Below are positions 1-64,000 of a stretch of 64,000 bases of DNA, piece by piece (position 1 is the stretch's first letter; the number at the start of each line of letters is the position of its first letter). Below the pieces are notes generated by a model. The model was not told the DNA's origin, searched no databases, and was given only the letters and a program-made list of their open reading frames with translations. The DNA is from the human T2T-CHM13v2.0 reference genome, Homo sapiens. The DNA lies in the NCBI RefSeq assembly GCF_009914755.1, contig NC_060930.1, one strand, 5' to 3'. A program made the translations under genes and the position numbers.

Positions 1-2842
1 TAGACCATGGCCAAAACTATATTTTTCATATAGTTGCCAGAAAATTTTGGTACACTCCATAGCTATGGAAGAGAGAAAGCGGAACTGTCCCTGTGAGAGG
101 CTGAGTATGAACACCAATCTTAGGAGCAAGATGTCATAACCACCAGGCTGTTTCTCATTGGGAAATGGGAAGATATATTTTCAGGATCACACTTTAACGA
201 CTCTTGAATATGTCAGGTAGAATCATTATTTAGCTAGTACACAATTTCCAATTAAACTAATTAATTAAATGTCATACTCTTTTTCTATGAATCATATATC
301 CTGCAGGCAACCTTTCAGATCATTCCTCTTGACATTGGATTTTAATTTAACCACTCAAGAAATGGCCGTCACCAATCAGGTTGCAATATTTACCTATCCA
401 GTTACAATGGGTGGTTCATCTGGCAAGAATAAATATGCTATTGAAAAACAATTTCACAAATGACAGTTATCTTTTTTCCCTAAATTTGACTTTCTATGTA
501 CCAGATGTTTCCATTCTGAATTTCTGAGAGAGGAAAACTCTTTTTATTTTATTTGTTTTTCCACCAGCTTGATGAGATGTATTTCATGTGCATCCTGGTG
601 TCAGAAATTACTCATTCGAAAAATAGTAGTTGTATATGTTCGCTCTAGCAGGTATATAAAATCCATTGAGGAAGGTGGAGACCTCAGACACCTTTTAAAC
701 TATCTGGTGATCTATAGGAACCCACTAAGGATATAAAAATAAAAGACTGAATAGGGCAGTCTTCTTCTTTCACTCACTTTGCTCATTTCTCTTCAGTGGG
801 TTGGAGCTGAAGCTGGTAGTGGGGTTAATTCCTTGACTGTTCTGTCAAATGTTAGGCTCCAGTACACATACTTGTGTATATATGAACAACTGTTTTTTAA
901 TAACCTGCCAAGAAGCTATAATCTTCCATTGCGGTCCCCTGGGATTTAATTAGAATGGTTTTCCACAGCCTGACATGTTTATGGGGCATAGGTAAAGAGA
1001 CAGTTCATAAAACTGTCAATTTCCTGAGAAATTAAAGAAAAATTGGGCTGCTTAGTGCTTTGGCAATTCTGTGCTGCTGATACCAGCATTGCAAGCAATG
1101 AAATCAAGGGAAACATAACAAGATACTGATGCATTAGATATGGGCAGGTTAAAAATAATGTACAAGGGCATTTGTCAATTTGAATGCATAAAGAAGAAAG
1201 TGGAGAAAGTAAACCATAAACTGGAGTAGCTTGACTTTGGGGTGTTTGGGAACGAAGTGAACACTGAACAATAGTTTATTTGCATCTGGAAGATTTATTA
1301 TTTTTCTTCTTAATAGACATGATCAAGAAATGAATTCTAGGGAGGATGTAGTCTCCCTAGGGGAATGATAATGTGATAAGCAGTGCCTTCATTTGGGAAT
1401 TCTTCATTTAAACTATTTTTGCCTCCTTTAGGTAAGTAAAAGTTATTAATCTTACACAGACACTGTCTTAAGAGAACCAGGTCTGTTGAAACAAACGAGC
1501 CAATGTAAACTGGTCAGGCCTCTCTTTGCACTCTATCTTTAATCAACGTGTCCACTCTCTTTTACCCATCCTTCTCTGTGGCAGCTACTCATGATCACAA
1601 CACTGAATTTGCTCAGGTACTGCACCCAGCCTGCAGTAGGAAACAGAGCGATGTGACAGCAAGCATGATCTTGAGTATTAGACACAGTCAAGGAGTGTTC
1701 TTAGGGTTACTGGGGAAAGACTAATATTCAAGGAAGGTCTGCTTTATCTCAGGGACCGTACTGGGCAATTTTTGTGCATTTCTCCATAGAATTCTCTCAA
1801 CGACCTTCTGAAGTAGGTATTATTTATCTCACTTTACATATGAGTGAAAGGACATATAGAAATGTTAAGCAATCTGTCCAAGATCATTCAACCAGGGACA
1901 GGTAGGCAGAGCTAGGATCAAGGAATCATTATCTATGCTTTTTTTACATAATATTATATTGCCTTTTAAAAAAGTAGTTATAAAATGGTGGAATATGTAT
2001 AAAATATGTACATTTGGAGAAAAGGAAGTCCAAAACATTGAGTGTTGCCAAAATAGCAGTGATGTGAGAAACAATGACCACCCTGTATATGCCAAAAGTC
2101 CCCATGATGGCAGATGGCTGGAGCAGGTCTCCCGGAGATGAGTGACATCATTATGCTATCACTCAGTACAGGGCTGGGGCTGGTAAAAAGCAGGGATTAC
2201 ATGCTGGAGGTCGCTGTGGTGTTCTCATCTTGTTCATCAAGCGTTTCATCCCTACCACTTAAGTAGTCGAATTCATGTCCTGTGAGTTTTAGTCATCTAT
2301 ACCTCTATTCATTTACTAATTTAATGTTGTTTTCCAGGCATGGTGTAAGGAACTTGAGCTCAAAATGAACTAAGACACAGTCTTGTTCACACAGTGGAAG
2401 GTAATAGGCTTTAGAGTTGGATGAATTTGGGGTCAAGATTCTGACTCTGCCACTTAGTAGCCATATGACCTTGGCTATTACTTGACCTTGATATTACCCA
2501 GTTTTATCACAGGAAAAATGGGGAGAAAAAATACTTATTTCAAAGTTGGATTGATATAAAAATTATTCATTTTATCTTTTTTCTTTTTCTTCAAGATCCC
2601 ATAAATTAATGGTACATGTAGACATAGTAGAAACCAAAAATGATATTTTATTAAGAATCAATATGAGAAGAATTAATGGATTATTTTTGGATGTTGAAGA
2701 AGTCTTTGCAAAAGTCAACTATTTGAACAGCATAAAAAGATACTTGAACAGCATAAAAAGAATATTTTCAGATGGATACAAAGGAGGAAGGCAGTTTTTA
2801 GGTATTCAAAGGAACGCGGGCCATCCATGTTCTTGAAACACA

Positions 2843-2877
<35 letters not shown>

Positions 2878-2906
2878 CGCGTGCGCGTGTGTGTGTGTGT
2901 ACATGT
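2843..2906. repeat. (TG)n(CG)n(TG)n alternating purine-pyrimidine tract
   Basis: Read directly. Confidence 0.95.
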
Positions 2907-3044
2907 GGACCTGTGTGAGTTAAACAGAAGTGGTAAAATCGAAAAGCATCAGAAGTTGAAGATAGGTTGAGTCCCAAGAATAAAAACTCTCTTACACCAA
3001 CACTTTTTTTCTACTGGAATGGGAAGACACTAAAAGAATTTTAA

Positions 3045-3544
<500 letters not shown>

Positions 3545-4774
3545 TCAACAAGTATTTCTAATTGATGATAATAGTTTAGTTCTAAGCCACTTAACTTATG
3601 TGTTCATGTCATTGACTTTGTAGGTAAATAAAGCTATTAATTTTAAATATGAGAAACATGTAAATAGTGCTAGCAAAAGATATAAAACTGATGGGGCAAT
3701 CTAATTAATCTCTGAGTTAGTTCCAATGACAGAATCCTATTGAATTGTACAAAGAATAAATTTGAGTGAAAATAATTTGTCGAATAATACACCCTATAGC
3801 AGAAAGTAGCCTTGGTTTAAAAAAATTTAGAGATTTATACCAAACAGGGACAGCATAAATTGATAAAACCCATAGCATAGCAACCATGGTCTAGCAACAC
3901 AGTTTTGCATAACTTCCAAGAAGACTGTCAACACTTGAAATTATCTCCAGAGTTAAATGCCTCAAAGTTATAGTCCATGTAAAGTCATAATTAATGCAAT
4001 GTTATACTCACAATTTTGCAATGATACAAACACTTTATCATCCTATAACTTCTTTACTCTAAGGATCTAAAGTGATTTGTAATCATTAACTAATTAAAAT
4101 TCTTACATCATCCCAAGATAAACTAAATGGTTTGTTCAAAACTCAATACTGTCTGTAAAGTAAGTTTGGTCTGCATTTTAAACTATTGGATAATAAGTAA
4201 GTGGTGGTGAGAGGGAAAATAAAATGCATTTATTTGGGATTGATCGAGAGTATTATATTAACTTATTTTTTCAAAATGTACTAAGATTATATGTAATTGT
4301 TTATGTGTGCCATTTCCAGCAAGTATGACAGAGCATTTCAGAGTTGTACTGACTGAAGGACAGGTGATTCCATGGAATAGTAACTCTGTATATTAGGTGC
4401 TGTTAGGAGGTCACCTATCTACATTTAACAAAGAATCAAATTCTTTAAGAAATGTTTTAGCTTCGATAGGTGATACGAAGATAGGGACAAAAACAGTCTT
4501 TGTAATGGTCCCCCTAAAAAGAAGAATTTGATTCTGGATGTACAGGTGTATTATATTTACTGTTCTATAAGTGATTCATTAGCAGTTCTATGTTCTAGTA
4601 TATTTTATTATTATTTTGTAATACATGGCCAAACGTGAATTAGTCTTTATAACTTACTTTGGCACATAAATAATGTAAAAGCATGTGTTCAAAGAATGTT
4701 ACTATTGAGTTCATTTCAAACAGAAATTTATTCTCCCCTCCAGAAAAGTTGTCTAGCTTGTTAGAATTATTTAA

Positions 4775-5138
<364 letters not shown>

Positions 5139-5784
5139 TGAAACGAAAAGTTTCAAAGCACACAGTTTTTGCTTATTCTAATCTGTAGTTTTTAAGTTAT
5201 CTATACACTATAACTGTTAAAACATGGAACTTAGTATGTACACAATAAGTAATACTGTTCTTATTATTCTGTAGCCATAGATTTATTATGATAAATTTAT
5301 AAAAAATAAACCTATAATATAATAAATATATTTTTTGCCCTATTGATGTTTTGTTTATTTGCTTTATATTCTGTCTTAAAGATGAAATAATAGAAGACAC
5401 TTTGCCTGTGGAATTTCAGTTTTCTCCATTTTCTTATTCCTCTATTTACAACCTTTCAATTTTTTTCCCCAAAGAACATAGCTTTTATTTTCATTATGTA
5501 CTCTTTTGTCTTCCTCAACATTTTGTTGATTCTTTTCTTCCAAAGTTTTGAAATCATTACTGTTACTCCTAGGAAAAACATAAAAAGTCATTAGATACAG
5601 AATTTGTGTGATTTGTCTTTTTTATGCCTTAAATCATCAGAGGGAGAATACTCCAGCAGCCCAGGGCATTATGGTTTTATTTCTTGCTAGATTATTTAAC
5701 TTCTTGTGTCTTTATCATTTTTTTAAGTTACTACAACACTTACTGTTTTTTTATCCATTCATAAAATAAAAGCAACTGAACATC

Positions 5785-5787
<3 letters not shown>

Positions 5788-5843
<56 letters not shown>

Positions 5844-5855
5844 CACATACACACA
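5788..5855. repeat. (TC)n(TA)n(CA)n compound microsatellite
   Basis: Read directly. Confidence 0.95.
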
Positions 5856-7473
5856 GTTATATGATACATAAGTTTATATATGCTACATAGTGAAAATGAG
5901 GAATGAACATTTATAGGCAGAAATAGAATAAAAGAGGAAAGAATGGAAGTCAAAAAGAGATGTGCTAAAGGTCACCAAAGTAATATGGAGAATTCATTCA
6001 GATCAAAGAAAGTTGGGAGTTATTTGACAGTGTTTAATATGAAGCAGCTGCATTGGAGAGTCTTCTGTAATAATTTATTCTTCTTTTGACTTGCAGAGTA
6101 CTGAGCTGTCTCCGAAGAATTCAGATTATTGAATGTAGGCACCCTTTTCTGATTTCCTTCATCAATTCAATTCAGGAGATGTGATGCAATGTGATGTGTC
6201 AATGTATGTATGATCGAAGTGTCAGTCTCTATAAGTACTCCGCTCCATGATCCTGGGGTGAAGTGCTACAAAACACATTTTTGGTGGAGCAGAAATAGTG
6301 CTGCCTTTCCTGTGCTTCCCACGGCTGTTGTAGATAGAAAGCAATGAATTCAGAATTCTCAAGTCGGCCAGGCCATCTTCTCAGTGAGCTTTGCCTCAGG
6401 CACCCTAGATATTACCACATGAGAGCTATATTTCATCTGTTCTTAAATTTTTGCAGCTAAAGGACCACATTTGAGGGTCGAAATCCCTGCCACAAAACCA
6501 ACCTTACCACCTTCTACTACTCATAAGAAAAATCCATCAGAATTTACTGGAATTTATTGCAAGAATGACCTTCCATTTCATGAGTTGACAATGATGTGAA
6601 GCCTGGTTTTATCAACTATCCAAGTAAAGTAGTAACTTCAAGTCTTTAATAGTACACAAGAATCATTTACAGGTCAAGTATGGAACCTCTAATTATGAAA
6701 AACTGATTCTCAGAGCATATTTTACCAGATATTGTGAGAAACAGAGAAAAAGCAGTTAACAATGAAAGTAATTACTGGCCTTCAAATTCATTATTAACAG
6801 CAAGTCAAATTGAAAAGGTACTGGTTCTGTTCTCTGTCATTGACGTGAGAGAATATGGTAGAAGTAAGCGGAGAAAGAGACTTGGAGGCCATCTGCTCAG
6901 GCCCTTTCACTTTTCTTCAGAAGCAAAGTTGTTAATTGCTCAAGGCCTTCAAGATCCCCACATTCCGTCTCTTTCCGTAGAACATACATGTGCCAGTATC
7001 CAGATTTCTTCACATATTCTTCTTTCCATGTCTCCCATTTCAAAGAAGTGTTCCTTCTCAGGTGTAAAGAGTGAGGCTAATTGCCCTGTCTTTTCCCGCT
7101 AACTCAGCTCTTCCTGAAACAAGTACCTTTCCTCATTTCTGTAATTTTTCTTCTGCTTGCCATAAAAGGAAATCAAGTTGCATACCATTCAAATCTCCCA
7201 TCAGCTTTGTGATCTTTGGAAATGTTTTTTTCACATTTTCTAATAGAAAATTTCATATACAGTATGTACGAAATGGAGTGAAATGATAAGGTCCCATTTA
7301 TACGACACTCAACTTCAATAGTTTCTAACTCATAGTAATCTTGTTTCATCTATACTTGCACTCGCTGCCATTCTGTCAGATAATTTTAAAACAAATATCA
7401 GATATTATATCATTCTCTAGTATTTATCACTAACATTTAAGAGCTATTTTATTAAACATAAGAGTAATGTCAG

Positions 7474-7765
7474 GGTCTGGGGTGTTGGCTCACGTCTGTA
7501 ATCTCAGCATTTTGGGAAGTCGAGGCAGGCAGATCACTTGAGGTTAGGAGTTCGAGACCAGCCTGGCTAATACAGTGAAACCCTGTCTCTACTAAGAATC
7601 CAAAAATTAGCCAGGCATGGTGGCGTATGCCTGTGGTCCCAGCTACTTGGAGGCTGACATGGGAGGATGGTTTAAGCCCAGGAGGTGGAGGTTGCAGTGA
7701 GCTGAGATCGCACCACTGCACTCCAGCATGAGTGACAGAACTAGACTCTGTCTAAAATTTTTTTA
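7474..7765 (+). mobile_element. Alu (J/S)
   Basis: Full dimer; TSD aa(g/a)agtaatgtc at 7460-7471 and 7766-7777. Confidence 0.9.
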
Positions 7766-7974
7766 AAAAGTAATGTCGTTATCACATGTAAAAATTAACA
7801 ATGATGCTTTAATACCATCAAATAGCTAGTCAGTGTTTATATCTTCTCAATTGTCTCAGATAATTTGTTAAAAGTGTTGAATCAAGATTCAAATAAGACC
7901 ATAGTTTGCCATCAGTTGATGTATCTCTTAAGTCTCCTCTCTCCTTCTGCAATATTTGTTGAAAAATCTGTGTC

Positions 7975-8270
<296 letters not shown>

Positions 8271-8462
8271 CTACCGTCTGGATTTTGCTGGTTGATTTCT
8301 GTGAACTCTGTACTTCCTGCACTTTTATAGTTGAATCTGGAGGCTGGATTATATTTGCTGTTTTTAGCAAGAACTATTTTTGGACAAGGTCTCATATTTC
8401 AGTTAGTAGGTGAATAATGTCTGGTTGTCTCTCTTGTGATGTTGGAGTCAGTTGCCCAGATC

Positions 8463-9200
8463 CAGTGGCAACAACTGTGGGTAGAGCCAGTGGGAGTGGC
8501 CTGTTCTGGGTGCAGGCAATAAGGGGTGCTTTGCCCACAGTAATCTGAATCCTAAAGAGAATTTTAAAACAATATTGAAACTAACTAAAAGCTGGTATAT
8601 TTTTATTATTACTAAGGTTGCTAATTCTAAATAATGTCTCTGAAAAAGAAAATCTTCTGTTGGACTAAGTTCTAAATAATTGCTGTGGTTACTGCTGAGT
8701 TTTAATAATATGTATCTTGGCTTCAATTTCACACATTTTTATTATGTATTCTTTAATAAACCTGCTATTCTACATAGAAGTAAATTCAGAGAAGTCCAGT
8801 TACACAGTTGGCTTCACACACGAGAATTGGGCTAAATGTTTTAATTTTGAGACTAAGTTCGCAAAACTTTGGATTCATTAGAGCTTGTGCTGGGTGTAGT
8901 CTGTGTCTCCAATCCCTCTGGTGCTACATCGTCCTGTGCTTAATTCTAAATCAATAATCATATCAGTGTCACTGTAAAGAGGAATACACAGAACACAAGT
9001 TACTTTAATTCCATCAATTCTGTCATTTTGTTAAACCGCTTGAAGTTATTTGTTCTTAAATGTTAAAAGACTGAAACAAAATATGAATCGCAAGGTGTAA
9101 TAGCTTTGTTTGGTAAATGCAAATTTTAGTTCATATGTAAAGTCTTATTGTATTTAATTTACATGTTTAAAATGGAAATTTATTCTTATATTAATTGGAA
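8463..9200 (+). mobile_element. hAT-Tip100 DNA transposon relic (MER97-like)
   Basis: Starts CAGTGGC...GGGTGCAGGCAATAAGGGGTGC, matching the recalled MER97 5' end. Right end not resolved. Confidence 0.6.
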
Positions 9201-11218
9201 TACTAAAAATATGTATGAAGAGGAAGGCAGGATAAATGCTTGAGTCTTTCTCTTTATTTAATAGTTTTCAAAATAATTGGTTGGTTCCATATCATCATCC
9301 TCCAGAGATATCCAACTAGTTCTTTTTGTATTGTTAAGAACACATTTGTTTAAATATATCTGATGCCTTTGGCAACACCTTAAGCCAATTGCAGTCAGAT
9401 TTAGTTATTATCCTATCAATGCCTCAAAAGTCTCTTTGGCTAATATAGGAGTCTGTTCAAGTTAGCTCCTGAGTTTTCTTGACACGCCCTTAAAAGTCTT
9501 TGGTAGCTTTCTTTGTAATGTACAAAATATTTCAGGCTCATTTTGCACATTTCTTGCTCTAGGCTTGGTATCAGTCATTTCTCAGAAGAAAACTGGTTTC
9601 TTTTAGTGCAAAATAGTGTTGGGCACTAATGGTGCTTGTTGCTACCTAATAGTTTCTAGGCATTTTCAGTAGATTGTGCTAGGTAAACAATTCTAAGGTA
9701 AAATGCATAATAAGTTTATACTGATCTTTCCTAATCAAATTCAGGATTCTGAATTTTTACCTGCCCTCATTCAATATTATATCTCCAAGTCACAGTGAAA
9801 ATTCCAGTTCTCAATAATGCCAACATACTTAATTGACGTATTACATAATCCATGCATAACAGTCTCAGAATAGCAATACCAATACTACCGCTCACACTAT
9901 GCTTAGCAAAAACAGATTTTTTTCGTGGTTATATTTGCCCACAGGATCTCTCGCACTAGGGATGTGTAGTCATATACTATGTCTTAAAGTCACTTGAAAA
10001 AATCCCCCTTTTTCTATTGGTGTCAATTTGACACATATTTAAATTAACTTATTTTATTTGGCTTTGGATATTACAAATTACTTTTTAACATTTAATTTTG
10101 GTTTATGATTATGTGAACTATTTACCTATTTACGTGGTTCCAAAGTAAATTCTACAGAGCAAGGTATATTCAGAGAGGTCTAGCTTCTACCCCTGTATCT
10201 TTCTATGCCTGTTTCCACTACCTTTCACCTTTAGATGTCCTTTTAAAAAAATTCTGGTTTGTCTTTTCATTTTCAATGTAAGAAAATATTGGTTCATGCT
10301 TTCATTTCAACACATAAAAATATAAACAATAGCATATGAAACACAGTTTTCTGTCCCTTGGACATGTTTCTTAAAGTCTCTCATTGTATCAGGTCATTGA
10401 TACCTACTTTGAGACCTTCAGTCTGTACTAAATGAAACTGTGTATGACATGCTTGCTACCGTAGGCACACATGGGATTGTTCATTTTTATTTCTCTCTGA
10501 AATCGATCAATCCAGATACTCCCTACATCTAAAAGACCTCCTGCGCTCAAACAGCTCTGCTTCACACTTCCAAACTTTGTGAAAGTTTGCCAACTGAATT
10601 TTCAGCCTCAGTCTTTCTCACTGATGCTGCATCTTACAATTGGTGAGAAACAATCACATTTTCCTAAAACCTTAGTTAAGAACATAAAAAGATATTAAAT
10701 TCATCTTAGAGTGTTGTTCTAGTGTATTTGGGTTTGCCTGAACATTTTTATGCACAAAATGGGGTAAAACATATTTGAACGTCAGATCCCATTTTTAACG
10801 TAAGGTATTCATAGGAACAGAGATCCCAACTTGAGCTTCCGAAACTTCTTAAGACTTTGGACTATTGAAACATCTGAAGACTTCAAACTTTTAAGTGAAA
10901 ACTTGAAATGGGAGATTTGAGGCATTCTCATTATTGGTGGATCATAGAACTACCAAATGGATATAAGGATATATTCACTTATGTAGTTTGTTCCACACAT
11001 TTTCCAAAATCATGAGGTGGGTGAAAGTATAGATAATTTTAAAAAAATGTCCTGCTGGGCATGTCTAGGAACTACTGTCTCTTAATAAGTCTCTCCTCCT
11101 CTTTGGCAGAGATAACAACAATTTGCTCTTCTCAACTCCTTTTGCCAGCACAGGGGAACAAATGACATGATATTTACTCTGCATCTGATAGCCTATCACT
11201 TTACAAAACAATGTTTGA

Positions 11219-11521
11219 GCCTGGGTGCAGTGGCTCACACCTGTAATCCCAGCACTCTGGGAGGCTGAGGTGAGTGGATCACCTGAGGTCAGGAGTTTGA
11301 GATCAGCCTGGCCAACATGGCAAAACCCCATCTCTACTAAAAATACAAAAATTAGCCAGGCATGGTGGTGCACGCCTGTAGTCTCAGCTACTAGGGAGGC
11401 TGAGGCACGAGAATTGGTTGAACCCGGGAGGCAGAGGTTGCAGAGAGCCCAGATGGCACCACTGCACTCCAGCCTGGGTGACACAGCGAGACTCTGTCTC
11501 AACAAACAAACAAACAAACAA
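11219..11521 (+). mobile_element. AluSx with (AAAC)n tail
   Basis: TSD aaaacaatgtttgag at 11205-11219 and 11522-11536. Confidence 0.93.
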
Positions 11522-12488
11522 AAAACAATGTTTGAGTACAACTCTAGGCCAAAGACCACCTATTCTTGGTAATGACAACTGTCTAATAATTGTTCAGCTG
11601 GTACCAACAATGCTGAGAGGGCATGGTGTGATGACATGCACTTCATGCCCAAGTAACTAAATTTGTCAACATATTCGATGCTTACAGGACACAGGACTGG
11701 GCTGTGGCCCTTGGCGAGCCTCCCAAGCTATTCAGTGATGTTAGACAACCCACTTACCTTCTCTGAAATTTACTTTTCTTATATGTAAAATGCAGCTATT
11801 GTACAGGTAAGTCAGATTTCTTCCAGCCCTAAAATTCTGCGACTCTTGGTCTAGCATGAGCCTAACTAACATCAGTGGATGATTATATAAGTGTAAACTG
11901 TGTGTAAACTGTAATAGAATCCTCTTTTTTCTCACAAGATCACTTTGATTTCAGATTTATAAGTATTTTTCTATTTGGAAAGGGACTTTAGAGGTGGGGT
12001 GTACAGATACTCATATTTTTTAGCCTAATGTGTTGGAGAGAAGGAACTATTAAACAAACTATTAAGAAGGAGGTAAAAGTGAGTCGAACAAATTAGATTT
12101 TTTAGATTGAATTATGAATTTGAAAACTCTGGTGCTCTTAAATATTCAGATCCATGAAGTTACTCTTTTACATGGGGACAATGAAATTTTCTGAAATTAC
12201 ATGGAAAATATTGTACAGAAAGGCAAAAACCGGAAGCATTTATTGAGCAGTTACGTGCTGCATACTTTCAAATGAATTCACTCATTTAAACCTTACAGAA
12301 ACTCTGTGTTAAGTATTACCATTCTTGTTTCTAATGTCAAACTCAGTTATGTTAGTTACTTCTCCCAATATCACACAGCTTCTAAGGAATTAGGCAGTGA
12401 CTGGACTTCAAAGGGTTGTTAGAAGTTAATATGTTAAAGGAGCTTAGAAGAGTATTCAGTACCTACTGTGCACTGTGACTTGACCTAT

Positions 12489-12685
12489 TCTCTTCCTCCT
12501 CTTCCTCCTCCTCCCTCTCCTCCCCCCTCCCCCTCCCCCTGCATTGTCTTCGTCTTCCCTCCCCACATCCCTCTCCCCTCCTCCTCCCCCAATCCCTCTC
12601 CCCTCTCCTCCCCTTCCCCTTCCCCTTCCTGTTTCTCTTCTTCTTCCTCTTCCTCTTCTTCTTGTTCTTCTTCTTCTTCTTCCCC
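12489..12685. repeat. Pyrimidine-rich low-complexity tract (CCT/CCCCT/CTT)
   Basis: Read directly. Confidence 0.9.
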
Positions 12686-13999
12686 AGAAGTTCATTAAAT
12701 TTACTTGGTGAGAGCACAGTGATCTCGGGTTTGGGGGCTGGGTTGCCTGCATTTAAATACACACACTGCTGTCTAGGTGAAGGGCAGAGTGCAAACTGCT
12801 TTAACTATGCAATCTGTAAAAAACTTGAACAACACGTGGCATACGCTGCATATACAGTAAATATAAACTCTTACTATTAACATAGTTCTTTTACGTATTG
12901 GTTTTATGGAAATAATTCTTTAAAAGCTACCATTCATGGTGCTATTATAAATAGGCTAGATAGTACAATAGATGCTAGTTAGGGTAGAAGATATTGATAA
13001 CACTCATTTTATTGGTCGTATTATTTGGTATAACAGAGTACAAAATGATTTCTCCTGTTGTCTTCATCCTTAGAGACTTGAAGTCAGTTTAAGTCAGTCT
13101 TAAGTCACTGATTTTTAAAAGTAATTCTTCTGACATCTAGTCTCGATGATGATTTTTAAAAGGTCAATTCTAAATATGTTCTATTTTTTTCTCAGCAAGT
13201 GCTTATTTTTCTACTTTGAAGTCAGGAGATAATATATAGTTGAAATGTGATACCCTTAATCTCTTAATTTTTAGACATCTACCTGCCCATTTATTCTATT
13301 GTTGCCTCACCAAGCACTCAGAATTGCTTTACACAGCAGGAACAAAATCAACCTTGGAATCACACATCTAGTATTGAAGTGACATTCTGCCACTTGTTAC
13401 CTGTGTGATCTTGGAAAATTTGCTTAATTCTGCTGAGCCTCAACATTCTCTAGTGAAAAATTAGATGGACAATGCCTTCCTTCAGTTTGGCTGACTAATC
13501 CACAAATGTAGGCAGGGCAATAAGTCTGTTTTCTTCCCAGAATATGGTGCAAGCATGGCCACGCACAAAGTGTGTCTGGATTGGTGTTTAGCTGCATGTG
13601 TCTTGGCCCATGCTTTTGTCCTGTCTAAAGTAAGAATATCTTAGACTATAGAGCTGGAAATGGCCTTAGACCTCATCCTGTCCAAGTTTCTTATTTAACA
13701 GATGAGAAAATTTTGGTCCAGACAGGGTAAAAGAGACATGCCTCAAAATCGAATCAGTTAAACTATAATGCGTCATATTGTTTGTGCCTTTATTTTTCAC
13801 TTTATCCTTTCCTTCCTATTTCACAATAAAAATGAGTACCCTCACTTATCTATCTTTAGAAAATTACCTTTCTCTGACATTCAATATTCAAGAAAGGTAT
13901 ATATTTTTTGTAATCCACTTTTTTCTTCTTACAGCGTATCTTGGGATATTGAAAATACCCCATTTTTGCAAATAAATCTATAAATTTAAAGAAGTGTCA

Positions 14000-14330
14000 A
14001 TCTAAATCTCCAGAATATACTTTATGGAACTTTGTAAGTCAATCATAAAGATGAGGTGAGGGAAAGAAACCATAGTAATGGCCAAGAAAAATTTTAAAGG
14101 AGGAGTGAAGGAGAACTTTTTCTACAGACATCAAAATGTAATATAAAACTATAGTAAATCAAATTATGTGGTTTTTGGCACTGGCATAGACTAATAGATC
14201 AATAGAATAGACTAGATTCCAGGAAAAAAACTACAACTGTAATAAAAATAGCATTTTAAGTCAGTGGGAAGTCATTTAATAAATGATATTGGGATAATTG
14301 GATATACACATGGATAAGAAAGAATGAAAC
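14000..14330 (+). mobile_element. Ancient L1M ORF2 fragment
   Basis: Degenerate L1 ORF2-like sequence (...tataaaactatagtaaatcaaattatgtgg...atagatcaatagaataga). Confidence 0.5.
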
Positions 14331-14401
14331 TAAAATTGGTCTTATGCATATGTAATGAATATTGCAATCTCATGTGCTTTTAAAATACCCTGTGGGGTAT
14401 G

Positions 14402-14406
14402 CGTGT

Positions 14407-14440
<34 letters not shown>
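14402..14440. repeat. (TG)n microsatellite
   Basis: Read directly. Confidence 0.95.
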
Positions 14441-14443
<3 letters not shown>

Positions 14444-17400
14444 AAATGTCAGGGAAAGAAATCATTAGAGTGAAGGAAAGAGGCTAAGATAATTTTTAAT
14501 TTTTTGACTCTTTGTAAGTCTGTGTTTTTAATATTTTTAATTTTCCTATCACTTTTGTGATTATAAAATAAAGATTTCAAGTACAAAAATCACTTCATTA
14601 CATTGTACATTTTCTAAAAAATTTCAGCAAGCTGTGTATGTGTGTGTATTTGTTGTAAACCAAATCGTAATTTGAATTAAAGTGGGGGAACTACACTTTA
14701 TTGGAATTAGAGGGCTTCCTTTCAAAAACGTGAGCATTCCCTAGTCTCCCCAGTTCTTAGGTTTAGAATTTGGTGCATCTGGTTTTCTTTAATTTTGCTT
14801 ATTTCTACTAACCCTTGAAATCTGGGTACCATGATGGAGATTAACCATGTCGTGCTGACTTCTGAAAGATCAGGTTTATCCTAGACCCCATTACCTTCCT
14901 CTGCTTAAGCTTTTGTTGAGGAAATTTTTCCGCAGCTGAAATGAGGTTTGAAGGCTTGAAGAACAGTGATTTCCATGTGACCTAGTGTAGCTTGGAAGAA
15001 TGAAGTTCTGATTTGGAAATAGAATCATTTCCTATTGTGGTAGGTTAGTAAACTTGGAATAACAAGTATATGTTAAATAAATATAATTAAACAATAGTAA
15101 ACATTAAATTTAAAGACTATTTTTAATGCTCCATTTGTATGAACTCACTTAATCCTTACAATAGCTGTGAGGCTGTTTCACTCATGAGGAAACTACAGCA
15201 CAGAGAGGTTGGTAACTTGCCTGAATTCACAGAGTTAATAAGGATTGGTACCAGGATTGATGTTCAGGTCATCTTGTTCCTAAGTCTATTCCCTAATCAC
15301 AGCCAATGATGCAATGAATATTCTTGTGTATGTTTTCTTACATTCACATGTAGAAGGTTTTTCCAAGTGTGGCATTCTTGGCTGTAGGTTATACCCATCT
15401 TCAGCTTTACTAGCTATTGACAATTTCTTCTCTTTCTCCATATCCTAGCACTTTTAAGTAACTTTTAATATTGGTCAGTCTGATGAGTGTGAAGAGTTAG
15501 ATCATTGTGTTTTAAATATTCATTTCATTTATAACAAGAGAGTTTGAAATGTTTGCACTGGGTTTTGTCCATAGATTTGTAAGATTTTTTTTATTCTGAA
15601 TACTAAATCGTATTTTCTATATAAACATCCTTGGGCACTTTGTTCTGTTTCTCTGCTCTGTTTCCCTAGCCCTGCACTAATATACATTGTCATAGTTACA
15701 TGAGTTTTTCCTCTTTTACCTCCCCTTCCTCCTGGTCCTTCTAAAACATTGTGTATCTGATAGGATGAATCCCTTACCCTTTTTGCCTTCAAAATAGAAT
15801 TGATCATTTGTAGCCTTTTAGCTCTTTCGTATAAACATTAAGATAAGGTTGTCAAGTTCTAGGAAAAAATTCTGTTGCATTGAATATATGGATTAACTTA
15901 GGAAGTTAGTTATGCTGATTCTATCCAGCCTGCTCTTTCTGAAAATGGTGTAGTAAAATCAGTTGCTGAAGCTTTAATGGTTAATGAATCTTACTGGCTT
16001 TCCTGTGACTGGTTGCGAAAAGGGATTAACAGTTTCTAAAGTAACTACTTATGAGCATGACCTCTATCATATGTCAAGTGCTATGGCTAAAGTCTTACAA
16101 AATTTATTGTTGTTTGTGTTGTTTTAATAAATATTGAGGTATTTCTAGATTGTGTTTTGTATTAATGTGATTGTTGCTGTTTCACTGAAGTAATATAGAT
16201 GTTAGAGATACATGGAGTCACATTTGTACACTGATAACCACCATTTTTTACCCAAGACTGAGTATTTGGGATTCTTTAATGCCTTATTTGGCTCTAATTC
16301 ATAAAGCTTAGGGTGATTGCGAGTCCAGGCCCTGCTGAGCTGGGGCCAAGTGTTGAAATGAATGTTCCAAGCACTTGATGGTGTTGAATGATTCTAACTT
16401 AGAGATTGGAATGGAATTTTAGTGTATCTATTTTAAATTTCTTCAGGTTTAATATACAATCTAAAATTATGACAATTCAATCAGATATAGTCTCAGATAA
16501 ACAAGTTTAAAAAACCAGACAAAAATCTCTGGAGGAGTTTATATAACTTGGCTCTGCTGCCTTCAAAATCCTTGTAAATAAGAAACCAAAATTCTGGGGT
16601 TGATACTTTTTCTTTAGAGTTATGAACATCCCATTTTTGGAGAAACAAAGGTTACCATAGATATTTCAATTGTTAGTATTATACATATCACCACTTTTTC
16701 TTTAGTTAATCTTGGGCCACGCTTTCTGAAACAGCCTCTCCCACATGCCAAGTATTGTATTTGACCTTTTCATGTCAATTATCTACTTTGTTCTTCACAG
16801 CAATCTTATAGACTGCATATTGATTCCAAATTTATAGATGGAAAAATATGGTTGAGAGGAGTTTCCTAAAGTATAATAGCTAGAAACAACAAAGTTGGGT
16901 TTCAAACATGGTTCTATCAAATTCAGGTCTGTATTATTTTCTGTCATCCCATTCATTCTCCCAGTGCCTGGGAACTGGATAAGAAAAAATAAAAATGACA
17001 AATCTATACTTTATTTTTGAATAGGTGCTAACTCCTAAAATTCAGAAGAGCTCTTTCTTAAGTGTACCAGTGATAGCCCAACTCAATATTGACTATTCTG
17101 CTGATTTTGTTAATTTGCTCAGAAGCCTAAATTACCTGCTAATAAAAGAAATAATATTGCACAACTGGACATTCCTAATGTTAGTTACATCTGGAGGTGA
17201 TCTCATTAAACATTACAGATTTGGCTGTGTGTCTTGGGGGCTTTCTGAAATCCTAACTTTTTGCATCCTTGCCCTACAGGCACAGTTCATAAGCTCTAAA
17301 TACATAGCCAGATTAGCCATAGCCATGACAAACAGGAACCTTTCCATTTAGGTTTTTCTCTATATTTTATTTGAACTTTGGAAACAGAAGCAAGTAGATT

Positions 17401-20400
17401 TGAAAATAAGATGTTTTAGGGGTAGAATTGTCCTAGTTTCTGTATTAAATGTTAAAATAACTAAAGACTGTAGACCCAAGAGATTTAAAGATGTTGTTTA
17501 ATTTTCTAGTAGTAGAAGAAATGATTAACAGACCAACACTCTTTCAAAAGTTGATATAACACTTACATGAAAGAACCAGAGAAAATATTGGAAAGGATGG
17601 TGCCAGTTCAAGGGGCTTCAAGAACAAACTATCTCTCCATGTAGAAACTTTTCAGTGGTTGACTGTAAGGAAGGACACCAAAGAAACAGAAGAAGACAAA
17701 TCCATGCTGACACGTTCTGCTGCTCCTGCATCCAGCTACAGGGGCTAAGGGCTTAGGGTGACTTTAATGCAAATTATGGTCCAATTTTGCAATTCCATTT
17801 TCACTTGAAAAATATAAACTGAGAAAGTGTCAAGATTCTTGTCCTAAGAAGTCTTCTTTAGAGTGAAAAAGGAACCGTACTGGGTATTGGTGGTACTAGT
17901 GCTAATCCAGACCATCTCTGGCTCACTATGTGACATAGGCAAGCCTATGGCTTGGTTCTTCTGTGGTCCCTGAGTTAAGGACTACTAGTGAAACTGCCTT
18001 ACAGTTCAAAAAATGTCTCTATACGGGATCTCTAAGGTTTTTTTTTCCAACTCCAAACCTTTGTGAATCTCAGCCTGACTGGGTGCTAGGATAGGATTAA
18101 CAAGAAATTAATAACCCTAGCTAGTAGTTTCAAATTGTAAAATCATAAAACATCTCTATGAAATGAACCTTATGCAATAGTACATATCTCACAAAACACT
18201 AGAAAGTATAATTGGCTCTCTTTATCCAGAAACAAAGGGCAGACTTAAATAGACTAGAAAGATTTAGACTCATATACCAAATACTAGCTAAGTTCAACTT
18301 CTTCTTCTTTCACATAAATACTGTATGACCTTAGAGGAACCATTTAGTGTTTCTTTATTTGTTTCCTGTCTGTAAGTTGAAGGGACTATGTTATGTGATT
18401 TAAATTCTTCAACATCTAAAAGCTGAAACAGTTCTCAATTATTTCATATGAAATGCATATCGATTTTGGGAAGCATGTTATGGGTAGCTGATAAGATAGG
18501 GGAAAGATCAAACTATATTGGAGGAAACCAAGAAATGCCCAATATTATAATTAAAGCAAGTCACCACATAACTTCTCATATACTTGAGTATAACTCTTCA
18601 AGCCCTCCTCAGCCTGCAAACATAGATCTTAAATTCTTAAGATTATAATAGATATCTATAAAATCAATTTGTTCAAGAGCTTTTCAATTTTATTGTTTAA
18701 TTTGCTGGGACATTTTGGATAGCTATAGTTCACATGGAAGTTATTTAAAATCATAGGGTAGGGCCTTTTCAGGTTGACATAATTTATCTGTAGCTCTGCT
18801 TAGAAGCTGGGATATGGATGATATGACTTCTATAGGCCCCTGCATGTCCCAGGAATATATGGGTAATTGGTCTTAGCAGTGCTTGAACAGCACATGGTTT
18901 CAGTATAGAGTAGGCAGAATTTGACCCCAGAAAAACAGACAAAATTTTTATTTTTTTAAAATAAGAGCACTTGAAGAAAGCCTGAAATAAATCCAGAGTT
19001 ACTATAAACAAAGTGGAGGGAGTCTTACTCATCACAGAGAAAAGTCAGGCTCATTAAAGAAGGTAATTATTACCTCTGACATACAGAACTGTGTGCTGCT
19101 TTAAATTAAGGTTCTTAACGAGGCATTTCATTGTATGTCCTTAACTGAAGGATTTAAGGAGGCCGACTGTCTTCCACAGTCAGTGGGAATGGGTGTTCTA
19201 TGTTCATGAGCTTTACTGGTAAAGAATATTTCAGGAAAGAATAGTTCAGGAATTTAAATACACCAATGTTCACACAATTTCTGAACAGATTGCTGGTGTG
19301 CTGAAAGCCCACCCAAGCTATGTGCTTATAAGTGGAAAATTTAAACTTTGCCACATGCTAATGATATGCTAATGAATTTTCACGTTAGACAGATGACAAG
19401 AGCATGGTCTCTGTCCTTTTTCTGTTAATGTAATGAATGAGCTTGGACAAGCAGTTTTAAGAGGAAGTTGTAAACAGGTTGTAAATGTTTACATGTTTCC
19501 CTCATTTTTATTAGTTTGTTTATTTCACCTCTCTTGCTCAACAAATTTCTTTTTGTTCTTTCTGTATTGTATTGTTTATAGAATTTAAACATGCCCTCAT
19601 GCTCTTGCAAGATGAGAATTTGTCTTGATCAGCAAGAAGAAACTTTATCTATCTCAAAGCCTCCCTTTATCAAAAAGTCTATATTGAGTACCAATATCAA
19701 CTTCTCATGATGCTCATATACATAAATGTGTTATGTTTCGAGGAAAATAAATTGCTTTTCAGTGAATACATTTCTTTAAAAAGGCATATTTTACGGCTCT
19801 GCTTTTCCAAATTTAAAAATATCTCACCAAACCACAGTGCTATTATAAGAAATGAAACGGGGGTATTGCTCAAATCTAAAGTTTGCATTCTAACTCTTTT
19901 TCCAAGCATATAGCTAAATTCTGGAAAGCCTATAGCCCATTAACATGATTTCCCCAAGGATTTTTACCTGTTCCATCTAAGAGTAAGTGATAGTAGAGCA
20001 ATTTTGTAACCTCATTTTCTCTATCTATCAGAAGAGCAGCAATGTCTACCAAGCACCCAAGAGACATGCTGGTCCAAGATAGAATCTATGATCTGTACCT
20101 ACTATAGAGAAAAAAGTCTAAATCTTTCTAAACTTTCTTATACGAGAGCATTTGAGTGTGACCCATAATATTACCACCTGATTAAAATCCATTTCCAGTT
20201 AAATTACAAAGTCCTAGTGTTAATCACACACATCTCACCATGGGACTTTCAAGGTGGGTTCATATCCTTGGTAAGTGCTCAAATGTTCTCTAAGGTCAAA
20301 TATCCTGTGACAGGAACCATTATGTCAGTGTTTGACACTGACCTAGCTTTAGTCAGTTCCATCATGATATCATGCTTAAAATATATGTTTAGTCTGTTTT

Positions 20401-21126
20401 TAAAATAAATACATCATTTTCTGATTCTGTTACATGCTATCGTTCCGATCTTGACAGTTGGTACAGTCTTTATTCTTCCCTGCTTTTCTCTGCCTTGTTT
20501 ACAGATCATAGAGGTGATGTCCTACTTTGGGCCATTTTAATTAATCCAGTTTCTCCTTATATATTCCACATGATTTAAAATAAAAATTCAAGATACAAAA
20601 TTTCTATTAAATTTTATATCTATAAAATTTCTATTAAATATTAAAATTCTCAGGGAATTTGGAGCTAAATATTTATGATGAAATATCCAGAATCTTTTGT
20701 GAATATAAAGGAAATAAATCCTTTGTACATTATGTGTAATATACATGTTTTACTATATTGCACATTTTATATATATATTCAATATAAATATATTTTATAT
20801 TTATTACTATAGTGCACATTATACTTTTTTACTATAGAGTGCATTATATATATAACATAATTTTTTACTATATATTACTTACATATTTTATATATATATA
20901 ATGTGCACTATAGTAAAATATGTATACTGCATGTAACGTACTAAGTAAATAAAGAGTTTTATCAAAAAGTTTAATTCTACCAATATGTCATCCATTTATT
21001 TAAAGTGATTCATTACATTAGTCAATGGCCAGATCTTCATGTCTCAATTCTGTGTAGGTACTTTAGAGACCACAAAGCCCAGAGAAAACATGCCTCAGAT
21101 ATGTTTCTTTAATAATATTCCATTTA

Positions 21127-21264
<138 letters not shown>

Positions 21265-22124
21265 TTAAATACATATTCATAATTATTTCATTAAATTGCA
21301 ATATTAAATCCCTGAAAGATATTACAGGTGCTCTCATTTTCCCCATAGCTATTTATACCTAAATCATGTACCTTAAATCATTTATAGGTCACTTTTCTCA
21401 TCTGTGAGTTGAAAGGGTTATAGGACACATGTTCTTGTCATATTTGGGGATTACTGAGAGAATTCCCTGGACAATGTCTATTGATAGTCGTGGTTATCAT
21501 GTAAAAGCTAATAGTTCATGAGGCTCTAGACTTTTTCTAATCCTGATTTTATAGATGAGAATATAGAAGTTCTAAAAAGTTTAAGCTCAACTCAAAGTGA
21601 ATATCCAATTTATCAATAATTTAAATAAAAGAAGAAAAGCTTATGATTTGAATTTCATGATCCTTCACCTTCTGATTTTTTTGCAATAAAATATCTCTAG
21701 AATTATGAACAAATATAAATAATTTGAGACAATCTAGTATGTTCTTTTAAAGTAGAAATTCCTACAGTTATCAAACATACTAGTGAAAGCTCATTGCCAC
21801 AGTTTTTGATGTTTGCACTTGGACTTAGAGGCAAACATACCCCTATAAACTTCAAGACTCTACAAGTCCTTCGTGTGAACTATTTCTTTTTTTTTTTTTT
21901 TTTTTTTATTTATTTTTTTATTATACTTTAAGTTTTAGGGTACATGTGCACATTGTGCAGGTTAGTTACATATGTATACATGTGCCATGCTGGTACGCTG
22001 CACCCACTAACTTGTCATCTAGCATTAGGTATATCTCCCAGTGCTATCCCTCCCCCCTCCCCCCACCCCACAACAGTCCCCAGAGTGTGATATTCCCCTT
22101 CCTGTGTCCATGTGATCTCATTGT

Positions 22125-25947
<3,823 letters not shown>

Positions 25948-26010
25948 TATGATGTTAGCTCGTTATTTTGCTCGTTAGTTGATGCAGTTTCTTCCTAGTC
26001 TCGATGGTCT

Positions 26011-27027
26011 TTACATTTTGGCATGATTTTGCAGCAGCTGGTACCAGTTGTTCCTTTCCATGTTTAGCGCTTCCTTCAGGAGCTCTTTTAGGGCAGGCCT
26101 GGTGGTGACAAAATCGCTCAGCATTTGCTTGTCTGTAAAGTATTTTATTTCTCCTTCACTTATGAAGCTTAGTTTGGCTGGATATGAAATTCTGGGTTGA
26201 AAATTCTTTTCTTTAAGAATGTTGAATATTGGCCCCCACTCTCTTCTGGCTTGCAGGGTTTCTGCTGAGAGATCCGCTGATAGTCTGATAGGCTTCCCTT
26301 TGAGGGTAACCCGACCTTTCTCTCTGGCTGCCCTTAACATTTTTTCCTTCATTTCAACTTTGGTGAATCTGACAATTATGTGTCTTGGAGTTGCTCTTCT
26401 CGAGGAGTATCTTTGTGGCGTTCTCTGTATTTCCTGAATCTGAACGTTGGCCTGCCTTGCTAGATTGGGGAAGTTCTCCTGGATAATATCCTGCAGAGTG
26501 TTTTCCAACTTGGTTCCATTCTCCCCATCACTTTCAGGTACACCAATCAGACGGAGATTTGGTCTTTTCACATAGTCCCATATTTCTTGGAGGCTTTGCT
26601 CATTTCTTTTTATTCTTTTTTCTCTAAACTTCCCTTCTCGCTTCATTTCATTCATTTCATCTTCCATCACTGATACCCTTTCTTCCAGTTGATCGCATCG
26701 GCTCCTGAGGCTTCTGCATTCTTCACGTAGTTCTCGAGCCTTGGTTTTCAGCTCCATCAGCTCCTTTAAGCACTTCTCTGTATTGGTTATTCTAGTTATA
26801 CATTCTTCTAAATTTTTTTCAAAGTTTTCAACTTCTTTGCCTTTGGTTTGAATGTCCTCCCGTAGCTCAGAGTAATTTGATCGTCTGAAGCCTTCTTCTC
26901 TCAGCTCGTCAAAGTCATTCTCCATCCAGCTTTGTTCTGTTGCTGGTGAGGAACTGCGTTCCTTTGGAGGAGGAGAGGTGCTCTGCGTTTTAGAGTTTCC
27001 CGTTTTTCTGTTCTCTTTTTTCCCCAT
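26011..27027 (-). CDS. L1 ORF1p RNA-binding protein/chaperone, intact 338 aa
   Basis: Full-length ORF MGKKENRK...NHAKM retaining the REKG, ARR and YPAKLS motifs. Confidence 0.95.
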   Translation of the reverse strand: MGKKENRKTGNSKTQSTSPPPKERSSSPATEQSWMENDFDELREEGFRRSNYSELREDIQTKGKEVENFEKNLEECITRITNTEKCLKELMELKTKARELREECRSLRSRCDQLEERVSVMEDEMNEMKREGKFREKRIKRNEQSLQEIWDYVKRPNLRLIGVPESDGENGTKLENTLQDIIQENFPNLARQANVQIQEIQRTPQRYSSRRATPRHIIVRFTKVEMKEKMLRAAREKGRVTLKGKPIRLSADLSAETLQARREWGPIFNILKEKNFQPRISYPAKLSFISEGEIKYFTDKQMLSDFVTTRPALKELLKEALNMERNNWYQLLQNHAKM

Positions 27028-27928
27028 CTTTGTGGTTTTATCTACTTTTGGTCTTTGATGATGGTGATGTACAGATGGGTTTTTGGTGTGGATGTCCTTT
27101 CTGTTTGTTAGTTTTCCTTCTAACAGACAGGACCCTCAGCTGCAGGTCAGTTGGAATACCCTGCCGTGTGAGGTGTCAGTGTGCCCCTTCTGGGGGGTGC
27201 CTCCCAGTTAGGCTGCTCGGGGGTCAGGGGTCAGGGACCCACTTGAGGAGGCAGTCTGCCCGTTCTCAGATCTCCAGCTGCGTGCTGGGAGAACCACTGC
27301 TCTCTTCAAAGCTCTCAGACAGGGACATTTAAGTCTGCAGAGGTTACTGCTGTCTTTTTGTTTGTCTGTGCCCTGCCCCCAGAGGTGGAGCCTACAGAGG
27401 CAGGCAGGCCTCCTTGAGCTGTGGTGGGCTCCACCCAGTTCGCGCTTCCCGGCTGCTTTGTTTACCTAAGCAAGCCTGGGCAATGGCGGGCGCCCCTCCC
27501 CCAGCCTCGCTGCCGCCTTGCAGTTTGATCTCAGACTGCTGTGCTAGCAATCAGGGAGACTCCGTGGGCGTAGGACCCTGCGAGCCAGGTGCCGGATATA
27601 ATCTCGTGGTGCGCTGTTTTTTAAGCCGGTCGGAAAAGCGCAGTATTCGGGTGGGAGTGACCCGATTTTCCAGGTGCCGTCTGTCACCCCTTTCTTTGAC
27701 TCAGAAAGGGAACTCCCTGACCCCTTGCGCTTCCCAAGTGAGGCAATGCCTCGCCCTGCTTCGGGTCGCGCACGGTGCGCGCACCCACTGACCTGCGCCC
27801 ACTGTCTGGCACTCCCTAGTGAGATGAACCCGGTACCTCAGATGGAAATGCAGAAATCACCCGTCTTCTGCGTCGCTCACGCTGTAGACCGGAGCTGTTC
27901 CTATTCGGCCATCTTGGCTCCTCCCCCC
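27028..27928 (-). promoter_or_regulatory. L1 5'UTR internal sense promoter plus antisense promoter, CpG-rich
   Basis: Intact YY1 site CAAGATGGCCG (27906-27916, minus strand). Most CpG-dense stretch in the window. Confidence 0.85.
27483..27791 (+). CDS. L1 antisense ORF0, open 102-aa form
   Basis: ATG at 27483 gives MAGAPPPASLPPCSLISDCCASNQ..., the recognisable ORF0 N-terminus. Open to TGA at 27791; translation not shown. Confidence 0.65.
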   Translation: MAGAPPPASLPPCSLISDCCASNQGDSVGVGPCEPGAGYNLVVRCFLSRSEKRSIRVGVTRFSRCRLSPLSLTQKGNSLTPCASQVRQCLALLRVAHGARTH

Positions 27929-28482
27929 CGTGTGAACTATTTCTAAGGACGTTTTGGCAACTGAGTTTTAGAGATATTTCAAAAAAACTTTAGCATTAGT
28001 ATTTAAGGGATCTTTTAAAAGCTTTCATTTTACACTTTTGTTACCCCCCTCCCCAAGTACAAGCTTATGGCTGCTCATGTGAAGTTGGAGACAAGGCAAA
28101 GTACACTCTCAAATCACCTTCCCATGTAACTGTGCTTATTTTGGGGAACAGCTGTACACCTCTATTCTCAGCAGAGTCAGCTGAAGCTAATGGCTCTTTT
28201 GCTCTGAATCTTACCATCTTACCTTTTAAGTCCTTTCAGGACATCATTCACAATCGCATCACAACCATCTTCAGATCCGCTACTCTCCTTAAGCATATTC
28301 AATTTCCATCACTGTGAAAACCAAATGAAATTCTATTACTTAATATTGCCCCTGCTCATGACTATCATGGACACTATATCTTTTTCTTTTTTTTCATTGC
28401 CAACTTCAGGAATATTGCATAACTAACTGATTATCCATTCATTCATTCCTAGATTCAACCATTTATTAAGAATGTTAATTGG

Positions 28483-29323
<841 letters not shown>

Positions 29324-30789
29324 AAGAATGTTAATTGGACATCTGATACTGTGCTAGGGCAGTGGGGAAAACCTTTTGGCTGCTGCTGTCCCTGCCACCA
29401 AGACACACAGCACAGTGCTCAGCGTATAGTAAATGATTAATAAACAGGAGTTCTCCCACCTGCCCCCCACTTCCATTTTCTCTCCACATTCACCATTTTC
29501 CTTCCTTGTTTATTTAATATTATCAGCCATTTTTTCTTCGTGTAAATAGCACATATGCAAAATTTGGACAAGTAAAAAAATTCACCCTTGTAATCATACC
29601 GTCTTAATTACAACCCTTTTTTTTTTATCCTTCTTTACGGGAGTTGTTTTTAGTGCATATATATTTTCATGTTGCAGCTTTATATTAATGTCATGGTTGC
29701 TTATGCTAATGCATACTTGCTTTATCTTGTCCAAAAATCCAAACAACAGAGAAAAGTGTAAATAATTGAGTAAAAATGAAATGCAAGCCTTTTATCCTAA
29801 GATATCATCTCAACCTTTCAGTGATTGTGAATTTATTTATTTTCCCATGCATATATATGTAATTTCATATGGACTGAATATTGTTTAGTGTCCAAATATT
29901 TAAAAATTATGCCTGTAATATCTGAAGACACTGTAAATATAAAAATTTCAGGGAATAAAACCTATTTTGAGTTAAATCAAAGTTCCTCCCATGGAGTTGC
30001 CATCCAGTTTGATGTGGTCTTTTAAGTCGTTTTCAACAAAATTATAGCTAGAAGTAAATATTTAAATATATTAACAACATAATTGGGTTAGTACTAAATG
30101 TATTTTTCTGCAGCCCGCTTAATATAACAATGTGTTTTCAACATAGTACGATAGTAATGCATTTAGATTAACCTCATTGAATGTATTCATTTTAAAATTT
30201 TTAGCTAACTAATACATATAAATACATTTAAAAGCACTGACAACTATAAGGCTTGAAAATAAAAATAGCAGTTGTTGGTCTTACCCCTCTCTAACTTACT
30301 ACTCAGAAATTCTTTTGGACATTTTCTCTGACATGAAAATCTGTTTTGCAAAATAACGTGCATGCATTCTTATTTCTGGACTTTATTTTATATGTTGTTT
30401 ATTGGTTTCTTACAACAGAAGAATCTTTCCTAAGGAACTCTCTAACCCCCCTCATCTTTTTTCACCTGCCTGCCCTATTTCAATTACAATTTTTGTATTA
30501 AATCACTAGTCCCTGTTTACAGTATAACAACTAGATGCATATTGTTCATAGTTAAGTAATGCAGAGTACTACAATTACATTCCCTTTCTTATATTCTTCG
30601 GAGGTTAATAATTGTCTTAATTTGTGTTGTTTTCTTATATTCCCTGCGTATTTATTACTGATTTATCTTCAGATTCTTTGACAGCACTATAGCATCCTTA
30701 TTGATACGGTAAACTTTAATACTAAGATATTCACCTGTAAGCTTTCAAGATCTTCCTTTTCTCTGGGAGTCTAGGCCTTGAAATTTTTA

Positions 30790-31125
30790 AAAAATATATT
30801 TAGTGGGTACTGCTGAGGATTTCTTGCATGCATATATTGCATAGTGGTGAGGTCTGGGCTTTTAGTACACCCATCTCCTAAATAGTGAGCATTGTACCCA
30901 GTGGGTCATTTTTCAACCTTCATCCTGCTCTCCCATGTTTCGGAGTCAGCATCTACTATTCCCCTCTGTATGTTCATGTGGGCCCATTATTTAGCTCCCA
31001 TGTATAAGTGAGGACGTGCAGTGTTTGACTTTCTATTTTTGAGTGATTTCAGTTAGGATAATGGCTTCCAGTGCCATCCATGTTGCTGCATAAGACATGG
31101 TCTCATTCTTTTTTATGGCTGAGAA
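30790..31125 (-). mobile_element. L1PB-type 3' end fragment
   Basis: L1 3'UTR-like sequence (tttagctccca...tccatgttgctgca...tcattctttttatggctga). Confidence 0.7.
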
Positions 31126-31134
31126 GTATAGTGT

Positions 31135-31819
<685 letters not shown>

Positions 31820-32681
31820 TGAGTTGAATGTTTCTTGGGCCCTTCAATGTGGTAAGAAATGCTTTGGGTTATTTTTAATTTTGAGATGTTTCTGTTATTT
31901 CTTTAAGGGATTTCTTCCTTCTGAGTTTGTTGTTCTCTCTGTAGCTCCTAAATTGATTCTTTTTTATCCATTTTTTTCATTTTCATATATTTTTGTTTTA
32001 TCTTTTGTGTTTTCTTCTATTGTATCTTCCAGTCCTTAAGTAGCATTTTTGATTTATTTTGTACTAGTTGGTAATTTCTGAGAGTAATTGTTTTCTGAAT
32101 ATTCCTTTTATTTAATAGTATTCTTCCTGGTTTCATGAATCTTCTCTTACTTTCTCACTTATTTTTCGAGGTTATCAATTCCAGGGTTGTTTTGTTGTTC
32201 TTTTGCATTTGCTCATTTGTTTTTTTAGCTTTCACTTCCTCTCTTAATGGTCTCATTTTCTCTGAGTTCCTTTTCTATCTCCTTTGATCTTTGTCTTTCA
32301 TGTTGGAGACTTTAAAACATGTTGCATTATTCTGGATCTCCGTTCATATTCCAAAATGATGCAGTGATACACTAAAAGAAAGTCCTGGGCAAGTAAGTGG
32401 GTGTGATTTGTTGACCATGTAGAAACTCAACCTTTTGGTTGGAGGCTTCCAAATGCCAGTTGATGTAGGTATTTTCTCCTAGACTGGGAAATTTTCCCAG
32501 GGGTAAACCCTCTAATCTCTCATCTGTGAGAGCAGGGGGAGATGGTAAGGAAGACAGTTTAAATGTAGTCTGTCTGGCTGTTAGGGATCGGGGTATGCCA
32601 GAGGATGAGTATGTAGGAGGAGGTGGGGGGATTCTTATAAGAAAGAGATTTCACTCTCTCTCTTTCTGGTGCTTCACTCTT

Positions 32682-32763
32682 TTTTTTTTTTTTTTTTTTT
32701 GAGTCGGAGTCTCGCTTTGTCGCCCAGGCTGGAATGCAGTGGTGTGATCTCGGCTCACTGCAG
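32682..32763 (-). mobile_element. Severely 5'-truncated Alu (last ~62 nt plus tail)
   Basis: Perfect TSD tggtgcttcactctt at 32667-32681 and 32764-32778. Confidence 0.9.
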
Positions 32764-32914
32764 TGGTGCTTCACTCTTATGTTCAACTGTGTCTGATGTC
32801 TGTGAGCCCAGAGCTTCTCTGGTTCAAAGTATTTCCATAGTAAATATCCCGTCTCCTGTAGGATGGCAGAAATGTTGTTCCTTATCAGATAGGAGAGAGC
32901 ATTTGGAGTGTACA

Positions 32915-33330
32915 GTTTTTTTTTAAGTTTTATTTTGTGTTTAGTTGATACATGATTGTACGTACTTTTTGGGTACGGTGTGATGTTTTGATACATGTAG
33001 ACATTGCATAAGGATCACATTATTATTGCATAAGGATATCCATCATCTCTACCACTTGTCATTTCTTTGTGGTGAGAACATTAAAAATCCTCTCTTCTAG
33101 CTATTTTGAAATATACAATACATTTTTGTTAATTACAGTCACCCTCCTGTGTAATAGAACAGCAGACGTTATTCCTCTTAGCTAACTGTAACTTTATACT
33201 TGTTCACCAACCTCTCCCCATGCCACATCCCTCATCCCCTCCCCAGCCTCTGGTAATAACCATTCTACTCTCTACTTCTATGAACAACTCATTAGATTCC
33301 CCATATGAGTGAGATCATGGGGTATTATCA
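32915..33330 (-). mobile_element. L1MA-type 3' end fragment
   Basis: L1MA-like 3'UTR (tttctttgtggtgagaacattaaaaatcctctcttctagctattttgaaatatacaata). Confidence 0.7.
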
Positions 33331-33775
33331 ATTCCCCTTTTCTCATTCATCCTGTGTCTTTGCCTCTATATGTACCCACTGCCTCTAATTTTTGAGATAT
33401 TCTGGAATTGCTTGGTGAAAATTAACTTGCTTCCTGTTTGGCCCTGAATAGAGTGGAGAGGCTGATACCTAAGCTTGCTATCATATAGCTATCACTTTCC
33501 ATTTTCCTGAGTAGTCTTGAAATCTTTCATCTGCTACCATTTTTTTCTTAAATACTTTTTAATTTTGTGATGTTTTCCTTTTTCCTTTAATTTAATTTTG
33601 TAATGTTTTCCTTTTCCCTTTACTGTCATTTTAATAAAATTTCATAAGTGAACAAAGATAAATATCTGCATTCACCTTGACTAATTAAATAATTCCATTC
33701 CATTACTTTCTTAAATATTAATGATGGCATCGTTCTCCAAATCATTGCTTATATACCATATTGATCCTTGATTTT

Positions 33776-34072
33776 TTTTTTTTTTTTTTGAGACAGAATC
33801 TAGCTCTCTTGGCCAGGCTGGAGTGCAATGGCATGATCTCAGCTCACTGCAACCCCTCCGCCTCCCAGGCTCAAGCAATTCTCCTGCCTCAGCCTCTCGA
33901 GTAGCTGGAACTACAGGCGTGTGCCACCATGCCCGGCTAATTTTTGTATTTTTAGTAGAGATGGGGTTTTATCATGTTGGCCAGCTGGTCTCAAACTCCT
34001 GAGCTCAAGTGATTCACCCACCTTGGCCTTCCAAAGTGCTGGGATTTCTGGTGTGAGCCACTACACCCAGCC
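33776..34072 (-). mobile_element. AluS (Sz/Sx-like)
   Basis: TSD tgatccttgatttt at 33762-33775 and 34073-34086. Confidence 0.93.
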
Positions 34073-35376
34073 TGATCCTTGATTTTCCATGACACTTGGC
34101 ATTACTTACAATTTACCTCTGGGTTGCGTGACACTGTAGCTTCCTAGTTCTTCTTCTATGTCTGTTTGTTCCTGATCTCTTTTTCAGATTTCTCATATCT
34201 TTCTCAATTCCAAAGGTTTGAATGAGATAACATATGTTAGTCACTTATTGTGCTGTGTAGCATAAAACCATAAACAATCTTGGGAATTACTTCACATAAT
34301 CTTTTACTTATCCTTATCATGATGCTTACAAATTGAATTGTAATTTCACTGAGGTCAGGATTGAAGTTTAATTTGCCTCTGTGTGTTTAACACCTAGAAC
34401 CATGGTCCATATGTGTGTATATAAAAACATATAATATGCATTGAGTGTTTGTAGAGGGAAGCAAAAAGGACAAGAAGAGACACAAGAAGAAAGGAATTGA
34501 TGTCATTTGCAAAAATGTATAAATTAACCATGTAATATAAAAATAATCAGGATGATTTATTTAGCTTGCTAACAATTTAAAATAAGAAAAACACATATTT
34601 TGGGTGAAAATATCATCAGAGTTTTTATAAAAACTCATAGACAGAAGTGGAAAGTTTCATTCAGATTCATGGCTTTCACACTTTTCACACTTTGTTAGCC
34701 TCACCGCTATAATTAGTTTCAATCTCCTAGATTGCATAGCACAACTTATGCCAGTAACACCAAAAATACACACACACACACACACACACACATGCACACA
34801 CAACATAAACACATGTAAATGTAACTAAAACCTACCAGAAATCATATATCTTGTTCAGAAGTGTTTTAATAAGTCAAATGCATGAAAAATAGCTAATTAT
34901 ATAAAATTTATCTTTTTAAAATTGCATTGAAATGGCTGATAGAAGAGGATACAAAGGGACCCTCCCCACATTGATCCTCCCCACCTCCCAGCCTTTACCC
35001 AGAGATAGTTGTAGAATTAGTCCTATAGGGCAGGAATGGAAAGGCCAGGCTCATCCATGTGAGGAGAGAGCAGGTAAGTTGTGGGTTTTTTGAGGGGAAT
35101 CTACTGTTTCATTTAAAAAATGTCAACATAAAACAAACAAACAAAGACTATATAGGGGACATTTCACATTTTATCTGCACCTACCTAAAGCATTTGAGTA
35201 TTATTGTCCAGAACTTGCTGTATATTCTTTAGTTGTTTCTTTTCCATGCATCCTTTTTCTTTGAGGTTTTCCTCAAGAGCAGAATGCTTCTAAGTTGCTA
35301 GACAAATTCTTGATAACCCAATAAGGCCACCAGTCAGTATGTTTCCTGTCTCCCTACTAGGAGCAGTTTGAACATC

Positions 35377-35514
35377 TTTGTCCAATTTCTGGAATAAAAC
35401 ATCTGAGAAATGACAGTTCACAGTATATGTTAAAACAAATAAATTTTCTGTCCAATTCCTGGAATAAAACATGAGAAATGACAGTTCACAGTATCCGTTA
35501 AAACAAATAAATTT
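35377..35514. repeat. Two-copy ~70-bp tandem duplication
   Basis: tgtccaatt(t/c)ctggaataaaaca...gagaaatgacagttcacagtat..gttaaaacaaataaattt starting at 35379 and 35449. Confidence 0.93.
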
Positions 35515-38279
35515 ACAGGAATACTTAAAATTCATACAATGTGAGATTTTTTCCAGAAACAAGTCATACCCACTCATTCCTAAGTTAACCAACAGGACAC
35601 AGCCCTGGTGATGGCTTTCTGAGGATGACACGATGGAGGCTTCTCCAATAGCTCTAAAACTGCGGTGTGGAAAACATTCGGCAGCCTCAAAGAGCGGTCT
35701 TGTTGACCCCAACTATATCATTTTTCATCAAAATCATTCTTGGTAAGTCTTATGCCCAAGGAGTTATTTTCCTTAGCAACATCATGGTATGGAGGGATTT
35801 GCTATAGGATAGGTCCTGAATATTCTTGCTTTTTTTCTGACTTAACTTTGAAAAGAAGTCCTAGACTAAATTCAACCCTGCTCTTTCAAATAGCTTCCTC
35901 AAAAATATAAAAAAAATCTTTTAAGTCTGCTTTTCTCTGCACATGGCCCTCTACACAACATCCATAGATACAGTAGAGACATAGATGAAAGATGGGTGTA
36001 ACCGAGAACAGGTTTGTATACCAATTTCCATAATTATCAATGTATCAGATTTTATAGATTGATAAGGAAGCGTGGGCCCCAAGGTAGGCATTATCTTTGG
36101 CCTGTTGATTGTCCACTGGCAAAGTCTGTAATTTTGAAGTTGTATTAACAACAACAGGTTGTTGCATCATCTAACACAAATGAATGCATCCATTTGGAAT
36201 ATACAAGAGAAGACCATATGATTCTGAGGAAGGGGCTCGAAGCACTCTCTTCTGGGGAATTCAACTTCATATCAGTGAGGTGAAGTGGATATAAGAAAAA
36301 TGCTGTGTGTGTGGAGAGCATTAAGAAAGGTCATATATTTCAAAAAAGAATATTGTTTACAAGGAGTGTTAATAGGTTTCAGGGGAAATGTTAATTTTTT
36401 TTCCTGGATGAAATAGCTACTGCAAGTTTTTAATGGTTAATCATTCATTCTTGAATTTTTATATTAAGCATTTCATATTACTTTATTGACTTAACTTTTA
36501 TGCTCTTCTTCATTTTGACAGTAAAGAATGACCAGGCAACACTCTTTGAAAATTGGAGGCCATTTGCAGCTGCTCTCTGTTGAGGAAAGTGAATAATAGG
36601 GTGCCCTCAAGGAATTGCAAAGGTATCACTCAACAGAAACTTTCGTGTCTGAAGAAAACTAGATCATTTTATCATGGTAGGCATGCTGATATGTTTGCTT
36701 TAATAAAATGCCATATTTCTGCCTTTAATCTCTTGTCAACCCGCTATTAAAAAGCCCCAAAGTGCATGTGTGCAGCGCATGTAAACACTTGTGGTTTTGA
36801 GGTTACCACAGAACATACTAATAAAGCATGTAATTTGTGTTTTGTGCACAGACTGTAATAATTTATTGAGTGGTACAGAGAAGCTAGAAAAGGATTTTCT
36901 CTAACTTTTGCCAGCAAGTCAATTTATTTTTAGTGCTCTATGCAGAAGTACATGTATACACATGTTCTTATGATTACATCATGTTTAAAAAGCATTAGGG
37001 AGCCTGCATAACAAAATGGGACAAAACATAAATTCATTTTGCACATACGGAAGACATTCTATCAAGCATGCTAATGTTCCTCCTATAAGCTGATCAGCTG
37101 GGAGGTGTGGCATATATTCTTCCACAAAGGGTGTGTGTTTGTGTGTGTGTGTGTGTGCATGTTTGTGTGCGTGTTGAGCACTGACAATACATTAGCAGAG
37201 TATAGATCAAGTAAGTTCAAGTAAATTAAGACGAATAATAATAGCAAGAACTTTTATAAACTTTACCAACTTTATCCCCAGTCCCCCTGGGGGAGGAGGG
37301 CAGAGAACAATGTTGTTCCTTCTTTTATATGGAATAACAAAACGTATAATGGTTGGGTCACTTCTAGAGGGTCCTAGAAGAGCTCATTGCCAGACTACAG
37401 CTTCCACCATGATTGTTTGGGTAGCCAATTTATCTGTTTATGTAAGATCCTTACAGGTAAGAACCATCAGGTTGTATACCACTTAGCTTTTTGCTTTCAC
37501 TTCTTCCCTTGTGAGGTTCCTTGCACACAACAAATCATCCACACAGATGCATAATTTGAAAGGAAAGGTCTTGAGCTTATGGAAGAAATACATACCAGTT
37601 TCTGGAAAATTCTGTGAAATTCTGTAGTTGGAAAATAATTCTGTGAAATTCTATGCTTTATTTACTCAAACAAAAAACACATTCAGTTTAGAAATAACGT
37701 CTGTGCCCAGAAGAAATAGGTGTTAGATACTCAAAACGTGTTTATTCCAAAAAGATGCAAGATTTCTCTCCTGGAAAGCAATTCACCACTCTCTATGCTT
37801 CTTTTTCTTTCTGAGAAGTCTTATACACATAACAGTTTTCAATGCACAGATGGATCTTCTGTGGTTCACAACCTTTTACATTTGAGGGCTAATTAAAATG
37901 AATCCTTTGTGCCACCTCTAAGATACAACTCACTCCTTCATGTTGTTCATTGACTAAGATCTAATAAACCAGTTCCAATTCATAACTAGGGATTATTGAA
38001 CTTCTTGTGGCCATTGGCTATCATAGAGGCATTGTGAAAATCTCTAAGGAGACAAGTGCACAGCAGCCTGGCCCGGAGGGTCCTCTTATTTGAAGTAGAA
38101 CTCAAGTTGCACCCAATTATGTAAGGCTGATCCAACCCAGAAAAGAGTTTTCTGCAAGAGATTAAGCCAATTCTCCAGAACTCTAAGGAGGAAATCAAGA
38201 TCCTTGTGGCTGTTTGATCACTTCTGTGATTTGAATGTCTCCACGGTTTAATCATTTGCTTACATAATGAGGACATTAC

Positions 38280-38470
38280 AGAGAGAAGAGATGAGGGTAG
38301 GGGAAGAGAAGGAAGGGAAAGTGAAAAATAAGAAGGAAAAGGAAAAGAAAGAAGAAAAGGAAAGAAAGAAAGAAGTAGAAAGGAAAGAAGGGATGGAGGA
38401 AGGAGAGGTGGGAAGAGGTGAGATGCAAGGCGCGGAGAGGAGAAGAGGAAGGAAGAAAAGAAGAAAGAAA
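38280..38470. repeat. GA-rich low-complexity tract
   Basis: Read directly. Confidence 0.9.
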
Positions 38471-41309
38471 TTGGTCAGAAAACCATATATCATTAAAATG
38501 TTTATCTTGCACATGTTGGATGGTACTAGTTTTCTAGTATCAGAGGTACTGGAGTCAATGCTAATTTTAAAAAGCCAGGAACAAACATTTTCAAACTGTT
38601 AAAAATTATGATTTGGAAGGCTTTTTGATTGGCATAAAATGTAACAGATATAAAAAGTAGAGATTAGCTATTTAAGTAGCTAGGTTAAAAGAAGCTTAAT
38701 CAGGGCTCTTTTGCTTAGTAGCCTTTTTAATATTAATATGTGGGTTTCTCAGCCATACATGGATGCCAAATCATCTTTCATGATCAAATTTAACTGATCA
38801 AATGTGTTTTAACATACACATAAAGATGGGAGTAGGGTGGGGGCACAAATACATACAAAAAATTCAGAGTCAAAACAAAGTTAGTTCCCAGGATCATGTT
38901 TTAAATCTGTAACTCTGTAAGGTTGCAAAGGTTCATGCATATCAAACTCACTTTATTTTATTTTAATGTGGTAATCAAAACATCTGTTGAAACATTTTAG
39001 ATAAAGATGGGCAGGTTTGAAGAATAATGACAAATGTGAATCAATTTAGAACACCAGTATAGACTATATTTTAAGTTAAAATTACTTACATATTAAATAA
39101 GCACCCATTACTAGTTTTTGTAATGCTTTTATCTTTGTTAAACAAAATGTCATACCCAAAGGTTATAATTTCTATTTAAAGAGATTAATGCAAAATAATT
39201 CTGTGATTGCAGTAGAAACCATTGATATCAAAACACAGCATTCACATCACAGGACACAATCCAAGTTGTAACTCACTAAATATACTCTACATAAATGTAA
39301 GATCTGTGACAACCACTTTTTTCCTCAGTAAGAAGACTGAAGGAAAGACAATAGTAGTTTTTCAAAAAAATTTTCCTCTAAGCTTATGTGTACATATTTC
39401 CTTATAATGAGCTCTAGAACTAACTGAAGAGTGAAAAATCCCACAGTTAAAAAGTCATAAGTTCAGTGTCCCAAGAGTTTAGGTAATGACAGTGGTTTTA
39501 CACTACACTAATGTTTTACACTAATCATTGATCTTTTATAAGAATTTCCAAGTTCAATATTTTAAGATCACAGCTTTCCACAATTTAAGTTTACGTAGAT
39601 ATAAAATATTTAGATATAGATTCAGGTACATCTGGCCTAGATCTTGTTGATTGTGACCTCTGCAATACAATTACTAGCTGTATTTTTTAGAATGTTATAA
39701 TTTGCACTTGTTCAACTTCAATGCATACCTTTCATATTCGAAGTAATCATTAATTCTGAAGGAGCATTAAAAAATAATCCTACGGTCTGTCAGACTTTGA
39801 GCCTAACTAGTTCAAAGTATCAGTAAATTGAAATACAAAACCTACTAAATTCTGATATCGAGAAAACTTCATTAATTCTTACATTCATTCAGTCAGTCGT
39901 CCATGTAGACTTGGTAGGTTCTAAATAAATATATGCTAAATGGAAGAATGAATGAATGAATAAACTTTTATGTATCTAGTGCATAGCTCTCATATGTTAA
40001 ATGGTCACTAACTCTGAGTGAACATTAAACAAAAACATTCTAGTTGCTGGTGATCGTGTAGTAAGCATGACAGATTAAGTTTCTTACCCTCATGGAGCTT
40101 ACATTCTAATGATGAAATTTCATCAAAACTATTTATTCATTTCAAACCAAACACCAAGGCAATTGGGCAAATATTCTTTTCTCATTTTCTTTTAGAACTC
40201 TTATGGTTTTCTTTTCTTTTTACCAGGGACACGCTGCGGATGGCTTGAGATTAGTATCTGCGCAGGTGCCATTCTCACAGTGTGTGCTGTGAGAATGTCG
40301 CAGACGTGTGCTGCTACTCTGGCACTCACACTTGTCCAGGCTGTTTCTTAGGTGGTCATCTTGCCTGTGGTATCAGAAAAAGGGATTTCTACTTAGTATT
40401 AAGAAGTTGAAACCAAAGTAGAAAATATTCATCCTTTGCTTTCCCCAAACAATTCTTCTGCCTAGAAATGTCAACAACTTAACCACATGCAAATACCCAT
40501 TTGTGGACAAATGTGTACAAAAGACATTTGGGGTTCCCCTCTTTGAGACTAGATTAAAGCTGACCATATAGATAGGGAAGAAAACTGTTTTTCTCTGTAG
40601 CATCATATTGCTGCTTTGTATATTTTCTGATAGAGTAGCATCAGGTCCTCTGGCTGCTTTATTGAAATCATCTTTGACGTTTCTAACAAGGAAATTTCCT
40701 GTGCAAAACTCTAGTTAGAGATTTCAGTGACTTGTATCACCAAGAGGAGGACCATCAGCATGCAGTGGAGGTCTAGGCTTCAGACATGTGAGGCACACTG
40801 AGGAGCAGCTTTATTTGCAAGAGGTATTAGGAATCTTCCTAACAAAGTTGACCTTCAGGATGGGAGAAATCAAAGCACAGACCATAGATCCAAAAAAAAT
40901 GGCTTCTGGTCAGAAAAGGTGATCTGAGATTAGGGGAAGATGTGTCATCAATATCATCCCCTGGTCCAGCCCTGTGAAATCACACCTGAGTGGTAGAGAA
41001 ATATCTATGAAAAAATAGTAAAACAGAAACAAATGTTTCTGTCTGGCAGACAGGCAGCTGCATGGCTTTCAGGGCCAGGTAGAGGGGACATCACATGTAC
41101 ATGGTGGCAGCGGGATGTCCCCAGGTAGCAGAAAGTCGCAGGTGGCTCATCAGAGACCCTAAAGAACTAGCCCCCTACTTGTAGGTGTCAGTGGCTGTGG
41201 TAGGAGTGGCCATAGATAGTTTCTGGTTACACAAGATTGGTGTGGGAACAGCATGACCACGAGAAAAATCTGGGTTGACGGCCCCAGGGAGCTGGAGCAG
41301 AATATTAAC

Positions 41310-41520
41310 AATAGTAGCTAGCATTTGAGTGCTGCCCATGTGCTTGAAAATGTTCTAGGTGATTTACCTTTATTAGCTCCTATAATTCTCAAAACGACCT
41401 CGAGTTAGGTCTTTCTATTATTCCTATTTTATAGACAAAGCAGTGGAGCCACAGAGAGGTTAAGTAACTTGCCCAATGTCACACAGCAAAAAGTGGCAGA
41501 GCCACAATTTTAATTTGGGT
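41310..41520 (-). mobile_element. MIR (representative; similar relics near 1750, 2400, 12240, 13350, 15110, 41800, 43790, 59170, 60320)
   Basis: MIR core cacagagaggttaagtaacttgcccaatgtcacacagc. Confidence 0.75.
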
Positions 41521-42029
41521 TGAAGAGGAAAATAGATAATGCATATTCCTAGGATCTGAGAGATGTTTGAGGTGAGGGGGAATGAGAGGCTCTCCTTTGA
41601 AAGAAGCAGCAGGGGGTACTGAAACAGAGTAGAAGAGTGTGAAAGCTGGTGGGGTTGTTGTTGTTGTTGTTTTTAGTCCTAAGTTAGTGGCATGAAAGCA
41701 CTGCCCTGGAAGCGATGGAGCAGCAAGTGCTCTACCCACATGGAAGTCTTTGGGACCTGCACTTCAATGAGCGCAGAGAGGAAAAGGAGAGAAGAACCAA
41801 CACAACTGAAGCACCTACGAGCGTCAGGCACTGGCCCAGGTGTGTGCCATCGGCCATTTTCATCTCTATTTCATAGTTTAGGAAACAAACTCAGAGAAGC
41901 TAAGCACATTTCCCAAGTTCCCACAGCTGTAAAGTTGCAGAAACGGGATTCAAATGCAGGTCTGATTAAATCCAAAAGTCATACTTTTCTCAGAGTACCA
42001 CACTGCTTCTTCCCAAGACACATACTAAT

Positions 42030-42170
42030 GGGGAAAGGGAGGGTGTGGATCAGGTACTATGCTTATTACCTGGCTGACAAAATCATCTGTATACCAAACC
42101 CTCGTGAAACGCAGTTTACCTGTATAACAAGCCTCCACATGTACCCCTGAACCTAAAAGTTTAAAAAATT
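42030..42170 (+). mobile_element. Short old L1PA (PA15/16-like) 3' end
   Basis: gtactatgcttattacctggctgacaaaatcatctgtataccaaaccc...catgtacccctgaacctaaaa. Confidence 0.7.
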
Positions 42171-42449
42171 TTAAGGTAAAAACATGAAATTATCCATAGA
42201 ACATATTAAATTGGAATTTCACTTGAATCAAACATTGCTCAGGACACAATTTATTGAGATTTTATTCCTCTATTTATTATATAATTACAAGGAATGAAAA
42301 TCATGAGCAGTGTTTCAAAGCATTCATCTATTAACTGGAAGGTTTTAACCAAATGCATCTCTGCTGCTTTCGATCAGGCCAAGGACAAAGGTTAAACAAG
42401 GTAACTTGCCCATATGCTTAGGAAGCACTTTGAAAACAAGACCATAACT

Positions 42450-42746
<297 letters not shown>

Positions 42747-43286
42747 AACCGTAACTATTCTGTAGAAACTGGTATGGTTAGTCAAAACCACTCATGCACA
42801 AAGCATACTATCAGATTCACTCACAGTGATTTTCCTAAATGTTTATATTAATTAAATGGCCTAATGCTGCCATAAAATATTTCTCTTCTGCTGTCTTTCT
42901 TAGCCCACATACCATGCTAAATGTCAGCTAGGAGAGCTCAGAGGGCAGTCCCTGATTTTAATGAGTTGTATTCTGAAAGTAGTTTAGAAATGGAATTCAT
43001 TGTTTCAGAAAATAATTGTTATAAACATAGGTAACTATGAAGCTAGTTCACTTAATTTATCTGACAGATTAAGTGAGCATAGCAGAAGGAGTCTGAGGGA
43101 GTTGAGAAGATACCTTTGGTGTCATGAGAACAGGGTTTTGACTCTCTGAGAGAAGGAACATCACTCCTCTTTCCTAAATCATATATTATAAGCCTCATTT
43201 GTGAGTAACGGGAGTATTAGCAACCCCTCTCTAGCTCTTCTTGTGTGCCAGACACAGTTCTAAGTCTTCTCTGTTTTCATTCATTC

Positions 43287-43780
43287 TGCAGCCACACCAG
43301 ACCAATCTGGTTCAATTTTTATGTAACAAAGTTGCGAATTGTCTTTCAGCTGCCATGGACCCCCGAGTTGAAGGTCGTATAACCTCAGCCTGCCCAAATG
43401 AACCAAGCACACAACCACAGGGGGAACCCAAGAGTTCCAGTGGGAGAGCTGGAAGAGGAGGGACCAATGTGAGAAGTGGACACCATATGGCAGGATCCAG
43501 GATCCAATCAGACTGAGCCCTGGGGTCACCCCATGGAAGGATCCACTTGGATCATGCCTCCTGGCATCACCTACTGCAAGATCCAATCAGATCACACCTC
43601 CTTACCCTATGCTTATAAAACCCCACCCAGCCCCCAGCCCGAAGATACAGATTTGAGTATTTCCTCCTGTTTCCTTACCAGTCGATTTGCAATAAAGCTT
43701 TTTTTTTTTTCCTAAAGTTGGTGCTGTGGTATTGGCTTCTATGAGCATTGGGTGGGAAGCTCATTGATTGCTTTGTAACA
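43287..43780 (+). mobile_element. Solo ERV LTR (LTR47-like) inserted into a MIR
   Basis: TG...CA termini, attc on both flanks, repeated GATCCAATCAGA boxes, TATAAAA ~43614, AATAAA 43691. MIR-like sequence on both sides. Confidence 0.75.
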
Positions 43781-45379
43781 ATTCCTACAACAATTTTCTG
43801 AGGTGAGGACTATAATTGTTCCCATTTTACCAAAGAGAAAGAGGAGACACAGAGAGGTTAAGGGATTTTCCCAAGGTCACACAGCTGGTAAACGGAACCC
43901 ACTCGACTGACATCAGGAGAGGAAGGTATTCAACAGCCAGACACCCTGAACTCACAGGTCTTAGCACATTGTAACCACCCTCGATGAAAGGAAAAGGCAA
44001 GATTAGGAAACATCTCTCTGTGATGATCCAGAAGACTATCTGAATAGGCGCTGGAAGTGCAACAGGTTTACTGTTCAACGCTAAGAGTTTCTAAGAGACT
44101 TCAAATGGTAAGGTAGTAACACCCACAGGAGAAAGCCACAGAAGTGTAAGTCTTCATGGTGAACTTCAGCCTACAAAGATCGTAAACACCCGGCCATACA
44201 TTGCTGGGCACAAATTTGCTATGGCATCATGACTTTGTAATAGATTTCCGTAAACATAGGTTAAATGTTCTGTTTTTCTTCCCTCCACTAGAACTTTAAG
44301 GCTACCCTTTCCTGTTACATTCCTATAAAAACTCAAAGGTAGATTCTTATCTTTCACCAGGGAGACTTTGGGGTATACAGATAATAGTCACAGCCGTGTG
44401 TGTTTGATTTATTGGTCAGGCCATGGTAGTGTTGTGTATGGCCATTGGTGTTCAAGGTTTAAGTGTTGCATGCTTCCTAGTGGGACTATTATATTTTGAG
44501 TACACTTCTTGCAATTCTTTTTTTTTCTTCTTTTCTATATTTAATCTCAGATTGTACCATAAAAGTAACCAGCTGCAGAAACGGAAGACATCCAAAGTCC
44601 TGTGGAGTGGATAACCTGAAAAGGCTGATAGGATCTTTTTAGTCTCAGTGGAGCAAGGCCAGAGGGCAGTGTTTGGTGTGGTGTTTGCTAACCAGAGTGC
44701 TCTCCTTTTATTTTACACCAGAGTCCGTCCTGTGACGTGGAGTACGCAGTGTGCTGAAATGGGAGAAGCTGTCTTTTTTATAGGTCTTATGTGTGAGCAA
44801 GCCTGGTTTGCTTAATTACAAAAACGTGGTGATGCCAGAGATCTGATAAACTATCGAGAGATTGAAAATCAGGTTTTGGGCATATCTATCTCCTGTGATG
44901 CCTTTAATTCCGTTGGAGCAACATGGTATAGATAGGTTAATCTCGAAATGCCTCTAGGCAAATTCAGTCCTTTTCTTAGTTTCTTCCAAATACCAGGATC
45001 ATTTTATACCCATGGATTATTTGTGCAATACTTTTCCTCGGTAAGTTAGTTAATGAAAGTAAAACCTCTGGAGAAACTACACTTATATCTGGTTTCTATA
45101 TTGATCCATTTAATATCTTTTTCCTCTCCTTTTTGGGAACTTAATCCAGTAGACGGTGTTTTTGTCTGTGACAGCATGGTTAAAATAAATCTCAATTTGA
45201 GGGGAGGGCATCTCCACAGTAACGACTTGTGTGATTTAGAAGCGGCATCAAACATTCTGCCTCTGTTCCTCTATTTGCAAAAAGGATCATTCTCGTGGTC
45301 CTTATAGGAAAGAGGGGAATGCATTATAGATCCATGATAAAAATGTACTCGCCCAGTGCCTCCCTGTTTCTCCACTGAG

Positions 45380-45790
45380 TCTATTTATTCATTCTTTCAA
45401 TAAATATTTTTTGTATTCCAATTACGTACCAAGCCCCGTGCTAGGTACTGAAGGTATGGCATTCTGTATGTCACAGAGTTTCTATTTTTTCAGGTAAGAT
45501 AGACAGATACAAAGAGCAAATAATAAAGTGTTAGGTGTCCTTGTACGAAAGGCACAGGGGACCTTAGAAGCACGTGGCAGAATTTCATTTAGCAACATAG
45601 AAAAGGAAGGGTGGTAAGAAATGAGGCTGGAGAGGGTCTGAAATGCTATGGCCGGGGGAAGACTTCAAAGAGTGGAACAGGCAAGAGGGGCTTAATCACA
45701 TGTACAGTTTAGAATGCTACCCCTGGGTCCAATGTGGAGAATGGTCGGGAGGAGATGGATAGCTTTAGGGTGCTTAATAATGTTTTTTGT
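45380..45790 (-). mobile_element. L2 3' fragment (similar relics near 28430/29345, 34300, 39900, 55500)
   Basis: attcattctttcaataaatattt...gtgctaggtactg, the typical L2 3' terminus in reverse. Confidence 0.6.
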
Positions 45791-46000
45791 TGAATAGTAT
45801 ACCCTTCAAAGCCTAAAAACATCAAAATCCTACTAATCCCCACATAAGAGTCATTGGAAATGGATTCTTAGCCTACTTCATTTTTTATAACCTTTTTTGG
45901 AAGAGCCTATTGTAGGGTTTTTATATTATCCATGACGGCAATAAGAAAAGATTCTCAAGTGAGAATCACTCTTCCATAGGCTTATCTAGAATTATTTTTT

Positions 46001-46006
46001 ATCATT

Positions 46007-46048
<42 letters not shown>
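46001..46048. repeat. (ATC)n trinucleotide repeat
   Basis: Read directly. Confidence 0.95.
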
Positions 46049-48004
46049 TAGCATAGATAGTCCCAGAAATAGGAGAGTTGCCTTTTGGAGAAGATCAGCC
46101 TTGGTGACACAATGCTCAGCAAGTTTAGTTATAGCTCCTCCCCTTTTACTCCTATTCATTTAAATATTGGGACGGGCAGCTGAGAATGGCAGTTTTGGAA
46201 GACCCCCTCCTTCAAGTCTTGCACGATTGGAAAGATTTCTCTTAGTTCCCTTACCTTTGCAAGCTGGTTTGTTTCCTACTGCCTTGTATGTACCACATGT
46301 ATTCACCAGTTTTGGTACAGTGTATTGCTGGTTCATGAGGTATCTGCTGGAATCCATGTCCCCTCTTTGTCTTTCTTTAATTTAAATCTGGCCCCAATCA
46401 TATCATGCTATTTTAATTGTTTGGAGGTGCCAGCCCCTGGTTGGGCAGCTCCAGGCCTCACTCCCATCCATCCTTGATAAATGAGGAAACAAAAAACCAA
46501 AGAGGCTGGTATAATAGGACTTGAAGAAAATGCCCTTTCCTTACCTTTGTTTTTTCTATATCAGCCCAAGCTGTTTGTGTTCTCTGATACTCTTTTTTCC
46601 CAAGACAGAAGTGAAGGAAACAGAATCAGACTGTGAACATTCAAAAACAATACAAACAGAATACATTTAATAGAAATAAAACAAATTCCTCACAGAAAAT
46701 TAACTGTCTCTGAAACTTTCTAGAAATTATCATAAAGAATTTGGTTATTAACAGTAACATTTATTTAGGAAATATAATTTTAAGGATTTTCTAAAAATGA
46801 GTATGGGCTTATTTTATTTAAGGCCTTGTATGTGCTTCAGCAAAAATGATTTTGTAACTTAAAGCCATGTAAAGTATAAATTAAAATACTGACTTTTTGA
46901 TTGCTTTATTTACTTTCTTAGCCTGAATAACTATGTATCTATCTATACACACGCATATATATAATATATACATATATATGTATATGTGTGTATATATATA
47001 TATATAACTGAGTAACTTTCTACATCTATCTAGATAGCTAGCTACTACATAATACACTGATGACTACTAATAAAATCCTGAGGTTTAAAATAGAAGCTCT
47101 AGGACAGTTTCATATATATTCATTCATCAACTTACAACATAATGGACTAAGAGCTTTCTAAACAAAGGAACACATTTATGGAATTTAAATATTCTACTTA
47201 CTTGTTTTACATAACTATTTTACATGTATAAGGTCTCTGAGGTATTAGGAAACATGAAAATTATTTAATATAACATCACCAGATGGATGAATACCTCTAT
47301 AACAGCCATAATAAGAGGTCATCTCACTTTTTTGTACATACCTAGTGATGTAAAATGTGCCATCTCTCTTGAAAGCTAGATATATTTTCAGGCAAAATAA
47401 TTATCAGACAGTCCTTTCTTACAATGAGCCAATATCTTCCTTTCTGCAACGTTCTCCTGCTTTGTTTTCTTTTTGCCCTCCAAGAGTCTCAGAGAATGAA
47501 ACAAATCTCTCTTTCACCTGACAATGCTTCAGATATTTAGAGGCAGCTATTATAGTCTAGTCTTTTTCCATCACTTATTAAACATCCTTGAAATTTTTAA
47601 CTATTACTTGGAATTTTGTTTGTTAAAGACCTGTTGAATCCCCACATCCAGATCCAAACACAATGCTGCTGAACAGGACAGGGCAGAGTTACCAGCCACC
47701 TTCATTAACTTTTAAATAACAAAAGAAGTTTTGTTCTTCATCTTCTCTAACAAATGCGCAGAAGAAGGTGGGCATTTGATTGACAGGTATCTTTACAATC
47801 TTTTGTGATTGCCTTTTGATTTTTGACTAAGATTTGCTTAAGTGTATATGATAAAATATATACAAAAAAGAAATGAAATCAGAAATAACATCAGGCTTTC
47901 ATTTAAAAAAATACAAATTATTGCTCAAATTAAAGAGTTTCTCATTGGAACTTTGTTCTTTTAGGTTATTAAATGGAAAATAGAAAAATGTGAATTGTAC
48001 CTCA

Positions 48005-48397
48005 CATTAAAAGAAAAATTTAAGACAATTTAACAGAGTTTAATTGAGCAAAGAAAAATTGGTGAATTGGGCAGCCCATGAACCAACCAGAATAGGTTGA
48101 GAGTGACTTCAGTGCTGCCCCACCATTGGAGATGATTTATGGACACAAAAAAAATGTGTCCACACAGAAAATGGAAGTGAGGTACAGAAATAGCTGGATC
48201 GGTTACAGCTCCATGTTTGTCTTATTTGAAAAGGGTTGACCAGCTGACTGCTCGTAATTGGTTGAAAATCTGTAATTGGCACAAGAGTATGTCACAGTCT
48301 GTTTACACAACAAGTTATTTTGCACTTCGCTATGTACAAAAAACCTTTAGGAAGAACTTAAAATATGTAAGAAGGCAGCTTTAGGCTAAACTTAACA
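48005..48397 (-). mobile_element. Solo ERV1 LTR (MER57-like)
   Basis: Minus strand starts TGTTAAGTTTAGCCTAAAGCTGCCTTCTTACATATTTTAAGTTC; flanks ctca/ttca. Confidence 0.8.
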
Positions 48398-49747
48398 TTC
48401 ATGAAGTAAGAATTTTATAATTATTTTTTGCTACAGTTTTGCTATTTCATATTTCATCTCTGAATATATTTTGTTATCGTTTTAATTTAATTCATCTGGG
48501 AATCAGCAGTTTTAAAAACATTAACTTTGTTTTTTCCGGAACACAGTTGAATTCATTTCTCAAGTTAAGATGTGTGTTTGAAACTCTGAGTTGTAGTATA
48601 TCTAACCCAGCAAACCAGCCTTAGTAATTTTAAATGCAGTGATAGAGTTCCTTGCTGTTCCTAAACTCACAGCTGAGTATTTGTTTTTTAATTGTCTTTT
48701 TCATTTATTTCTTCATCCTCTTTCGGGGCATTCTTTCACTTTCAGGATTTGTCAACCTCTTGCTTAATTGTTTCAAATTACATTCTAGTAAATGCAGCAC
48801 AAATCTAACTTAATGGAAGCAAGAAAGCTCTTCATCTTATCTCACCTTTGGGAATGCAATGTCCTGCTGTCTTTCTGGTTTATACCTAACTTCTACAAAG
48901 CAGAACAAAGAGAAGAGGGATTAATCAGGGGGGATATCTATAATAGGTAGACCTAGAGGTAGAAAGTAAATATGCAAAGAACGTTTATGTTCATTAGGTA
49001 AATTAGTAGTAAGAAAATCGATTTATTAAATTGTATAATCATATGTTTTAGGGGTTTTGTACACAGAGTGTGGCAAAATTATACACAGACCAGTTGTAAA
49101 AAATATATAGATGACACTATCTACAGTATCTTTTCAGTGAAAAGATCATTGAGTATCTTTTCACAAATATATGTATTTGTGAATATATATACAAATATAA
49201 AAAGACATTTTCATGTCTATTTTTGTCATTTGTTTTGTATTTCCACTAAGCTTTTGAAAGGCTATGTTATTAATTGCAAATACAATCGCTGCCCGTACAA
49301 AGAAACTTCGTTAGTTACATGAGTTTGAAACAGCTCCCCTATCCCTTTTAAATTTCCATTTTCTCCTTTTCATACTTGAGCATCCTTCTTAGATAAAGAA
49401 TATATAGTTTTACTCTTTGCACTTATTAAGATTTAAGAGTGATAGAGTTTTGTATTTCTTATTGTTAAATGAAAAAATGAATAAAAATTTGTTGATATCC
49501 AGCCTTAGGAAGTTATAGGGGAATATAAAATTTATTTATACAAACAATATCATACGGATGACATGTTAGCATCATAGACCCTTGATATGAGATATTGGAG
49601 GACACATCACTTCTGTTGCATTCTTGCCAAAAACACAAAGTCTTAATGCGACCATCAGTTAAACCCAAGTGAACAGACATTCTACAAAAGAGCAGACCAG
49701 TGGTCTTCAAAACACTCTGTTAAGGTCATAGAAAACAATGAAAGACT

Positions 49748-50241
49748 TTTTTTAAATTTTATTATTATTATACTGTAAGTTTTAAGGTACATGTGCACAA
49801 CGTGCAGGTTTGTTACATATGTATACATGTGCCACGCTGGTGTGCTGCACCCATTAACTCGTCATTTAGCATTAGGTGTATCTCCTAAAGCTATCCCTCC
49901 CCCCTCCCCCCACCCCACAACAGTCCCCAGAGTGTGATGTTCCCCTTCCTGTGTCCATGTGTTCTCATTGTTCAATTCCCACCTATGAGTGAGAACATGC
50001 GGTGTTTGGTTTTTTGTTCTTGGAATAGTTTACTGAGAATGATGATTTCCAATTTCATCCATGTCCCTACAAAGGACATGAACTGATCATTTTTTATGGC
50101 TGCATAGTATTCCATGGTGTATATGTGCCACATTTTCTTAATCCAGTCTATCATTGTTGGACATTTGGGTTGGTTCCAAGTCTTTGCTATTGTGAATAGT
50201 GCCGCAATAAACATACGTGTGCATGTGTCTTTATAGCAGCA
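49748..50241 (-). mobile_element. L1PA3/4 3' end (ORF2 C-terminus + 3'UTR), the inverted part of a larger insertion
   Basis: Encodes ...MFIAALFTIAKTWNQPKCPT...FSLIGGN. 3'UTR has the GAG triplet and AACAAACCTGCACGTTG, i.e. older than L1PA2. Confidence 0.93.
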
Positions 50242-50956
50242 AAAAAACACCAAAAAACAAAACAAAAACAAAAACAAAAACCAAACAACAATAACGATCA
50301 AATATACCAAAGGAGCAAGAGGAGTTTAGGTTGTGGGTAGTGGCAGAGGCAGAAGAATCTGAGCCATCTCTAGTCTTAAATATCTGTGAGTCTGAGTCCT
50401 CTTTGAACTTCTTGGGGCTTTGTAGAAGATGAGAGAGGAGAACCCACATGACAGGAGGCAGGGCAGGGCAACTTGTCATCTTCTTACCCATCTTGGCTTA
50501 TGCATATTTTGCGTAGTGATTTCTGTTTGGAAATTGATTTACAGCAATTGCAGGTGGCCAAGAGAGCTTGTTTCAAGGCAGGATTTGAAGGGGAAAAGAA
50601 AAGACCTTGTCCAAAGCTTTCTCCAAGGCAGGTCATGCTGAGTGAAGGTTCCTTGTTGGAAAAGAAAGGAATTCCCCACGGGGTCCTGTCGTCTCACTCC
50701 AGCTGACGGCTCTATTGCAGGTATGGTGCCTCCATGGCTGTCAGTCATTTGAGGGGAACCTCTGACCCCCAAGACCTCCCTGGGTTATTAAGGGAGATGG
50801 CATACATGTGTCAGGCTGGTGATGGTGTATGTGACACAGAAACTGTCACAGAGCAAAGATGGCGGAAGCTGAGCACCTGATTCCCCAAAGCAGCCACCAA
50901 GTCATGCCTGATGTTAGTGCTCCATTAGAGGGTGTACTGCCTGAGGGTCATATGTG

Positions 50957-50958
<2 letters not shown>

Positions 50959-51028
<70 letters not shown>

Positions 51029-51040
51029 GAGAGTGTGTGT
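50959..51040. repeat. (TG)n(GA)n compound microsatellite inside the transduced segment
   Basis: Read directly. Confidence 0.95.
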
Positions 51041-53225
51041 ATGTGAGCATGAGGGGCCAAGGGAGAATATCTTAATGGGATTTCTAGTCTTCCTTGTTTA
51101 TTTCACACACACAATTCTGAATTAACACCTCCATTCATGTACTTGATGTTGCCACTGAATAACTATATAGAAGGATTTGATGTCTGGAACTCCAGCCACT
51201 TATTTCTGCTGACTGTAAAACCATAGCAGTTGGTGAGCTGTTCATTTAGCTAGCACTAAAGATGCCCAGATAACACCCCCACCAGATTGTTGCTCATCTA
51301 TACTTTGTAAATATGCTTCTACATGTGGGTACACACATGTATTAATCTCATTTGTTTCCTAAATATGAAACTGAATTTGGAATAAATCCATCAGGAATAT
51401 GGGCCTAACAACACATTTAAATAGTCACCAATTGGTGCCAATAGCTCTGTAATAATTTGTTCTCAGTTCAGTTTCCCAAACTGAAGAGCTCTTCCTCAGT
51501 CCTTTCTTATCTAGAACCCATAAGTTCAAGAGATTCAGAGAATTTTCTATTAGTGCTGTGATCTTTGCCAGCTGTAGTTTAGTCTACAATTTGATCTATC
51601 TGGGGTGTAAGTACTTGTTAATGGGTTTTGAAGCCCAGAATAATAAATAATGCTTAGGAATCTTTTATAACAGGCCTGGAATAGATTTTTAAAGCAAACT
51701 GAGGTAGATTTTCAACATGCGTATAAGGTACATATATTCTGTTCTGGCAGAAACCAGAACAGTTCTGGTGGAAAAGTTTCTTTGTTCATTCAATAAATAA
51801 TTAGATATGCAAAAAAAAAACAATGAAAGACTAAGAAAATATCAGAGTCTGGAGGAGACTAAGGAACTGTGGCAACTAAATGCAATGTGAGATCCTGGAT
51901 GGGATCTTGGGACTGAAAAAAGACAATGGAGGAAAAAGTAGCAAGATCAGAATAAAGTCTGTAGTTCAGAGAATAGTGTAGTACCCATGTTAAGTGCTTG
52001 GTTTCAGTAATTATCTTCATGGTTATAGAGAAGGCTGACATCAGGGAAAGCTAGACAAAGGTATAGGAGAAGTCTCTTTTACGCGTTGTAATACAGGTAA
52101 TAGTTTCACAACTTATTTATAACTCTAAATTTATAAAATAAAACATTTAAAATATTAAATAAAATGTATTTGAAAGAGAATAAAATAAAATATTTTAAAA
52201 CTATAGTCGTCCTCCTTCCTGAGAATTCTGTAGGGGCATGCTAGTCCAGTACACATTCATTTTTCCTCTTTATTTTACTCAAATTTGAAGTTTGTGTTTA
52301 TTTCATATTAATAGACACTAGCATCAAATCCTAACTTAAATTTAAAAGGGAGCTTAAAACCAAGCAATTTAATCTCTTTATAAACCATGACACTCATCTG
52401 AAAATAATGCATGTAGATGAGAAAACATTTCATAGTCAGCCCATGCAAGTCTGTGAGTGAGCTGAGACCAGCACTCAGGAACCCTCAGACTCAATGTAGT
52501 TCTTTTCCTTACCACTCTGACTCCAGACTCAAGAGTGTTAGTAGCAGCATTTCTGATTTTATGATTTACCATAGGCATTTTTAAATGACAGAGGATGACT
52601 TTAAATGATTTAAGACCTACTTCACGCCCATGATCTACTCAGAGCCAGTTTTGTTGTTTTGTTTTGTTTCGTTTTCCATAAATGTGTTCCCTGGGCTTGC
52701 GTTGCTAAATGAAATTCAAAACTAGTGATATACAAATAGATTCATCAAAGGCAAACATCATTTCATTTATTAGTGGTCACCGGTGGCTCATAAACAAAGT
52801 ACAATCTATTGAATAAAACAGATTGCTTTTTTGATTCTATTGATTGTTTCTTTGAATTTTCTGAGGATAATTTAGTAACAAAAGCCTTTCTCCACCATTA
52901 CTTCTAATATATGTATTTACTCACGTATTTTTCTTTTGCTTACACAGAGAAAATGAAATAATTAAAGCAGTTTTTCAATTTTTCTGCAATTTGTACTTAG
53001 ATCTTATGAGGGAAACCTGTGGATCAGTTATTTCTTTGCACATACACTGTGCATGTGTGTGTTTTTCTTCTTCAACTTGAAAGGACAGGGCTTTTGTCTC
53101 TTCTACAGAATTGAAAGCAAAAACTCAAAGATCCTTAATGCTTCTGGTGTGGATCTGAACCACCAATGACTAAGCTGCTAAGTAGCAAGACTACCCATAT
53201 GATAGTAGTTTCATATTATATTTAA

Positions 53226-53531
<306 letters not shown>

Positions 53532-53825
53532 AAATAGCCATGTTCTTTAACATTTAATGTCTTGCTAATGTTAATGGTCATGTCTACAGTCTTGAACTGA
53601 AGTTGGAAAGAAGCAGTGGTTATTTATTAGTCATGGCTGTTAACAAAACGTAATGACATAATTCCTTTCCTTGAGCCTTATTGATTAAGTATTATTTTTG
53701 CAACTTCTTTGAATCTGTAAGTTTTGAAATCAAAAGACTAGAAACAAAACAAAAAGAGAATGCTCCAAGTCTTGAAATGAACACAATTTGGAAAGGGGTG
53801 AATAGCCCTTGGGACATTCAGAGGG

Positions 53826-54196
53826 TGTATTAATTCGTTTTCATGCTGCTGATAAAGACATACCCAAGACTGGGCAATTTACGAAAGAAAGAGGTTTAAT
53901 GGACTTACAGTTCCACATGGCTGGGGAGGTCTCACAATCATGGAGGGAGGCAAGGAGGAGCAAGTCACATCTTACAAGGATGACAGCAAGCAAAGAGAAA
54001 GAGCTTGTGCAGGAAAACTCCCATTTTTTAAAACCATCAGATTTCATGAGAATCATTCACTATCAGGAGAAGAGTGCAGGAAAGACCCGCCCCATAATTC
54101 AATCACCTCCCACCGGGTTTATCCTACAACATATGGGAATTGTGGGAACTGCACTTCAAGATGATATTTGGGTAGGGACACAGCCAAACCATATCA
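53826..54196 (-). mobile_element. THE1 (MaLR) solo LTR
   Basis: Minus strand begins TGATATGGTTTGGCTGTGTCCC and ends ...GCATGAAAACGAATTAATACA; ~370 bp. Confidence 0.92.
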
Positions 54197-55201
54197 GGAG
54201 ATATTGGTAGATCCTTCGGCCTCCTCCTGACTACCCCTTGAGCACAGTGTCAGAAATTCCAGTAGCTGCACATGGGCCTCAGGCCAGCAGGTCTTTTCTG
54301 AAGAACATGGATACATCAGAGATGTGCCCCAAGGACTCATGTCCTCAAAACACCCAGTTTGTTGATAGATTGGTAGCTGTAATGGTGACCAGGCACAATT
54401 CCTTGCCTACATTTTCTGTTAATTTAAAGGGATGCTATTTTTTTGTTTGTTTGTTCTCTTTGTCTTCTTTCTTGGAGAGGCTAACTTTTTTCCCCTCATT
54501 TTCAAAAATAATGGGACAACACATGACATTCATCTTACTGGACAATATAATGAACTTCAGGAGATAAATTGTTTGCTGGTCAGGATTTCCAGGATGGCAC
54601 AAATTCAATTTTATATTTAAATTTGAGAAGAAAAACAATAATTCTCAGTACCCATTACTCAGAAAGCAAGTAAAGTCATCTTACAAACAACTATTAACTC
54701 AACAAAGAAAAGCCTGAGAGGTACTCAAATACTTCATAGTTGAAGTGGTGGATAATCCTATAATTGCTACTTCTCAGAAGAGCTCTGCGTGTATGTGGAA
54801 AAAAGGCATTATTTAAATCATGGAACATTATCCATCAAAGCTGCTTCTGTCAATGATGTTTAGTTGCTTTAAAACATTTTTTTTAAATAAGATAAGACTT
54901 AGGACAGAGATTTCAGCCAAAGCTATGAAGGAAGGAAAGAAAAATAAACCCTCTGTAATTCCAGATTCATTCTTTTCTATCACAAAAAAAGTAGCTTTAT
55001 GAACAGTGGCTCTTTGTGATGGGTTCTGATGCAAGAGAGACATAACAGGAGGTCACTGTATTGCATCGCCTCTGTCTCTTCATCATTTTATCTGCCTTCT
55101 ATATGGGCCTCTTTTCATGGATCTGCCTCATGGCTAAAGACAAACACATGAAGTGCAATTTCTATTAATATTATGCCATTCTCCTCCTTAAGATCCCTCT
55201 G

Positions 55202-55204
<3 letters not shown>

Positions 55205-55255
<51 letters not shown>
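55205..55255. repeat. Uninterrupted (TA)25
   Basis: Read directly. Confidence 0.95.
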
Positions 55256-55258
<3 letters not shown>

Positions 55259-57215
55259 ATTTTAAGACTCTTAATATGAAATATAAGCCATTGACTGAAT
55301 ATCTTCTCTAATTTCCCACATTGTTTCCTTCAGACTTGGTGCTCTATTAATCCAAATTTACACTGTTGCTCTTTGAACCCGCCATATTGTTTCCACACTG
55401 CTGTGAACTGGGCATGCTTTTCACTCTCTCTGGATTCCATTTCTCCCCCAACACATACATACATTTTTCTACTACCTTTTAATTTGGCTAACATGTCCTG
55501 GTGAGCCATCCCTGAACCCTCATGGGTTCTTTGGTGTCCCTAGTGCATTTATATCAAAGCCCTTACACTAAAGAGTAAGAATTACCTGCTGAATCAAAAT
55601 CAACCCTTGAGGCTGAGGGCCCTTCCAGGGCAAAGACATCTTATCCACATTTTTTAACAACCCAGACACAGCAAACACTTAATAAATGAAATGAATCTTT
55701 CCAGTTATAATATCTCCTTTCTTACTCTTTATCAACTCAAAATCAGTCCTTTGAACCCCAGGAATTTTTAGAAATGGAATAATTTTTATTATGTTTATAT
55801 TCTAGGGTTGCCCCCAAAACTCTTGGGATATTACTTATGTGATCTCTATGATAGTCTTTTAAGCAGTAATTAGATTTAGGAACTAATTTATACAAGGCTT
55901 ATTGTCACAGCAAACTTTAATTTTTCCATTAAGACTATAGGTTCTTAGCCCATCAGGCATCTCTGGTATTTGTAAAACTCCCAAAGTTGCTTACCAGAAT
56001 TTTGGGGTAGGTGCATTTTCTGGAAAGAGAGCCAACAGCTTTCTTGAGGTAGTCCAAGTAGTTTGGAAAGAAAACAGGAAAAAGAAGAGTGAAATTACTG
56101 AATAGGAATGAAGGGCATATGTTTAGGAAATGCAGGAAGGAAAGGAGAAAGTATGTTTTAAAAGTGTAAAATGATATTGAAAAAAGAAAATGGATAGGGC
56201 CACGGACAAGTCTTGCTGAATCAAACTTTGTCTAGGGCTAACTTAGATGCAGGATGATGTTAGCCTCTCTTTTGGGGAACACACAATGTCTGAGTATAAA
56301 TATATTCCTCTTTTTCTCACTAGAGTGAGAAAGACTAATAGAAAAAAGGATATGAAACTTAGAAGCTCAATCTCTTGGCCAATTTTTTTTCTAAGTCACA
56401 ATATTCATTGGGTATTGATGAAGAGAGAGATACAGGATAGCTGTAACATAACTCACATTTGACCAAAATGATCAATGGGCAAAATTATCTCTAGCAGAAA
56501 GATATTTTATTTAAAATGAGCTGAAATTAAAATATAAATAGCTTTGTTTTGCCTGTCAGGCAAAATGCTTACAGTCAGGATAGAGACAAAATTGTGTAGT
56601 CTCCCAGTCACGCCACCGTGCTGTCTACAAGCCCTCCGGGTGTGACCGGTGAAGATGCGTTCTCTGGGAATCCTGATCTCAGATCTGATGGATATTTTTG
56701 CTGTGGAAGAACCAGTTATAGGATTTCAAGTTCCAGAGAAAAGGTGAGAAGTGAAAAAAATTCAAGATTCATCTTAATTAATCTTTATTAATTACAAAAC
56801 AAAGTGAATATAAATGAAGGGCAATTTCAACTCACTATTGGAAAAAAGGCAACAGATTTCCAAGATTCCAACTTTAAGAAAGAAAAGCACAACATTTACA
56901 AATAAAAGCCAAACCATTTACTCAGCCCCAAAGCTGCATTGCCTGGCTGCTTTGAGGATGTTCACCATGCCTCCTTGTTTGGTTGAATGCACGTCAAAGA
57001 CTTCTGACCACAGGATTTAATTTACTAGATTCACATATGTGTCAGTCATCCAAGTCAGGAGGATATGTAGAAGTATTTTTAGCAAATACTCCGTCAATTT
57101 GTTGTCTTGTCTTGTAGAAGATCAAGAACAGCAGCATGTATTTGTGAACATTCCAATTTTACATGCATTTTTATTACAATATGTTTCATAAAAACCTTGC
57201 TGAGTGGTTATATCT

Positions 57216-57458
57216 TTTTTTTTTTTTTTTTTTTTGAGATGACATTTCACTCTTGTTGCCCTGGCACGAATCTCGGCTCACCACAACCTCCGCCTCCCGG
57301 GTTCAAGCGATTCTCCTGCCTCAGCCTCTCGAGTAGCTGGGATTACAGGCATGCACCACCACACCTGGCTAATTTTGTATTTTTAGTAGAGATGGAGTTT
57401 CTCCATGTTGGTCTAGCTGGTCTCAAACTCCCAACCTCAGGTGATCTGCCCTCCTTGG
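57216..57458 (-). mobile_element. 5'-truncated AluSp
   Basis: Sp diagnostic TTTCTCCATGTTGGTC; TSD gagtggttatatct at 57202-57215 and 57459-57472. Confidence 0.9.
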
Positions 57459-59793
57459 GAGTGGTTATATCTCGTTAGTGATGGTCTTTCATCTCAAATC
57501 CCTGGAGGGTTATTTATTCTGGGACAGAGCATGTAGGCACCCCTGGGTACTATTTAGGAGAAATGACTACATGATCATCTACTCCCACGTCAGTTCAAGT
57601 TAAAATATTTTATGGCACTGTCAAAATTTGGTCAATAGCAAATAACTTATTGTCATAGTCTATTGCAATAACAAGTAAGCATTTGTCAATAACAATGCAA
57701 AGAATAGGTTATCCTTTCTGAGTTTCTGTGTGGGTGAAGCTAAATCAAATGTCTACAAAGAGAAGAAGAGAAGAGGATATTCTAGGATTAAATCTAGTTA
57801 TGGCAGGCATTTGATATCTCCGTCAATGGGAAGATTCATGCTTTTAAATAACAGAGAAAGAGAGCTTTGAGGAACGAAGAAAATTAAGTATCTGAGTGAA
57901 GATTTTCTCAAATAGGGCATGGGAGATTTTTAAGAATCCTCAAGTAGGGAATGTATTTGAAATATCTTACTGAATAATTTAATATTTATTCTACACATAG
58001 AAGCTTCATACTGAGGTTATCTTTACAGTGTTAATTTTTATGAAAACTGTAACATTTTTGCATTCCTAATTGTTAGGGATAAAGAAGCATTTTGCAAAGG
58101 CTCAGAAGCTCTAAGTTTGCTCTCCATGCATGTTGTTGCTGCTTTGATCTCCTCACCTTGTGATGGTCCAGAAAGAAAACTTTTGCACCTCAGCCACAGC
58201 AGGACTGTGAGAAACCGATAGGATATTTACATGCTCCTTGCCTCTAAATGTCAAATGCATTAGGCAGTACTAGCTTCTGAGACTCAACAAAGCACCCCAA
58301 GGCACTAATGCCCTGAAACATGATCAGATCATAAAGTCAGAGAGTTAGAATGACATTTGGGACCATCTAATCCCACACATCTTCCTAAAATAAAACGCTT
58401 CACGTAGACCCCTGTGCTCACACAGCACACAGCCTCCAGGAGTGGTACTGTCTTCTCTCTGGGGAAGATGGTCTCATTAGAATCCCTAATGCAACACTTA
58501 GCCAATGTGCTAAGTGTTGGAAAGATCTTTCTCTCGGTGCTGGTTCTGAGCGTAATTACATCTATCTACTGTTCTCCTTTGCAGCCCTTCAAGAAAGCTA
58601 TGACCTTTTCCTGAAATTTCCTTCTAGTTCTCTTTGTAATGGCTCTTTATTTAGTGTGGTTTCCAGTCACTTTCTCATCTTGCTGACCCTTCTCTGAACA
58701 TGATTCTGTTTTTTTCTGGTACCTCTTTACATCTGGAGCCTCAGCTCCCAAATGAATTTTGACCTTTGACTTCCAAATGAATTTTGACCTTTGATAGCTA
58801 AGGGCCATTACCTTTATTTAGCCAAGCATTGTAATTATCTTAGTACAACATAAATTTGCCTTATCTTATGATTAGTTGTAAATGGCGTAGGCTTATGGGG
58901 TGCTGGCAATGTGGATCTAGAAAGAGTGAGCCAGCTCTCTATTTTTTTAAACAAAGACTGGAACGTAGGGCATGTCGTCAGCACAGGAGCTCTCGAATAT
59001 AGACATTGGCACAAACTCCATTAGGAGGAGCAGAGCTCATGGGTAAACTTGAACCTGGGAATAATGCAGAGCTATTGTAGAAAAAAATGGAGCACGGCCT
59101 CGAGTCTAGCTGGCAAAAATCTTCATTGATTAAGTATATGATACTATTCACAACGACAATCAATTGCCATTCTTTTACTCTGTGCTAAGAGTTTACAAAC
59201 TTGTTTTGAATCCTATCCTATAACGGATCTAAAAGGTAGCTATTATTAGCTTTCTTTTCCAAATAACAAAAGTGGAGCTCAGTGTAGCTAAGCACATAGA
59301 CCAAGTCATAGTTAGGTGATGGTGAAGCTGGAACACAGGGGGGATGACCTGACTACAGGGTACATGCTGATAACTGAAGTGCACCAAGCCTGTTACATAT
59401 GACTTCCTCACCTTGGGATTAATCCAGTGAGCTGGAGGCATCCCTGAGTATGAAAATAGAGCTCAGTGGCCCCAAGGTGGTTACAAGGATAGATTATAAA
59501 GGGTTGGGACTGGTGGACCCTAAAATTTACCACTGACCTGGAAGATAGTTTACTATCATACTAGTCAGGGTGAGATTACTGGATGGAGAGGATGACACCA
59601 GGGCCCTGGAACAAGAAAAGCTATCGTATCACCCTTTGCTCCCAATCTGCCAACAACTTAGAATGTTGGTTTCAGTAAAGAAGGTTAGGTTAGCATCAAA
59701 CATAAATTGGAAAATAAAATTATGTCAAAGGAAAGTCTCTACCCACACAAAAGGAATAAAAAATACAAAGACTTTTTAAAAAATATAACTGCT

Positions 59794-60282
<489 letters not shown>

Positions 60283-63200
60283 TTAAGCATATCCATTAGA
60301 ATTATTATTACTATTATTCAAGCCAGCAGTTATTATGTGTCTCCTGTTGTTCTAAGTGCTTTTCACATATTAATTTATTTAGTGCTTGTAATAACTCTAT
60401 GAAGTGATTGCCATTATTATCTTCATGTAAAATATGGGTACACTGAGGCACAGGCAGGTGAAGCAGCTTGTCAGATAGTGAGTCACAAGCTGGCACTTGG
60501 ATCCAGGTGTCTTTAGAACCTCCTTTTTTATTCATCCTTCCATTATGGACTCTCCTCTATTCTGCGTGGTAATGCTATTCAATCTCCTGAGAGATATTCC
60601 TTTGGGAAAATGCTTCTGTGAGACACCAAGATAGGCCACCACTAAACTCTGGAGCTGAGCCCCACCCTGTCACCATATTCGTAGATATTTGAGTCCCTGG
60701 GTTCAATGTCGGAAGTGTGTCTAAGTATATGCCCTTTGGTTGGTTTGAGCCAGGCTGTTAATTATTCCTACAGGGATAGAAAAACCTTGGTTTGGGGCTT
60801 GTTGTTATAAATCCCTAATGCAACATGTTATTTCCACTATTTAATAATATTTTAGTAAAAATAATTTTTTAACTCATTTTTTCTAGTCTTTTCTTCATGA
60901 AAAAAACAACCGATGCCTAAATGGTCTTGCATATCCCTCAGAGAAGTCTAATCTATGGTAGTCACCAATGTTACAGATTTAAAAATTTTTATTGGCTTGG
61001 CTTCAATTTCCATTAAGAAAAACAAAAATTCCCCTGAAGTAATTTATCCACTTATTTGGATGAATTATTTCAGGGGAAGTTTTTCTTTTTACATTTTTTA
61101 TTATGTAAAGATTATTTTAAAGAATTATTCTGGTGACATAATAATAATATTTCAGAGGAAAACAGCAGGTAACTAGTTTTGACGTTGGCCCCTTCACTAT
61201 TTTCTTTCCTCCTTGTCTCTGCCTGGGCCTATGTTTATTGAACTCCACAGAATGCCAAGACAGCATTTGTAAAGGGGGATTTATTTAACTCTGGGTGAGT
61301 TGTACAAATGCAATAATGTGGCCCAACTCTTGTTTAATTTTGAAGGCTCTCTCCTAGACAACATCGCTCATAATGGACGGTTCAAGCCAAATTATCCATT
61401 ATTGTTCCCAAAGTTTACAATTAAACTATCGATCAAAACTGGCAGTGATTTCTCCAGCAGCCTGAGCTTAGAAGCAGCTGAATTACATCAGAACACGAGT
61501 GTGTGGAGCCAGAAGGTGACACAGACAGACAGATACCAGACAGACAGTGGCACCTTCTACCAACCACCCTGGGATCCAGCCTTTGGTAATTTTCCTTGAG
61601 CCGAGAAGCAGGCTGCCACCCCAGCTATGTAGAGTGGGTTTGCGGTTTTAATAGCCAGAGGTGCCCGCAATTTGCGACCTCTATCCCTGGCTGTAAAAAT
61701 TGGAGTTTAACAGGTTCGGCTCCATGGGGAACCAACCTCAGCTTTTAGGCTCCTTCAGACACTGCAGAATGCATCTTTTCTGGGGAATTCCACAATAAAA
61801 TGACTGTTATTTATCATTACAAACCTCTTTATCATTTAGTCAATAAAAGGCCTCTCTCTCTCTCACTTTTTTTCCTGTGGCGTGCTCAGTCAGAAATCGG
61901 TATTAGTCTCTCCTGGCCTGAAGGCAGGAGATGTCAAAAGCTAAATCATGATCTACCCTGGCTTCCTGGCTAAATTGTGTATGAAGGCCTGAGGCAAAAA
62001 GGTACACATGCTCATTATTTGAAACTGAGATTTTCCCCCCCTCTTTTAGTTTTTCTTTCTTTTTCTCTTTCTTCTTTTTACATATTGAGACATATAATAC
62101 ATACGTGGCTCAGAAGACATCTGATATAAAACACGAGAAGAGCTTGACATGTCCCCTTCATATATTTTCTGATCAAGAAATAAAAAGTGAATTGTAATCT
62201 GAAAAAAAAGGACAGTGGACTTCACCTCTTGAACTTTTTGCTCACGGTGAAAAAAAAAATGTTGCTTATGACTGGGTGTCAGTAACAGATTCCTTCCAAA
62301 AGGAGTGCCAACCTCAAGAAAGGCAGATCTTTAGTTGAGCATAAATAGTGTTATTTTTTACTTGCACAGAGTAAGAGGAATCCATTCCTTTAGATCTGCA
62401 AATAAGGTTTGCCTTGGAATTCCCTCACTTCATACAGCACTTCTGTGGTAGCTGCGTGGTGGGGGGTGTCAGTCCCAAAAGGTCAGTAGGAATGCCGAGG
62501 TAACAATGTCTTTGGACATAACGTATTTGGAGTGGTTCCTGCAAAGCCAGCTATCCTGATTATGGTCTGAAGCATCACGTTTCAACCAAAAGTAAAATTT
62601 GGTGGTTTTAGATGTCCTTTTCATTAAATTGTCATGTGTATGCCCTCTCTCCTGATTTTTACACATGACAAACCACTCTTTGGGGACACGGGTTTGTTCA
62701 TTACTTTATTGTGTTTTGCAGTCAAGGCAGAGTCTGAGCTTATTCTAGGTGCCAGATACCATGCCACCCAAGGGGACAGACCTTGTGAATAAGTAAGGAT
62801 TATCAAGCATGATGAGGTTTGTCGGGAAAAGCTTTTAATGACCCTAATTACAGAGACACATGTCCAATTGTTTCATTTCTAATGGGTCAATCTACAAAAT
62901 AAGTAATAAAATTTCAGGGGACCTCTGTTGTTAAAACCTTGATATTTTCTCCCTGAATATCTTATTCCTGGAGGAGGTAACATTCAGAAGCATAGAAACC
63001 TATATTTTTAGAGCTAAAAATAGAGAATATCTTGTTCCATACTGCTACTTAGAAATTAAGGCTTAAAGAAAGAAAACTAACACAAAGCAACAACAACAAC
63101 AAAACTGTCTGAACATTTAACAATTTTAGGAACTGAAACTTGGATTCCTGTCCGTACATCAATCTCCTTTCTATATGATATGTTCAGTCTTATCCTTTTT

Positions 63201-64000
63201 TGTATAGCCTTTACCAAAGATACATTCAAGGATTGCTTGGCAATGACGAGAAGACAGAGCAAGAAATTGCCTTAATGGTATCAGACACTACTCATTGTCA
63301 TCATTTGCTCACCTGTGTTCTTCTTAAAGATGAACAAAAATTACACAGGTCTTGGATGCATTAGCTGGGAAGTTCACTTTGGCTATAGAGCTAAATACAT
63401 ATTTATTTACATATTTAGATCTCGCTGTATGTATATATGTCTAAGTATATATATGTGTATATCTCACTAAGTATAGTGAGATATATATAGAGAGAGATCT
63501 CACTATATATATACAGTGTTATCTAAATATATAAATAAATATGTGTTTATTTATTATGTATATATTTAAGTATGTAAATATATATATGTGCATACACACA
63601 CAACTGTGCACACAGACGCACACTTTTTGTCTTTGCTATTGGTCAGGGCCCTGAAATGTTGATGCTTACTTATTATCCCTTACATAACATGGACAAATGA
63701 AAAGCATTTGCTTTTTTCCTGGCCTTCTGATTTTATTTGACTGGCTTGCAAGCTGCCCTTCCAAGTAATCTCCAGAGTGGATCAATGGTACATAATTCTG
63801 ATCTGCAAGGCAGAGGAGCCAATCTCCAAAAAAACTTAATCATAGGTGTGGCCCTATTAATCTTCAAGGTTAATACAAACAAATCTTGGTGGGGAAAACA
63901 GATCATGTTGTATGAACCTGTGTGTGTGTGAAGAACTCCATTATGATGTGAAATTATCTCAAGTACAACAACTGTCTCCCAGTTCTAACCAGGTCACAGT

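What the first reader, a model, noticed from the sequence alone, without database searches (positions are those of the whole stretch)
49732..51832. Hidden 2.07-kb twin-primed L1 insertion: inverted L1 3' end plus ~1.5 kb of transduced foreign DNA
Seen: the apparent minus-strand L1PA3/4 fragment (49748-50241) has no TSD at its right edge. The 16-mer next to its T-tail (aaaacaatgaaagact, 49732-49747) recurs perfectly at 51817-51832, directly after AATAAA (51792) and a PLUS-strand poly(A). An A/C-rich tract (50241-~50293) sits at the junction, and the outer flanks rejoin into one old L1M. Established: L1 read-through produces 3' transductions, and twin priming inverts the 5' part of an insert. 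Inference: the RNA was L1 + its A-tail + ~1.5 kb of downstream flank. The second primer annealed in the source element's own A-tail, so all L1 sequence is inverted and the junction tract is the rest of that tail. Segment 50294-51810 is then a retrocopy of another locus that a repeat masker would leave as unique DNA.
Basis: partly seen in the sequence, partly recalled or inferred. Interest (0 to 1): 0.85.

Follow-up and report, generated by a model that had tools for sequence, protein, structure and literature searches.

The report
Twin-primed L1 insertion carrying chr2 DNA
A single old LINE-1 jumping event dropped a 2.07-kb package here, made of an upside-down L1 tail piece plus a 1.5-kb copy of a chromosome 2 sequence; this is an ordinary, known kind of retrotransposon by-product, with the small twist that the L1 which should have carried the chromosome 2 piece is no longer at its source.

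Summary
The 16-mer AAAACAATGAAAGACT occurs exactly twice in the window, at 49732-47 and 51817-32. In 9 of 16 paralogous copies of the flanking old repeat it occurs once, with the two flanks abutting. So it is a true target-site duplication around a 2,069-bp insert (49748-51816).

The insert has three parts:
- An inverted L1 3' end of 494 nt.
- A 35-nt A/C-rich tract.
- A colinear, unspliced copy of C2:176333012-176334531, 97.7% identical at aligned bases. It ends 13 nt after AATAAA in a short A-run that chr2 lacks.

One twin-primed retrotransposition event explains all of this.

However, homology stops at a TTTT/AT endonuclease-type site, and the A-rich tract sits exactly where a source L1's tail would be.

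My best reading (~0.6) is a partnered 3' transduction from a source L1 that was never fixed or was later lost. The main rival (~0.25) is a chimera made from two RNAs.

This is a new member of a known kind. It overlaps no gene, and interest is low.

The parts
49560..49731 (+). Left part of the old L1 3' UTR that was the target of the insertion
   Evidence: Matches an old interspersed repeat at 68-86% identity (40 scored of 62 candidates). Paralogues continue directly into the right flank. ORF2 remnants lie upstream in L031, L047 and L056.
49732..49747 (.). Left copy of the 16-bp target-site duplication AAAACAATGAAAGACT
   Evidence: The base before it is G, so the first-strand nick on the bottom strand reads 5'-TTTT/CT-3' (read).
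49748..50241 (-). Inverted, 5'-truncated L1 3' end (494 nt). 49748-49753 is T6, the complement of the first 6 A after the L1 end ...AATAAAATTT
   Evidence: 94.13% identical, ungapped, to window 21901-22394; 96-97% identical to 39 genomic copies; its 3' end compared with 12 close copies. L1 homology runs to 50241.
50242..50276 (+). A/C-rich tract (35 nt, 28 A and 7 C) with no counterpart on chr2. Read as the remainder of the source L1's A-tail
   Evidence: No match of 16 nt or more in C2:176328000-176346000.
50277..51814 (+). Unspliced retrocopy of C2:176334531-176333012 (minus strand). Contains a (GT)n(GA)n microsatellite at about 50958-51035 that is 18 nt longer than in the parent
   Evidence: only 2 places in the genome; 96.4% identity over 1539 columns; full alignment; 35 mismatches in 1519 aligned bases.
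51792..51797 (+). AATAAA poly(A) signal, conserved in the chr2 parent
51811..51816 (+). Remnant of the poly(A) tail. 51811-51814 also match AAAA on chr2, so only 2-6 A are untemplated
   Evidence: chr2 continues TATGTGATG, while the window continues with A and then the TSD.
51817..51832 (.). Right copy of the 16-bp target-site duplication
51833..52077 (+). Right part of the old L1 3' UTR target, followed by its degenerate A-rich tail at about 52120-52210
   Evidence: 40 scored of 582 candidates, 69-81% identity, query reach to 261. for the rejoining. The tail was read by eye.

Best explanation
A single L1-mediated retrotransposition event, roughly of great-ape-stem age, inserted 2,069 bp into the 3' UTR of an old L1.

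**Shown:**
- The event has a real 16-bp TSD.
- Its 3' part is an RNA-derived, unspliced copy of chr2 sequence. The copy ends 13 nt after an AATAAA hexamer in an A-run that is absent from chr2.
- Its 5' part is an inverted L1 3' end whose own A-run abuts the left TSD.

**Inferred mechanism, twin priming on one read-through RNA:**
1. An active L1PA had inserted on chr2, in the minus-strand sense, at ...TTACAT/AAAACC... This is a TTTT/AT endonuclease site on the opposite strand.
2. Its transcript ran through the weak L1 poly(A) signal. It was cleaved at the next strong AATAAA, 1.54 kb downstream.
3. At the chr6 target the bottom-strand nick (TTTT/CT) primed cDNA 1 on the 3' poly(A). cDNA 1 copied the 1.54 kb of flank and about 35 nt of the source element's A-rich tail.
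4. The top-strand end (...GACT-3') annealed 6-7 nt into that same tail. It primed cDNA 2 back into the L1 for 494 nt.
5. The two cDNA ends were joined at ...GCAG(CA)|AAAAAA.

All L1 sequence is therefore inverted relative to the transduced DNA. The source L1 on chr2 was never fixed, or was later lost, so only its offspring records it. The insert has no evident function: it overlaps no annotated gene.
For: **It is a true insertion.**
- TSD: (exact 16-mer, 0 of 100 shuffles).
- In 9 of 16 paralogous repeat copies the flanks abut with the 16-mer present once.

**chr2 is the parent and chr6 the copy.**
- Only two places in the genome hold the 1.5 kb.
- Homology covers window 50277-51814. It ends in GATATGCAAAA, 13 nt after AATAAA. 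After that chr6 has extra A plus the TSD, while chr2 continues with a GT-rich stretch.

**Geometry fits twin priming.**
- The inverted L1 abuts the 5' TSD by its 3' end with only 6-7 A.
- The nick for a plus-oriented insertion is TTTT/CT. The other junction, GACT/AAGA, is not endonuclease-like, as expected for a second-strand end (read).
- The forward part is 1.57 kb and the inverted part 0.49 kb. Published medians for twin-primed insertions are 1.51 kb and 0.54 kb (bioRxiv 10.1101/2024.08.27.596794, passages).

**Evidence for a former L1 at the parent.**
- chr2 homology starts exactly at T|AAAACC, which is TTTT/AT on the other strand.
- Immediately 5' of it, chr6 carries a plus-sense 35-nt tract of 28 A and 7 C. 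This tract has no counterpart within 18 kb of the chr2 locus. That is the place and polarity of a source element's tail.

**Ages agree.**
- Parent and copy differ at 35 of 1519 aligned bases, 2.3%.
- The L1 piece is 96-97% identical to its closest genomic copies.

**Precedent in print.**
- 30% of partnered transductions carry a 5' inversion, and some sources have inversion breakpoints in the transduced part (PMC13009371, passages).
- 51 of 268 L1 transduction sources are non-reference (PMC9311842, Table 4).

**No sign of an independent gene at the parent.**
- It lies 91.9 kb beyond the only Lunapark Zn-ribbon exon found.
- It has no plus-sense ORF above 88 aa.
- No splice-acceptor AG precedes the homology start.
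Against: - The defining prediction was tested and not met in this assembly. No L1 lies directly upstream of the chr2 parent.
- The only L1-like 3' ends within C2:176328000-176346000 do not fit. One is 81% identical, antisense and 2.1 kb upstream. The other is 77% identical and lies downstream of the parent.
- No sibling transduction from the postulated source exists.
- The lost-source assumption cannot be checked here, because no other human haplotype or primate genome is held.
- The endonuclease-like, A-rich homology boundary would also favour a template switch or a microhomology join. It therefore does not discriminate cleanly between the readings.
- The terminal poly(A) is very short, with only 2-6 untemplated A.
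- The A/C pattern of the tract could equally have arisen after insertion from a pure A run, or by microsatellite growth from the AAAACCAAACAACA seed.
- I had no transcript annotation for chr2, so an independent transcription unit there is not excluded.
Confidence: 0.6

Rival explanations
1. A two-RNA chimera made in one TPRT event. An L1-independent, polyadenylated chr2 transcript was mobilised in trans and served as the first-strand template. The L1 part came from a separate L1 mRNA. Either the second, top-strand primer annealed at the start of that mRNA's poly(A) tail (twin priming on two templates), or cDNA 1 first jumped from the A-rich chr2 site onto that tail (template switch) before twin priming.
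For: - The chr2 parent has no L1 upstream.
- Chimeras with the non-L1 and L1 parts in opposite orientation have been catalogued and attributed to twin priming with two RNAs (PMC13174262, passages).
- The homology boundary AAAACCAAACA is A-rich. It would pair well with a T-ended cDNA or a poly(A) tail.
- It even shares 12 nt with an L1-internal site (I8).
Against: - It needs an independent transcript of an apparently intergenic, unspliced stretch, for which I have no evidence.
- In the plain two-template form the 35-nt plus-sense A/C tract is unexplained. In the template-switch form two rare steps must coincide.
- Priming only 6-7 nt into a long mRNA poly(A) tail would be a coincidence.
- In the published chimeras L1 is the 3', primary-TPRT part. 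Here it would be the other way round.
- Cis-preference makes an L1 read-through RNA the far commoner template (established knowledge, recalled).
Confidence: 0.25
2. Two nested, independent insertions. First a retrocopy of the chr2 RNA arrived with the 16-bp TSD. Later a 5'-truncated L1 landed in the opposite orientation exactly at the retrocopy's 5' junction.
For: The L1 and the chr2 piece have opposite polarity, and the parent lacks an L1.
Against: - The L1 piece has no TSD of its own. No further copy of the sequence left of its T-run occurs at its right edge.
- Its implied nick, GACT/AAGA or GACT/CAAA, is not endonuclease-like.
- It would have had to land precisely between the TSD and the first base of the earlier insert.
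- The 35-nt tract remains unexplained.
Confidence: 0.04
3. A DNA-level event with no RNA intermediate: a templated patch or segmental duplication of chr2 DNA captured at a double-strand break next to an L1 fragment.
For: - The terminal A-run is short, and 4 of its A are also on chr2.
- The copy is colinear with the genomic DNA.
Against: - The copy ends 13 nt after AATAAA at a CA, as expected of mRNA 3' cleavage.
- There is a 16-bp TSD beginning AAAA at a TTTT/C nick.
- An L1 3' end with its A-run lies at the other junction.
- Together these are the hallmarks of TPRT.
Confidence: 0.03

Closest known systems
Partnered L1 3' transduction with a 5' inversion (twin priming; Ostertag & Kazazian 2001, recalled and seen only in reference lists)
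   Same: - L1 3' end plus a unique downstream-type sequence that ends at its own AATAAA and A-run.
- One TSD around the whole insert.
- An inverted 5' part whose 3' end abuts the 5' TSD.
- Forward and inverted lengths of 1.57 and 0.49 kb, close to the published medians of 1.51 and 0.54 kb.
- Inversions occur in 30% of partnered transductions.
   Different: - The inversion point lies in the source element's own A-tail, so every L1 base is inverted and every transduced base is direct.
- The parent locus carries no L1 in this genome.
Orphan 3' transduction
   Same: To a repeat masker the 1.5 kb looks like unique DNA. It is a retrocopy of non-genic sequence bounded by a poly(A) signal.
   Different: L1 sequence is present within the same TSD, although inverted. 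The event is therefore partnered, not orphan.
Antisense RNA/L1 chimeric insertions attributed to twin priming on two RNAs (Law & Burns 2026, PMC13174262)
   Same: Non-L1 and L1 segments lie in opposite orientation inside one TSD.
   Different: - In that catalogue L1 is the 3', poly(A)-primed part and the other RNA sits at the 5' end. Here the non-L1 part is 3' and L1 is 5'.
- An A-rich tract in plus sense lies between them.
- I did not find this locus in the 4 supplementary files held. That search used approximate hg38 coordinates and is weak.
Processed pseudogene (retrocopy of an mRNA)
   Same: RNA-derived copy ending at a poly(A) site, with a TSD.
   Different: - No introns were removed and no long ORF is present. 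No protein search was run on the segment.
- The parent is 91.9 kb from the nearest gene marker I could place.

Membership tests
L1-mediated (TPRT) insertion | Target-site duplication flanking the whole insert, with a single copy at the empty site | tested here: met
   An exact 16-mer lies at both ends. In 9 of 16 paralogous repeat copies the flanks abut with the 16-mer present once. The orthologous empty site itself could not be tested.
L1-mediated (TPRT) insertion | First-strand nick resembling 5'-TTTT/AA-3', and a 3' poly(A) | tested here: met
   The nick is TTTT/CT (4 T, non-consensus after the cut). The A-run of 10 includes 4 TSD bases, leaving 2-6 untemplated A. Both features are met only weakly.
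Twin priming (5' inversion) | The 5' segment is inverted, with its RNA-3' end next to the 5' TSD. The 3' segment is direct, and both lie inside one TSD | tested here: met
Twin priming (5' inversion) | The inverted and direct segments are neighbouring parts of one and the same RNA, with a small deletion or duplication at the junction | tested here: inconclusive
   The pieces fit as L1 end + A6-7 | A-rich 35 nt + flank. But no extant locus carries L1 and the chr2 sequence together.
L1 3' transduction | The non-L1 segment is colinear with a unique locus and ends at a downstream poly(A) signal | tested here: met
   1519 aligned bases with 35 mismatches, and AATAAA conserved in the parent.
L1 3' transduction | The parent locus lies immediately 3' of a source L1 in the same orientation | tested here: not met
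   This assembly has no L1 at ...TTACAT|AAAACC... and no sense-oriented L1PA-like 3' end within 11.5 kb upstream. A lost or unfixed source is not excluded. 51 of 268 modern sources are non-reference.
L1 3' transduction | The source element's A-tail is retained between the L1 and the transduced sequence | tested here: inconclusive
   A 35-nt tract of 28 A and 7 C sits at the right place and polarity and has no chr2 counterpart. Its origin as a tail is inferred.
Processed pseudogene | Introns removed relative to a parent gene | tested here: not met
   The only gaps are one 18-nt microsatellite difference and two 1-nt indels.
   No repeat library is held and I built no consensus. The only data are 96-97% identity to the closest copies and 94% to the window's full-length L1.

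The most novel reading that the evidence does not exclude
The insert is not a transduction. It would be a two-template product: ORF2p started TPRT on an unrelated intergenic chr2 RNA, and the second DNA end primed on the poly(A) tail of a separate L1 mRNA. This would be a chimera of reversed architecture (non-L1 as the 3' part, L1 as the inverted 5' part), which the published catalogues of L1 chimeras that I read (passages of PMC13174262) do not describe.
Probability: 0.22. Interest if true: 0.4.

Novelty: new member of a known kind. Interest (0 to 1): 0.22.

Why it matters
In itself it matters little.

- **No functional consequence seen.** The insert lies in an old L1 in a gene-poor stretch and overlaps no annotated gene or functional element in the hub's table.
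- **Value as a worked example.** It shows about 1.5 kb of 'unique' DNA that repeat masking leaves unflagged but that is in fact L1-delivered. It also shows an insertion whose TSD only makes sense once the inverted L1 and the foreign DNA are read as one event.
- **If the transduction reading is right.** The locus is the only surviving record of an active L1 that once sat at C2:176334531 and then disappeared. This illustrates that transduced tags can outlive their source elements.
- **Practical caution.** The 97.7% paralogy between chr6 and chr2 could mislead read mapping or the interpretation of conserved non-coding sequence near the LNPK side of chr2.

Tried and rejected
- **Pfam scan.** I replaced it with a tblastn of the stop-free ORF pieces of the window's own 6-kb L1 against the paralogue loci.
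- **L1 source upstream on chr2.** I looked in C2:176328000-176346000 and found only two hits.
  - One is 81% identical and antisense. Its 5' part is 92-93% identical to thousands of copies. It is rejected as the source because the window's L1 is 96-97% identical to other copies.
  - The other is 77% identical and lies downstream of the parent.
- **A chr2 origin for the A/C tract.** The best match is 15 nt, in a low-complexity run 5.8 kb away on the other strand. Rejected.
- **Tract as a copy of an L1-internal A-rich site.** There is a 12-nt identity, AAAAACCAAACA (I8), but similarity does not extend further. Rejected as low-complexity chance.
- **LNPK 3' UTR as the parent.** The only Lunapark Zn-ribbon match is 91.9 kb away. 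Rejected. The extent of the LNPK gene itself is recalled, not measured.
- **Coding potential.** The longest plus-strand ORF is 88 aa under bacterial start rules. I did not search it further.
- **Locus in published tables.** I searched the supplementary tables of PMC13174262 for approximate hg38 coordinates: 4 files, 0 occurrences. The coordinates rest on a recalled HULC position, so this is weak.
- **Not run.** I made no structure or complex jobs and no protein-database searches, because the question is not about proteins.
Full report
**1. The observation**

The 16-mer AAAACAATGAAAGACT lies at 49732-49747 and again at 51817-51832.
- With no mismatch allowed these are the only two matches, and none of 100 dinucleotide-preserving shuffles gave two.
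- With up to two mismatches they are still the only two, although 3 of 100 shuffles then reached two.

Window 49748-50241 is an L1 3' end on the minus strand.
- It aligns without a gap over all 494 nt, at 94.13% identity, to the 6-kb L1 elsewhere in the window (21901-22394).
- It is 96-97% identical to each of the 39 non-self genomic copies that were scored, out of 2769 candidates.

AATAAA is at 51792-51797. An A-run of ten follows at 51811-51820, and its last four A are the start of the right 16-mer.

**2. Is the 16-mer a target-site duplication?**

No primate genome is held, so I used paralogues of the flanking repeat as stand-ins for the empty site.
- Both flanks belong to an old interspersed repeat. 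The left flank gave 62 candidates (40 scored, 68-86% identity). The right flank gave 582 candidates (40 scored, 69-81%).
- I examined 58 fetched loci. 37 had a left-flank hit and 39 a right-flank hit. 16 had both on one strand within 400 nt.
- In 9 of these 16 (8 distinct places, since L030 and L040 are one place) the subject coordinates of the two hits overlap by exactly 16 nt. In the paralogue the left flank therefore runs straight into the right flank, with the 16-mer present once.
- In the other 7 the alignments stopped short of the junction on one or both sides. Their implied offsets were -63, -41, -20, -17, -12, -9 and -2, so they are uninformative.

Hence 49748-51816 (2,069 bp) is an insertion and the 16-mer is its TSD.

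The target is an old L1 3' UTR. In L031, L047 and L056 an L1 ORF2 C-terminal remnant lies upstream on the same strand. These remnants are 36-69% identical to the window's L1PA-type ORF2 pieces. The name 'L1M' is from recall.

**3. What the 'unique' 1.5 kb is**

A search of the whole assembly found exactly two places for 50294-51810: the window itself and C2:176333016-176334514 on the minus strand (2 of 2 candidates scored).
- Blastn and a global alignment extend the homology to window 50277-51814 against C2:176334531-176333012.
- There are 1519 aligned bases with 35 mismatches: 23 transitions and 12 transversions, 8 of them in CpG context.
- There are 20 gap columns. 18 are a length difference in a (GT)n(GA)n microsatellite and 2 are single-base indels.
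- The copy is colinear with the genomic DNA, so nothing was spliced out.

At the 3' end, homology stops in GATATGCAAAA, 13 nt after the AATAAA hexamer. chr2 then continues TATGTGATGTTT. The window continues with A and then the TSD. chr2 is therefore the parent, and the chr6 copy was made from an RNA cleaved at that poly(A) site. Because chr2 itself has AAAA there, only 2-6 A of the tail are untemplated. This is a very short tail.

**4.

It does not.
- In the sense of the copied RNA, chr2 reads ...ATCGCAGTGGTATTTTGGTTATGTTACAT|AAAACCAAACAACAGTAACG..., with no L1 before the bar.
- Within C2:176328000-176346000 there are only two L1-like 3' ends.
  - One is 81% identical, lies 2.1 kb upstream and is in antisense orientation. 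It belongs to an older family whose neighbouring part is 92-93% identical to thousands of copies.
  - The other is 77% identical and lies downstream of the parent.
- No sibling insertion carrying any part of the 1.5 kb exists.

As stated, the prediction failed.

**5. What still points to a former L1 at the parent**

Two features stand out.
- chr2 homology begins exactly at T|AAAACC. On the opposite strand this is 5'-GGTTTT/ATGTAA-3', which matches the L1 endonuclease preference TTTT/A. An L1 inserted there in the sense of the RNA would be followed by its tail and then by AAAACCAAACAACAG...
- In the window, the 35 nt immediately before that point (50242-50276) are a plus-sense tract of 28 A and 7 C: AAAAAACACCAAAAAACAAAACAAAAACAAAAACA. 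The tract has no counterpart within the 18 kb of chr2 examined. The best match is 15 nt, in a low-complexity run 5.8 kb away on the other strand.

This is where the tail of a source L1 would be, and it has the right polarity. The other end of the story fits too.
- The inverted L1 ends ...AATAAAATTT followed by only 6 A. There may be a seventh, shared with the last T of the TSD.
- 5 of 12 close L1 copies end AATAAAATT followed by their A-tails.
- Put together, the pieces read: L1 end, A6-7, then the 35-nt A-rich tract, then chr2 flank. This is what twin priming gives if the second primer anneals 6-7 nt into the tail and the first cDNA stops there.

**6. Mechanism**

The TSD begins AAAA and is preceded by G. 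The first-strand nick for a plus-oriented insert is therefore TTTT/CT on the bottom strand. The junction at the other end (GACT/AAGA on the top strand) is not endonuclease-like, as expected of the second-strand break that supplies the internal primer.

The inversion junction reads ...TTTATAGCAG CA|AAAAAA. L1 homology runs through the CA at 50240-50241, after which the window's other L1 continues with TG.

The forward part is 1.57 kb and the inverted part 0.49 kb. These are close to the medians of 1.51 and 0.54 kb reported for twin-primed somatic insertions (bioRxiv 10.1101/2024.08.27.596794, passages).

Relevant points in print:
- 30% of partnered transductions have a 5' inversion, and some sources have inversion breakpoints in their transduced sequence (PMC13009371, passages).
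- 1,047 polymorphic L1 insertions carry 5' inversions, and 466 of 5,311 L1 insertions carry transductions (PMC12350158, passages).
- 51 of 268 L1 transduction sources are non-reference elements (PMC9311842, Table 4).

A source that is missing from a given genome is therefore well precedented. For an event this old, loss of an unfixed source by drift is the expected fate (inference).

**7. Age**

The parent-copy divergence of 2.30% (Jukes-Cantor 2.34%) lies between the human-gorilla and human-orangutan divergences as I recall them. The 96-97% identity of the L1 piece to its closest copies is compatible with that. I could not assign the L1PA subfamily: no repeat library is held and I built no consensus.

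**8. Rivals**

- **Two-RNA chimera (~0.25).** An independent chr2 transcript is the first-strand template and a separate L1 mRNA is the template of the second primer. A variant has a template switch from the A-rich chr2 site onto an L1 poly(A) tail. Law & Burns (PMC13174262, passages) attribute antisense RNA/L1 chimeras to exactly this kind of twin priming.
  - Against it: the plain form leaves the 35-nt tract unexplained.
  - It needs transcription of an apparently intergenic, unspliced stretch. The stretch lies 91.9 kb from the Lunapark Zn-ribbon exon, has no long ORF and has no acceptor AG at the boundary.
  - It needs priming only 6-7 nt into a long poly(A).
  - It has the reverse architecture of the published cases.
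  - I cannot exclude it with the data at hand.
- **Nested independent insertions (~0.04) and a DNA-level patch (~0.03).** Both are disfavoured: the L1 piece has no TSD of its own, and the TPRT hallmarks are present.

**9. Verdict**

- That this is one twin-primed L1-mediated insertion delivering a retrocopy of chr2 DNA is well supported (about 0.9).
- That the chr2 DNA travelled as a 3' transduction of a source L1 is inferred, and it requires a source that has since vanished (about 0.6).

Either way this is a further example of a known class, in a place with no annotated gene. What remains open needs primate orthologues, pangenome haplotypes and chr2 transcript data, none of which are available here.

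Noticed in passing
window 21875-27930 (minus strand): A full-length-sized (~6 kb) L1 with a T-run of about 22 at its left end. In sense orientation it has one 374-aa open piece near the 5' end. The ORF2 region is split into stop-free pieces of 335, 173, 323, 105, 131, 186 and 116 aa, so ORF2 is broken. It is 94% identical to the inverted fragment.
   Followed up: partly
window 50958-51035 vs C2:176333800-176333850: The (GT)n(GA)n microsatellite inside the retrocopy is 18 nt longer in the chr6 copy than in the chr2 parent. This is the only sizeable length difference between them.
   Followed up: no
L003/L004, C2:176336464-176337144 (+ strand): An older L1 3' end lies 1.9-2.1 kb upstream of the parent segment, antisense to it. 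It is 81% identical to the window's L1PA piece, and its 5' part is 92-93% identical to thousands of genomic copies. By eye, a further old L1-like 3' end sits at about C2:176335230-176335525 on the plus strand.
   Followed up: partly
window 50003-50014 and 50276-50287: A 12-nt perfect inverted match: TGTTTGGTTTTT in the inverted L1, and AAAAACCAAACA at the start of the chr2-derived segment (I8). It is probably low-complexity chance, but it sits exactly at the homology boundary.
   Followed up: partly
window 30959-31129: Another old L1-like fragment, 70% identical over 171 nt to part of the inverted L1 piece. It overlaps the masked stretch 31051-31597 in the hub's list.
   Followed up: no
G000:C2:176426402-176426479 (minus strand): The only match in the assembly to Pfam PF10058 (Zn_ribbon_10, 37.7 bits, over the cut-off). 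I take it to be the Lunapark (LNPK) exon. By recall, this places the chr2 parent in the gene-poor stretch on the LNPK side of the HOXD region.
   Followed up: no
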